DNA of 64,000 bases, taken from positions 2,914,001 to 2,978,000 of the forward strand of contig OX337238.1 in the NCBI GenBank assembly GCA_946965045.2. The letters are read 5' to 3'. Below the pieces are notes generated by a model. The model did not search any database, was not told the DNA's origin, and was given only the letters and a program-made list of their open reading frames with translations. A program made the position numbers and the translations under genes. This stretch comes from Epithemia pelagica (taxonomy: Eukaryota > Protista > Bacillariophyta). Shown piece by piece: positions 1-64,000 of the stretch (within the stretch, counting starts at the first letter, position 1; the number at the start of each line of letters is the position of its first letter).

Positions 1-1484
1 GTGGGTCTTACTGGTCATGCTCTTGTGCTGATTCGAGCGATTCTTCCAGAGTCCCAACCACACACGGACCACAACATCTACCCACAGACGGACAGTCCAA
101 ACGTTTGCCTTTTCTTGGATTCGATCCAGCCGCTGTAAAGTGCTCTTCTCTTTGCTTTGTTTTGTCTTTTTTGTTGTTGTTTGGGGATATCGTTAATTGT
201 TACTACGACTTTCTTGTTCTTTCCGGAACCACAATGTCATGATGGTCTCTCTTTTGTCTTCCTCGTCTCTCGTCGTTTCGCCGAGAGTCCTTTTACAGTT
301 CGCGTCACAGTCCTACACCCTACACTGAGTTCTCTACTACTTATCTGATTGGAAGGCATCCGAGTCCCGAGTCCGAAGTACTTTCGCGACTATACTCGAA
401 CTTCCGATTCCGATCCCGTCTCAGACGCCCGCGACTCCACATAAAAAAGGAATCCCCGTCTGTCCGAGTCACGGATGTCACGGGCCAACAAAAAAAAGAT
501 CCTATCACCATGACGACCTACGGACAAAACGACGGCCCACACACATTCGCACACGTTTCCAGTGTGTTTGTTGTGTCAAGAATGATGATGATGATCGAGT
601 GATGGCGGAAATCCTCCAGACACACTCACTCACTCCGATGAACAGCACTCTCCAAACGGCATGACGGATGATTTGCGCAGAGAATGTTTCTTTTTGGGGA
701 GGATGACGACGACAAAGTCCGTTGTGGTCTATGTATAAAGATCGTTGGCAAAAACACACAGACAGACAGGAATGGGGGAGCTGGTGGAGCATTCGACAGG
801 ATGCCGCCGTCCTCGTTGCCGAATTTCGCGGGTCCTTTTTGGGCCACTATATAATACGTGAGGATGATACCCAGCCCGAAACGCCGCCATGGAGCTCTAC
901 ACCAGTCATCCTCGAACCAAACCAAAATAAAACAAAACCATGGAGCCGCATTCACAACCACCACAACCACAAGGACGAGGACTACACAATGCTGCTTCAA
1001 ACTGGAGCAAGAGACTAGCATTCTACCATAACCATTGGCACTGTTTCGCAACGACTTGTTGAGTTGCGACACTGCTCGTGCCACACAGTGAGGAGAGAAC
1101 GAGCGATGATGAGGCTAATGATTGAACCATGAGCTCACAAAGAGAGAGCCAAAGTCGCTGTCTCAACGTGGAAGCTCCTAGCATTTGTTGCATCTTTGCG
1201 TTTGCCAGTGTGGGACAACCGTGTGTGATCGATGATTGGATTGGAACCTATGGATTTGGCCCATTTCGTTGCGCATGGAGGAGGATAGAGCGTTTGGCTG
1301 TGATGCTGATGTATTGTACAAACAGCCAGAAGGAATTTGAAAAGTGCCTCAAGACTGTAACGGACAAGTACTGCTAACTTACCAATATACAGTGGCAAAG
1401 GGGTTCCAGTGAGGCCACGCGTTCTTCTAAATGGTCAGTGTATTCGTGGAATCTCTGGATTTGTGCCGAAGCAGTTATTTTCGT

Positions 1485-1578
1485 GGATGGTTTTGGACCC
1501 GTTCATCTGTCCAAGTTCATCCATCCGATGACTCAAAGAAGGATGGTTTTGGACGTGTTCATCTGTCCAAGGCCATCC
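1485..1578 (+). promoter_or_regulatory. Tandem inverted-repeat (hairpin) element upstream of Kelch genes
   Basis: GGATGGTTTTGGAC-N10-GTCCAAG(G/T)(C/T)CATCC occurs twice with a 56-bp period. One or two copies lie upstream of most Kelch ATGs, though none upstream of K2. Function is inferred. Confidence 0.4.
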
Positions 1579-1778
1579 ATCCGAGGATATACGACCATGA
1601 TTCAAATCGCCGCGTAGAGGTGCGTCCGTCGTTGCTGCCGTCTTTGGTTCCTGCTTTGGTGTGAAAGGTCCAAAATATTCAGTCCATTTTGTTCGGAGTC
1701 CATTTTCGTATTTTTTTGAGGAGAAAGACGAAACTCTGAGGTCCATTCCTTGGTGTTGTCATAGAATCTGCAAGTACC

Positions 1779-2989
1779 ATGACGACTTCACAGCAACAGC
1801 ATGCAAACCAATCTGGGCTTGGCTTTCTCAACATTAATAATAACAGTAACGAGCCACATTGGAATACCAGTGACTGGCCAACCCTTTTGGGTGGGTGGCG
1901 TCGGTGGCATGTATCGGCTGTGCTCGACCATCCCGACCAGGATAACACTGCACAGACGGTTGTAATTTGGGAGGAGACAAACAAGGTCAAGGCTTTACCA
2001 ACTCAGTTCTGCTGATGAATCTGGCAGAAAAAACTAAGCAATGGCGCGAAGGACCGCCATTAAACCGCAACCGAGCCTATCATGCTGCGGTGATTTGTAA
2101 CGGAGGAGTTTACGTTATCGGAGGACACAATGGAAGTTCACGTTTGGATAGTATCGAACGGATTGCTGTCGAAAATTTGTGTTCCGAATCCAAGGAAAGT
2201 TCTACCAGCAACCAATGGACGACTGTGACTTGTCGATTGTCGACCGCAAGAGATGAATGTTCGGCTGTTGCCGTGCACAATCGCTATATTGTTGTGATTG
2301 GTGGATCCAACGGAGACCCTTTGTCGACGGTTGATATAATCGATACAGGTATGGCATGCAACCACACTGCGATTGTGGGACCATCCATGTCACTGCCTCG
2401 GTCTGGTTGTGCTAGCGCTCTCATTGGTAATCGTATTTTGGTTGTTGGAGGCTACAATAGGCATAATGCAGAAGTGCTCCATTCAGTGGAGTACTTGGAG
2501 ATTCAAGATCATTCAGGGATCGAGACAATGAACACAGCAAGTGCAGTGTTTCCATCCTCATGCCGTTGGACACGTCATGACCAAATCAATCTTTCCATCA
2601 AACGGTGGTTTCATGGAGTTGTAGCTGTTGGATCATGCCTGATTGTTATGGGAGGTTTCTCAGCACCGGACACTGTTGAAGTCTTGGATACTCGCCGAAA
2701 CACACTTTCGACCTTACCCCAATTAACAGGGTCACGTTATTCATGCAGTGCTGTTGTTCACTCGAGGGGAATTGCTGTGATTAGTGGATATGACGATACT
2801 TCTTGTGCGACACTCTCCTTGGTTGACAAAAATACGTGGTGTTTTCGTCGACTCATTGAGCAGGTGCCGAGTACAATCTTTGGGTCAAGAACAGACTCAC
2901 TGCGATCTTCTTCAGGGCCTACTACATCATGGAAGGAGTCCGGTGAGCGCCGTAAGAAGAAGTTATCAACTGGGAAAACTGAGGCGTAA
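1779..2989 (+). pseudogene. Kelch-repeat beta-propeller gene K1, frameshifted near 1960-1970
   Basis: ORF 1779..2015 (MTTSQQQHANQSG...) continues in another frame as ORF 1967..2989, which has Kelch GG and W/Y motifs. The sequence gtaatttgg replaces gtagttttgg of the intact paralog K11 (50576..51787), a 1-nt deletion. Confidence 0.8.
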
Positions 2990-3386
2990 AAAGTGTTAAT
3001 TGAGAAATATAAATACTATGATTTAAACTCAGTCATGTACCAACATTCTGGGAGAAATGCACTCCACGTTGTGTAACACAAACGTGCGAAAGCAAACATA
3101 GTTCTAGAGAGCTCACTTCGAGCAATCACTTCGTGATGTTGCTACGATCCTGTTGCACAAGGAACGATCTGCTTTGTTGGACCCACTGCATTGAAGTGCA
3201 TTGCAGAAGTCCCCGGATAAGATTTTGTGCGTCCGGTCGGTTCTTCTCTAGATCTGATGAGTGTCCGCAGGTTTTGTGGAGGCCACTATATTCAGTCCAT
3301 TCGTTGATTCCCACATTCCGTATTTTCTGAGGTTAAGAGGAGAAAGACGAAGACTCCTTGGTGTTGCTATAAAATCTGCAAGTACC

Positions 3387-4598
3387 ATGACGATGACACT
3401 GCAACGGCAAGCAGAGCAATCCGGCTTTTGCTTTCTGGACAGTGACAATAACAGTCTTGCGCCTAATTGGAATACCAATGACTGGCCTCCCCTTTTGGGT
3501 GGATGGCGTCGTTCGCATGCATCGGTTGTGCTCAACCATCCCGAACAGGATAACAATGCACAGACGCTTGTTGTTTTGGGAGGAGACAAACAAGGTCAAG
3601 GCTACACCAAGTCAGTGTTGTTGTTGAGGTTGGCAAAAGAAAACTTGCAATGGCGCGAAGGACCGCCGTTGAACAACAACCGAGCCTATCATGCCGCGGT
3701 GATTTGTAGCGGAGGAGTTTACGTGATCGGAGGACACAATGGAAGTTAACGCAGGGATAGTATCGAACGGATTGATGTTGCAAATTTGTGTTCAGACTCA
3801 ATAGAAAGTTCTACCAACAACCAATGGACAACTGTGACTTGTCGATTGTCGACGGCAAGAGATAAATGTTCGGCTGTTGCCGTGCACAGTCGCTATATTG
3901 TTGTGATTGGTGGATACAACGGAAACTTATTGTCGTCGGTTGATATAATCGATACAGGTATCGCAAGCAACCACACTGTGACTGTGGGACCATCCATGAC
4001 AGTTCCTCGGTCTGGTTGTGCAAGTGCTGTCATTGGCCACCGCATTTTTGTTGTTGGAGGCCTCGCTGGGTACAATGGAGATGATTTCAAATCAGTGGAG
4101 TATTTGGAGATTCATGATTTTCCCGGCAATGAGACAATGGACACAGCAAGTGCAGTGTTTTCATCCTCACGCCGTTGGACGAGTCACAACGAGGTCAATC
4201 TTTCCATCGGACGATGTATTCATGCAATTGTAGCTGTTGGATCATGTCTTATTGTGATGGGAGGTATCTTGGCCCCGGAGACTGTTGAAGTCGTGGACAC
4301 TCGACGGAACACTGTGTGGAGCTTTCCCCAATCAACAGGGTCACGTTATTCATGCAGTGCTGTGGTTCACTCGAGGGGAATTGCTGTGATTAGTGGAGAT
4401 GACAATGCTTCTTGTGCGATTCTATCGTTGTTTGACAAGAATACGTGGTGTTTTCGTCGACTCATTGAGCAGGTGCCAAGTACAATCTTTGGAACAAGCA
4501 GAGACTCACTGCGATCTGCTCAAGGGTGTACTACAGTATTGAATGAGTCTCATGAGCGCTCTAAGAAGAAGTCATCAACTGGCAAAACTGAGACGTAG
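3387..4598 (+). pseudogene. Kelch-repeat gene K2 with in-frame nonsense codon
   Basis: TAA at 3747-3749 where paralog K10 has TCA (GGHNGSS). The reading frame continues to 4598 with the remaining blades. Confidence 0.8.
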
Positions 4599-4774
4599 AA
4601 AGTGTCAATTCTAAAAAAAAATCTTAGGACTAAAACGCAGTCATGAGCATGATTACTGCGAATCGAAGTGCTTGCTGTCCTTCCTGAGAACATTATGCGT
4701 TTACAAACATGCTGGGAGAAATGTACATCACGTTGTGTAACATAAACGAACAACAGCAAACATATAGTTACAAC

Positions 4775-6369
4775 TCAAAAGTAATCACTTTGTGTTGTTG
4801 GTACGATCTTTTGTAACCCAAGGAACGATCCATGCGGGCTGGTTATAGCACAAGCGCAAGAAACAAAAGTCGGTCTGCTCTTGGGTAGAACATCCTCTCC
4901 TTGTTCGATAGTGTTGTCGTTTGGGCGACAAGGGGACGAAACAGACATTGCGGGAGAAATGGGATTCCAGACATTGGTCAACCACAATAAGGGCCTTCCC
5001 ACACGATCACTATCATCGTGAGCTGCAGCATCCTTTCCACGACGACGACAAGTATGGTGGTCCCCAAATGGAGGATGCAACTTCGAATCGTCCTCCTTCT
5101 TGTGGATCCGGGCCGAAGACAACAACCGTATGGTCGTTTTCATTGCATACCTCGTACCATCATCACCACTACTACAACTATCATTGCTGCTGCTGCTGCC
5201 GCAAGTCCACCGAATGGATTCAGGTGCCGCCAAGACCGATGATGACAAGGACGATAACGACGACAATGAGGAGGAATACGAATCCAATCGTTGATGGTTT
5301 CGAGTGATGGACGACGACAAGACGGTTGCTACGTTGGGAACAATCGTTGGTGTCACGTGATTGTCGTTGATGTTGTTTGGAGGGTCTTGCAGTCGAAGTG
5401 GTGGTGGTGGTGGTCCAAGAGACGCACTATCAACTGCACCATCATTACCCCACTCTGGCCTAACGTGACTCAGCTCCTGGTCCAGGTGGTTGTTGTCCTC
5501 TCGAACCTAGGAGTGCGTTTTTTGCTTGTCCACTCTTATTGCGGGTGACACGATCATCTTTCGTAGTAGTTTGTCTTGATGGTTTGAGAAGAAAGGGGAT
5601 ACCGGGGCATTGCAATGGGTGGCCGTTTGCACCCTTTTCATCAAGTCCAAGGCTTTGTCTTGTTCTTGTTTCGTCGTTCGACACAAGCGATCGACCTGGA
5701 CTTGCTGTTGACGTGCCGTCATGTTTCTTCTTCCTGTGTTGGGTGTTGGTGTCGTAAACCAGTGTTTGCTTCGTTTTTCGGTAGGAGTTATTCTTCTTCT
5801 TCTTCTTCTTCTAGTGGTTGTCCGTTCGGGTGGAGATGGGTCGTGAAATTGAGGAGAATGCTTTGGCGTTTGCTTGCTTCTTTGTTGTTGTTTGTATTGT
5901 TCATGAAAGTCCTCTCTCTCTCCTCGTCGTCCTCCTTTGTCTTGTTACCAATGAGGAATGAGGATGCGTGGTATAGCGTGCGTGTGTTGTCTTGGAAGTT
6001 GGGGACGGAGAACCCTTTTCCTGTTACAGTCCGTACAACAGTCGTACACTCCTTCATATGTGATAGCCCCAGACTCAAAGGACTTCACCCAGTCTTGAAG
6101 GCTGTTGTACTGGATCGCTCGGTGTGATTTTTGGTCGGACAAGATGGTGGTGGTGGTCCTTTTTCGGAAGGATACGTTGCTTCTCTACTCGATCGAACCG
6201 TTCTCACATCGTCCGTGTCGTCGTAGGTGTCTGCTTCCTTTTCGGAAAGGTTGCTGACCTTGTCGAAAGGGTTATAAATTATTTGTGTTTGAATCGACAT
6301 TCTGAGAGCGACAATGACCGAGGGGATGACTTTGGGCGCCTCCCTTTCTATTTTGGTCTTACTGGTCAT
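4775..6369 (-). pseudogene. X-family (subtype A) disrupted copy, convergent with K2
   Basis: Fragments MTSKTKIERE..., QQQVQVDRLCRTTKQEQDKAL, TRNHQRLDSYSSSLSSLSS, PLLWLTNVW and CACAITSPHGSFL..QKIVPTT match the 835-aa ORF at 35375..37882 but are spread over several frames. Confidence 0.6.
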
Positions 6370-8508
6370 GCTCTTGTGCTGATTCGAGCGATTCTTCCAG
6401 AGTCCCAACCACACATGGACCACAACATCTACCCAAAGACGGACAGTCCAAACGTTTGCCTTTTCTTGGATTCGATCCAGCTGCTGTAAAGTGCTCTTCT
6501 GGTTGCTTTGTTTTGTCTTTGTTGTTGTTTGTTTGGGGATATCGTTAATTGTTACTACGACTTTCTTGTTCTTTCCGGAACCACAATGTCATGATGGGTC
6601 TTTCTTTGTCGTCCTCTCGTCGTCTCTCGTCTGGACCCTTGCCCTTTTGCAGTTCGCATCGCAGTCCTACACCCTGGCGTGCGCCCTCCTCGACCGTTGC
6701 CCTCCTCGTCGTTCTACCCTCCGCGCCGGGCGGTCCCTCCTTGAAAGGACTCGACACCGGGAAGTATTAATACTACTTATCTAATTGGAGGGGATCCGAG
6801 TCCCGAGTCCGATGTACTTTCGAGACCATACTCGAACCTCCGATTCCGATCCCGTCTCAGACGTCCGAATCCTTGTCTGTCCGAGTCACGGATGTCGCGG
6901 GCCCTTGGTGGCAGAATCACCATGACGACCTACGGACAAAACGACGGCCCACACCCACATTCGCACACGTTACCAGTGTGTTGGTTGTGTCAAGAATGAC
7001 GACGGCGGCAATCCTCCAGACACACTCACTCACTCCGATGAACAGCACTCTCCAACCGCCATGACGGATGATTTGCGCAGAGAATGGTTCCTTTTTTAGG
7101 AGGATGATGCCAGCCACGAAACTCTCATCCTGTCGTATTAGTCCCCAGAACAACCACAACAACCACTAGGACGACACTGCTGCTGCCAAGCGGCGAATGA
7201 GCCACAACAAGCCAGCAAAAGCACTCTATATACCAACACCAACCCGAACACCAACACGAAAATGACGCTGTTTTTTTGGAACGAGGCGCGTGCTACTGGA
7301 ATGGCGAGACCTCTCTCTCTCTCTCTCTCTCGTGCCACAGGAGTGCCAATGACGAGAAGAATCGATTGCCGAGCATAGAGAGTCTCTTCTTCTTCTCCTT
7401 TTCATCCTCCGACGACAAGGTCCATGGTGGTCTATGTATAAAGATCGTTGGCAAAAACACACAGACAGACAGGAATGGGGGAGCTGGTGGAGCATTCGAC
7501 AGGATGCCGCCGTCCTCGTTGCCGAATTTCGCGGGTCCTTTTTGGGCCACTATATAATACATGAGGATGATACCCAGCCCGAAACGCCGCCATGGAGCTC
7601 TACACCAGTCATCCTCGAACCAAACCAAAATAAAACAAAACCATGGAGCCGCATTCACAACCACCACAACCACAAGGACGAGGACTACACAATGCTGCTT
7701 CAAACTGGAGCAAGAGACTAGCATTCTACCATAACCATTGGCACTGTTTCGCAACGACTTGTTGAGTTGCGACACTGCTCGTGCCACACAGTGAGGAGAG
7801 AACGAGCGATGATGAGGCTAATGATTGAACCATGAGCTCACAAAGAGAGAGCCAAAGTCGCTGTCTCAACGTGGAAGCTCCTAGCATTTGTTGCATCTTT
7901 GCGTTTGCCAGTGTGGGACAACCGTGTGTGATCGATGATTGGATTGGAACCTATGGATTTGGCCCATTTCGTTGCGCATGGAGGAGGATAGAGCGTTTGG
8001 CTGTGATGCTGATGTATTGTACAAACAGTTAGAAGGAATTTGAAAAGTGCCTCAAGACTGTAACGGACAAGTACTGCTAACTTACCAATATACAGTGGCA
8101 AAGGGGTTCCAGTGAGGCCACGCGTTCTTCGAAGTGGCAAAAGGGGTTTCAGTGAGGCCACGCGTTCTTCTAAATGGTCAGTGTATTCGTGGAATCTCTG
8201 GATTTGTGCCGAAGCAGTTATTTTCGTGGATGGTTTTGGACCCGTTCATCTGTCCAAAGTCATCCGATCAATAAGAGAAGGATGGTTTTGGACGTGTTCA
8301 TCTGTCCAAGGCCATCCATCCGAGGATATACGACCATGATTCAAATCGCCGCGTAGAGGTGCGTCCGTCGTTGCTGCCGTCTTTGGTTCCTGCTTTGGTG
8401 TGAAAGGTCCAAAATATTCAGTCCATTTTGTTCGGAGTCCATTTTCGTATTTTTTTTAGGAAACTCTGAGGTCCATTCCTTGGTGTTGTCATAAAATCTG
8501 CAAGTACC

Positions 8509-9744
8509 ATGACGACTACACAGCAACAGCATGCAAACCAATCTGGGCTAGCCTTTCTCGACATTAATAATAACAGTAACGAGCCACATTGGAATACCAG
8601 TGACTGGTCAACCCTTTTGGGTGGGTGGCGTCGGTGGCATGCATCGGCTGTGCTCGACCATCCCGACCAGGATAACACTGCACAGACGGTTGTAGTTTTG
8701 GGAGGGAAGAAACAAAATCAAGGCTTTACCAACTCAGTTCTGCTGATGAATCTGGCAGAAAAAACTAAGCAATGGTGGGAAGGACCGCCGTTGAGCAGCA
8801 ACCGAGCCTTACATGCTGCGGTGGTTTGTAACGGAGGAGTTTACGTGATAGGAGGAGACAGTGGAAGTTCACGCTTGGATAGTATCGAACGGATTGATGT
8901 CGAAAATTTGTGTTCCGAATCCATGGAAAGTTCTACCAGCAACCAATGGACGACCCTGACTTGTCGATTGTCGACGACAAGAGATCAATGTTCGGCTGTT
9001 GCCGTACAAAATCGCTATATTGTTGTGATTGGTGGATCCTACGGAGTACTTTTGTCGACGGTTAATATAATCGATACAGCTATCGCAAGCAACCACACTG
9101 TGATTGTGGGACCATCCATGTCACTGCCTCGGTCCGGTTGTGCAAGTGCTGTCATTGGTCATCGAATTTTTGTTGTGGGAGGCTACAATAGGCACAATGG
9201 AGAAGCTCTCAAATCAGTGGAGTATTTGGAGTTTCATGATCCTTCAGGCAATGAGACAATGAACACAGCAAGTGCAGTGTTTCCATCCTCATGCCGATGG
9301 ACACATCATGACCAACTCAATCTTTCCATGCGACGGAGTTATCATGCAGTTGTAGCTGTTGGATCCTGTCTGATTGTTATGGGCGGCTTCAGAGCCGCGA
9401 CTACTGTAGAAGTCGTCGATACTCGCCGAAAAACTGTGTGGAACGACCCCCAATTAACCAATGTGCTACGTTTTGGTTGTAGTGCTGTGGTTCACTCGAG
9501 GGGAATTGCTGTGATTAGTGGAGATGACAATGCTTCTTGTGCGACACTCTCCTTGGTTGACAAGAATACGTGGTGTTTTCGTCGACTCACTGAGCAGGTG
9601 CCCAGTACAATCTTTGGGACAAGAAAATACTCACTGCCATCTGCTCCGAAACGCACTACAGCATTGAAGGAGTCCCATGAGCGCTCTACGAAGAAGTTAT
9701 CAACTGGGAAAACTGAGACGAAGACAGTGTCAATTGAGACATAA
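8509..9744 (+). CDS. Kelch-repeat beta-propeller protein K3 (411 aa)
   Basis: Intact ORF with six Kelch repeats (TVVVLGG, VYVIGG, YIVVIGG, IFVVGG, LIVMGG, IAVISG), each preceded by R-x-x-H/C. Confidence 0.9.
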   Translation: MTTTQQQHANQSGLAFLDINNNSNEPHWNTSDWSTLLGGWRRWHASAVLDHPDQDNTAQTVVVLGGKKQNQGFTNSVLLMNLAEKTKQWWEGPPLSSNRALHAAVVCNGGVYVIGGDSGSSRLDSIERIDVENLCSESMESSTSNQWTTLTCRLSTTRDQCSAVAVQNRYIVVIGGSYGVLLSTVNIIDTAIASNHTVIVGPSMSLPRSGCASAVIGHRIFVVGGYNRHNGEALKSVEYLEFHDPSGNETMNTASAVFPSSCRWTHHDQLNLSMRRSYHAVVAVGSCLIVMGGFRAATTVEVVDTRRKTVWNDPQLTNVLRFGCSAVVHSRGIAVISGDDNASCATLSLVDKNTWCFRRLTEQVPSTIFGTRKYSLPSAPKRTTALKESHERSTKKLSTGKTETKTVSIET

Positions 9745-9882
9745 AAATATTAGGAGTAAGACGCAATCATGAGAATGAGCACTGCGGTTCGAAGTGCTTG
9801 CTATTCTTCCTGAGAATACAAACATGCTGGGAGTGTACGTTGTGTAACACAAACGAACGACAGCAAACATATAGTTACAACT

Positions 9883-11813
<1,931 letters not shown>

Positions 11814-13042
11814 GGTACAGATTCGAGCGATTCTTCTAGAGTCCAATCGACACCCACACTGCGATACACACCCACAAACAGACTGTCAAAACGTCTATCG
11901 TCCCACTTGGATTGGAAGAAGCCGCAGTTTGCTGTGTGCTTTGTTGTGTATTATTTATTGTCTAGATATCGCTACAACTACGACTTTCTTGTGGTTTCCG
12001 GAACCAATGCCATGGTCTGTCTCTTCCCGCCCTGTCCTTTGTACAGTCTGCATCAGAGTCGTACACTCTGGACTATACAGTCTCTCGTCTATGGATCGGT
12101 CCATCTCAATCTCATCTCCTCATTGTGGTTGGCATCCGAGTCCCGAGGTACCTTTACGACCATACTCAAAGTCCATCCATCCGATCTCAGACGCCCGCGA
12201 CCCCTCACAAAACAGGTATTGTATCCTCAAGCGAGGGATAAAATCTGGTCGCACAAAAAAAAAGAATCTGTTTTCTCATAATGACGGAAATGATTGACGG
12301 ACAGAATGCTAAAATCTTACCCCCGCTGGGAGATAGCATACCAATCCCCATCGCGAAAAAGCCTTTTCTCTCTCGTCTTTGGTTTTGTGGCAGAACCATG
12401 ACAACACCACCAAGAACTACGGCCAACACACATTTGCACACCATCACACACAACGAGCCACACACAGTGTCAAGGATGATGATGATGATGATGGTCGATT
12501 GACGGTGTCGATCCTCCAGACACTCACTCGGTGAATCCTTCACAGTTCAGCACTCTCCAACCAGGACGAATGGTTTGTGCAAGAGGAATGGTTCCTTTTT
12601 TGGGAGGATGATACCAGCCTTGGAACTCTCATCCTGTCGTCGTATTTTACACTGATAGATCCCCAGAACAACCGCAACAACCACCAGGACGACACTGCTG
12701 CTGCCAAGCGGCGAATGAGAAGCCTTTCATGCTTTATTGTGCGACAACCATCTATGATCAGCTTCCCTCGAAATGGGATTGTCAGCGTTCGGGGAATCTC
12801 TGGTTTTGAGCCGGGGTCGATTTTTTGTTTTTCGTGGATGGTTTTGGACCCGATCATCTGTGCAATTCATCCATCTTATGAATGATTGAAATCGCTGCCG
12901 TAGAGGTTCGTCCGTCGTTGCTGCCGTCTTTCGTCCCGGTTTTGGTGTGAAAGGTCCATAAGTCCATTTTCATAATTTATTGAGGAGAAAGCACACAAAA
13001 ATACGAAGCTCTGAGGTCAATTCCTTTGTGTTGGCAAGCACC

Positions 13043-14257
13043 ATGACGATGACACTGCAACAGCAAGCAAAACAATCTGGGCTTGCCTTTCTGGACAATG
13101 ACAATAACAGTAACGAGCCACATTGGAATACCAATGACTGGCCTCCCCTTTTAGATGGGTGGCGTAGGCACCATGATTCAGTCGTGCTCGACCATCCCGA
13201 AAAAGACATTGCACAGACGGTTGTAGTTTTGGGAGGATACAAACAAGGTCAAGGCTACACCAACTCAGTGTTGTCGTTGAGTTTGTCAGATGAAAAAAAG
13301 CAATGGCGGGAAGGACCGCGGTTAAACAACAACCGAGCCTATCATGCCGCGGTGATTTGTAGCGGAGGAGTTTACGTGATCGGAGGATACAACGGAATTT
13401 CACGATTGGATAGTATCGAACGGATTGATGTTGCGAATTTCTGTTCAGAATCAATGGAAAGCTCTACCAGCAACCAATGGACGACCCTGACTTGTCGATT
13501 GTCGACGGCAAGAGATGAATGTTCGGCTGTTGCCGTGCAAAATCGCTATATTGTTGTGATTGGTGGATCCAACGGAAACTTATTGTCGTCGGTTGATATA
13601 ATCGATACAGCTATCGCAAGCAACCACACTGTGATTGTGGGACCATCCATGTCACTGCCTCGGTCCGGTTGTGCAAGTGCTGTCATTGGTCATCGAATTT
13701 TTGTTGTTGGAGGCTACAATAGGTACAATGGAGAAGATATCAAATCAGTGGAGTATTTGGAGATTCATGATCCTTCAGGCAATGAGACACTGAACACAGC
13801 AAGTGCAGTGTTTCCATCGTCATGCCGTTGGACACTTCATGGCAAACTCAATCTTTCCATCCGACGGCGTGATCATGCAGTTGTAGCTGTTGGATCATGT
13901 CTGATTGTTGCGGGAGGTTTCTTAGCCCCGTACACTGTTGAAGTCTTGGATACTCAACGAAACACTGTCTGGAACGGCCCCCAATTAACCAATCCCCGAC
14001 GTTTTGGTTGTAGTGCTATGGTTCACTCGAAGGGAATCGCTTTGATTGGTGGAAGGCATAATGCTTCTTGTGCGACACTCTCCTTGGTTGACAAGAATAC
14101 GCGGTGTTTTCATCGACTCATTGAGCATGTGCCATTTATAATCTTGTCCCCATCTGCTCCGAAACGCACTACATCATGGAAGGAGTCTGATGAGTGCCCT
14201 AAGAAGAAGCTTTCAGCTGGGAAACCAGAGACGAAGACAGTGTCAATTGAGACGTAA
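13043..14257 (+). CDS. Kelch-repeat protein K4
   Basis: ORF 12980..14257. The ATG homologous to the other copies (MTMTLQQQ) is at 13043. Six Kelch blades and a CPKKKLS tail. Confidence 0.9.
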   Translation: MTMTLQQQAKQSGLAFLDNDNNSNEPHWNTNDWPPLLDGWRRHHDSVVLDHPEKDIAQTVVVLGGYKQGQGYTNSVLSLSLSDEKKQWREGPRLNNNRAYHAAVICSGGVYVIGGYNGISRLDSIERIDVANFCSESMESSTSNQWTTLTCRLSTARDECSAVAVQNRYIVVIGGSNGNLLSSVDIIDTAIASNHTVIVGPSMSLPRSGCASAVIGHRIFVVGGYNRYNGEDIKSVEYLEIHDPSGNETLNTASAVFPSSCRWTLHGKLNLSIRRRDHAVVAVGSCLIVAGGFLAPYTVEVLDTQRNTVWNGPQLTNPRRFGCSAMVHSKGIALIGGRHNASCATLSLVDKNTRCFHRLIEHVPFIILSPSAPKRTTSWKESDECPKKKLSAGKPETKTVSIET

Positions 14258-14413
14258 AAATATCAGGAGTAAGACGCAGTCATGAGATCATGAGAATGAG
14301 TACTGCGATTCGAAGTGCCTGCTGTTCTTCCTGAGAACAAGATGCGTTAACAAACATGCTAGGAGTGTACGTTGTGTAACACAAACGAACAACAGCAAAC
14401 ATATAATAAGAAC

Positions 14414-16907
14414 TCACCTCAAGTAATCACTTTCTGTAGTTGGTACGATCTTTTGTAACACAAGAAACGACCCATGCGGGCTGGTTATAGCACAAGCGAA
14501 CGAAAAAAGTCGGTCTGGTCTTGGAAAGAGCATGCTCCAAATGGTGCACAAATCATACGACAGGCACTGGCAAACTGTCACATAAAATTCATGCGACACT
14601 TGGTGTTTGATCCAGAGACGAATCGTGACATCACAATAGTCGTACCATGCCAAATCCTTCATGACAATGGGTGCTTCTGGAACATGACACCTTTCTTTGT
14701 CCTCGTCCTCGTTACGGATGCAACTTTCGGAGAGACTATGGTGCAAACAGCATTGTATGTGGTTGGTATTCTGACAGAGTTGATCGACACGACGTGTCTG
14801 TTCCATAATCTCCTGGTGAAACCACGATTCCAAAGAATGAGGCTCCGAAACGTCGTCCTGGAGGTACTCATTGGCGTGTATTCGTGAAACTGTCGATCCA
14901 GCACCGCTCTTCATGGTTGGAACGGGGGATTCCTTCCTTCCATTTGGACTTTGGTCCTCCACCACGACCTTTGAAACGTCTTGTTGTTCCAGATCCACGT
15001 CCCAGGACGTGGAGTGTGTCGTGTCTCCGGCATCGGACGACGACAAGACAAGGGACGGGGGAGACTCCCAGTCCATGCATTCTTCTTCATCTCGATCCGA
15101 ATCAAAGACAATACATTCTTCTTCATCACGATCCGAATCAAAGACAATGCACTCTTCCTCATCACCATTATCTTTTGCAGTGTGGTTGTTCCTGTTTGGG
15201 TGACAAGGGGACACTGCCAAAGAAGAATGCGGACTCCAGACATTGGTCATCCAGAATAAGGGCGTTCCCACAGGATTATTGTCCTCGTCATGAGAATCAG
15301 CAGCAGCATTCTTTCCACGACCAAAGGTGTGGTCGTCCCCCAACAGAGGAGCTGACTGATGTCGTAGCAGCCGGCGTGGCAGGACCAAGCCGGTAGTTTC
15401 CGAATCGTTGTCCTCCTTCTTGTGAATCTGGGCCAGAAAAGGCAAACACGGCACGGACGTTTGTGTACCATGCCTCGTACAAACGTCACCACTCGTGTCG
15501 CTACTGTCGCTACTGTCGCTGCTGTTGCAAGTCCAGCGAATGGATTGGGGGGCCGCCACCAAGGAGGAGGATGACGATGAGGAGGACAACGACGACAATG
15601 AGGATGAATTCGAATCCAATCGTTGATGGTTTCGACTGATGGACGACGACAAGACGGTTGTACTGGTAGCACTGTTCGGGACGATCGTGGGTGTCACGTA
15701 ATTGTCGTTGTTGTTCTTCTTGTTGTCGTTGTTGTTAGGAGGGTCGTCGTCTTGCAGTTGTGGCTGTTGAATGTCACATTCCCCATCGTGGCCACCTGTA
15801 TATGGATCATGGTCCAAATGTTGGTCGTTGTCGCCATCTCGAACCGAATCCATCACATCGGGTGGTGGTGGTGGTGGTGGTGATACTGCGTTGTTCTTGT
15901 TGTTGTTGTTCTTGTCGACTATGGGAGGATCTTGTGGTGGTGCCTCTTGTAGTTTGTCCTGAATGTTTGGTATTAAGAAAGGAGATGTAGAGGCATTGCG
16001 ATGGGTGGTGGTTTCCCCCAACTCTCTTCCTCTCATCATCATCACCGAGTGCAAAGCCTTGTCGTGTTCTTGTTTTGTCATTCGACACAACCGATCAATC
16101 TGGACTTGCTGCTGACGTACCGCCATGCTTCTTGTTGTTGGTGTTGCTGTTGGTGGTGGGAGTGAACCTCTTGGGTCGTCTTTGGGCACGGGTTGTTGGA
16201 GTGTCGGTGGGAGCATCTCCTCCTCCTCTTTCCTCATGGACGATTGCCAAGGATGAAGATCCAGGAGGAGGAACACATGGATCCAGGCAGGGTGGTTGGC
16301 AGTCCTCCTGCTGCTGATGGAGTACGAACGAGTTGTTGCTGTCGGTAGATTCCGTTCCAGAACAAGTAGTGTCTACATGCCACAAAGAACAAGAGGAAGA
16401 AGAACCACAAGAAGAATCCTCCTCAGTGTTTGCGTGTGGATCTTTTGGCTGCTCTTGTTGTGGTTTGGGGGGTGATTGCTGTTGTTGTTGTTGTTGTTGG
16501 GGATTGGAAGAAAAAGAGCAGAACCAACACCCATGACAACCACCAGCGTTGTCAACAAGAGGATCGTATTGAAGAAAGGGTTGTCGGCATCGTCGTCGTC
16601 GTCGTTTCGAGAGTTTGTTGTTGGGAGTGCTGCTGTGGCTGCTCCTCCTCCAAATCAATTGGACACGTCGTCGACGAGGACGACGCATGGCAGATGATTG
16701 GTAACGACCACCACTACAACAACTCCGACAACACTGATCCTCATCCGGTGGTTGCCATTGGTTGTTACGTGATGATGTTTGTTGTTGTTGTTGTTGGAGC
16801 AAGACGACACTTTGGGTCCAGGCCTGCCACAAGTTGTAAAAGGCGACATTGTCATCCTGATTGGGCTCCACCACTGCCACGGCAGAACCCTGCGAGGAGG
16901 ATGTCAT
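14414..16907 (-). pseudogene. X-family subtype B copy, one frameshift near 16150
   Basis: ORFs 16095..16997 and 14414..16276 together match the intact 35375..37882 ORF. There is an 11-nt deletion in the (ggt)n tract relative to about 37110-37130. Confidence 0.75.
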
Positions 16908-18300
16908 GGTAGATTCAACACACACACCAACAGAGAAATGAGGATGCGCGTGTTGGAAGTTGGAAGCCTTTGTACAGTCGGAATGACAGTCATACACTCC
17001 CTCTTATACAGTTTCTCGTCTATGGATCGGTCCATCCGGTTGGCATCCGAGTCCCGAGTCACAGAAGTACTTTCGCGACGATACTCGCACCTCTCTATCG
17101 TCTCAGACGCCCGCGACTCCATACACCCAAAAAAGAATCCCCATCGCGCGCGCATCTCATCGAGATCCTGGTTGGCAGAATCACCATGACGACCTATACA
17201 ACGACAAGGACAAAACGACGGCCAACACACATTCGCACGGTTCTGTCAAGAATGATGATGATGATGATGATCGAGTGACGGTGTCATTCTTCCAGACACA
17301 CTCACTCGGTGCATCCTTCACAGTGTACTAGAACGAGCGATGATGAGGCTATAATGATTGATATCGAGACCAAACAACAGAAAGAAGAAGACTCTTGATT
17401 GAAGCGGTTAATGCTTAATTGTGATGGCCTTCATCATCATCATCACACCGAAAGAGAACAAAAAAGTCTCTCACTTTTTCTCCGACAACACAGCGTGGGC
17501 CTATAGAGTGCAATCCAATGTGGAAGAAGAAGAACACAACAGAGGACCCAGCAATCGGCCTGAGAAAGATCATTGGTGAAAACGTACGAGATGCTTTGTT
17601 GTGATGGTCTTCAAGATTGGAGAAAGAGTCCTGGTCCCTTTCTTATGGGTATTTGCCCTGTGGTATTTGCGCCGGTTGCATTTATTATTGTTCTTGTCGC
17701 TTCCCTACGTACGGTGGGTGATTTTCCTATCGTGGGTGCCAATTTCAAGTGATCTCGATAGAATGGCTTCTAGCATTTGTTGCATCTTCTTCGCGTTTGC
17801 CGGTTTGGGACAATCATGTTTGATCGATGATTGGATTGGAACCTATGAATTTGGTCCGCTTCGTTTTGCATGGACGATGAACTAGCGCTTGACTGCGATC
17901 CTGATGTATTGTGCAAAACAGCCAGAAGGAATTTGAAAAGGGCCTCAAGACTGCAACGGACAAGTACTGCCATATACAGTGGCAAAGGGGTTCCAAGAAA
18001 GTGGAATCTCTGGATTTGTGCGGGGGTGGCTTTGTGGTGGATGGTTTTAGACCCGTTTATCTGTCCAAGATCATCCATCAAAGGAGGATGGTTTTGAACC
18101 CGTTCATCTGTCCAATGCCATCCCTCCGATGAAGGATACCATGATTGAAATCGCCATCGTTGAGGTGCGTCCGTCGCAGCTGCCGTCTTTCGTTCCGGTT
18201 TTGGTGTAAAAGGTCCAGATCTCGTTCGGAGTTCATTTTCGTATTTTTTGAGGAGCAAGAAGGTCCATTCCTTGCTGTTGTCATGAAATCTCAAAGTATC

Positions 18301-19470
18301 ATGACGCCAACACTGAAACAGCAAGCAAAACAATCCGGGCTTTGCTTTCTGGACATCGACAATTATAGTGAGGCGCCGCAATGGAATACCAATGACTGGC
18401 CTCCCGTTTTAGGTGGTGGGCGTTGGTCGCATGCATCGGTTGTGCTCAACCATCCCGAACAGGATAACAATGCACACACGGTTGTTGTTTTGGGAGGGCA
18501 CAAACAAGATCAAGGCTGCAACAACTCAGTGTTGTTGTTGAGTTTGTCAGATGAAAACACGCGATGGCAGGAAGGACCGCCGTTGAACAACAAACGAGCC
18601 GATCATTCTGCGGTGGTTTGTCGCGGAGGAGTTTACGTGATCGGAGGACACAATGGAAGTTCACTCTTTTATAGTATCGAACGGATTGATGTTCAAAAGT
18701 TGTGTTCAAGGGCAGCGGTACGCACCACGAGCAACCAATGGACAACCTTGAATTGTCGATTGTCCACGGCAAGAGATGGATGTTCCGCTGTTGCCGTGCA
18801 CAATCGCTATATTGTTGTGATTGGTGGATACAACGGAAACTATTTGTCGACGGTTGATATAATCGATACAGTTGTGCCAAGCAACCACACTGTGATTGTG
18901 GGACCACCCATGGCAGTTCCTCGGTGTTGTTGTGCTAGTGCTGTCATTGGTCATCGCATTTTTGCTGTTGGAGGCCACAATGCAACAGATATCAAGCCGG
19001 TTGAGTATTTGGAAATGGTTGATCCTTCCGGCAATGAGACAATGAACACAGCAAGTGCAGTGTTTCCATCCTCGTGCCGTTGGACAGTTCATGGCAAACT
19101 CAATCTTTCCATGCGACGGAATCATCATGCAGTTGTAGCTGTTGGATCATGTCTGATTGTGATGGGAGGTTCCTTAGCAGCGGACACTGTTGAAGTGTTG
19201 GATACTCGCCGCAACACTGTATGGACCTTTCCCCAATTATCAGGGCCGCGTTGTATCTCCAGGAGTGCTGTGGTTCACTCGAGGGGAATTGCTGTGATTA
19301 GTGGACATGACAATACTTCTTGTGCGACACTGTCATTGGTTGACAAGAATACGTGGTGTTTTCGTCGACTAACGGAGCAGGTGCCAAGTATAATCTTTGG
19401 GACAAGAACAAACTCACTTCGATCTGCTCCCGAACCTGCCACAGTATTGAAGTTCTCCTTAGCGTTCTAA
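18301..19470 (+). CDS. Kelch-repeat protein K5 (MTPTLKQQ subtype), C-terminal tail truncated
   Basis: ORF 18145..19470 with six blades. A 2-nt loss after the propeller ends the protein at VLKFSLAF, before the KKK motif. Confidence 0.85.
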   Translation: MTPTLKQQAKQSGLCFLDIDNYSEAPQWNTNDWPPVLGGGRWSHASVVLNHPEQDNNAHTVVVLGGHKQDQGCNNSVLLLSLSDENTRWQEGPPLNNKRADHSAVVCRGGVYVIGGHNGSSLFYSIERIDVQKLCSRAAVRTTSNQWTTLNCRLSTARDGCSAVAVHNRYIVVIGGYNGNYLSTVDIIDTVVPSNHTVIVGPPMAVPRCCCASAVIGHRIFAVGGHNATDIKPVEYLEMVDPSGNETMNTASAVFPSSCRWTVHGKLNLSMRRNHHAVVAVGSCLIVMGGSLAADTVEVLDTRRNTVWTFPQLSGPRCISRSAVVHSRGIAVISGHDNTSCATLSLVDKNTWCFRRLTEQVPSIIFGTRTNSLRSAPEPATVLKFSLAF

Positions 19471-20084
19471 GAAGAAGTTATCAACTGGCAAAACAGAGAC
19501 TTAGAAGTGTTAATTGAGAAATATAAATACGGGGAGTAAAACTCAATCATTTACAAACAGTCGATCCTCCAGACGAATCCTTCACAGTTCAGCACTCTCC
19601 AACCGGGACGAATGATTTTTGCAAGAGGAATGATTCCTTTTTTGGGAGGATGATACCAGCCTTGGAACTCTCATCCTGTCGTCGTATTTTACCCTGATAG
19701 ATCCCCAGAACAACCGCAACAACCACCAGGATGACACTGCTGCTGCCAAGCGGCGAATGAGAAGCCTTTCATGCTTTATTGTGCGACAACCATCTATGAT
19801 CAGCTTCCCTCGAAATGGGATTGTCAGCGTTCGGGGAATCTCTGGTTTTGAGCCGGGGTCGATTTTTTGTTTTTCGTGGATGGTTTTGGACCCGATCATC
19901 TGTGCAATTCATCCATCTTATGAATGATTGAAATCGCTGCCGTAGAGGTTCGTCCGTTGTTGCTGCCGCCTTTCGTCCCGGTTTTGGTGTGAAAGGTCCA
20001 TAAGTCCATTTTCATAATTTATTGAGGAGAAAGCACACAAAAAGACGAAGCTCTGAGGTCAATTCCTTTGTGTTGGCAAGCACC

Positions 20085-21329
20085 ATGACGATGACACTGC
20101 AACAGCAAGCAAAACAATCTGGGCTTGCCTTTCTGGACAGTGACAATAACAGTCTTGCGCCTAATTGGAATACCAATGACTGGCCTCCCCTTTTGGGTGG
20201 GTGGCGTAGGCACCATGATTCAGTCGTGCTCGACCATCCCGAAAAAGACATTGCACAGACGGTTGTTGTTTTGGGAGGATACAAACAAGGTCAAGGCTAC
20301 ACCAACTCAGTGTTGTTGTTGAGTTTGTCAGATGAAAAAAAGCAATGGCGGGAAGGACCGCCGTTAAACAACAACCGAGCCTATCATGCCGCGGTGATTT
20401 GTAGCGGAGGAGTTTACGTGATCGGAGGATACAACGGAATTTCACGATTAGATAGTATCGAACGGATTGATGTTGCGAATTTCTGTTCAGAATCAATGGA
20501 AAGCTCTACCAACAACCAATGGACGACCCTGACTTGTCGATTGTCGACGGCAAGAGATGAATGTTCGGCTGTTGCCGTGCAAAATCGCTATATTGTTGTG
20601 ATTGGTGGATCCAACGGAAACTTATTGTCGTCGGTTGATATAATCGATACAGCTATCGCAAGCAACCACACTGTGATTGTGGGACCATCCATGTCACTGC
20701 CTCGGTCCGGTTGTGCAAGTGCTGTCATTGGTCATCGAATTTTTGTTGTTGGAGGCTACAACAGGCACAATGGAGAAGATATCAAATCAGTGGAGTATTT
20801 GGAGATTCATGATCCTTCAGGCAATGAGACACTGAACACAGCAAGTGCAGTGTTTCCATCCTCATGCCGTTGGACACTTCATGGCAAACTCAATCTTTCC
20901 ATCCGACGGCGTGATCATGCAGTTGTAGCTGTTGGATCATGTCTGATTGTTGCGGGAGGTTTCTCCACCCTGGACACTGTTGAAGTCTTGGATACTCAAC
21001 GAAACACTGTCTGGAACGGCCCCCAATTAACCAATCCCCTACGTTTTGGTTGTAGTGCTATGGTTCACTCGAAGGGAATCGCTTTGATTGGTGGAAGGCA
21101 TAATGCTTCTTGTGCGACACTCTCCTTGGTTGACAAGAATACGCGGTGTTTTCATCGACTCATTGAGCATGTGCCATTTGTAATCTTGTCCCCATCTGCT
21201 CCGAAACGCACTACATCATGGAAGGAGAGTTTGATGAGTGCTCTACGAAGAAGCTATCAGCTGGGAAACCAGAGACGAAGACAGTGTCAATTGAGACGTA
21301 AAAATATCAGGAGTAAGACGCAGTCATGA
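20085..21329 (+). CDS. Kelch-repeat protein K6 (K4-like), frameshifted tail
   Basis: ORF 20022..21329 with an intact propeller. A 2-nt insertion (gaaggagagttt) changes the tail. Confidence 0.85.
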   Translation: MTMTLQQQAKQSGLAFLDSDNNSLAPNWNTNDWPPLLGGWRRHHDSVVLDHPEKDIAQTVVVLGGYKQGQGYTNSVLLLSLSDEKKQWREGPPLNNNRAYHAAVICSGGVYVIGGYNGISRLDSIERIDVANFCSESMESSTNNQWTTLTCRLSTARDECSAVAVQNRYIVVIGGSNGNLLSSVDIIDTAIASNHTVIVGPSMSLPRSGCASAVIGHRIFVVGGYNRHNGEDIKSVEYLEIHDPSGNETLNTASAVFPSSCRWTLHGKLNLSIRRRDHAVVAVGSCLIVAGGFSTLDTVEVLDTQRNTVWNGPQLTNPLRFGCSAMVHSKGIALIGGRHNASCATLSLVDKNTRCFHRLIEHVPFVILSPSAPKRTTSWKESLMSALRRSYQLGNQRRRQCQLRRKNIRSKTQS

Positions 21330-21457
21330 GATCATGAGAATGAGTACTGCGATTCGAAGTGCCTGCTGTTCTTCCTGAGAACAAGATGCGTTAACAAACA
21401 TGCTAGGAGTGTACGTTGTGTAACACAAACGAACAACAGCAAACATATAATAAGAAC

Positions 21458-23842
21458 TCACCTCAAGTAATCACTTTCTGTAGTTGGTACGATCTTTTGT
21501 AACACAAGAAACGACCCATGCGGGCTGGTTATAGCACAAGCGAACGAAAAAAGTCGGTCTGGTCTTGGAAAGAGCATGCTCCAAATGGTGCACAAATCAT
21601 ACGACAGGCACTGGCAAACTGTCACATAAAATTCATGCGACACTTGGTGTTTGATCCAGAGACGAATCGTGACATCACAATAGTCGTACCATGCCAAATC
21701 CTTCATGACAATGGGTGCTTCTGGAACATGACACCTTTCTTTGTCCTCGTCCTCGTTACGGATGCAACTTTCGGAGAGACTATGGTGCAAACAGCATTGT
21801 ATGTGGTTGGTATTCTGACAGAGTTGATCGACACGACGTGTCTGTTCCATAATCTCCTGGTGAAACCACGATTCCAAAGAATGAGGCTCCGAAACGTCGT
21901 CCTGGAGGTACTCATTGGCGTGTATTCGTGAAACTGTCGATCCAGCACCGCTCTTCATGGTTGGAACGGGGGATTCCTTCCTTCCATTTGGACTTTGGTC
22001 CTCCACCACGACCTTTGAAACGTCTTGTTGTTCCAGATCCACGTCCCAGGACGTGGAGTGCGTCGTGTCTCCGGCATCGGACGACGACAAGACAAGGGAC
22101 GGGGGAGACTCCCAGTCCATGCATTCTTCTTCATCTCGATCCGAATCAAAGACAATACATTCTTCTTCATCACGATCCGAATCAAAGACCATGCACTCTT
22201 CCTCCTCGTCATTATCTTTTGCAGTGTAGTTATTGTTCCTGTTTGGGTGACATGGGGACACTGCCAAAGAAGAATGCGGATTCCAGACATTGGTCATCCA
22301 AAATAAGGGCGTTCCCACAGGATCATTGTCCTCATCATGAGGATCAGCAGCAGCATTCTTTCCACGACCAAAGATGTGGTTGTCCCCCAACAGAGGAGTT
22401 GACTGAGGTCGTAGCAGCCGGCGTGGCAGGAGCGAGCCGGTAGTATTCGAATCGTTGTTCTCCTTCTTGTGAATCTGGGCCAGAAAAGACGAATACGGCA
22501 CGGACGCTTGTGTAACATGCCTCGTACAATCGTCACCACTCGTGTCGCTACTGTCGCTGCTGTTGCAAGTCCAGCAAATGGATTCGGGGGCCGCCACCAA
22601 GGAGGAGGATGACCATGAGGAGGACAACGACGACAATGAGGAGGAATTCGAATCCAATCGTTGATGGTTTCGAGTGATGGACGACGACAACACGGTTGTA
22701 CTGTTGTCGTTGATGTTGTTGTTTTGAGCGTCGTCGTCTTGCAGTTGTGGCTGTACAAAGTTAGATTCCCCATCGTGACCACCTGTATATGGCGCATGGT
22801 CCAAATGTTGGTCGTCGTTGCCATCTCGAACCGAATTCACCTCGGTTGGTGGTGGTGATAGTGCGTTGTTGTAGTTCTTGTTCTTGTCGACTTTGGGAGG
22901 ATCGTGTGGTGGTGTCTCTTGTAGTTTGTCCTGAATGTTTGGTATTAAGAAAGGAGATGCAGAGGCATTTCAATGGGTGGTGGTTTCCCCCAACTCTCCT
23001 CCTCTCATCATCATCATCATCATCATCCAGTGCAAGGCCTTGTCTTGTTCTTGTTTTGTCATTCGACACGACCGATCAATCTGGACTTGCTGCTGACGTA
23101 CCGTCATGCTTGTTGTTGTTGTTGTTGGAGTGTCGGTGGGAGCATCTCCTCCTCCTCTTTCCTCATGGACGATTGCCAAGGATGAAGATCCAGGAGGAGG
23201 AACACATGGATCCAGGCAGGGTGGTTGGCAGTCCTCCTGCTGCTGATGGAGTACGAACGAGTTGTTGCTGTCGGTAGATTCCGTTCCAGAACAAGTGGTG
23301 TCTACTTGCCACAAAGAACAAGAGGAGGAAGAACCACAAGAATCCTCCTCCTCAGTGTTTGCGTGTGGATCTTTTGGCTGCTCTTGTTGTGGTTTGGGGG
23401 GTGATTGCTGTTGTTGTTGTTGTTGTTGTTGTTGGGGATTGGAAGAAAAGGAGCAGAACCAACACCCATGACAACCACCAGCGTTGTCAACTGGAGGATC
23501 GTATTGAAGAAAGGGTTGTCGGCATCGTCGTCGTCGTCGTTTCGAGAGTTTGTTGTTGGGAGTGCTGCTGTGGCTGCTCCTCCTCCAAATCAATTGGACA
23601 CGTCGTCGACGAGGACGACGCATGGCAGATGATTGGTAACGACCACCACGACAACAACTCCGACAACACTGATCCTCATCCGGTGGTTGCCATTGGTTGT
23701 TTCGTGATAATGTTTGTTGTTGTTGTTGTTGGAGCAAGACGACACTTTGGGTCCAGGCCTGCCACAAGTTGTAAAAGGCGACATTGTCATCCTGATTGGG
23801 CTCCACCACTGCCACGGCAGAACCCTGCGAGGAGGATGTCAT
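21458..23842 (-). pseudogene. X-family subtype B copy with single in-frame TGA
   Basis: ORFs 22970..23932 and 21458..22840 are in the same frame and separated by TGA at 22970-22972, where the intact copy has CGC (TTH-R-NAS). Confidence 0.75.
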
Positions 23843-24186
23843 GGTAGATTCAACACACACACCAACAGAGAAATGAGGATGCGCGTGTTGGAAGTTGGAA
23901 GCCTTTGTACAGTCGGAATGACAGTCATACACTCCCTCTTATACAGTTTCTCGTCTATGGATCGGTCCATCCGGTTGGCATCCGAGTCCCGAGTCACAGA
24001 AGTACTTTCGCGACGATACTCGCACCTCTCTATCGTCTCAGACGCCCGCGACTCCATACACCCAAAAAAGAATCCCCATCGCGCGCGCATCTCATCGAGA
24101 TCCTGATTGGCAGAATCACAATGACGACCTATACAACGACAAGGACAAAACGACGGCCAACACACATTCGCACGGTTCTGTCAAGA

Positions 24187-24230
<44 letters not shown>
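24187..24230. repeat. (ATG)n microsatellite, about 14 units
   Basis: Direct reading. Homologous positions in other units carry only about 4-6 units. Confidence 0.9.
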
Positions 24231-24281
24231 CGAGTGACGGTGTCCATCCTTCAGACACACTCACTCGGTGCATCCTTCACA

Positions 24282-24342
24282 AAAAAAATTTGAATCTATT
24301 TTAACGCTGCCGCGCGGACCCACTCTAACGCCTGGGGTGCCG
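24282..24342 (-). mobile_element. 5'-truncated 61-bp stub of a LINE related to the adjacent element
   Basis: Flanked by TCGGTGCATCCTTCACA at 24265-24281 and 24343-24359. It shares an A8 run and TCTATTTTAACGCTGCCGCGCG.ACCC with the 3' end of the full element but differs elsewhere. Confidence 0.75.
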
Positions 24343-24505
24343 TCGGTGCATCCTTCACAAAAAAAAGGGTACAGTCTATTTTAACGCTGCCGCGCGCACC
24401 CGCTAGGGTGACGTCGACCGACGCGCCCGGCTCCACACAAAATGAGGAGCGAGGACTAAACGTGACGGGACAAGTTGTGAGGACGGGACAGAGAGTAGAA
24501 ATCGG

Positions 24506-27500
24506 TTACAAGGGTGGGGCAGCATCCCTGAGAATGACAGGGCGCCAGGTATTGATCCAAGAGCGAAGAGAAACAGCAGTAGTTTCCGCTGCGAAATGAG
24601 CAGCGGGAGACGAGTAGAAAATATCGCGTTCAGAGGGAGGGAGACGGGTGCGGAATTCGTATAAAGTCGTGACCTCGCGTTGTGCTTGGGCGTAAGATGC
24701 GGCTTCAACTGTTTGGGGTGAATTACCATGGAGGTTGTGATTTCGGGTGATCCATAGAGCATGGATGTGTTTCCATAAGAGTTTAATTGTGCCAGTAACA
24801 AAATGAGTCCCGGAGACTGTACGTGAATGTTGATGGTTGGTGGAGAGATAGTTGTCTTGAAGATTGCGCCATTGAATAGTGAAGCGGCCGAAAAAGATGA
24901 GAGCATATCCGATAAGTTGTTGTTGAGTTACCAGCGATTGATATGAGAGGGAGAGGGTGGGAAAAGACGGTGGAACGTTGGCGAGCCAAGAGTGAATAAT
25001 TTCCGCAAGTAGTAGGTTCAGAGTTGGGTCGAGGGATTGGAGACGCCAGAAATCTTGCAGTTCATCCAGAAGAGGTCCTTTCCATTGTCGGTGGGGACAA
25101 CAAAGAAAGTGAGTGCGAGTCTCGACAACAGAGGGAGTGCAGAGGGGGCATGTTTCTGTGTAGTAAGTGGCATAACGAGAACGAAGATAGCCAAGAGGAA
25201 GCCAATCATGGAGAAACTTAATATGGAATTGTTGACGGGGGAAAACAGTCGTGATAGCGCGTCCGTGTGCCGTCCAATCAATCATCTCGAAAGTCTCGGA
25301 CGACCACTCGTTGCGATTGCATAAGTATTGGCGTAAAGCTTTCCATGTAGAGAGGTAGCGCAGAATAGATCGGTAATTCGAATTGATAGTCCCTTTGGGA
25401 GAATGAAGTATGGCTTGGCTGCCTGTGATAAGAGGGACATGTGTCGATGAGATAGTAGGCGGGTATTCGTATGAGTCTGCCAATCGGTCAGCGTCTACAT
25501 TGAGCTGGGCAGCAAGGGTCAGTGTTGGATATGGTCGCAGACGATCTTGGTGGCCCCGAACATGTAGGAAACTTGGAGTTTCAGGGAGTTGTCTGATAGA
25601 TGTACTAATCGATTGTTGTATATCCCAATCTGCTTCCATCGTAGAGTATGGGAAGTCATAGACCCATTCCAGTCGCTTTGCCACGGTATTGATCAAACTT
25701 TTGGAATCGGTATAGAAGATTAATTGTGTCGGAAGACTGAAGCCATAAGACGTCGTAAGATGAATCACAGCACGTAGCAATGCAAGCATTCCATAACTCT
25801 CCGACCTGAAAGACGAAGTACGATAACCAGGAGCAGGACCGCTTAATTGAAAAAGGCGTTGTCCAGTATCCGTGCTGCAAATACAGCCAAATTTGCCAGT
25901 GAACATAGCCGCTGAGCCATCGCTGCACAAGAAGAGGCGGACAGTCGGAGTGGCGAAGCTTTGTTGGATTTGTTGAGGTGGGCAAAGGAGGACAAGTTTG
26001 GACATTAGGTGTTGATCCCACTGTTCGAGAGAAGAGACGTAATCGGGAAAAGTCTGGGGTGGTGGTGGATCGGAAGGTAAGGCTTGAGGACGGCAAGGCA
26101 GAATAATGAAAGCGGGACCGGAGTGGTTGACATGAACGGGCACTGCTGTCGATGGGGGACTTGGAGAGAGTTGAGACGTTGGAAGAAAAAGTGGGTGTTG
26201 GTACCAGTAGTGTCGAAAACTATTGGGAGATTCGGCCACATAGAGTTTGGAGCTCGGGCAGTCAACTAGGAATTTCCAATGGCGATGTAATTTCTGTCCA
26301 GGTACAGTCCAGGAACCGAGAGGGTGTGTCAGCATTCGTGTGACTCCTGTCTGTCTGACTAAGTCAAGGTATTTGTCCCACTGTTGCCAAGCACGGGGAC
26401 CTGGCCGGTCTTGGTACGGAATCAGACCGTGATGAGTCGAGAAATCGTCATGGCGATGTTCAATGGTAAACAAAGAGAGTTTCGTGCCATCAGGAGTTGA
26501 TACATCACTGAGCAATGTCACACCCAGATAGATACGGCATGCATTGAGCAGAATCAGTTCCGTTGGAGTGAATTGTGACGACTCTAATGCGATATCCATG
26601 AGGAAACGATCGTTGACTCGTTGGAGGGCGGGAAGGAATTTTGATTCAAGTTCAATGTTGCAGTTTGCTTTGTGGAGGAAGGTTCGCACTTGTGGAATCC
26701 ATTGTATCGGTACCAAGTGTGGCAACGGTGTCTCGACATCTTCAAATATGGAAATGCTAGTACCCGCGAGAAATTGAGCCCACGAGATCGCGATCTTGGC
26801 AAGTTGTGCCGGAACTCCTGGTGATCTGAGACACGCTAGCAGTAGGTAAGTCTGAGAAATTCCACGCTCCACTGAAAGTGTTCGCAGTCCGATTCCTCCT
26901 AATTCTGCTGGTCCGTAGACGACTGCATTTGGCATATGGCGATTGAAGCCATACTTGGGTAAAAAGGCTTTCTTGAACTGGACTTGTAAAGCATTGCAGT
27001 GGGCATCAGAGAGGGAGGACGATGGTAGCGGGTATGATATGCTAGGGAGGTAGATAGCATGGTAATAGGCCCAGGCGTCGGTTCTGGAGAAAGGGCTGGT
27101 GGCCATCACTGAAGTATGAGCTTTGTTCTTTTTCGCAAGAGCGAGGTATAGCCCTTTATCTGTTCGATGTGGCGATTTCTGTACACCCAAAGTCTTGTGA
27201 CTCCGATAGGAAGATAGTTGTTTGATCGGTATTGTTTGGTCCGAATCATGGAAGTGAATTGTAATTTGAGGTCCGAAGGTTCCAGATTGTAAGGACGCAA
27301 GCCCATCCACATTGAACGTGTAATACAAGAAGTGATAGGAGCATTTCTCGACATTAAGTGCGCCTCCAGACAAACTAAGCAAGTCGTTCCATCGTTGTGC
27401 GTCTTCTTGTGCCTTGGCAATGTAATGTTCTGGCGTTGCTGGTTGGTCGCGCGAGAAGTCATTGACGCTGCCGCTGGTATCATCCACAAACCCGATCATG

Positions 27501-30500
27501 TGTAGAGCAGTTTTCACAGAACCATCAGGGCTGCTAAACATAGCGCCATGTGCTTTGTCCTCGTAGGTGTCAAAGAGAATCGTAGAAATGACACACCAGA
27601 TTGCAGGTGAGTTGCCGGCTCCTTGTCCCGAGCCATATATAGGGTACAATTGGCAATGTTGGTAATGCCGTTCAGACACTCCGAGCTGTGTCTTTAAATA
27701 GTACTTGGCTTCTTCCAATGTCTTTGCGTTGATAAAGACGATCGACCTGTGTTGGCCAAAGCTTCTAGACGCGAGGCTTCCGAAGGATAAGACGATCCGG
27801 TCGTAGCAAGCGGTTGCATCATAGTCCAGGTGGACTAGTGGCCGCTTGCTAGCTCTTGATATTTCGTATTGAAGTTCTTCGCATAAGGTCGGGATTACAG
27901 CGTCTCTACCTGGGACTCCACCAAATTGCATTGGGTGCAGAGTTCGTTGATTGGTATTTAAGTGTATGAGCTGGCGCCACTTGATCGCCAGAACAAGGTT
28001 GTAGTCTTGTTCATAAAGATGGATGACACGAAGTCGATGGATCCGTAGATTGTTCGGTTCTTTCAGTATCGTCACATTGACAATGTGTTTCCACCTGTCG
28101 TACGAGTATTTGTTGACGAGTGCGCAATTTATTAGCCCGACTTGCCACGCGATGATTTGTTCCCTCTTTTCCTCTAGTTCTTGACCTTCGTCTGTTGTTG
28201 TGTCTAGGTCGTGAGAAGCCACCAATGCTTTGCTATGGCTAAGGTGAAAGCCGGATGGAGACGTTGATGTGGACTCTGGCCATGCTTTGATTTTGCCAAC
28301 CCATTCCTCGACGGTGATAGGAGCTGGAACAGCGTCAAGTGTAACTCGAGCCTTCATGTGATTGATGAGCGATTGCTGCATTTCATCAAGTTCCGGCCGT
28401 TGCCAATTTCCTTCTAATATGAGCTCTGCCGTATGAGTTGACTCCCCCCAATCGCACCATTCCGAGAATGGTGGTTTGGTGGGAAAGGTATTATGTGCTT
28501 GTCCAAAGTGGTGTCGGTTTCTGGTGAGCAATCGATCTTCTATTTCCGCGGGAGTATCGATAGTAAGCCATTCCGTGCATCCACTGTAGTCAGTCGTGGT
28601 AGGATCGGCTGGAACATCGAGTCTGGTTATGCCCGTTTTCAAATTACCGCGGCATTGTCTGAGCTTTTTATACATCGCTTTCGTGCGTTCTGCTGCAATC
28701 CGATGCTTCAAAGCTTTTGATTGTTGTTTATTCCCCTCGAGAACGGCTTGTTGGAGCTCATCTTGCAGGGCATTGTGTCTTCGCTGTACTGCATCCTTCG
28801 TCATCTCGCGTATCTGTCGCTGAACCACTCTGCATTCATGCTGACAAGCTTCGAGGGTGTGGGGTATATTGATCACAGACTGATTGCGGGTAGTGTATGC
28901 GATTCCCGACTCAAAAGATTTACCCCATTTCTCTGCCGATATCAATTTCAGTAGGAGATTTTTGCGTTTCCTGAGACTGGCTAGTTGCTTTATGAATGGA
29001 ATACTCCTCGGTTTCTTTGCACATCTTCGACTTGCATGCTCGCCTGCTCGTTGAAAATCCTTGTCCAGACGTTCTGCGAGTCTTGGGTTCCAGTTCTGTT
29101 TCAATCGCTCAAGTCGCTGTGGAAAATTGTGCTCAATCAAGAACTTGTGTTTGTGGATGAGATAGTTTCTGTTTGAGCTTTTATCCTTGCTCGTAAAATC
29201 GCGGCTTGCAATGGGACCCAGTGTTTGAGTGGCGTTTCCGAAGAGTCTTTCGACATCCAAGTCTATTACCATGTTTCGATGGTCGTTTGGTATCTCTCTA
29301 TGTTGAAAGGGTTCGTAGCATGCCCTGACGACTGATGTTGAGACATGTGTTGTGCCCAAAGCGTAATCGATGCGTTCTTGTCCGTTCACAAAGGTAGCAA
29401 AAGACGTGTCACCGATCTGTTCTCCCATTAGGTCGTGTAATTCTAACTCGGTGCAAAGTTTTGACATTCCCTCGTGGATATTGGATAGTGCCTCGTTGAA
29501 GTCGCCCAATAATAGAATTTCTGAGTTACGGGCGCGGCGCTGTCGGATGAAGTCTGTCAGATCCGATATAAAAGCTTCGCGTGGAGACATTGATCTGTTC
29601 TCCTGTCGGAGCATTGAAAGCTGTTGTGCTGAGGCTGTGAAAGATCGAACTCTGTTGTTGTTTTCAGTCAATAGTGCTTGTTTGCACACTTGGTACGCAG
29701 AGACGACGGTGAGAGTTTTGTTGTTACGGCAGGAGAACACTTGGTATGACCACCGTCCCATTCTGTCTGTGCCTTGTTCCGTGATTCTTCCTGTCGATTT
29801 ACCTTGCGATGCGATCAATGTGCCTCCGGGCTTGTAAGGAGTAGGTCTTGGTGATGGAATGTTAGTGCTACCGAAACTGAGTCTTGAATGTTCGCAATGT
29901 TGTTGGATTGTAGAATGGAGCATGTTTCGGACTTGAGCTTGAGTAGTGTCTACGTTCGTCTCATAAAAACACCACGTGTCCGCGTCAAGACGATTCAATT
30001 CTTCGCAGTACTCGGCAAAGGTACCTCCTCTTGACATCAAAGTTTTGAATCCGTTAGGGTTGCATCCAAAGATGCGATATACATTTGCTGGCTTGACATC
30101 TTGTGTTTCCGGCCCAATAAATTCGTCTGTCGCGTAAACCATTCCTGGCGGGTGGATATGGATGCCATTCTCTGCTTGTTGTAGTATATCGCCGTCGACG
30201 CTCTCGACATCGTCGTTGTTCGTGTTGACTGGGATAGTTGTTTGTTGTTGGTTTACATTGACACGCAAGGCGTCATCGTTGTTCGGGTTTGCTGGGATAG
30301 TTGTTTGTGGTTGATTGGCGTCGACACGCAGGGCGTCGTCGTTGTTTGGGTTTACTTGAATTGTAGTTTGTCTTGGTGTGTCGTCGGCACTCGAGGCGCC
30401 ATCGTTGTTTGGGTTTGCTGGAATAGTAGTTGTGGTATTGGTGGATGTGTTGTCGTCGACACTCGGGGCGTCGTCGTTGTTTTCTAAATCCTGATCGGTT

Positions 30501-30601
30501 GTTGGAAGGGAATGACGTATGAGTAATGCTAGTGGATGTGGTTGTTGTCGCAATGAATTGTTGGTTAAATTTAGATTGCTATCATTCACCATCTCACTCA
30601 T
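24506..30601 (-). CDS. LINE ORF2 polyprotein (2031 aa): APE endonuclease, reverse transcriptase, RNase H, C-terminal Cys/His motif
   Basis: APE motifs: RIFGCNPNG, PGGT, LLGDFN, RIDYAL, DHR. RT motifs: QFGG, LDYDATACYDRI, GSGQG, GFVDDT. RNase H motifs: SDGSA, RSESYG, YTDSKS, HVRGHQD, NVDADRLA. Zinc-knuckle-like CPLC...ETRTHFLCC. Confidence 0.95.
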   Translation of the reverse strand: MSEMVNDSNLNLTNNSLRQQPHPLALLIRHSLPTTDQDLENNDDAPSVDDNTSTNTTTTIPANPNNDGASSADDTPRQTTIQVNPNNDDALRVDANQPQTTIPANPNNDDALRVNVNQQQTTIPVNTNNDDVESVDGDILQQAENGIHIHPPGMVYATDEFIGPETQDVKPANVYRIFGCNPNGFKTLMSRGGTFAEYCEELNRLDADTWCFYETNVDTTQAQVRNMLHSTIQQHCEHSRLSFGSTNIPSPRPTPYKPGGTLIASQGKSTGRITEQGTDRMGRWSYQVFSCRNNKTLTVVSAYQVCKQALLTENNNRVRSFTASAQQLSMLRQENRSMSPREAFISDLTDFIRQRRARNSEILLLGDFNEALSNIHEGMSKLCTELELHDLMGEQIGDTSFATFVNGQERIDYALGTTHVSTSVVRACYEPFQHREIPNDHRNMVIDLDVERLFGNATQTLGPIASRDFTSKDKSSNRNYLIHKHKFLIEHNFPQRLERLKQNWNPRLAERLDKDFQRAGEHASRRCAKKPRSIPFIKQLASLRKRKNLLLKLISAEKWGKSFESGIAYTTRNQSVINIPHTLEACQHECRVVQRQIREMTKDAVQRRHNALQDELQQAVLEGNKQQSKALKHRIAAERTKAMYKKLRQCRGNLKTGITRLDVPADPTTTDYSGCTEWLTIDTPAEIEDRLLTRNRHHFGQAHNTFPTKPPFSEWCDWGESTHTAELILEGNWQRPELDEMQQSLINHMKARVTLDAVPAPITVEEWVGKIKAWPESTSTSPSGFHLSHSKALVASHDLDTTTDEGQELEEKREQIIAWQVGLINCALVNKYSYDRWKHIVNVTILKEPNNLRIHRLRVIHLYEQDYNLVLAIKWRQLIHLNTNQRTLHPMQFGGVPGRDAVIPTLCEELQYEISRASKRPLVHLDYDATACYDRIVLSFGSLASRSFGQHRSIVFINAKTLEEAKYYLKTQLGVSERHYQHCQLYPIYGSGQGAGNSPAIWCVISTILFDTYEDKAHGAMFSSPDGSVKTALHMIGFVDDTSGSVNDFSRDQPATPEHYIAKAQEDAQRWNDLLSLSGGALNVEKCSYHFLYYTFNVDGLASLQSGTFGPQITIHFHDSDQTIPIKQLSSYRSHKTLGVQKSPHRTDKGLYLALAKKNKAHTSVMATSPFSRTDAWAYYHAIYLPSISYPLPSSSLSDAHCNALQVQFKKAFLPKYGFNRHMPNAVVYGPAELGGIGLRTLSVERGISQTYLLLACLRSPGVPAQLAKIAISWAQFLAGTSISIFEDVETPLPHLVPIQWIPQVRTFLHKANCNIELESKFLPALQRVNDRFLMDIALESSQFTPTELILLNACRIYLGVTLLSDVSTPDGTKLSLFTIEHRHDDFSTHHGLIPYQDRPGPRAWQQWDKYLDLVRQTGVTRMLTHPLGSWTVPGQKLHRHWKFLVDCPSSKLYVAESPNSFRHYWYQHPLFLPTSQLSPSPPSTAVPVHVNHSGPAFIILPCRPQALPSDPPPPQTFPDYVSSLEQWDQHLMSKLVLLCPPQQIQQSFATPTVRLFLCSDGSAAMFTGKFGCICSTDTGQRLFQLSGPAPGYRTSSFRSESYGMLALLRAVIHLTTSYGFSLPTQLIFYTDSKSLINTVAKRLEWVYDFPYSTMEADWDIQQSISTSIRQLPETPSFLHVRGHQDRLRPYPTLTLAAQLNVDADRLADSYEYPPTISSTHVPLITGSQAILHSPKGTINSNYRSILRYLSTWKALRQYLCNRNEWSSETFEMIDWTAHGRAITTVFPRQQFHIKFLHDWLPLGYLRSRYATYYTETCPLCTPSVVETRTHFLCCPHRQWKGPLLDELQDFWRLQSLDPTLNLLLAEIIHSWLANVPPSFPTLSLSYQSLVTQQQLIGYALIFFGRFTIQWRNLQDNYLSTNHQHSRTVSGTHFVTGTIKLLWKHIHALWITRNHNLHGNSPQTVEAASYAQAQREVTTLYEFRTRLPPSERDIFYSSPAAHFAAETTAVSLRSWINTWRPVILRDAAPPL
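30200..30485 (-). repeat. About five 63-bp (21-aa) tandem repeats at the ORF2 N-terminus
   Basis: Translated units of the form NNDDALRVDANQPQTTIPANP. Confidence 0.8.
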
Positions 30602-32575
30602 GATTGCATGCTCGTGTTGGCCAGGGACCCGTCCGCGTGCAAGGACGGGTTTGCCTGGACCATGCTCACGTCAAGCTTTGGCGTGGCCGGTTGTTCAGAG
30701 TCGTCTTCGATACGCCTTTTCATAGGGGCTTGACTCTGGTTTTCATGGTGGTTTGCATTTTGAGATGCAAGTGCCGTTTGATGAGGAGGGTTGTGATGAA
30801 CTGGTGTTTGGGGCAATGGCATATGATTTGGCGGCATATGTTGATGATTCGCAGGGGTTGGTGGATGTTGTGGCCACAAGTTGGTTGGCATTGGTTGTTG
30901 TTGGTGTGGGGCGTTGACTGGGCTCATATTAAACTGTGGTGGGGCCTGATATTGGTATTGAGGAGAGAAGTTCTGTGGCGGCATGAAGTTCTGTTGCATC
31001 ATCATTGACATTTGATGTTGCATCGCTTGCATCATTGACTGCATCATTTTGTTTTGGGCGGATTCGTGGTTTTCCTCTTGTTTCGTGACGAATGATTTGA
31101 ATGCATCTTTTAATTCTTTCAATTCGTTTTTAAGGTCCACGTTTTCTGATTTCATGCGTTCGTATTCTTCATTGGTGACTTGACTTGTTGAGGTCTCTGT
31201 CGTCGTTGATGTGACTACTGTCTGCACCGGTGCGACCATTTTCCACGCTTGAGCAACAGGCCTTGTCCTGCTTGGTGGGTTTGTGTAGCTCTCGTTCGTG
31301 TCATCACCCAACTCGTCGGTCTCGTTTGCAGTGTGCAAAGAGTTCAATGCTGAAACATAGGTCGCATAAGAGCCTCCATGGTCCGTCGATTCGTCGTCAT
31401 GTCCGCCCGTTCCTTGGCCGTATCCTTCATGTCGAAAGGCTAGTCTTGGTGGTAGATCGAATTCCTTGGGATTGAGTCCACGCGCACTGCGCTCTGCTAT
31501 CACTAGCGAGACTATAGAGACTCTCAAGGCACTCTTCAGGTTTTCAAAGTGCTTGTCGGTTGTGTGGACATTAAAGCGTCCAATACGGTCTGAGTCTTTG
31601 TGTCCGGTAACTCTGATCACGCCTTCAAATTGATGAATGATCCTGTCTTTGAGAGACCACATGATGGATGGGTGCACTCCTGCAATTGGTATGATCCGAC
31701 TTGAGTTGAGATACAAGTTCTGATCTTGTAGCAAATTGCAATACGTCTTTTTGTCATAGAAAAATAAACTTCGGATCTTGGACATAAGTTTCTTGGAGCA
31801 ATTCGAGTAGTGCCTTGGCGTCGTGTTGGCGGCATTGTAAATCAAACGCTTTGGTGTTCCACTTGTTATCTCCGTCAAAGAGAATTGGAGAGGAGTAATT
31901 GCACTTGAACTTGGGGATCTTGTTTCTCGGTTTATTTGTCTTTTCGATTATCTCCAATATGACTGACTCGATCATTTCTTCTTGCGGAATGTTACTCGGG
32001 TCGTAGCCCACGAAGAATCCTAGATTCGCAATTCTCGTCTCATTCTCATTCCAGAGGTGCTGTGTCATTTTCGCTTTGACAAGCTTGAGCCTTTCCTGTA
32101 CAGCAGAGTGGCGACGTATTTCACTAATGGATACCTTTGATTGGAACCTGTGAATGACGATATACATGGGCTTGCGTTTCTTCGATTCGTTTCCCTTCGA
32201 GTAATGGAGGTCGAAATGTCGTAGGTACGCCGAGTATGTCTTGAGTGCTTCCAATTTCTTCCTGTTGAGCTTCGAACCTCTGTTGTCAAATATTTTTACT
32301 TCCGGATAAACTTGAGAAATCGTATACAGCGTGTCGTAGTGGAGTTTAGCGACGTTTCCGTTTTGGTCTTCTTCAGGTCGAAACACAAATTTGATTGTGT
32401 ACTCCTTTTCTTCTCCTTCGTACGGTATCGGATGATACACAGTGGTGATCTCAGTGCTTTGGCTTGCATCGTCATCGTTGTTGTTAGAGGCATTTGCTAA
32501 GTTGTTGTTGGTAGTGGTCGGTTGAGACTCCGCCATAGGGGCGTCGTTTGTACCGTATTGAGGTTCTTCCGCCAT
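30598..32575 (-). CDS. LINE ORF1 (about 660 aa if joined), split by a +1 frameshift near 31755-31765
   Basis: ORF 31754..32575 ends ...QDPKFIFL*, and the overlapping ORF 30598..31878 continues YDKKTYCNLLQDQNLYL. It has a coiled-coil-like EEYERMKSENVDLKNELKEL segment and a Q/M/P-rich tail, and lies directly upstream of ORF2. Confidence 0.75.
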
Positions 32576-32746
32576 GGTCGACGTGGATCTTGCACCAATG
32601 ACAATCGAGCTTTCGGGACACTTTCTGGGATTTCTTACACGATAAAACTACGGGGAACCAGAAACTATTGGACAGATTACACGTAGGACTATGCCTTTCA
32701 ATTTCGTCTGCCCACGAAATTGTTGTCGGTGCATCCTTCACAGTGT

Positions 32747-33031
32747 TGTCGGAATCAAAGAATTAAGTCGCTCTTCATGTCGTGATCCCGAAGTGGTCGC
32801 ACATCCAAATCCTTGGGATAGAAACCGCATGGGAGGCGGTTATAGATCACCTAGATCTTGGATGATTTCGATCTCAACTGGCACAACAACAACTCCCATC
32901 TTGGACATCACTCTAGTCGTAGCACTCACTCTTTCTAGATCGATCATTTTGAAAAGTAATTCGTCTACATTTACATCTCTATTGCTTCTGTGCACGGAAG
33001 ACTCCATTTGGGCCAATCTAGTGATCCAACA
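32747..33031. mobile_element. Solo LTR (285 bp), probably Ty1/copia-like
   Basis: Termini TGTCGGA...TCCAACA (TG...CA imperfect inverted repeat) and a 5-bp duplication AGTGT at 32742-32746 and 33032-33036. Absent from the homologous sites at 17322, 38304 and 45362. Confidence 0.75.
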
Positions 33032-34009
33032 AGTGTACTAGAGAACGAGCGATGATGAGGCTATAATGATTGATATCGAGACCAAACAACAGAAAGAAGA
33101 AGACTCCAGTCGTTGAAGCGTTTAATGCTTAGTTGTGATGGTCTTCATCATCATCATCATCATCACACCGAAAGTGAACAAAAAAGTCTCTCACTTTTTC
33201 TCCGACAACACAGCGTGGGGCAAGCCAATGTGGAAGAAGAAGAAACCAACAGAGGACCCAGCAATTGGCCTGAGATAGATCATTGGTGGAAACGCACGAG
33301 ATGCTTTGTTGTGATGGTCTTCAAGATTGGAGAAAGAGTCCTGGTCCCTTTACTATGGGTATTTGCCCTGTAGTATTTGCACCGGATGCATTTATTATTG
33401 TTCTTATTGCTTCCCCACGTACGGTGGATGATTTTCCTATCGTGGGTGCCAATTTCAATTGATCTCGATAGAATGGCTTCTAGCATTGTTGCATCTTCTT
33501 CGCGTTTGCCGGTTTGGGACAATCATGTTTGATCGATGATTGGATTGGAACCTATGAATTTGGTCCGCTTCGTTTTGCATGGACGATGAACTAGCGCTTG
33601 ACTGCGATCCTGATGTATTGTGCAAAACAGCCAGAAGGAATTTGAAAAGGGCCTCAAGACTGCAACGGACAAGTACTGCCATATACAGTGGCAAAGGGGT
33701 TCCAAGAAAGTGGAATCTCCGGATTTGTGCGGGGGTGGCTTTGTGGTGGATGGTTTTAGACCCGTTTATCTGTCCAAGATCATCCATCAAAGAAGGATGG
33801 TTTTGAACCCGTTCATCTGTCCAATGCCATCCCTCCGATGAAGGATACCATGATTGAAATCGCCATCGTTGAGGTGCGTCCGTCGCAGCTGCCGTCTTTC
33901 GTTCCGGTTTTGGTGTAAAAGGTCCAGATCTCGTTCGGAGTTCATTTTCGTATTTTTTGAGGAGCAAGAAGGTCCATTCCTTGCTGTTGTCATGAAATCT
34001 CAAAGTATC

Positions 34010-35218
34010 ATGACGCCAACACTGAAACAGCAAGCAAAACAATCCGGGCTTTGCTTTCTGGACATCGACAATTATAGTGAGGCGCCGCAATGGAATACCA
34101 ATGACTGGCCTCCCGTTTTAGGTGGTGGGCGTTGGTCGCATGCATCGGTTGTGCTCAACCATCCCGAACAGGATAACAATGCACACACGGTTGTTGTTTT
34201 GGGAGGGCACAAACAAGATCAAGGCTACACCAACTCAGTGTTGTTGTTGAGTTTGTCAGATGAAAACACGCGATGGCAGGAAGGACCGCCGTTGAACAAC
34301 AAACGAGCCGATCATTCTGCGGTGGTTTGTCGCGGAGGAGTTTACGTGATCGGAGGAAACAATGGAAGTTCACTCTTTTATAGTATCGAACGGATTGATG
34401 TTCAAAAGTTGTGTTCAGGGGCAGCGGTACGCACCACGAGCAACCAATGGACAACCTTGAATTGTCGATTGTCCACGGCAAGAGATGGATGTTCCGCTGT
34501 TGCCGTGCACAATCGCTATATTGTTGTGATTGGTGGATACAACGGAAACTATTTGTCGACGGTTGATATAATCGATACAGTTGTGCCAAGCAACCACACT
34601 GTGATTGTGGGACCACCCATGGTAGTTCCTCGGTGTTGTTGTGCTAGTGCTGTCATTGGTCATCGCATTTTTGCTGTTGGAGGCCACAATGGAACAGATA
34701 TCAAGCCGGTTGAGTATTTGGAAATGGATGATCCTTCCGGCAATGAGACAATGAACACAGCAAGTGCAGTGTTTCCATCCTCGTGCCGTTGGACAGTTCA
34801 TGGCAAACTCAATCTTTCCATGCGACGGAATCATCATGCAGTTGTAGCTGTTGGATCATGTCTGATTGTGATGGGAGGTTCCTTAGCAGCGGACACTGTT
34901 GAAGTGTTGGATACTCGCCGCAACACTGTATGGACCTTTCCCCAATTATCAGGGCCGCGTTGTATCTCCAGGAGTGCTGTGGTTCACTCGAGGGGAATTG
35001 CTGTGATTAGTGGACATGACAATACTTCTTGTGCGACACTGTCATTGGTTGACAAGAATACGCGGTGTTTTCATCGACTCATTGAGCATGTGCCATTTAT
35101 AATCTTGTCCCCATCTGCTCCGAAACGCACTACATCATGGAAGGAGTCTGATGAGTGCCCTAAGAAGAAGCTTTCAGCTGGGAAACCAGAGACGAAGACA
35201 GTGTCAATTGAGACGTAA
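34010..35218 (+). CDS. Kelch-repeat protein K7, chimera of K5-type body and K4-type tail
   Basis: ORF 33854..35218 matches K5 through ...GHDNTSCATLSL and then K4 (VDKNTRCFHRLIEHVPFIILSPSAPKR...CPKKKLSAGKPETKTVSIET). Confidence 0.9.
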   Translation: MTPTLKQQAKQSGLCFLDIDNYSEAPQWNTNDWPPVLGGGRWSHASVVLNHPEQDNNAHTVVVLGGHKQDQGYTNSVLLLSLSDENTRWQEGPPLNNKRADHSAVVCRGGVYVIGGNNGSSLFYSIERIDVQKLCSGAAVRTTSNQWTTLNCRLSTARDGCSAVAVHNRYIVVIGGYNGNYLSTVDIIDTVVPSNHTVIVGPPMVVPRCCCASAVIGHRIFAVGGHNGTDIKPVEYLEMDDPSGNETMNTASAVFPSSCRWTVHGKLNLSMRRNHHAVVAVGSCLIVMGGSLAADTVEVLDTRRNTVWTFPQLSGPRCISRSAVVHSRGIAVISGHDNTSCATLSLVDKNTRCFHRLIEHVPFIILSPSAPKRTTSWKESDECPKKKLSAGKPETKTVSIET

Positions 35219-35374
35219 AAATATCAGGAGTAAGACGCAGTCATGAGATCATGAGAATGAGTACTGCGATTCGAAGTGCCTGCTGTTCTTCCTGAGAACA
35301 AGATGCGTTAACAAACATGCTAGGAGTGTACGTTGTGTAACACAAACGAACAACAGCAAACATATAATAAGAAC

Positions 35375-37882
35375 TCACCTCAAGTAATCACTTTCTGTAG
35401 TTGGTACGATCTTTTGTAACACAAGAAACGACCCATGCGGGCTGGTTATAGCACAAGCGAACGAAAAAAGTCGGTCTGGTCTTGGAAAGAGCATGCTCCA
35501 AATGGTGCACAAATCATACGACAGGCACTGGCAAACTGTCACATAAAATTCATGCGACACTTGGTGTTTGATCCAGAGACGAATCGTGACATCACAATAG
35601 TCGTACCATGCCAAATCCTTCATGACAATGGGTGCTTCTGGAACATGACACCTTTCTTTGTCCTCGTCCTCGTTACGGATGCAACTTTCGGAGAGACTAT
35701 GGTGCAAACAGCATTGTATGTGGTTGGTATTCTGACAGAGTTGATCGACACGACGTGTCTGTTCCATAATCTCCTGGTGAAACCACGATTCCAAAGAATG
35801 AGGCTCCGAAACGTCGTCCTGGAGGTACTCATTGGCGTGTATTCGTGAAACTGTCGATCCAGCACCGCTCTTCATGGTTGGAACGGGGGATTCCTTCCTT
35901 CCATTTGGACTTTGGTCCTCCACCACGACCTTTGAAACGTCTTGTTGTTCCAGATCCACGTCCCAGGACGTGGAGTGCGTCGTGTCTCCGGCATCGGACG
36001 ACGACAAGACAAGGGACGGGGGAGACTCCCAGTCAATGCATTCCTCTTCATCTCGATCCGAATCAAAGACAATACATTCTTCTTCATCACGATCCGAATC
36101 AAAGACAATGCACTCTTCCTCATCATTATTATCTTTTGCAGTGTGGTTGTTCCTGTTTGGGTGACAAGGGGACACTGCCAAAGAAGAATGCGGACTCCAG
36201 ACATTGGTCATCCAGAATAAGGGCGTTCCCACAGGATTATTGTCCTCGTCATGAGAATCAGCAGCAGCATTCTTTCCACGACCAAAGGTGTGGTCGTCCC
36301 CCAACAGAGGAGCTGACTGATGTCGTAGCAGCCGGCGTGGCAGGACCAAGCCGGTAGTTTCCGAATCGTTGTTCTCCTTCTTGTGAATCTGGGCCAGAAA
36401 AGGCAAACACGGCACGGACGTTTGTGTACCATGCCTCGTACAAACGTCACCTCTCGTGTCGCTCGTGTCGCTACTGTCGCTGCTGTTGCAAGTCCAGCGA
36501 ATGGATTGGGGGGCCACCACCAAGGAGGAGGATGACGATGAGGAGGACAACGACGACAGTGAGGATGAATTCGAATCCAATCGTTGATGGTTTCGACTGA
36601 TGGACGACGACAAGACGGTTGTACTGGTAGCACTGTTCGGGACGATCGTGGGTGTCACGTAATTGTCGTTGTTGTTCTTCTTGTTGTCGTTGTTGTTAGG
36701 AGGGTCGTCGTCTTGCAGTTGTGGCTGTTGAATGTCACATTCCCCATCGTGGCCACCTGTATATGGATCATGGTCCAAATGTTGGTCGTTGTCGCCATCT
36801 CGAACCGAATCCATCACCTCGGGTGGTGGTGGTGGTGGTGAAACTGCGTTGTTCTTGTTGTTGTTGTTCTTGTCGACTATGGGAGGATCTTGTGGTGGTG
36901 CCTCCTGTAGTTTGTCCTGAATGCTTGGTATTAAGAAATCAGATGTAGAGGCATTGCGATGGGTGGTGGTTTCCCCCAACTCTCTTCCTCTCATCATCAT
37001 CACCGAGTGCAAAGCCTTGTCGTGTTCTTGTTTTGTCATTCGACACAACCGATCAATCTGGACTTGCTGCTGACGTACCGCCATGCTTCTTGTTGTTGGT
37101 GTTGCTGTTGGTGGTGGTGGTGTGGTGGGAGTGAACCTCTTGGGTCGTCTTTGGGAAGGGGTTGTTGGAGTGTCGGTGGGAGCATCTCCTCCTCCTCTTT
37201 CCTCATGGACGATTGCCAAGGATGAAGATCCAGGAGGAGGAACACATGGATCCAGGCAGGGTGGTTGGCAGTCCTCCTGCTGCTGATGGAGTACGAACGA
37301 GTTGTTGCTGTCGGTAGATTCCGTTCCAGAACAAGTAGTGTCTACATGCCACAAAGAACAAGAGGAAGAAGAACCACAAGAATCCTCCTCCTCAGTGTTT
37401 GCGTGTGGATCTTTTGGCTGCTCTTGTTGTGGTTTGGGGGGTGATTGCTGTTGTTGTTGTTGTTGTTGTTGTTGGGGATTGGAAGAAAAGGAGCAGAACC
37501 AACACCCATGACAACCACCAGCGTTGTCAACAAGAGGATCGTATTGAAGAAAGGGTTGTCGGCATCGTCGTCGTCGTCGTTTCGAGAGTTTGTTGTTGGG
37601 AGTGCTGCTGTGGCTGCTCCTCCTCCAAATCAATTGGACACGTCGTCGACGAGGACGACGCATGGCAGATGATTGGTAACGACCACCACGACAACAACTC
37701 CGACAACACTGATCCTCATCCGGTGGTTGCCATTGGTTGTTTCGTGATGATGTTTGTTGTTGTTGTTGTTGGAGCAAGACGACACTTTGGGTCCAGGCCT
37801 GCCACAAGTTGTAAAAGGCGACATTGTCATCCTGATTGGGCTCCACCACTGCCACGGCAGAACCCTGCGAGGAGGATGTCAT
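35375..37882 (-). CDS. Uncharacterised X-family protein (about 835 aa), only uninterrupted copy
   Basis: Long open frame (the track starts at a GTG at 37972; the first homologous ATG, MTSSSQG, is at 37882). It has low-complexity Q/S/N/D tracts punctuated by motifs conserved across diverged copies, and a Cys/His/aromatic-rich C-terminal region. No known domain recognised, and expression is not shown. Confidence 0.6.
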   Translation of the reverse strand: MTSSSQGSAVAVVEPNQDDNVAFYNLWQAWTQSVVLLQQQQQQTSSRNNQWQPPDEDQCCRSCCRGGRYQSSAMRRPRRRRVQLIWRRSSHSSTPNNKLSKRRRRRCRQPFLQYDPLVDNAGGCHGCWFCSFSSNPQQQQQQQQQQSPPKPQQEQPKDPHANTEEEDSCGSSSSCSLWHVDTTCSGTESTDSNNSFVLHQQQEDCQPPCLDPCVPPPGSSSLAIVHEERGGGDAPTDTPTTPSQRRPKRFTPTTPPPPTATPTTRSMAVRQQQVQIDRLCRMTKQEHDKALHSVMMMRGRELGETTTHRNASTSDFLIPSIQDKLQEAPPQDPPIVDKNNNNKNNAVSPPPPPPEVMDSVRDGDNDQHLDHDPYTGGHDGECDIQQPQLQDDDPPNNNDNKKNNNDNYVTPTIVPNSATSTTVLSSSISRNHQRLDSNSSSLSSLSSSSSSSSLVVAPQSIRWTCNSSDSSDTSDTRGDVCTRHGTQTSVPCLPFLAQIHKKENNDSETTGLVLPRRLLRHQSAPLLGDDHTFGRGKNAAADSHDEDNNPVGTPLFWMTNVWSPHSSLAVSPCHPNRNNHTAKDNNDEEECIVFDSDRDEEECIVFDSDRDEEECIDWESPPSLVLSSSDAGDTTHSTSWDVDLEQQDVSKVVVEDQSPNGRKESPVPTMKSGAGSTVSRIHANEYLQDDVSEPHSLESWFHQEIMEQTRRVDQLCQNTNHIQCCLHHSLSESCIRNEDEDKERCHVPEAPIVMKDLAWYDYCDVTIRLWIKHQVSHEFYVTVCQCLSYDLCTIWSMLFPRPDRLFSFACAITSPHGSFLVLQKIVPTTESDYLR

Positions 37883-39281
37883 GGTAGATTCAACACACAC
37901 ACCAACAGAGAAATGAGGATGCGCGTGTTGGAAGTTGGAAGCCTTTGTACAGTCGGAATCGCAGTCATACACTCCCTCTTATACAGTTTCTCGTCTATGG
38001 ATCGGTCCATCAGGTTGGCATCCGAGATCCGAGTCCCGAGTCACAGAAGTACTTTCGCGACGATACTCGCACCTCTCTATCGTCTCAGACGCCCGCGACT
38101 CCATACACCCAACAAAGAATCCCCATCGCGCGCGCATCTCATCGAGATCCTGGTTGGCAGAATCACCATGACGACCTATACAACGACAAGGACAAAACGA
38201 CGGCCAACACACATTCGCACGGTTCTGTCAAGAATGATGATAATGATGATGATCGAGTGACGATGTCATTCTTCCAGACACACTCACTCGGTGCATCCTT
38301 CACAGTGTACTAGAACGAGCGATGATGAGGCTATGATGATTGATATCGAGACCAAACAACAGAAAGAAGAAGACTCTTGATTGAAGCGTTTAATGCTTAA
38401 TTGTGATGGCCTTCATCATCATCATCACACCGAAAGAGAACAAAAAAGTCTCTCACTTTTTCTCCGACAACACAGCGTGGGCCTATAGAGTGCAATCCAA
38501 TGTGGAAGAAGAAGAAACCAACAGAGGACCCAGCAATTGGCCTGAGATAGATCATTGGTGGAAACGCACGAGATGCTTTGTTGTGATGGTCTTCAAGATT
38601 GGAGAAAGAGTCCTGGTCCCTTTACTATGGGTATTTGCCCTGTGGTATTTGCACCGGATGCATTTATTATTGTTCTTATTGCTTCCCCACGTACGGTGGA
38701 TGATTTTCCTATCGTGGGTGCCAATTTCAATTGATCTCGATAGAATGGCTTCTAGCATTGTTGCATCTTCTTCGCGTTTGCCGGTTTGGGACAATCATGT
38801 TTGATCGATGATTGGATTGGAACCTATGAATTTGGTCCGCTTCGTTTTGCATGGACGATGAACTAGCGCTTGACTGCGATCCTGATGTATTGTGCAAAAC
38901 AGCCAGAAGGAATTTGAAAAGGGCCTCAAGACTGCAACGGACAAGTACTGCCATATACAGTGGCAAAGGGGTTCCAAGAAAGTGGAATCTCTGGATTTGT
39001 GCTGGGGTGGCTTTGTGGTGGATGGTTTTAGACCCGTTTATCTGTCCAAGATCATCCATCAAAGAAGGATGGTTTTGAACCCGTTCATCTGTCCAATGCC
39101 ATCCCTCCGATGAAGGATACCATGATTGAAATCGCCATCGTTGAGGTGCGTCCGTCGCAGCTGCCGTCTTTCGTTCCGGTTTTGGTGTAAAAGGTCCAGA
39201 TCTCGTTCGGAGTTCATTTTCGTATTTTTTGAGGAGCAAGAAGGTCCATTCCTTGCTGTTGTCATGAAATCTCAAAGTATC

Positions 39282-40446
39282 ATGACGCCAACACTGAAAC
39301 AGCAAGCAAAACAATCCGGGCTTTGCTTTCTGGACATCGACAATTATAGTGAGGCGCCGCAATGGAATACCAATGACTGGCCTCCCGTTTTAGGTGGTGG
39401 GCGTTGGTCGCATGCATCGGTTGTGCTCAACCATCCCGAACAGGATAACAATGCACACACGGTTGTTGTTTTGGGAGGGCACAAACAAGATCAAGGCTAC
39501 ACCAACTCAGTGTTGTTGTTGAGTTTGTCAGATGAAAACACGCGATGGCGGGAAGGACCGCCGTTGAACAACAAACGAGCCGATCATTCTGCGGTGGTTT
39601 GTCGCGGAGTACGTGATAAGAGGACACAATGGAAGTTCACTCTTTTATAGTATCGAACGGATTGATGTTCAAAAGTTGTGTTCAGGGGCAGCGGTACGCA
39701 CCACGAGCAACCAATGGACAACCTTGAATTGTCGATTGTCCACGGCAAGAGATGGATGTTCCGCTGTTGCCGTGCACAATCGCTATATTGTTGTGATTGG
39801 TGGATACAACGGAAACTATTTGTCGACGGTTGATATAATCGATACAGTTGTGCCAAGCAACCACACTGTGATTGTGGGACCACCCATGGCAGTTCCTCGG
39901 TGTTGTTGTGCTAGTGCTGTCATTGGTCATCGCATTTTTGCTGTTGGAGGCCACAATGGAACAGATATCAAGCCGGTTGAGTATTTGGAAATGGATGATC
40001 CTTCCGGCAATGAGACAATGAACACAGCAAGTGCAGTGTTTCCATCCTCGTGCCGTTGGACAGTTCATGGCAAACTCAATCTTTCCATGCGACGGAATCA
40101 TCATGCAGTTGTAGCTGTTGGATCATGTCTGATTGTGATGGGAGGTTCCTTAGCAGCGGACACTGTTGAAGTGTTGGATACTCGCCGCAACACTGTATGG
40201 ACCTTTCCCCAATTATCAGGGCCGCGTTGTATCTCCAGGAGTGCTGTGGTTCACTCGAGGGGAATTGCTGTGATTAGTGGACATGACAATACTTTTTGTG
40301 CGACACTGTCATTGGTTGACAAGAATACGTGGTGTTTTCGTCGACTAACGGAGCAGGTGCCAAGTATAATCTTTGGGACAAGAACAAACTCACTTCGATC
40401 TGCTCCCGAACCTGCCACAGTATTGAAGTTCTCCTTAGCGTTCTAA
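39282..40446 (+). pseudogene. Kelch-repeat gene K8 (K5-type), frameshift near 39610-39620
   Basis: agtacgtgataaga replaces aggagtttacgtgatcgga (5 nt shorter) in blade 2, giving ORFs 39126..39650 and 39613..40446. This could be an assembly error. Confidence 0.75.
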
Positions 40447-41071
40447 GAAGAAGTTATCAACTGGCAAAACAGAGACTTAGAAGTGTTAATTGAGAAATAT
40501 AAATACGGGGAGTAAAACTCAATCATTTACAAACAGTCGATCCTCCAGACACTCACTCGGTGAATCCTTCACAGTTCAGCACTATCCAACCGGGACGAAT
40601 GATTTTTGCAAGAGGAATGATTCCTTTTTTGGGAGGATGATACCAGCCTTGGAACTCTCATCCTGTCGTCGTATTTTACACTGATAGATCCCCAGAACAA
40701 CCGCAACAACCACCAGGATGACACTGCTGCTGCCAAGCGGCGAATGAGAAGCCTTTCATGCTTTATTGTGCGACAACCATCTATGATCAGCTTCCCTCGA
40801 AATGGGATTGTCAGCGTTCGGGGAATCTCTGGTTTTGAGCCGGGGTCGATTTTTTGTTTTTCGTGGATGGTTTTGGACCCGATCATCTGTGCAATTCATC
40901 CATCTTATGAATGATTGAAATCGCTGCCGTAGAGGTTCGTCCGTTGTTGCTGCCGTCTTTCGTCCCGGTTTTGGTGTGAAAGGTCCATAAGTCCATTTTC
41001 ATAATTTATTGAGGAGAAAGCACACAAAAAGACGAAGCTCTGAGGTCAATTCCTTTGTGTTGGCAAGCACC

Positions 41072-42304
41072 ATGACGATGACACTGCAACAGCAAGCAAA
41101 ACAATCTGGGCTTGCCTTTCTGGACAGTGACAATAACAGTAACGAGCCACATTGGAATACCAATGACTGGCCTCCCCTTTTAGATGGGTGGCGTAGGCAC
41201 CATGATGCAGTCGTGCTCGACCATCCCGAAAAAGACATTGCACAGACGGTTGTAGTTTTTGGAGGATACAAACAAGGTCAAGGCTACACCAACTCAGTGT
41301 TGTTGTTGAGTTTGTCAGATGAAAAAAAGCAATGGCGGGAAGGACCGCCGTTAAACAACAACCGAGCCTATCATGCCGCGGTGATTTGTAGCGGAGGAGT
41401 TTACGTGATCGGAGGATACAACGGAATTTCACGATTGGATACTATCGAACGCATTGATGTTGACAATTTGTGTTCCGGGGCAGCGTTACGCACCACCAGC
41501 AACCAATGGACAACTGTGACTTGTCGATTGTCTACGGCGAGAGATGAATGTTCGGCTGTTGCCTTGCACAATCGTTATATTGTTGTGATTGGTGGATCCA
41601 ACGGAAACTTATTGTCGTCGGTTGATATAATCGATACAGCTATCGCAAGCAACCACGCTGTTATTGCAGGGCCATCGATGACAGTACCTCGATCTGGTTG
41701 TGCAAGTGCTGTCATTGGTCATCGCATTTTTATTGTTGGAGGCTACAGTGGGCACAATCGAGAAGGTCTCAAATCAGTGGAGTACTTGGAGATTCATGAT
41801 CCTTCAGGCAATGAGACACTGAACACAGCAAGTGCAGTGTTTCCATCCTCATGCCGTTGGACACTTCATGGCAAACTCAATCTTTCCATCCGACGGCGTG
41901 ATCATGCAGTTGTAGCTGTTGGATCATGTCTGATTGTTGCGGGAGGTTTCTCCACCCTGGACACTGTTGAAGTCTTGGATACTCAACGAAACACTGTCTG
42001 GAACGGCCCCCAATTAACCAATCCCCTACGTTTTGGTTGTAGTGCTGTGGTTCACTCGAAGGGAATCGCTTTGATTGGTGGAAGGCATAATGCTTCTTGT
42101 GCGACACTCTCCTTGGTTGACAAGAATACGCGGTGTTTTCGTCGACTCATTGAGCAGGTGCAGTTTGTAATCTTTGGGACAAGAACAAACTTACTGCCAA
42201 CTGCTCCGAAACGCACTACATCATGGAAGGAGTCTGATGAGTGCCCTAAGAAGAAGCTATCAGCTGGGAAACCAGAGACGAAGACAGTGTCAATTGAGAC
42301 GTAA
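41072..42304 (+). CDS. Kelch-repeat protein K9 (K4/K6-type, mosaic)
   Basis: Intact ORF 41009..42304 with six blades and a CPKKKLS tail. Confidence 0.9.
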   Translation: MTMTLQQQAKQSGLAFLDSDNNSNEPHWNTNDWPPLLDGWRRHHDAVVLDHPEKDIAQTVVVFGGYKQGQGYTNSVLLLSLSDEKKQWREGPPLNNNRAYHAAVICSGGVYVIGGYNGISRLDTIERIDVDNLCSGAALRTTSNQWTTVTCRLSTARDECSAVALHNRYIVVIGGSNGNLLSSVDIIDTAIASNHAVIAGPSMTVPRSGCASAVIGHRIFIVGGYSGHNREGLKSVEYLEIHDPSGNETLNTASAVFPSSCRWTLHGKLNLSIRRRDHAVVAVGSCLIVAGGFSTLDTVEVLDTQRNTVWNGPQLTNPLRFGCSAVVHSKGIALIGGRHNASCATLSLVDKNTRCFRRLIEQVQFVIFGTRTNLLPTAPKRTTSWKESDECPKKKLSAGKPETKTVSIET

Positions 42305-42460
42305 AAATACCAGGAGTAAGACGCAGTCATGAGATCATGAGAATGAGTACTGCGATTCGAAGTGCCTGCTGTTCTTGCTGAGAACAAGATGCGTTAACAA
42401 ACATGCTAGGAGTGTACGTTGTGTAACACAAACGAACAACAGCAAACATATAATAAGAAA

Positions 42461-44766
42461 TCACCTCAAGTAATCACTTTCTGTAGTTGGTACGATCTTT
42501 TGTAACACAAGAAACGACCCATGCGGGCTGGTTATAGCACAAGCGAACGAAAAAAGTCGGTCTGGTCTTGGAAAGAGCACGCTCCGAATGGTGCACAAAT
42601 CAAACTGTCACATAAAATTCATGCGACACTTGGTGTTTGATCCAGAGACGAATCGTGACATCACAATAGTCGTACCATGCCAAATCCTTCATGACAATGG
42701 GTGCTTCTGGAACATGACACCTTTCTTTGTCCTCGTCCTCGTTACGGATGCAACTTTCGGAGAGACAATGGTGCAAACAGCATTGTATGTGGTTGATATT
42801 CTGACAGAGTTGATCGACACGACGTGTCTGTTCCATAATCTCCTGGTGAAACCACGATTCCAAAGAATGAGGCTCCGAAACGTCGTCCTGGAGGTACTCA
42901 TTGGCGTGTATTCGTGAAACTGTCGATCCAGCACCGCTCTTCATGGTTGGAACGGGGGATTCCTTCCTTCCATTTGGACTTTGGTCCTCCACCACGACCT
43001 TTGAAACGTCTTGTTGTTCCAGATCCACGTCCCAGGACGTGGAGTGTGTCGTGTCTCCGGCATCGGACGACGACAAGACAAGGGACGGGGGAGACTCCCA
43101 GTCCATGCATTCTTCTTCATCTCGATCCGAATCAAAGACAATACATTCTTCTTCATTACGATCCGAATCAAAGACAATGCACTCTTCCTCCTCGTCATTA
43201 TCTTTTGCAGTGTGGTTATTGTTCCTGTTTGGGTGACATGGGGACACTGCCAAAGAAGAATGCGGATTCCAGACATTGGTCATCCAAAATAAGGGCGTTC
43301 CCACAGGATCATTGTCCTCATCATGAGGATCAGCAGCAGCATTCTTTCCACGACCAAAGATGTGGTTGTCCCCCAACAGAGGAGTTGACTGAGGTCGTAG
43401 CAGCCGGCGTGGCAGGAGCGAGCCGGTAGTATTCGAATCGTTGTTCTCCTTCTTGTGAATCTGGGCCAGAAAAGACGAATACGGCACGGACGCTTGTGTA
43501 ACATGCCTCGTACAATCGTCACCACTCGTGTCGCTACTGTCGCTGCTGTTGCAAGTCCAGCAAATGGATTCGGGGGCCGCCTCTGCTGTTGCAAGTCCAG
43601 CAAATGGATTCGGGGGCCGCCACCAAGGAGGAGGATGACGATGAGGAGGACAACGACGACAATGAGGATGAATTCGAATCCAATCGTTGATGGTTTCGAG
43701 TGATGGACGACGAATACACGGTTGTACTGTTGTCGTTGATGTTGTTGTTTTGAGCGTCGTCGTCTTGCAGTTGTGGCTGTACAATGTTAGATTCCCCATC
43801 GTGACCACCTGTATATGGCGCATGGTCCAAATGTTGGTCGTCGTTGCCATCTCGAACCGAATTCACCTCGGTTGGTAGTGGTGATAGTGCGTTGTTGTAG
43901 TTCTTGTTCTTGTCGACTTTGGGAGGATCGTGTGGTGGTGTCTCTTGTAGTTTGTCCTGAATGTTTGGTATTAAGAAAGGAGATGCAGAGGCATTTCAAT
44001 GGGTGGTGGTTTCCCCCAACTCTCCTCCTCTCATCATCATCATCATCATCCAGTGCAAGGCCTTGTCTTGTTCTTGTTTTGTCATTCGACACAACCGATC
44101 AATCTGGACTTGCTGCTGACGTACCGTCATGCTTGTTGTTGTTGTTGTTGTTGGAGTGTCGGTGGGAGCATCTCCTCCTCCTCTTTCGTCATGGACGATT
44201 GCCAAGGATGAAGATCCAACACATGGATCCAGGCCGGGTGGTTGGCAATTCTCCTGCTGCTGATGGAGTACAAACGAGTTGTTGCTGTCGGTGGATTCCG
44301 TTCCAGAACAAGTAGTGTCTACATGCCACAAAGAACAAGAGGAAGAAGAACCACAAGAAGAATCCTCCTCATACTGCTCCACCCCTGGCGGTGGTGTTCT
44401 GGTTGCGTCAGTGTTCGGATCTGGATCCTCTGGCTGCTCTTGTTGTGGTGGTGATTGTTGTTGTTCTTGTTGTGAACTGGAAGAGGAGGAGCAGGACCAC
44501 CACCGCCCATGACACACATTGCAAAAAACACCACCAGCGTTCTCACCCAAAGAGCCGTGTGGAAGGAAAGCTTGCCGACGACGTCGTCGTCTCGAGTGTT
44601 TGTTGTTGGGAGTGATGCTGTGGCTGCTGCTCCTCCAAATCAATTGGACACGTCGTCGACGAGGGCGAGGACGAATGGCAGATGATTGGTAACGACCACC
44701 ACGACAACAACTCCGACAACACTGATCCTCATCCGGTGGTTGCCATTGGTTGTTTCGTGATAATGT

Positions 44767-44819
<53 letters not shown>

Positions 44820-44931
44820 CGAGCATGACGACACTGTGGGTCCAGGCCTGCCACAAGTTGTAAAAGGCGACATCCTCATCCTGATTGGGCTCCACCACTG
44901 CCTCGGCAGAACCCTGCGAGGTGCATGTCAT
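42461..44931 (-). pseudogene. X-family subtype B copy with TGA, tandem duplication and deletion
   Basis: Same in-frame TGA at 43996-43998 as the 21458..23842 copy, a short tandem duplication at about 43545-43620, and a deletion near 42600 (caaatc|aaactgtc). Confidence 0.7.
44767..44819. repeat. (GTT)n microsatellite encoding poly-Gln in X
   Basis: About 17 units. Other copies have about 5-7. Confidence 0.9.
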
Positions 44932-46331
44932 GGTAGATTCAACACATACACCAACAGAGAAATGATGAGGATGCTCGTGTTGGGTGGAAGGAACCCTTGC
45001 CTTTGTACAGTCGCCATGACAGTAGTACACTCCCTCTTATACAGTTTCTCGTCTATGGATCGGTCCATCTCCCATCTCATCATCATCGGTTGGCATCCGA
45101 GTCCCGAGTCCCAGAAGTACTTTCGCGACCATACTTTGTAGCACCTAATACCTATCCATCCGATCCCGTCTCAAATCCCCATCGCGCGCGCATCTCATCA
45201 AGATGTCCTGGTTGGCAGAATCACCATGACGACCTATACAACGACAAGGACAAAACGACGGCCAACACACATTCGCACGGTTCTGTCAAGAATGATGATG
45301 ATGATGATGATCGAGTGACGGTGTCATTCTTCCAGACACACTCACTCGGTGCATCCTTCACAGTGTACTAGAACGACCGATGATGAGGCTATAATGATTG
45401 ATATCGAGACCAAACAATAGAAAGAAGAAGACTCTTGATTGAAGCGGTTAATGCTTAATTGTGATGGCCTTCATCATCATCATCACACCGAAAGAGAACA
45501 AAAAAGTCTCTCACTTTTTCTCCGACCCTATAGAGTGCAATCCAATGTGGAAGAAGAAGAAAACAACAGAGGACCCAGCAATCGGCCTGAGAAAGATCAT
45601 TGGTGAAAACGTACGAGATGCTTTGTTGTGATGGTCTTCAAGATTGGAGAAAGAGTCCTGGTCCCTTTATTATGGGTATTTGCCCTGTGGTATTTGCGCC
45701 GGTTGCATTTATTAGTGTTCTTGTCGCTTCCCTACGTACGGTGGGTGATTTTCCTATCGTGGGTGCCAATTTCAAGTGATCTCGATAGAATGGCTTCTAG
45801 CATTTGTTGCATCTTCGAGTTTGCCAGTGTGGGACAACCATGCGTGGATTTGGTCCGCTTCGTTGTGCATGGACGATGAGCTAGCGCTTGACTGCGATGC
45901 TGATGCATTGTGCAAAACAGCCCGGAAAAATCTGAAAAGGGCCTCCAGACTGCAACGGGCAAGCACTGCTACCGATGTACAGTGGCAAAGGGGTTCCAAG
46001 GAAGTGGAATCTCTGGATTTGTGCGGGGGTGGCTTTTTAGTGGATGGTTTTAGAGCCGTTCATCTGTCCAAGGTCATCCATCCGATGAATAAAAGAAGGA
46101 TGGTTTTGGACCCGTTCATCTGTCCAATGCCATCCATCCGAGGATACCATGATTGAAATCGCCACCGTGGAGATGCGTCCGTCGTTGCTGCCGTCTTTCG
46201 TTCCGGTTTTGGTGTAAAAGGTCCAAAATATTCAGTCCATATCGTTCGGAATCCATTTTCGTATTTTTTCGAGGAGAAAGACGAAGCTCTAAGGTCCATT
46301 TCTTGGTGTTGTCATAAAATCTCAAAGTACC

Positions 46332-47546
46332 ATGACAACAACACTGAAACAGCAAGCAAAACAATCTGGGCTTGCCTTTCTGGATAGTGACAATAACAGT
46401 CTTGCGCCTAATTGGAATACCAATGACTGGCCTCCCCTTTTGGGTGGGTGGCGTAGGCACCATGATTCAGTCGTGCTCGACCATCCCGAACAGGATAACA
46501 ATGCACAGACGGTTGTTGTTTTGGGAGGATACAAACAAAATCAAGGCTACACCAACTCAGTGTTGTTGTTGAGGTTGGCAAAAGAAAACTTGCAATGGCG
46601 GGAAGGACCGCCGTTGAACAACAACCGAGCCTATCATGCCGCGGTGATTTGTAGCGGAGGAGTTTACGTGATCGGAGGACACAATGGAAGTTCACGTTTG
46701 GATAGTATCGAACGGATTGATGTTGCAAATTTGTGTTCAGACTCAATGGAAAGTTCTACCAACAACCAATGGACAACTGTGACTTGTCGATTGTCGACGG
46801 CAAGAGAAAAATGTTCGGCTGTTGCCGTGCACAGTCGCTATATTGTTGTGATTGGTGGATACAACGGAAACACTTTGATGTCGTTGGTTGATATAATCGA
46901 TACAGGTATCGCAAGCAACCACACTGTGACTGTGGGACCATCCATGACAGTTCCTCGGTCTGGTTGTACAAGTGCTGTCATTGGCCACCGCATTTTTGTT
47001 GTTGGAGGCCTCACTGGGTACAATGGAGATGATTTCAAATCAGTGGAGTATTTGGAGATTCATGAACCTCCAGGCAATGAGACACTGAACACAGCAGGTG
47101 CAGTGTTTCCATCCTCATGCCGTTGGACACGTCATGACGAGCTCGAGCTTTCCATCCATCGGTGTTTTCATGCAATTGTAGCTGTTGGATCATGTCTTAT
47201 TGTGATAGGAGGTATCTTGGCCCCGGAGACTGTTGAAGTCGTGGACACTCGACGGAACACTGTGTGGAGCTTTCCCCAATCAACAGGGTCACGTTATTCA
47301 TGCAGTGCTGTGGTTCACTCGAGGGGAATTGCTGTGATTAGTGGAGATGACAATGCTTCTTGTGCGACACGATCGTTGTTTGACAAGAATACGTGGTGTT
47401 TTCGTCGACTCATTGAGCAGGTGCCAAGTACAATCTTTGGGACAAGCAGAGACTCACTGCGATCTGCTCAAGGGTGTACTACAGTATTGAATGAGTCTCA
47501 TGAGCGCTCTAAGAAGAAGTCATCAACTGGCAAAACTGAGACGTAG
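46332..47546 (+). CDS. Kelch-repeat protein K10 (404 aa, K2-like)
   Basis: Intact ORF with six blades and an RSKKKSS tail. Confidence 0.9.
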   Translation: MTTTLKQQAKQSGLAFLDSDNNSLAPNWNTNDWPPLLGGWRRHHDSVVLDHPEQDNNAQTVVVLGGYKQNQGYTNSVLLLRLAKENLQWREGPPLNNNRAYHAAVICSGGVYVIGGHNGSSRLDSIERIDVANLCSDSMESSTNNQWTTVTCRLSTAREKCSAVAVHSRYIVVIGGYNGNTLMSLVDIIDTGIASNHTVTVGPSMTVPRSGCTSAVIGHRIFVVGGLTGYNGDDFKSVEYLEIHEPPGNETLNTAGAVFPSSCRWTRHDELELSIHRCFHAIVAVGSCLIVIGGILAPETVEVVDTRRNTVWSFPQSTGSRYSCSAVVHSRGIAVISGDDNASCATRSLFDKNTWCFRRLIEQVPSTIFGTSRDSLRSAQGCTTVLNESHERSKKKSSTGKTET

Positions 47547-47721
47547 AAAGTGTCAATTCTAAAAAAAATCTTAGGACTAAAACGCAGTCATGAGAATGAT
47601 TACTGCGAATCGAAGTGCTTGCTGTCCTTCCTGAGAACAATATGCGTTTACAAACATGCTGGGAGAAATGTACATCACGTTGTGTAACATAAACGAACAA
47701 CAGCAAACGTATAGTTACAAC

Positions 47722-48850
47722 TCAAAAGTAATCACTTTGTGTTGTTGGTACGATCTTTTGTAACCCAAGGAACGATCCATGCGGGCTGGTTATAGCACAA
47801 GCGCAAGAAACAACAGTCGGTCTGCTCTTGGGTAGAACATCCTCTCCTTGTTCGATAGTGTTCTCGTTTGGGCGACAAGGGGACGAAACAGACACTGCGG
47901 GAGAAATGGGATTCCAGACATTGGTCAACCACAATAAGGGCCTTCCCACAAGATCACTATCATCGTGAGCTGCAGCATCCTTTCCACGACGACGACAAGT
48001 ATGGTGGTCCCCAAATGGAGGATGCAACTTCGAATCGTCCTCCTTCTTGTGGATCCGGGCCGAAGACAACAACCGTATGGTCGTTTTCATTGCATACCTC
48101 GTACCATCATCACCACTACTACAACTATCATTGCTCCTGCTGCTGCTGCCGCAAGTCCACCAAATGGATTCAGGTGCCGCCAAGACCGATGATGATAAGG
48201 ACGATAACGACGACAATGAGGAGGAATACGAATCCAATCGTTGGTGGTTTCGAGTGATGGACGACGACAAGACGGTTGCTACGTTGGGAACAATCGTTGG
48301 TGTCACGTGATTGTCGTTGATGTTGTTTGGAGGGTCTTGCAGTCGAAGTGGTGGTGGTGGTGGTCCAAGAGACGCACTGTCAACTGCACCATCATTACCC
48401 CACTCTGGCCTAACGTGACTCAGCTCCTGGTCCAGGTGGTTGTTGTCCTCTCGAACCTAGGAGTGCGTTTTTTGCTTGTCCACTCTTATTGCGGGTGACA
48501 CGATCATCTTTCGTAGTAGTTTGTCTTATTGATGGTTTGAGAAGAAAGGGGATACCGGGGCATTGCAATGGGTGGTGGTTTGTACCCTTTTCATCAAGTC
48601 CAAGGCTTTGTCTTGTTCTTGTTTCGTCGTTCGACACAAGCGATCGACCTGGACTTGCTGTTGACGTGCCGTCATGTTTCTTCTTCCTGTCTTGGTTGAT
48701 GGTGCTTTGTTTTTCGGTAGGAGTTCTTCTTCTTCTAGTGGTTGTCCGTTCGGGTGGAGATGGGTCGTGAAACGTGAAATTGAGGAGAATGCTTTGCCGT
48801 TTGCTTGCTTTTTTGTTGTTGTGTACTACGACTTTCTTTGGTTCATGATG

Positions 48851-48890
<40 letters not shown>

Positions 48891-48964
48891 CTCGTCGTCC
48901 TCCTTCGTCTTGTTACCAATGAGGAGCGTTCATATGTGATAGCCCCAGACTCCAAGGACTTCAC
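47722..48964 (-). pseudogene. X-family subtype A copy, disrupted and 5'-truncated
   Basis: Near-identical to 4775..6080 and carries the same internal deletion (NTIEQ|GEDVLPK). Confidence 0.6.
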
Positions 48965-50575
48965 CCAAACTTGAAGTCTGTTGTTTGGGGATATCGTTAA
49001 TTGTTACTACGACTTTCTTGTTCTTTCCGGGGAACCAATGTCATTATTTGATGGTCTCTCTTTTTTCGTCCTCGTCTCTTTTCGACGCCCTTTTACAGTT
49101 CGCATCGCAGTCCTACACCCTACACTCACTTCTGTACTACTTTTATCTCATTGGAAGGCATCAGAGTCCCGAGTCCGAATTACTATACTCGAACCTCCGA
49201 TTCCGAGACGCCCGCGACTCGACATTAAAAATGAATCCCCGTCTGTCCGAGTCACGGATGTCACGGACCAACAAAAAAAAGAGGCATTGTTATTTTCTCT
49301 GCTTTGGCCTGGTAGTCGCACTAAAGATCCACCATCCTTTTTTGTTGGCAGAATCACCATGACGACCTACCGACAAAACGACGGCCCACACACATTCGCA
49401 CACGTTTCCAGTGTGTTTGTTGTGTCAAGAATGATGATGATGATCGAGTGATGGCGGCAATCCTCCAGACACACTCACTCACTCCGATGAACAGCACTCT
49501 CCAACCGCCATGACGGATGATTTGCGCAGAGAATGGTTCCTTTTTTGGGAGGATGATGCCAGCCACGAAACTCTCATCCTGTCGTAGTCCCTAGTCCCCG
49601 GAACCCTCGTTGCTGAATTTCGCGGGTCCTTTTTGGGCCACTATATAATACATGAGGATGATACCCAGTCCGAAACGCCACCATGGAACTCTACACCAGT
49701 CATCCTCGAACCAAACCAAAATAAAACAAAACCATGGAGCCGCATTCACAACCACCACAACCACAAGGACGAGGACTACACAATGCTGCTACAAACTGGA
49801 GCAAGAGACTAGCATTCTACCATAACCATTGGCACTGTTTCGCAACGACTTGTTGAGTTGCGACACTACTCGTGCCACACAGTGAGGAGAGAACGAGCGA
49901 TGATGAGGCTAATGATTGAACCATGAGCTCACAAAGAAGAGAGAACCAAAGTCGCTGTCTCAACGTCGAAGCTCCTAGCATTTGTTGCATCTTTGCGTTT
50001 GCCAGTGTGGGACAACCGTGTGTGATCGATGATTGGATTGGAACCTATGGATTTGGCCCATTTCGTTGCGCATGGAGGAGGATAGAGCGTTTGGCTGTGA
50101 TGCTGATGTATTGTACAAACAGCCAGAAGGAATTTGAAAAGTGCCTCAAGACTGTAACGGACAAGTACTGCTAACTTACCAATATACAGTGGCAAAGGGG
50201 TTCCAGTGAGGCCACGCGTTCTTCTAAATGGTCAGTGTATTCGTGGAATCTCTGGATTTGTGCCGAAGCAGTTATTTTCGTGGATGGTTTTGGACCCGTT
50301 CATCTGTCCAAGGTCATCCATCCGATGACTCAAAGAAGGATGGTTTTGGACGTGTTCATCTGTCCAAGGCCATCCATCCGAGGATATACGACCATGATTC
50401 AAATCGCCGCGTAGAGGTGCGTCCGTCGTTGCTGCCGTCTTTGGTTCCTGCTTTGGTGTGAAAGGTCCAAAATATTCAGTCCATTTTGTTCGGAGTCCAT
50501 TTTCGTATATTTTTGAGGAGAAAGACGAAACTCTGAGGTCCATTCCTTGGTGTTGTCATAAAATCTGCAAGTATC

Positions 50576-51787
50576 ATGACGACTACACAGCAACAGCATG
50601 CAAACCAATCTGGGCTTGCCTTTCTCAACATTAATAATAACAGTAACGAGCCACATTGGAATACCGGTGACTGGCCAACCCTTTTGGGTGGGTGGCGTCG
50701 GTGGCATGTATCGGCTGTGCTCGACCATCCCGACCAGGATAACACTGCACAGACGGTTGTAGTTTTGGGAGGAGACAAACAAGGTCAAGGCTTTACCAAC
50801 TCAGTTCTGCTGATGAATCTGGCAGAAAAAACTAAGCAATGGCGCGAAGGACCGCCATTAAACCGCAACCGAGCCTATCATGCTGCGGTGATTTGTAACG
50901 GAGGAGTTTACGTTATCGGAGGACACAATGGAAGTTCACGTTTGGATAGTATCGAACGGATTGATGTCGAAAATTTGTGTTCCGAATCCATGGAAAGCTC
51001 TACCAGCAACCAATGGAAGACTCTGACTTGTCGATTATCTACGAGAAGAAATGAATGTTCGGCTGTTGTCGTGCACAATCGCTATATTGTCGTGATCGGT
51101 GGATCCAACGGAATCTTATTGTCGTCGGTTGATATAATCGATACAGCTATCGCAAGCAACCACACTGTGATTGTGGGACCATCCATGTCAGTTCCTCGTT
51201 GTGGTTGTGCAAGTGCTGTCATTGGTGATCGCATTTTTGTCGTTGGAGGCTCCAATGGGCACTCTGGAGAAGATTTCAAATCAGTGGAGTACTTGGAGAT
51301 TCATGATCCTTCAGGCAATGAGACAATGACCACAGTAGGTGCAGTGTTTCCATCCTCATGCCGTTGGACACGTCATGACCAACTCAATCTTTCCATGTCA
51401 CGATGTCATCATGCAGTTGTAGCTGTTGGATCATGTCTGATTGTTATAGGAGGTATCTTCGCCGCGGACACTGTTGAAGTCTTGGACACTCGACGGAAAA
51501 CTGTGTGGAGCTTTCCCCAATCAACAGGGTCACGTTATTCATGCAGTGCTGTGGTTCACTCGAGGGGAATTGCTGTGATTAGTGGATATGACAATGCTTC
51601 TTGCGCGACACTCTCCTTGGTTGACAAGAATACGTGGTGTTTTCGTCGACTCACGGAGCAGGCGCCGAGTACAATCTTTGGGTCAAGAACAGACTCACTG
51701 CGATCTTCTCCAGGGCCTACTACATCATGGAAGGAGTCCGGTGAGCGCCTTAAGAAGAAGTTATCAACTGGGAAAACTGAGACGTAA
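50576..51787 (+). CDS. Kelch-repeat protein K11 (403 aa, K1-like)
   Basis: Intact ORF with six blades and an RLKKKLS tail. Confidence 0.9.
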   Translation: MTTTQQQHANQSGLAFLNINNNSNEPHWNTGDWPTLLGGWRRWHVSAVLDHPDQDNTAQTVVVLGGDKQGQGFTNSVLLMNLAEKTKQWREGPPLNRNRAYHAAVICNGGVYVIGGHNGSSRLDSIERIDVENLCSESMESSTSNQWKTLTCRLSTRRNECSAVVVHNRYIVVIGGSNGILLSSVDIIDTAIASNHTVIVGPSMSVPRCGCASAVIGDRIFVVGGSNGHSGEDFKSVEYLEIHDPSGNETMTTVGAVFPSSCRWTRHDQLNLSMSRCHHAVVAVGSCLIVIGGIFAADTVEVLDTRRKTVWSFPQSTGSRYSCSAVVHSRGIAVISGYDNASCATLSLVDKNTWCFRRLTEQAPSTIFGSRTDSLRSSPGPTTSWKESGERLKKKLSTGKTET

Positions 51788-53949
51788 AAAGTGTTAATTG
51801 AGAAATATAAATACTATGATTTAAACTCAGTCATTTACCAACATTCTGGGAGAAATGCACTCCACGTTGTGTAACACAAACGTGCGAAAGCAAACATAGT
51901 TCTAGAGAGCTCACTTCGAGCAATCACTTCGTGATGTTGCTACGATCCTGTGGCACAAGGAACGATCTGCTTTGTTGGACCCACTGCATTGAAGTGCATT
52001 GCAGAAGTCCCCGGAAAAGATTTTGTGCGTCCGGTCGGTTCTTCTCTAGATCTGATGCGTGTCCGCAGGTTTTGTGGAGGCCACTGTTCGACGCCCCACT
52101 TCGCCCGGCGTTGCGCCCGGGACGCGCCTGCGGATTCGCGCCATAATTTTTTAAAATCCACGTTGTCATTGACAATGGGAAATGGGAGTGACAAAATGCC
52201 GTTCCGCTGTGGATTTGGCCATTGCAGCAATCTGTTTTGGATATCGTGTACGGGACGAGAAACTTGTTATGCAAGCCAGCAACAAGACGATCTGGAAGTG
52301 CTCTTAAATGGCCTCAAAGACTGAAAGGACAAATCAACTAACCAAGGTAGTAATAGGGAGACCACAATGGCGACAAGCCATGGGCAAGAAAACTCCAGCA
52401 GCAAAACAAGGTCGTAACCACACACATACAGGCCCAATTAAACATTCTCCTACGCCAGCACGACACCCTCTCCCGAATGATCAGGCTCTCGATCGTTTCG
52501 CAAGTTCGGACCATTGATAAATGTACTCACCGTCTTAAACTGTGCAGCAGCATAAACTGTTATCGGTTCATCTCCATCTCCTCTCACTCTCATCGGTTGG
52601 CATCATGAGTCCTGAGTCCCCGGGTACTTTCTACTCAATACTCAAAAGTCTACCCATCCGATCCCTTCTCAGACGCGGCCACAAAAGTGAATTTAAAAGA
52701 ATCCATCGTCCATCGCACGGGCACAAAGATCCATGAAGGTACCATCACAATGAACGAGACGGCCCACACATTTCGCACACGTACGTTTCCAGAGTGTTGT
52801 GTCAAGGATGATGCAATCCAGAATCCAGACGCACTAAAGGACCCACAACCAGGAGGACACTGCTACTGCCAAGCGAACGAGCCACAACCAGCCAGCATCA
52901 CACTATATACCATCATCCCCAACACCAACACCAAGACGAGGATGATACTGCGGTTCCGGAACGAGGCGTGCTGCTGGAATAAGAGCGAGACCTCTCTTGT
53001 GTCACTGGAGTGCGGATGAGAACAATCGATTGTTATAATGGGTTGGATCGCTGCACTGCCGAGTTTGTATTCGCTTCTCCTACCGTGACAAAAGGTGTGG
53101 ACCCCAAGTGCCAGACGTTTTGTTGATATGAGCCAGAACAAAAGCCAGCAGCAATACCATCACGAACACGAGAATGACGTTTCTTTCCGGAACGAGGCTT
53201 GTTGCTGGAATGGCGAGACGAGACCTCTCACATAGTGCTTGCTGGAGTATATAGATCCAGCGAGAACGTGTCTTTATGACAAGGTGGACCAAGTACAAGA
53301 CGTTGTTGTTGCCACGACAAAAACAGAGGGTTCCGCAGTCCTTCAAGTCCAGAGACAATTTTGTTGGTGGAACTCTACCAGATGACAAAGGAAGAGAACC
53401 AGCCGGACTTGACACGCCGTCCGAATTTCGAGGGTCCTTTTTGCCATTTGTGGTAATGATACCAGCCCGAAAAGCCACATATGTCGATACACTAAAAAGA
53501 AGGCCACTAACATGTTAGGAAACACTCACACCCATGATGTGGATGTGATTGTTCCTGGTCCTCTGCTCCTATAAAGAAAGCCAATACAATCATTTCATCT
53601 CCTGAAGAAGCGTTCAGAGTGAAAGTATATGCACTGCTACCGATACAGTGGCAAAAGGGTTCCACTGACGCCACGCTTCGCTCGAACTGGGCTTGTGTTT
53701 GGACCCGTTCATCTGTCCAAGGTCATCAATCCGATGAATAAGGATACCATGATTGAAATCGCCACCGTGGAGGTGCGTCCGTCGATTCGAGCCAGCATAT
53801 TCAGTCCATCCACGTCCACGCCTCTGCCGTTTGTCATTCAAGGCCCGCGGAGGCCACATTGTAGTATTTTCTGTGGTTTTGAGAAGAAAGACGATCCATA
53901 CCTTGGTGTTGTCAGAACATCTGCTAGTGCCATAAAAACTGCATGTACC

Positions 53950-55128
53950 ATGGCGACGACACTGCATCAGCAAGCACAACAATCTGGGCTTGCCTTTCTA
54001 GACATTCATAATAACAGTAACGAGCCACATTGGAATGTCAATGACTGGCCTCCCCTTTAAGGTGGGTGGCGTCAGTATCATGCATCGGTTGTGCTCGACC
54101 ATCCCGAACAGGATGGCAATGCACAAACGGTTGCAGTTATGGGAGGGAACAAGCCAAATCACCAAGGCTGCACCAACTCAGTGTTGTTGTTAAGTTTATC
54201 AGATGAAAACAAGCGATGGCAGGAAGGACCGCCGTTGAACAACAACCGAGTCAGTCATGCTGCGGTGGTTTGTCGCGGAGGAGTTTACGTGATCGGAGGG
54301 TGCAACCGAAGTTCAGACTTGGATAGTATCGAACGGATTGATGTTGCAAAATTGTGTTCCGAATCAATGGAAGGCTCTACCAGCAACCAATGGACGACAC
54401 TGACTTGTCGATTGTCTACGGCAAGAGATGAATGTTCGGCTGTTGCCGTGCACAATCGCTATATTGTCGTGATTGGTGGAAACTACAACGGAAAGTATTT
54501 GTCATCGGTTGATGTAATTGATACAGCTGTGAGAAGCAGCCATACAGTGACTGTGGGACCATCCATGTCAGTTCCTCGGTCTTGTTGTGCTAGCGCTGTC
54601 ATTGGTAATCGCATTTTTGTTGTTGGAGTCTACAATGGGCACAATAGACAAGAAGGTCTCAAGTCAGTGGAGTATTTGGAAATGTATGATCCTTCAGGCA
54701 TTGAGACAATGAACACAGCAAATGCAGTGTTTTCATCCTCATTTCGTTGGACACGTCATGACAAGCTCAATCTTTCCAGCCGACGGAGAGATCATGGAGT
54801 TGTAGCTGTTGGATCATGTCTGATTGTTGTGGGAGGTTTCTTAGCCCCGTACACTGTTGAAGTCTTGGATACTGGCCGGAACACTATATGGACCTTTCCC
54901 CGATCAACAGGGCCAGATGATGGGTATAGTGCTGTGGTTCACTCGAATGGAATTGCTGTGATTGGTGGAAGTGGCAATGCTCGGTGTGCGACACTCTCCT
55001 TGGTTGACAAGAATACGTGGTGTTTTCGTAGACTCACTGAGCAGGTGCCAAGAAGTATAGTCTTTGGGTCAAGTACAAACTCACCTGGGTCTTCTCCGGA
55101 ACATACTACAGCATGGAGAGTCTCATGA
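53950..55128 (+). pseudogene. Kelch-repeat gene K12 with early in-frame TAA
   Basis: ATG at 53950 (MATTLHQQ) and TAA at 54058-54060 where paralogs have TTA/TTG (WPPLLGG). The frame continues to 55128, and the tail is also frameshifted (WRVS*). Confidence 0.8.
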
Positions 55129-55339
55129 GCGCCCTAAAAAGAAGTGTTATTATCTGGCAAAACTGAGACGTAAAAAGTGTCAATTGAGCAGTAAAAATAG
55201 GATGAGTAAAACGCAGCCATGAGAATGAGGGTTCGAAGTGCTTTTGCTGTTTTTCCTGAGAACAAGATGCGTTTACAAACATGCTGGGAGTGTACGTTGT
55301 GTAACACAAACAAACAACAACAAACATATAGTTAGAACT

Positions 55340-57448
55340 CACCTCAAGTAATCACTTTGTGTTGTTGGTACAATTTTCTAGCACAAGGAAGGATCCTTGC
55401 GAGCTGGTTATAGCACAAGCGCACGAACAAACAGTCGGCCTGTTCTTGGGTAGAGCATCCTCCAAAATGGTCCACAATTCATACGACAGGCACTGGGAAA
55501 CTGTCACATAGAATCCATGCCCCCAATTTGTGTTTGATCCAGAGAAGAATCGTGACATGGCAATAGTCGTAGGCCTTCGTATCATTGGGTTCAAGTGCTG
55601 TACTCTGTACTCGTCCTCACGGCGGATGCAATTGTGGGAGAGACAATGGTGCAAACTGTATTGCATGTGGTTGGTGTTTTGACAGAGTTGATTGACACGG
55701 CGTGTCTGTTGCAAAATCTCCTCGTGACATCACGATTCCAAAGAATTGGAACGGGGGGTTCCTTCCAGAATGACAGTAACTCACCATTTGCCAAAGTCAC
55801 CGCACTTTGGTTATTCACGACCGTTGCGACATCTTGTTCCCGATCCACATCCCAGGAGGTGTTGTGTGCCGTGTCTCCGGCTTCCGACGATGACAAGACG
55901 AGGGACGGGGGAGACTCCAAGACCATGCATGCTTCTTCATCATCAACGACAATGCATTCTTCATCATCCTCTTCTTGTTCGATAGTGTTGTCGTTTGGGC
56001 GACAAGGGGACGAAACAGACATTGCGGGAGAAATGGGGATTCCAGACATTGGTCATCCACAATAAGGGCGTTCCCACAAGATCACTATCATCGTGAGCAG
56101 CAGCATCCTTTCCACGACGACGACAAGTACGGTGGTCCCCAAATGGAGGATTCAACTTCGAATCGTCGTCCTTCTTGTGGATCCGGGCCGAAGACAACAG
56201 TGGTACGTTCGTTTTCATTGCATACCTCGTACCATCATCACCACTACTACAACTATCATTGGTGCTGCTGCTGCTGCTGCCGCAAGTCCACCGAACGAAT
56301 TCAGGTGCCGCCAAGACCGATGATGATAAGGACGATAACGACGACAATGAGGAGGAATACGAATCCAATCGTTGGTGGTTTCGAGTGATGGACGACGACA
56401 AGACGGATGCTACGTTGGGAACGATCGTTGGTGTCACGTGATTGTCGTTGATGTTGTTTGGAGGGTCTTGCAGTTGAAGTGGTGGTGGTGGTCCAAGAGA
56501 CCCACTGCCAACTGCACCATCATTACCCCACTCTGGCCTAACGTGACTCAGCTCCTGGTCCGGATGGTTGTTAACCTCTCGAACCTAGGAGTGCGTTTTT
56601 TGCTTGTCCACTCTTATTGCGGGTAACACGATCATCTTTCGTAGTAGTTTGTCTTGATGGTTTGAGAAGAAAGCGGATACCGGGGCATTGCAATGGGTGG
56701 TGGTTTGCACCCTTTTCATCAAGTCCAAGGCTTTGTCTTGTTCTTGTTTCGTCGTTCGACACAAGCGATCGACCTGGACTTGCTGTTGACGTGCCGTCAT
56801 GTTTCTTCTTCCTGTGTTGGGTGATGGTGTCGTGAACCAGTGTTTGCTTCGTTTTTCGGAAGGAGTTCTTCTTCTTCTTCTTCTTCTTCTAGTGGTTGTC
56901 CGTTCGGGTGGAGATGGGTCGTGAAATTGAGGAGAATGCTTTGGCGTTTGCTTGCTTCTTTGTTGTTGTTTGTATTGTTCATGAAAGTCCTCTCTCTCTC
57001 CTCGTCGTCCTCCTTCGTCTTGTTACCAATGAGGAATGAGGACGCGTGGTATAGTGTGCGTGTATTGTCTTGGAAGTTGGGGAAGGAGAACCCTTTGCCT
57101 GTTACAGTCCGTACAACAGTCGTACACTCCTTCATATGTGATAGCCCCAGACTCCAAGGACTTCACCCAGTCTTGAAGGCTGTTGTACTGGATCGCTCGG
57201 TGTGATTTTTGGTCGGACAAGATGGTGGTGGTGGTCCTTTTTCGGAAGGATACGTTGCTTCTCTACTCGATCGAACCGTTCTCACATCGTCCGTGTCGTC
57301 GTAGGTGTCTGCTTCCTTTTCGGAAAGGTTACTGACCTTGTCGAAAGGGTTATAAATTATTTGTGTTTGAATCGACATTCTGAGAGCGACAATGAAATGA
57401 GGGGATGACTTTGGGCGCCTCCCTTTCTATTTTGGTCTTACTGGTCAT
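55340..57448 (-). pseudogene. X-family subtype A copy, most complete A-type but multiply frameshifted
   Basis: Fragments include EEDDEECIVVDDEEACMVLESPPSLVLSSSE, QQTRRVNQLCQNTNH and FYVTVSQCLSYELW. Confidence 0.65.
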
Positions 57449-58361
57449 GCGCTTGTGCTGATTCGAGCGATTCTTCCAGAGTCCCAACCACACATGGACC
57501 ACACATGGACCACAACATCTACCCACAGACGGACAGTCCAAACGTTTGCCTTTTCTTGGATTCGATCCAGCCGCTGTTAAGTGCTCTTCTGGTTGCTTTG
57601 TTTTGTCTTTGTTGTTGTTTGTTTGGGGATATCGTTAATTGTTACTACGACTTTCTTGTTCTTTCCGGAACCAATGTCATGATGTGTCTCTCTTTTGTCA
57701 TCCTCGTCTCTCGTCGTTTCGCCGAGAGTCCTTTTACAGTTCGCGTCACAGTCCTACACCCTACACTGAGTCCTCAACTACTTATCTGATTGGAAGGCAT
57801 CCGAGTCCCGAGTCCGAATTACTTTCGCGAATGTACTCGAACCTCCGATTCCGATCCCGTCTCAGACGCCTGCGACTCCACATAAAAAAGGAATCCCCGT
57901 CTGTCCGAGTCACGGATGTCACGGGCCAACAAAAAAAAGATCCAATCACCATGACGACCTACCGACAAAACGACGGCCCACACACATTCGCACACGTTTC
58001 CAGTGTCTTTGTTGTGTCAAGAATGATGATGATGATCGAGTGATGGTGGGAATCCTCCAGACACACTCACTCACTCCGATGAACAGCACTCTCCAACCGG
58101 CATGACGGATGATTTGCGCAGAGAATGGTTCCTTTTTTAGGAGGATGATGCCAGCCACGAAACTCTCATCCTGTCGTATTAGTCCCCAGAACAACCACTA
58201 CAACCACTAGGACGACACTGCTGCTGCCAAGCGGCGAATGAGCCACAACAAGCCAGCAAAAGCACTCGATATACCAACACCAACCCTACTACCAACCCTA
58301 ACACCAACACGAAAATGACGCTGTTTTTTTGGAACGAGGCGCGTGCTACTGGAATGGCGAG

Positions 58362-58401
<40 letters not shown>

Positions 58402-59519
58402 CCACAGGAGTGCCAATGACGAGAAGAATCGATTGCCGAGCATAGAGAGTCTCTTCTTCTTCTCCTTTTCATCCTCCGACGACAAGGTCCGTGGTGGTCT
58501 ATGTATAAAGATCGTTGGCAAAAACACACAGACAGACAGGAATGGGGGAGCTGGTGGAACATTCGACAGGATGCCGCCGTCCTCGTTGCCGAATTTCGCG
58601 GGTCCTTTTTAGGCCACTATATAATACGTGAGGATGATACCCAGTCCCAAAACGCGGCCATGGATCTCTACACTAATCATCCTCGAAACAAAACAAATCC
58701 AAAAGTCACTGTCTCAACGTGGTACTATAGAGTGCAAGCCAATGTGGAACAAGAAGAACAAGTGAAAAAACAGAGGAGACGCGGCAATCTGCCAGAGACA
58801 GATCATTGGTGGAAACGTACGAGAAGCCTTTCATGCTTGATTGTTGTGGTCTTCAAGAGTGGGGAGTGGTGGGTACTTGCTCTGGGGTATTTGCGCCAGT
58901 AGCATCGTTGCATCTAGTCTTGTTCTTGTCGCTTCCCCAGATTGGGTGGATGATTTTCCTATCGTGGGTGCCAATTTCAAGTGATCTCGATAGAAGGGTC
59001 GGAGGGCTTCTATAGCATTTGTTGCATATTCGCGTTTGACAGTTTGGGACAACCATGTGTGATCGATGATTGGATTGGAACCTATGGATTTGGTCCGCTT
59101 CGTTGCGCATGGAGGAGGAAAGAGCGTTTGGCTGCGATGCAGATGTATTGTGCAAAACAGCCAGAAAAAGGCAAAGGGGTTCCAGTAAGGCCACGCGTTC
59201 TTCGAAATTGGATTGTCAGCGCGTTGATGGAATCTCTAGATTTGTGCCGAAGAAGTTGTTTCCGTGGATGGTTTTGGACCCGTAAATCTGTCCAAGGTCA
59301 TCCATCCGAGGATGCAATGATTGAAATCGCCACCGTGGAGGTGCGTCCTTCGTTGCTGCCGTATTTCGTTCCGGTTTTGGTGTGAAAGGTCCAGACTATT
59401 CGGTCCATCTGGTTCGAAGTCCATTGTGTAGTTTTTGAGCAGAAAGAGGAAACTCTTAGGCCCATTCCTTGAACAAAGGCGATCCATACCTTGCTGCTGT
59501 CATAAAATCTGAAAGCACC

Positions 59520-60728
59520 ATGACGACGACGCTGATGCATCAGCAAGCAAAACAATCTGGTCTTTGCTTTCTGAACACAAATAGTGAGGCGTCACATTGG
59601 AATGTCAATGACTGGCCTCGTCTTTTAGGTGGGTGGCGTGCGTATCATGCTTCAGTCATGCTCGACCATCCCCAACAAGATGACGAAACCCAGACGGTTG
59701 TTGTTTTGGGAGGATACAAACAAAATCAAGGCTACACCAACTCAGTGTTGTTGTTGAGGTTAGCAAAAGAAAACTTGCAATGGCGGGAAGGACCGCCGTT
59801 CATCAGCAACCGAGCCTATCATGCTGCGGTGGTTTGTAACGGAGGAGTTTACGTGATAGGAGGACACAATGGAAGATCATGTTTGGAAAGTATCGAACGG
59901 ATTGATGTTCAAAATTTGTGTTCCGAATCCATGGAAAGTTCTACCAGCAACCAATGGACGACCCTGACTTGTCGATTGTCTACGGCAAGAGATGAATGTT
60001 CGGCTGTTGCCGTGCACAATCGCTATATTGTTGTGATTGGTGGATACGACCGAGACCCTTTGTCGACGGTTGATATAATCGATACAGGTATCGCATGCAA
60101 CCACACTGTGATTGTGGGACCACCCATGACAGTTCCTCGGTATAGTTGTGCCAGTGCTGTCATTGGTAATCGTATTTTGGTTGTTGGAGGCTACATTAGG
60201 CACAATGCAGAAGTGCTCCAATCAGTAGAGTATTTGGAGATTCATGATCCTTCAGGCATCGAGACAATGAACACAGCAAGTGCAGTGTTTCCATTCTCAT
60301 GCCGTTGGACACGTCATGACCAAATTAATCTTTCCATCAAACGGTGGTTTCATGCAGTTGTAGCTGTTGGATCATGCCTGATTGTTATGGGAGGTTCCTT
60401 AGCCGTGGACGCTGTTGAAGTCTTGGACACTCGACGGAACACTGTGTGGACCTTTCCCCAATTAACAGGGTCACGTTATTCATGCAGTGCTGTGGTTCAC
60501 TCGAGGGGAATAGCTGTGATAAGTGGAGATGAAAATCCTTCATGTGCGACACTTTCTTTGATTGACAAGAATACGTGGTGTTTTCGTCGGCTCATTGAGC
60601 ATGTGCCACGTACAATCTTTGGGACCAGAACAGACTCACTGCGATCTACTCAAGGGTGTAATACAGTATTGAAAGAGTTTGATGAACGCCCTAATACGAA
60701 GTTATCGAATGGGAAATCTCAGACGTAA
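59520..60728 (+). CDS. Kelch-repeat protein K13
   Basis: ORF 59469..60728 with the homologous ATG at 59520 and six blades. Confidence 0.9.
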   Translation: MTTTLMHQQAKQSGLCFLNTNSEASHWNVNDWPRLLGGWRAYHASVMLDHPQQDDETQTVVVLGGYKQNQGYTNSVLLLRLAKENLQWREGPPFISNRAYHAAVVCNGGVYVIGGHNGRSCLESIERIDVQNLCSESMESSTSNQWTTLTCRLSTARDECSAVAVHNRYIVVIGGYDRDPLSTVDIIDTGIACNHTVIVGPPMTVPRYSCASAVIGNRILVVGGYIRHNAEVLQSVEYLEIHDPSGIETMNTASAVFPFSCRWTRHDQINLSIKRWFHAVVAVGSCLIVMGGSLAVDAVEVLDTRRNTVWTFPQLTGSRYSCSAVVHSRGIAVISGDENPSCATLSLIDKNTWCFRRLIEHVPRTIFGTRTDSLRSTQGCNTVLKEFDERPNTKLSNGKSQT

Positions 60729-60894
60729 AAAGTGGTAATTGAGAAAAATAAATCTTAGGACTAAAACGCAGTCATGAGAATGATTACTGTGAATCGAAGT
60801 GCTTGCTGTTGTTCCTGAGAACTATATGCGTTAACAAACATGCTGGGAGAAATGCAGATCACGTTGTGTAACATAAACGAACGACAGCAACTAG

Positions 60895-62780
60895 AAGTCA
60901 CCTTAAGCAGGTAATCACTTGTTGTTGTTGGTACGATCTTTTGTAGCACAAGAAACGATCCATGTGGGCTGGTCATAGCACAAGCGGAAGAAAAAACAGT
61001 AGGTCTGCTCTTGGGTAGAACATCCTCTAAAATGGTCCACAATTCGTAAAACAGGCACTGGCAAACTGTCACATAGAATCCATGCCCCAAGGGTGTTTGA
61101 TCCAAAGAAGAATCGTGATATGGCAAAAGTCGTACCATGCGTAGTCCTTCATATCATTGGGTTCATGTTCTGTACTTTGTACTCGTCCTCACGGCGGATG
61201 CAATTATGGGAGAGACAATGTGGTTGGTGTTTTGACAGAGTTGATCGACACGGCGTGTCTGTTGCAAAATCTCCTCGTGAAATCACGATTCCAAAGAATG
61301 GGGCTCCGAAACGTCGTCCTGGAGAGAATCCTTGTCGTGTTGTTGTTGGAGTGAAACTGTCGATTCAGCATTGCTCATAATTGGAGTATCTGGAAGAGGA
61401 GTTTTCTTCCATAATGACAGTAACGCCTGATTTACCAAACTCGCCGCACTTTGGTCCTTCACCGTGGCATCCTTGGAAGCGACGTCTTGTTCCAGATCCA
61501 CGTCCCAGATGGTGTTGTGTACCGTGTCTCCGGCTTCCGACGACGACAAGACGAGAGACGGAGGAGACTCCAAGACCATGCATGCTTCTTCATCATCAAA
61601 GACCATGCATTCTTCATCATCCTCTTCTTGTTCGATAGTGTTGTCGTTTGGGCGACAAGGGGACGAAACAGACACTGCGGGAGAAATGGGATTCCAGACA
61701 TTGGTCAACCACAATAAGGGCCTTCCCACAAGATCACTATCATCGTGAGCTGCAGCATCCTTTCCACGACGACGACAAGTATGGTGGTCCCCAAATGGAG
61801 GATGCAACTTCGAATCGTCCTCCTTCTTGTGGATCCGGGCCGACGACAACAACGGTACGTTCGTTTTCATTGCATGCGTCGTACCATCATCACCACTACT
61901 ACAACTATCATTGCTGCTGCTGCTGCTGCCGCAAGTCCACCGAATGGATTCAGGTGCCGCCAAGACCGTTGATGACAAGGACGACAACTAGGAGGAATAC
62001 GAATCCAATCGTTGGTGGTTTCGAGTGATGGACGACGACAAGACGGTTGCTACGTTGGGAACAATCGTTGGTGTCACGTGATTGTCGTTGATGTTGTTTG
62101 GAGGGTCTTGCAGTTGAAGTGGTGGTGGTGGTGCAAGAGACCCACTGTCAACTGCACCATCATTACCCCACTCTGGCCGAACGTGACTCAGCTCCTGGTC
62201 CAGGTGGTTGTTGTCCTCTCGAACCTAGGAGTGCGTTTTTTGCTTGTCCACTCTTATTGCGGGTAACACGATCATCTTTCGTAGTAGTTTGTCTTATTGA
62301 TGGTTTGAGAAGAAAGGGGATACCGGGGCATTGCAATGGGTGGTGGTTTGTACCCTTTTCATCAAGTCCAAGGCTTTGTCTTGTTCTTGTTTCGTCGTTC
62401 GACACAAGCGATCGACCTGGACTTGCTGTTGACGTGCCGTCATGTTTCTTCTTCCTGTCTTGGGTGATGGTGCTTCGTTTTTCGGTAGGAGTTCTTCTTC
62501 TTTTAGTGGTTGTCCGTTCGGGCGGAGATGGGTCGTGAAATTGAGGAGAATGCTTTGCCGTTTGCTTGCTTCTTTGTTGTTGTGTACTACGACTTTGTAT
62601 GGTTCATGATGGTCCTCTCTCTCTCTCTCTCTGTCCTCGTCGTCCTCCTTCGTCTTGTTACCAATGAGGAGCGTGTGTTGTCTTGAAAGTTGGGGAAGGA
62701 GAACCCTTTGCCTGTTATAGTCCGTACAACAGTCGTACACTCCTTCATATGTGATAGCCCCAGACTCCAAGGACTTCACC
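60895..62780 (-). pseudogene. X-family subtype A copy, disrupted
   Basis: ORF fragments 60761..61138, 61283..61987 and 62294..62779 carry X motifs. Confidence 0.6.
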
Positions 62781-62983
62781 CAAACGTGAAGTCTGTTGTT
62801 TGGGGATATCTTTAATTGTTACTACAACTTTCTTGTTCTTTCCGGAACCAATGTCATTATTTGATGGTCTCTCTTTTTTCGTCCTCGTCTCTTTTCGACG
62901 CCCTTTTACAGTTCGCATCGCAGTCCTACACCCTACACTAACTCCTGTACTCTGTACTACTTCTATCTCATTGGAATTGGAAG

Positions 62984-63568
62984 TAGTGTTGGGGGCAAGG
63001 TCTGGACGAGGGGGTCACGGGTCACGGGTCACGCTGAGTTAAGGGGTCACAAAAAATGACCCCCGGCATGCTCCTACGTGACCCTTTCGGCACCTCATGC
63101 AACATCAACACGTTAAGGACTTAGTAACATGTCTACAAGAAAAATGGACTCCTCTTCTTCTTCATTGGGACCAATAGTAGCTGTAGCATGTGCACTCCTG
63201 GGGTTCCACTTGATCCAGCAACCTCTCTATCCATTATCTCCTTCAAGACTGACAAGTCGAACATTTGGCGAACGAATGGCTGGTTATTACCTATTATTGG
63301 AAGAGGAAGTGGTGGTCCCTCGACTTGTGTTCTAGGTAGACTTGATTCTCATTCAAGAGAGGCTCCAGTGGATCATCACTGTCATGTTCTGTTACTGTCT
63401 GTCGAACTCGACCTCAAAGTCAACATCATCAACATAAATGGTCGCTTAACAGTCGCTTTTAATCGTTCGGCATGCCCCGTCTATATTTTGCAATGACGGG
63501 CACAGGGTCACGGGTCATGGGGGCATGCACCTTTTCGGCATGCCCCATGCCGAATGCCCACAACACTA
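62984..63568. mobile_element. Non-autonomous hAT-type DNA transposon (585 bp)
   Basis: Terminal inverted repeats TAGTGTTGGGGGCA / TGCCCACAACACTA (1 mismatch), an 8-bp duplication ATTGGAAG at 62976-62983 and 63569-63576, and subterminal GGGTCAC repeats. The empty site is at about 49148-49160. Confidence 0.8.
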
Positions 63569-64000
63569 ATTGGAAGGCATCCGAGTCCCGAGTCCGAATT
63601 ACTATACTCGATTCCGATCCCGTCTGAGACGCCCGCGACTCGACATAAAAAATGAATCCCTGTCTGTCCGAGTCACGGATGTCACGGGCCAACAAAAAAA
63701 AGAGGCATTGTTATTTTCTCTGCTTTGGCCTGGTAGTCGCACTAAAGATCCACCATCCTTTTGTGTTGGCAGAATCACCATGACGACCTACGGACAAAAC
63801 GACGGCCCACACACATTCGCACACGTTTCCAGTGTGTTTGTTGTGTCAAGAATGATGATGATGATCGAGTGATGGCGGAAATCCTCCAGACACACTCACT
63901 CACTCCGATGAACAGCACTCTCCAAACGGCATGACGGATGATTTGCGCAGAGAATGGTTCCTTTTTTGGGAGGATGATGCCAGCCACGAAAGTCTCATCC

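Follow-up and report, generated by a model that had tools for sequence, protein, structure and literature searches.

Stacked LINE insertions at one target site in a Kelch-gene array of Epithemia pelagica suggest double insertion by a family without site specificity

Introduction

How do two related LINEs come to occupy exactly the same nucleotide of a genome, and does such a coincidence betray a target-specific element? The question is raised by a 64,000-nt stretch of the diatom Epithemia pelagica (the window, to whose numbering all plain coordinates refer), in which the 17-mer TCGGTGCATCCTTCACA is present in three identical copies at 24265-24281, 24343-24359 and 32726-32742. These copies flank a 61-nt 5'-truncated LINE stub followed by a full-length LINE of 8,366 bp, both lying on the minus strand. 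The initial annotation had described this order of target, stub, target, full element and target, and the three 17-mers are found exactly where it placed them. It had also proposed that the arrangement may represent a new target-specific LINE lineage for which the gene array serves as a safe harbour, a proposal which is evaluated here against the remaining copies of the family and of the target.

Results

The first target copy (24265-24281) runs on from the native left flank. GGTGCATCCTTCACA is found with 0 mismatches at 24267-81, 24345-59 and 32728-42, the preceding TC completing each 17-mer, and the target site duplication (TSD) is 16 or 17 bp long because its last A is ambiguous with the adjoining A-run. 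Sequence comparison indicates that the stub (24282-24342, minus strand) consists of an oligo(T) tail and 54 nt of 3' UTR belonging to a distinct subfamily; on the plus strand it reads as the A-run, TTTGAA, the 22-nt core TCTATTTTAACGCTGCCGCGCG and a further 26 nt. An exact 17-mer, the second target copy (24343-24359), lies within the tandem junction and is followed by the full-length element (24360-32725, minus strand), which begins on the plus strand with an A-run and GGGTACAG, then enters the same 22-nt core. This core occurs twice in the window against 0 occurrences expected. The tail of the full element occupies 24360-66, its 5' end lies at 32721, and a filler, GTTG (32722-25), separates it from the third exact target copy (32726-32742). 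Together with its neighbours the filler forms the 9-mer TGTTGTCGG at 32721-29, which recurs at 32744-52 at the GTGT/LTR edge described below. Sharing of A8 and about 27 nt between stub and full element, with divergence on either side, as initially annotated, is borne out by the sequence. The 'terminal A8' itself holds as an A-run on the plus strand but, as the LINE is on the minus strand, is an oligo(T) tail in coding orientation.

The stub is not a fragment of its neighbour. It matches two other short copies (C3:3309282 and C11:2297421) at 98-100% and with them constitutes a rare subfamily of 3 copies. A loop insertion, located in the hairpin of the 3' UTR, and the TTTGAA variant separate this subfamily from the full element alongside. 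Membership of the separate subfamily indicates that the stub was duplicated neither in the assembly nor locally, and duplication of the 3' junction was rejected as its source. The view that two distinct members of the family were each primed separately, rather than a simple duplication having occurred, is therefore upheld, the two insertions also differing in length (61 nt and 8,366 bp). Where the stub is truncated, its family reads on as TCGACC whereas the target begins TCGGTG; thus TCG constitutes a 3-nt microhomology at the 5' junction of the stub with the second target copy.

The full-length element has the organization of an APE-type LINE. ORF2 (24506-30601, minus strand; 2,031 aa) is open, contains every family-invariant column and comprises an APE endonuclease, a reverse transcriptase (FVDD), RNase H and a C-terminal Cys/His motif, the N-terminal APE and reverse transcriptase thus residing within one ORF. 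The Exo_endo_phos (E 5.8e-5) and RVT_1 (E 2.5e-5) matches of this copy both miss the Pfam cut-off, a cut-off which is passed by a homologue, P0062 (APE E 2.5e-12, RVT_1 E 1.7e-9). RNase H and zf-RVT are detected in homologues, and the named sequences among 392 relatives are from diatoms. Upstream, ORF calls place an ORF1 region at 30598-32575 (minus strand), composed of two overlapping frames (31754-32575 and 30598-31878), neither of which has a Pfam match; the stop codon of the second frame overlaps the ORF2 ATG (ATGA). The 3' UTR (24367-24505, minus strand) has a terminal block that is conserved (core 24375-24396), and its small hairpin (ACCC-loop-GGGU) is common to several subfamilies. TSDs of variable length, 5' truncation and the lack of LTRs or TIRs are likewise characteristic of this class. 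With respect to clade, phmmer and a 16-sequence profile searched against PDB sequences returned marginal APE matches only, and no other sequence-level match to a solved structure was obtained; a protein atlas search with the LINE returned only unnamed diatom clusters. Affiliation with Ambal, for which the literature offers almost nothing beyond the bare name, is doubtful, as RepeatMasker places Ambal next to CRE ('CRE-Ambal') whereas this LINE has an N-terminal APE domain.

The target lies between divergent genes of a Kelch-gene array, in an intergenic region of ~1.1 kb. Neither a tRNA nor an Rfam family is detected anywhere in the window, which rules out an RNA gene as the target and agrees with its initial description as a spacer that is repeated through an array of protein genes. 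Exact 17-mers number 12 genome-wide, all within one array on contig 11, and three of these belong to the stacked locus. Three others in the window, at 17306-22, 38288-304 (in the next array unit) and 45346-62, are empty paralogous sites, since the 17-mer is single and the sequence reads straight through it. The remaining six, outside the window, are also single and not duplicated, and no LINE 3' motif is present beside them among the matches listed.

On the right, the locus adjoins a second type of transposon which is absent from the initial annotation. A copia-type solo LTR of 285 bp (32747-33031, plus strand) with TG...CA ends (TGTCGG...CCAACA) is bounded by a 5-bp TSD, AGTGT, at 32742-46 and 33032-36, the first A of this duplication being the last base of the third target copy. 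The same LTR occurs elsewhere as pairs ~5.9 kb apart around an internal region at 5 loci, 3 of the 5 pairs having 5-bp TSDs, and the start of the last internal ORF of these full elements gives a weak RVT_2 match (E 1.7e-4). These features are those of a Ty1/copia solo LTR. The right flank, initially taken as array spacer, is therefore spacer at the insertion site itself but gives way to the LTR 4 bp past the third 17-mer. As the LTR begins 4 bp from the LINE nick, three insertions have occurred within about 5 bp; the copia-type insertion, which lies 0-4 bp away, probably preceded that of the full LINE.

Whether the family recognizes this target was examined across the genome. The 3' motif has 135 matches, compared with 0 for the reversed control, indicating at least 135 3' ends in the 60.5-Mb genome, and 44 independent others of the ~135 were included in a survey of flanks. 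All 44 are mutually unrelated and unlike GGTGCATCCTTCACA, with no more than 0.14 bit per position and 7-13 mismatches in 14 to the target. The comparison of genomic 3' flanks proposed in the initial annotation thus reveals no enrichment of the target. Likewise, TSD sequences differ among the 11 full-length or short copies in which both ends were available. The flanking target is therefore not common to copies genome-wide, nor is a sizeable share of target copies occupied, as none of the nine others is duplicated. Site specificity is rejected on this survey, and the unoccupied 17-mers elsewhere in the array do not support a safe harbour. Insertion of the family at unrelated sequences instead suggests a rare double hit at a spot that seems insertion-prone.

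The same copies define how the family normally inserts. At 13 reconstructed empty sites TSDs are 13-20 bp, mostly 16-17 bp, so the duplication at the stacked locus is of the usual size. The nick is preceded by A in 10 of these sites and followed by G in 9, which suggests an endonuclease whose preference on the primer strand is weak and approximately A^G. Copy length varies between 57 nt and 8.4 kb, the 3' end being common to all; very short 5'-truncated copies are frequent, many being merely ~60-115 nt. The tail, read in 47 genomic copies, is a homopolymer, oligo(T) on the coding strand, with a modal length of 8-9 and a range of 5-32. The full element is 97-99% identical to its kin and, judged by such identities, both subfamilies look young.

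The ~100 3' ends listed include no other pair at a shared site. Two candidates were considered and discarded. At L009 a 38-nt stub lies ~20 bp from the tail of another element, but the stub does not share that element's TSD, AAGCTGATC, and is a near neighbour only. At L052 two 3' ends are 916 bp apart with unrelated flanks.

Discussion

The stacked locus is probably the product of two sequential insertions, each by target-primed reverse transcription, at a preserved target by an APE-type diatom LINE family that is not site-specific, i.e. a double insertion. An endonuclease with a weak A^G preference would nick the site, the second nick falling 13-20 bp away. Since each insertion duplicates ~17 bp, the first event would duplicate that much of the target and so preserve the favoured nick site twice over, and in the second event one of these copies would be nicked again. 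One of the events would have copied 54-57 nt of an RNA of the rare subfamily, joined through the 3-nt microhomology, and the other an entire RNA, 8.4 kb long, of the main subfamily, which is young. Target, stub, target, full element and target would result, with both LINEs head to tail in minus orientation. Which LINE inserted first and why the spot is favoured are points that we infer, whereas the structure of the locus, the absence of sequence specificity, the normal TSD length and the origin of the stub in another subfamily are shown.

Under uniform insertion into 60.5 Mb, our own arithmetic gives ~7.5e-5 expected exact coincidences when at least 135 3' ends are counted, so that the double hit is far beyond chance. 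Even with the A^G preference alone, ~1e-3 exact double hits are expected among ~135 copies, a value which counts against double insertion and requires an extra local factor to be assumed; the spot does seem insertion-prone. Coincidence of the TSD boundaries, to within 0-3 nt at the 5' side of the stub, also weighs against double insertion, as it needs either second-strand cleavage at a set distance or luck. The tails of both insertions are intact and their TSDs are normal, which makes endonuclease-independent insertion at a lesion an unlikely source of the pair.

An alternative that we consider unlikely, though the strongest of those examined, is a single compound integration in which all three target copies arise from one pair of nicks. 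Reverse transcription of a first RNA would abort after ~57 nt, and the cDNA end, pairing through TCG with the opposite strand's 17-nt overhang, would copy that overhang. This would recreate the primer end ...TTCACA-3' at the still unsealed nick, allowing re-priming on a second, full-length RNA, after which the overhang would be copied once more to yield the third target copy. Identical boundaries of all three 17-mers are thereby explained without coincidence, and such a route predicts an intermediate like the TCG microhomology found where the stub joins its target copy. Both tails are of length 8, although 8 is also a modal length, and the youth of both subfamilies (stub 98-100%, full element 97-99% to kin) is compatible with one event. 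However, an already copied overhang must be unwound and reused, and we know of no LINE in which such double use has been demonstrated. The pattern is also seen at no other locus among ~47 junctions read, and the two RNAs would have to come from different subfamilies, one of them very rare (3 copies).

Double insertion is far preferable to recombination, in which separate insertions at the homologous site of two alleles or array units were later stacked by exchange within the 17-bp repeat. Unequal exchange is expected in a tandem array, but the crossover would have to fall inside 17 bp and neither insertion is found in any other unit. Nor does this scheme, which we regard as very improbable, remove any coincidence, because two independent hits at the same nucleotide are still required. 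Scarcely credible is a target-specific APE LINE recognizing the 16-17-bp spacer with the array as its refuge: the site was used twice and its 12 exact copies are confined to one array, but the 44 unrelated flanks, the differing TSDs and the empty or single targets inside and outside the window all contradict it. An assembly artefact, with the stub and middle 17-mer derived from a mis-joined or duplicated read end, can be dismissed with similar assurance, for although repeated arrays and transposon ends are prone to such errors, the stub was not copied from the 3' end beside it, its loop insertion and TTTGAA recur at two other loci, and its junction has ordinary microhomology.

Double insertion has precedent. 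In Drosophila melanogaster, tandem transposon dimers arise by this route with the TSD kept in the junction and, for the non-specific LINE jockey, dimers with distinct 5' truncations show that two insertion events occurred (McGurk and Barbash 2018, Genome Res 28:714, PMC5932611). As in these dimers, the elements described here are in the same orientation, head to tail, with a target copy in the junction as well as at both outer ends, and have different 5' truncations. Unlike them, the members belong to different subfamilies, one is 61 nt, the host is a diatom and an LTR element occupies the same spot. Beyond animals, the locus probably offers a clear natural case of how double insertion makes transposons tandem.

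Reuse of one nick position and a target duplicate between tandem copies also recall site-specific APE LINEs of the R1/Tx1 type, R1 tandems being separated by rDNA duplications. In such families practically every copy is flanked by the same sequence, whereas in the diatom family 44 of 44 other copies read have unrelated flanks. A false lead, that of a new site-specific LINE lineage with a safe harbour in the array, is thereby removed.

Clustering of three insertions in 5 bp suggests that diatom promoters contain hot spots for insertion on a fine scale. A tentative and rather improbable extension is that either three-fold use of a ~5-bp spot by two unrelated machineries, an APE-primed LINE twice and a copia integrase once, marks structurally special DNA in the divergent promoter of the Kelch unit, or a single compound re-priming event took place; to our knowledge, reiterated target-primed reverse transcription from a regenerated primer end is undescribed.

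The analysis also provides parameters for a little-studied diatom LINE family: the TSD is ~17 bp, the preference for a nick at A^G is weak, extreme 5' truncation is very frequent, and the 3' end has a conserved terminal block that includes a hairpin, as well as an oligo(T) tail. Several of these resemble human L1, whose TSDs are about 7-20 bp. Both have an APE nick of weak consensus, frequent 5' truncation, microhomology or filler at 5' junctions and a primer end complementary to the homopolymer tail (A with U here, T with A in L1). Unlike L1, the diatom element has a tail of T rather than A, which is short (mode 8-9), and an extra RNase H domain.

Layout of the locus and its genomic setting

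Perfect matches to the 15-mer GGTGCATCCTTCACA are located at 24267-81, 24345-59 and 32728-42 of the window. With the TC in front of each, they form three identical 17-mers (24265-81, 24343-59 and 32726-42), the first two spaced 61 nt apart and the last two 8,366 bp apart. The initial annotation described this layout, three target copies bracketing two LINE inserts, and the description is confirmed. On the plus strand, both inserts start with an A-run; a short stretch of variable sequence then leads to the 22-nt core TCTATTTTAACGCTGCCGCGCG, which is found in the window only in the 61-nt stub (24282-24342) and the full element (24360-32725). Paralogous array units containing a single uninterrupted 17-mer (17306-22, 38288-304 and 45346-62) serve as empty sites. 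An (ATG)n microsatellite located 35 bp left of the target consists of ∼15 repeats in the occupied unit (24188-24230) and ∼7 in empty units (17230-17255 and 38240-38255).

The array, in which plus strand Kelch-repeat genes (Kelch_1, E ∼1e-28) alternate with long minus strand ORFs (up to 865 aa, no Pfam matches), extends from ∼2.757 to 3.009 Mb of contig 11 and spans the entire window (1-64000), where 13 copies of the Kelch-repeat genes are 60–99% identical. Measured in an empty unit, the distance from the target to the minus strand ORF (35375-37972) is 316 bp and to the Kelch ORF ∼840 bp, with the target upstream of both and thus in a divergent intergenic region. No tRNA or Rfam families were found anywhere in the window.

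The full-length LINE and its 3' end

The full element is encoded on the minus strand. Its ORF2 (24506-30601, minus strand, 2,031 aa) has weak Pfam matches to APE-type endonuclease (E 5.8e-5) and RVT_1 (E 2.5e-5) and contains an FVDD motif, an SDGS...D block resembling RNase H and, at the C-terminus, a Cys/His motif. With the RT region as query, a word search detected 392 relatives of ∼1,900–2,100 aa, the named ones belonging to two diatoms, Epithemia and Fragilaria; several exceed the Pfam thresholds for Exo_endo_phos, RVT_1, RNase_H and zf-RVT, and the full element has the identical residue in every family-invariant column of a 16-sequence alignment. A protein atlas search with the LINE protein returned diatom clusters only. 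The ORF1 region, for which no Pfam match was obtained, comprises two overlapping frames in the full element and the sister copy L074 and is arranged differently in a further copy, L075. At 30598-30601 the upstream ORF stop overlaps the ORF2 start (ATGA), possibly constituting a termination-reinitiation junction.

The terminal run of eight As reported in the initial annotation belongs to the plus strand; since the element is encoded on the minus strand, it represents an oligo(T) tail, visible as an A-run at 24360-24366. Oligo(T) on the coding strand was observed in all 47 of the 3' ends read (mode 8–9, range 5–32), and most primer strands carry an A just before the nick, a base that would pair with a U-run. 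Across several subfamilies the final ∼60 nt of the 3' UTR, including a small hairpin (ACCC-loop-GGGU), are kept while the upstream sequence diverges, which accounts for the ∼27-nt core common to the stub and the full element. Two hairpins are discernible in the 3' UTR (24367-24470, minus strand; fetched genomic loci L001-L060). In the distal hairpin the ACCC/GGGU stem is constant across subfamilies and the loop variable; in the proximal hairpin both arms appear changed between subfamilies, CUCCUCAU...GUGUGGAG versus CCUAG...CUAGG, and this hairpin may be a recognition element of the reverse transcriptase.

The stub derives from another subfamily

The stub differs from the full element by a longer loop in the distal hairpin and by TTTGAA replacing GGTACAG before the tail, and is 98–100% identical to two short copies, at C3:3309282 (115 nt) and C11:2297421 (90 nt). 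Judged by this sequence identity, the stub is a member of another, rare subfamily, in keeping with the earlier proposal of two family members rather than a simple duplication. Assembly duplication or slippage duplication of the adjacent 3' end is excluded by the other-subfamily sequence. The subfamily has three known members, all very short (57, 90 and 115 nt) and one of them at locus L044 (G000:C3:3309282-3309396); the assembly yielded no full-length source copy. At the stub 5' end, its own family reads on TCGACC and the target copy starts TCGGTG; TCG is common to both and the boundary of the stub TSD is therefore ambiguous by 3 nt. Such a microhomology is of the kind usual at 5'-truncated LINE junctions.

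The LINE family is not target specific

Searching the genome (60.5 Mb, 23 contigs) with the 22-nt core at ≤3 mismatches yielded 135 matches, versus 0 for the reversed control. From the fetched loci, 49 distinct 3' junctions were read, about a third of the family's flanks, and exclusion of this locus, one near-duplicate and two junctions lacking an A-run left 44 independent flanks. Each of the 20 positions beside the tail carries ≤0.14 bit, position −1 being non-A by construction, and the flank closest to the target is mismatched at 7 of 14 positions. The exact 17-mer has 12 genomic copies, all in the array on contig 11; the three others in the window are demonstrably empty, and no nearby duplicate accompanies any of the nine outside this locus, nor does the 3' motif adjoin them among the matches listed. 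The LINE family is thus without sequence specificity. The initial annotation had proposed a new target-specific lineage and called for a flank survey, naming unrelated flanks as evidence against it; unrelated flanks were obtained and the proposal is not supported.

TSDs in ten full-length copies with both ends and three short copies are 13–20 bp long, mostly 16–17. Of the 13 reconstructed empty sites, 10 can be read with A before the first-strand nick and 9 have G after it, a weak preference for ∼A^G with which the present site, TTCACA^GTGT, agrees; no clear consensus was observed at the second-strand nick. Extreme 5' truncation is common, many matches spanning just ∼60–115 nt of the 3' end, and the 5' junctions of full copies carry 1–4 extra bases, usually AT-type, GTTG in the full element here. 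A second instance of two 3' ends within 60 bp involves L009 (G000:C1:3977321-3980611) and L088, where the tail of a 4.7 kb, 5'-truncated copy, with a TSD of only 9 bp (AAGCTGATC), is separated by ∼20 bp from a 38-nt stub belonging to a divergent subfamily. This pair hints at local clustering of the LINE family.

A solo LTR adjoins the LINE site

Homology of the right flank to empty units restarts only 290 bp past the third 17-mer. The segment at 32747-33031 (285 bp) has TG...CA ends and a TSD, AGTGT, at 32742-46 and 33032-36. Elsewhere it occurs as 97–98% identical pairs ∼5.9 kb apart, on contigs 5, 9, 10, 11 and 16, with primer-binding-site-like and polypurine-like sequences on the inner sides and a 5-bp TSD in three of five; the last internal ORF of one paired element opens with a weak match to copia-type RT (RVT_2, E 1.7e-4). 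Combined, the ends, TSD, LTR pairs and RVT_2 match identify the segment as the solo LTR of a copia-type element, whose family is young, judging from the near identity of its full copies. The LTR starts 4 bp from the LINE nick and its TSD overlaps the LINE target by a single base (32742), placing three insertions within ∼5 bp. The GTTG filler and its neighbours form a 9-mer, TGTTGTCGG (32721-29), which recurs across the GTGT/LTR boundary at 32744-52, with an estimated chance of ∼1 in 250 to 1 in 1,000 given pre-existing TCGG in both places. This one coincidence suggests the LTR edge as the template of the filler, in which case the LTR would have preceded the full LINE.

Probable origin of the stacked insertions

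By arithmetic, 135 copies are expected to produce ∼7.5e-5 exact double hits if insertion is uniform, or ∼1e-3 counting A^G sites only; for an LTR lying 5 bp or less from any LINE nick, the expectation is ∼7e-4. Since the expected coincidences are far below one, the clustering of insertions is real, with the proviso that a scan of many windows tends to select such rarities. Double insertion is the best-supported reading of the locus and probably the correct one. A TSD-making element keeps its preferred site in two copies, so that a later event can re-cut the target, leaving a target copy in the tandem junction. Known cases of double insertion involve P, hobo and jockey, the last a non-specific LINE in which different 5' truncations denote separate events (PMC5932611). 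All three diagnostic features of such dimers are present at the diatom locus. A single compound event, involving re-priming from a regenerated primer end, would explain the identical 17-mer boundaries without coincidence but has no second example among the ∼47 junctions read and no known precedent, and we regard it as rather unlikely.

Under double insertion, the locus would represent a double LINE insertion adjoining a solo LTR, an instance of a known process. With the stub as the first arrival, the context of the first-strand nick in the second event would have been unchanged. With the full element as the first, the same would hold for the second-strand nick, and the first-strand nick would have fallen at or in the A-run of the earlier tail, a position that would suit a primer needing to pair with a U-run. 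An extra local factor would have to be assumed, candidates being a structural peculiarity of the site or an open chromatin state of the divergent promoter. Each of the two nicks directly precedes GTG in short CAC...GTG inverted repeats.
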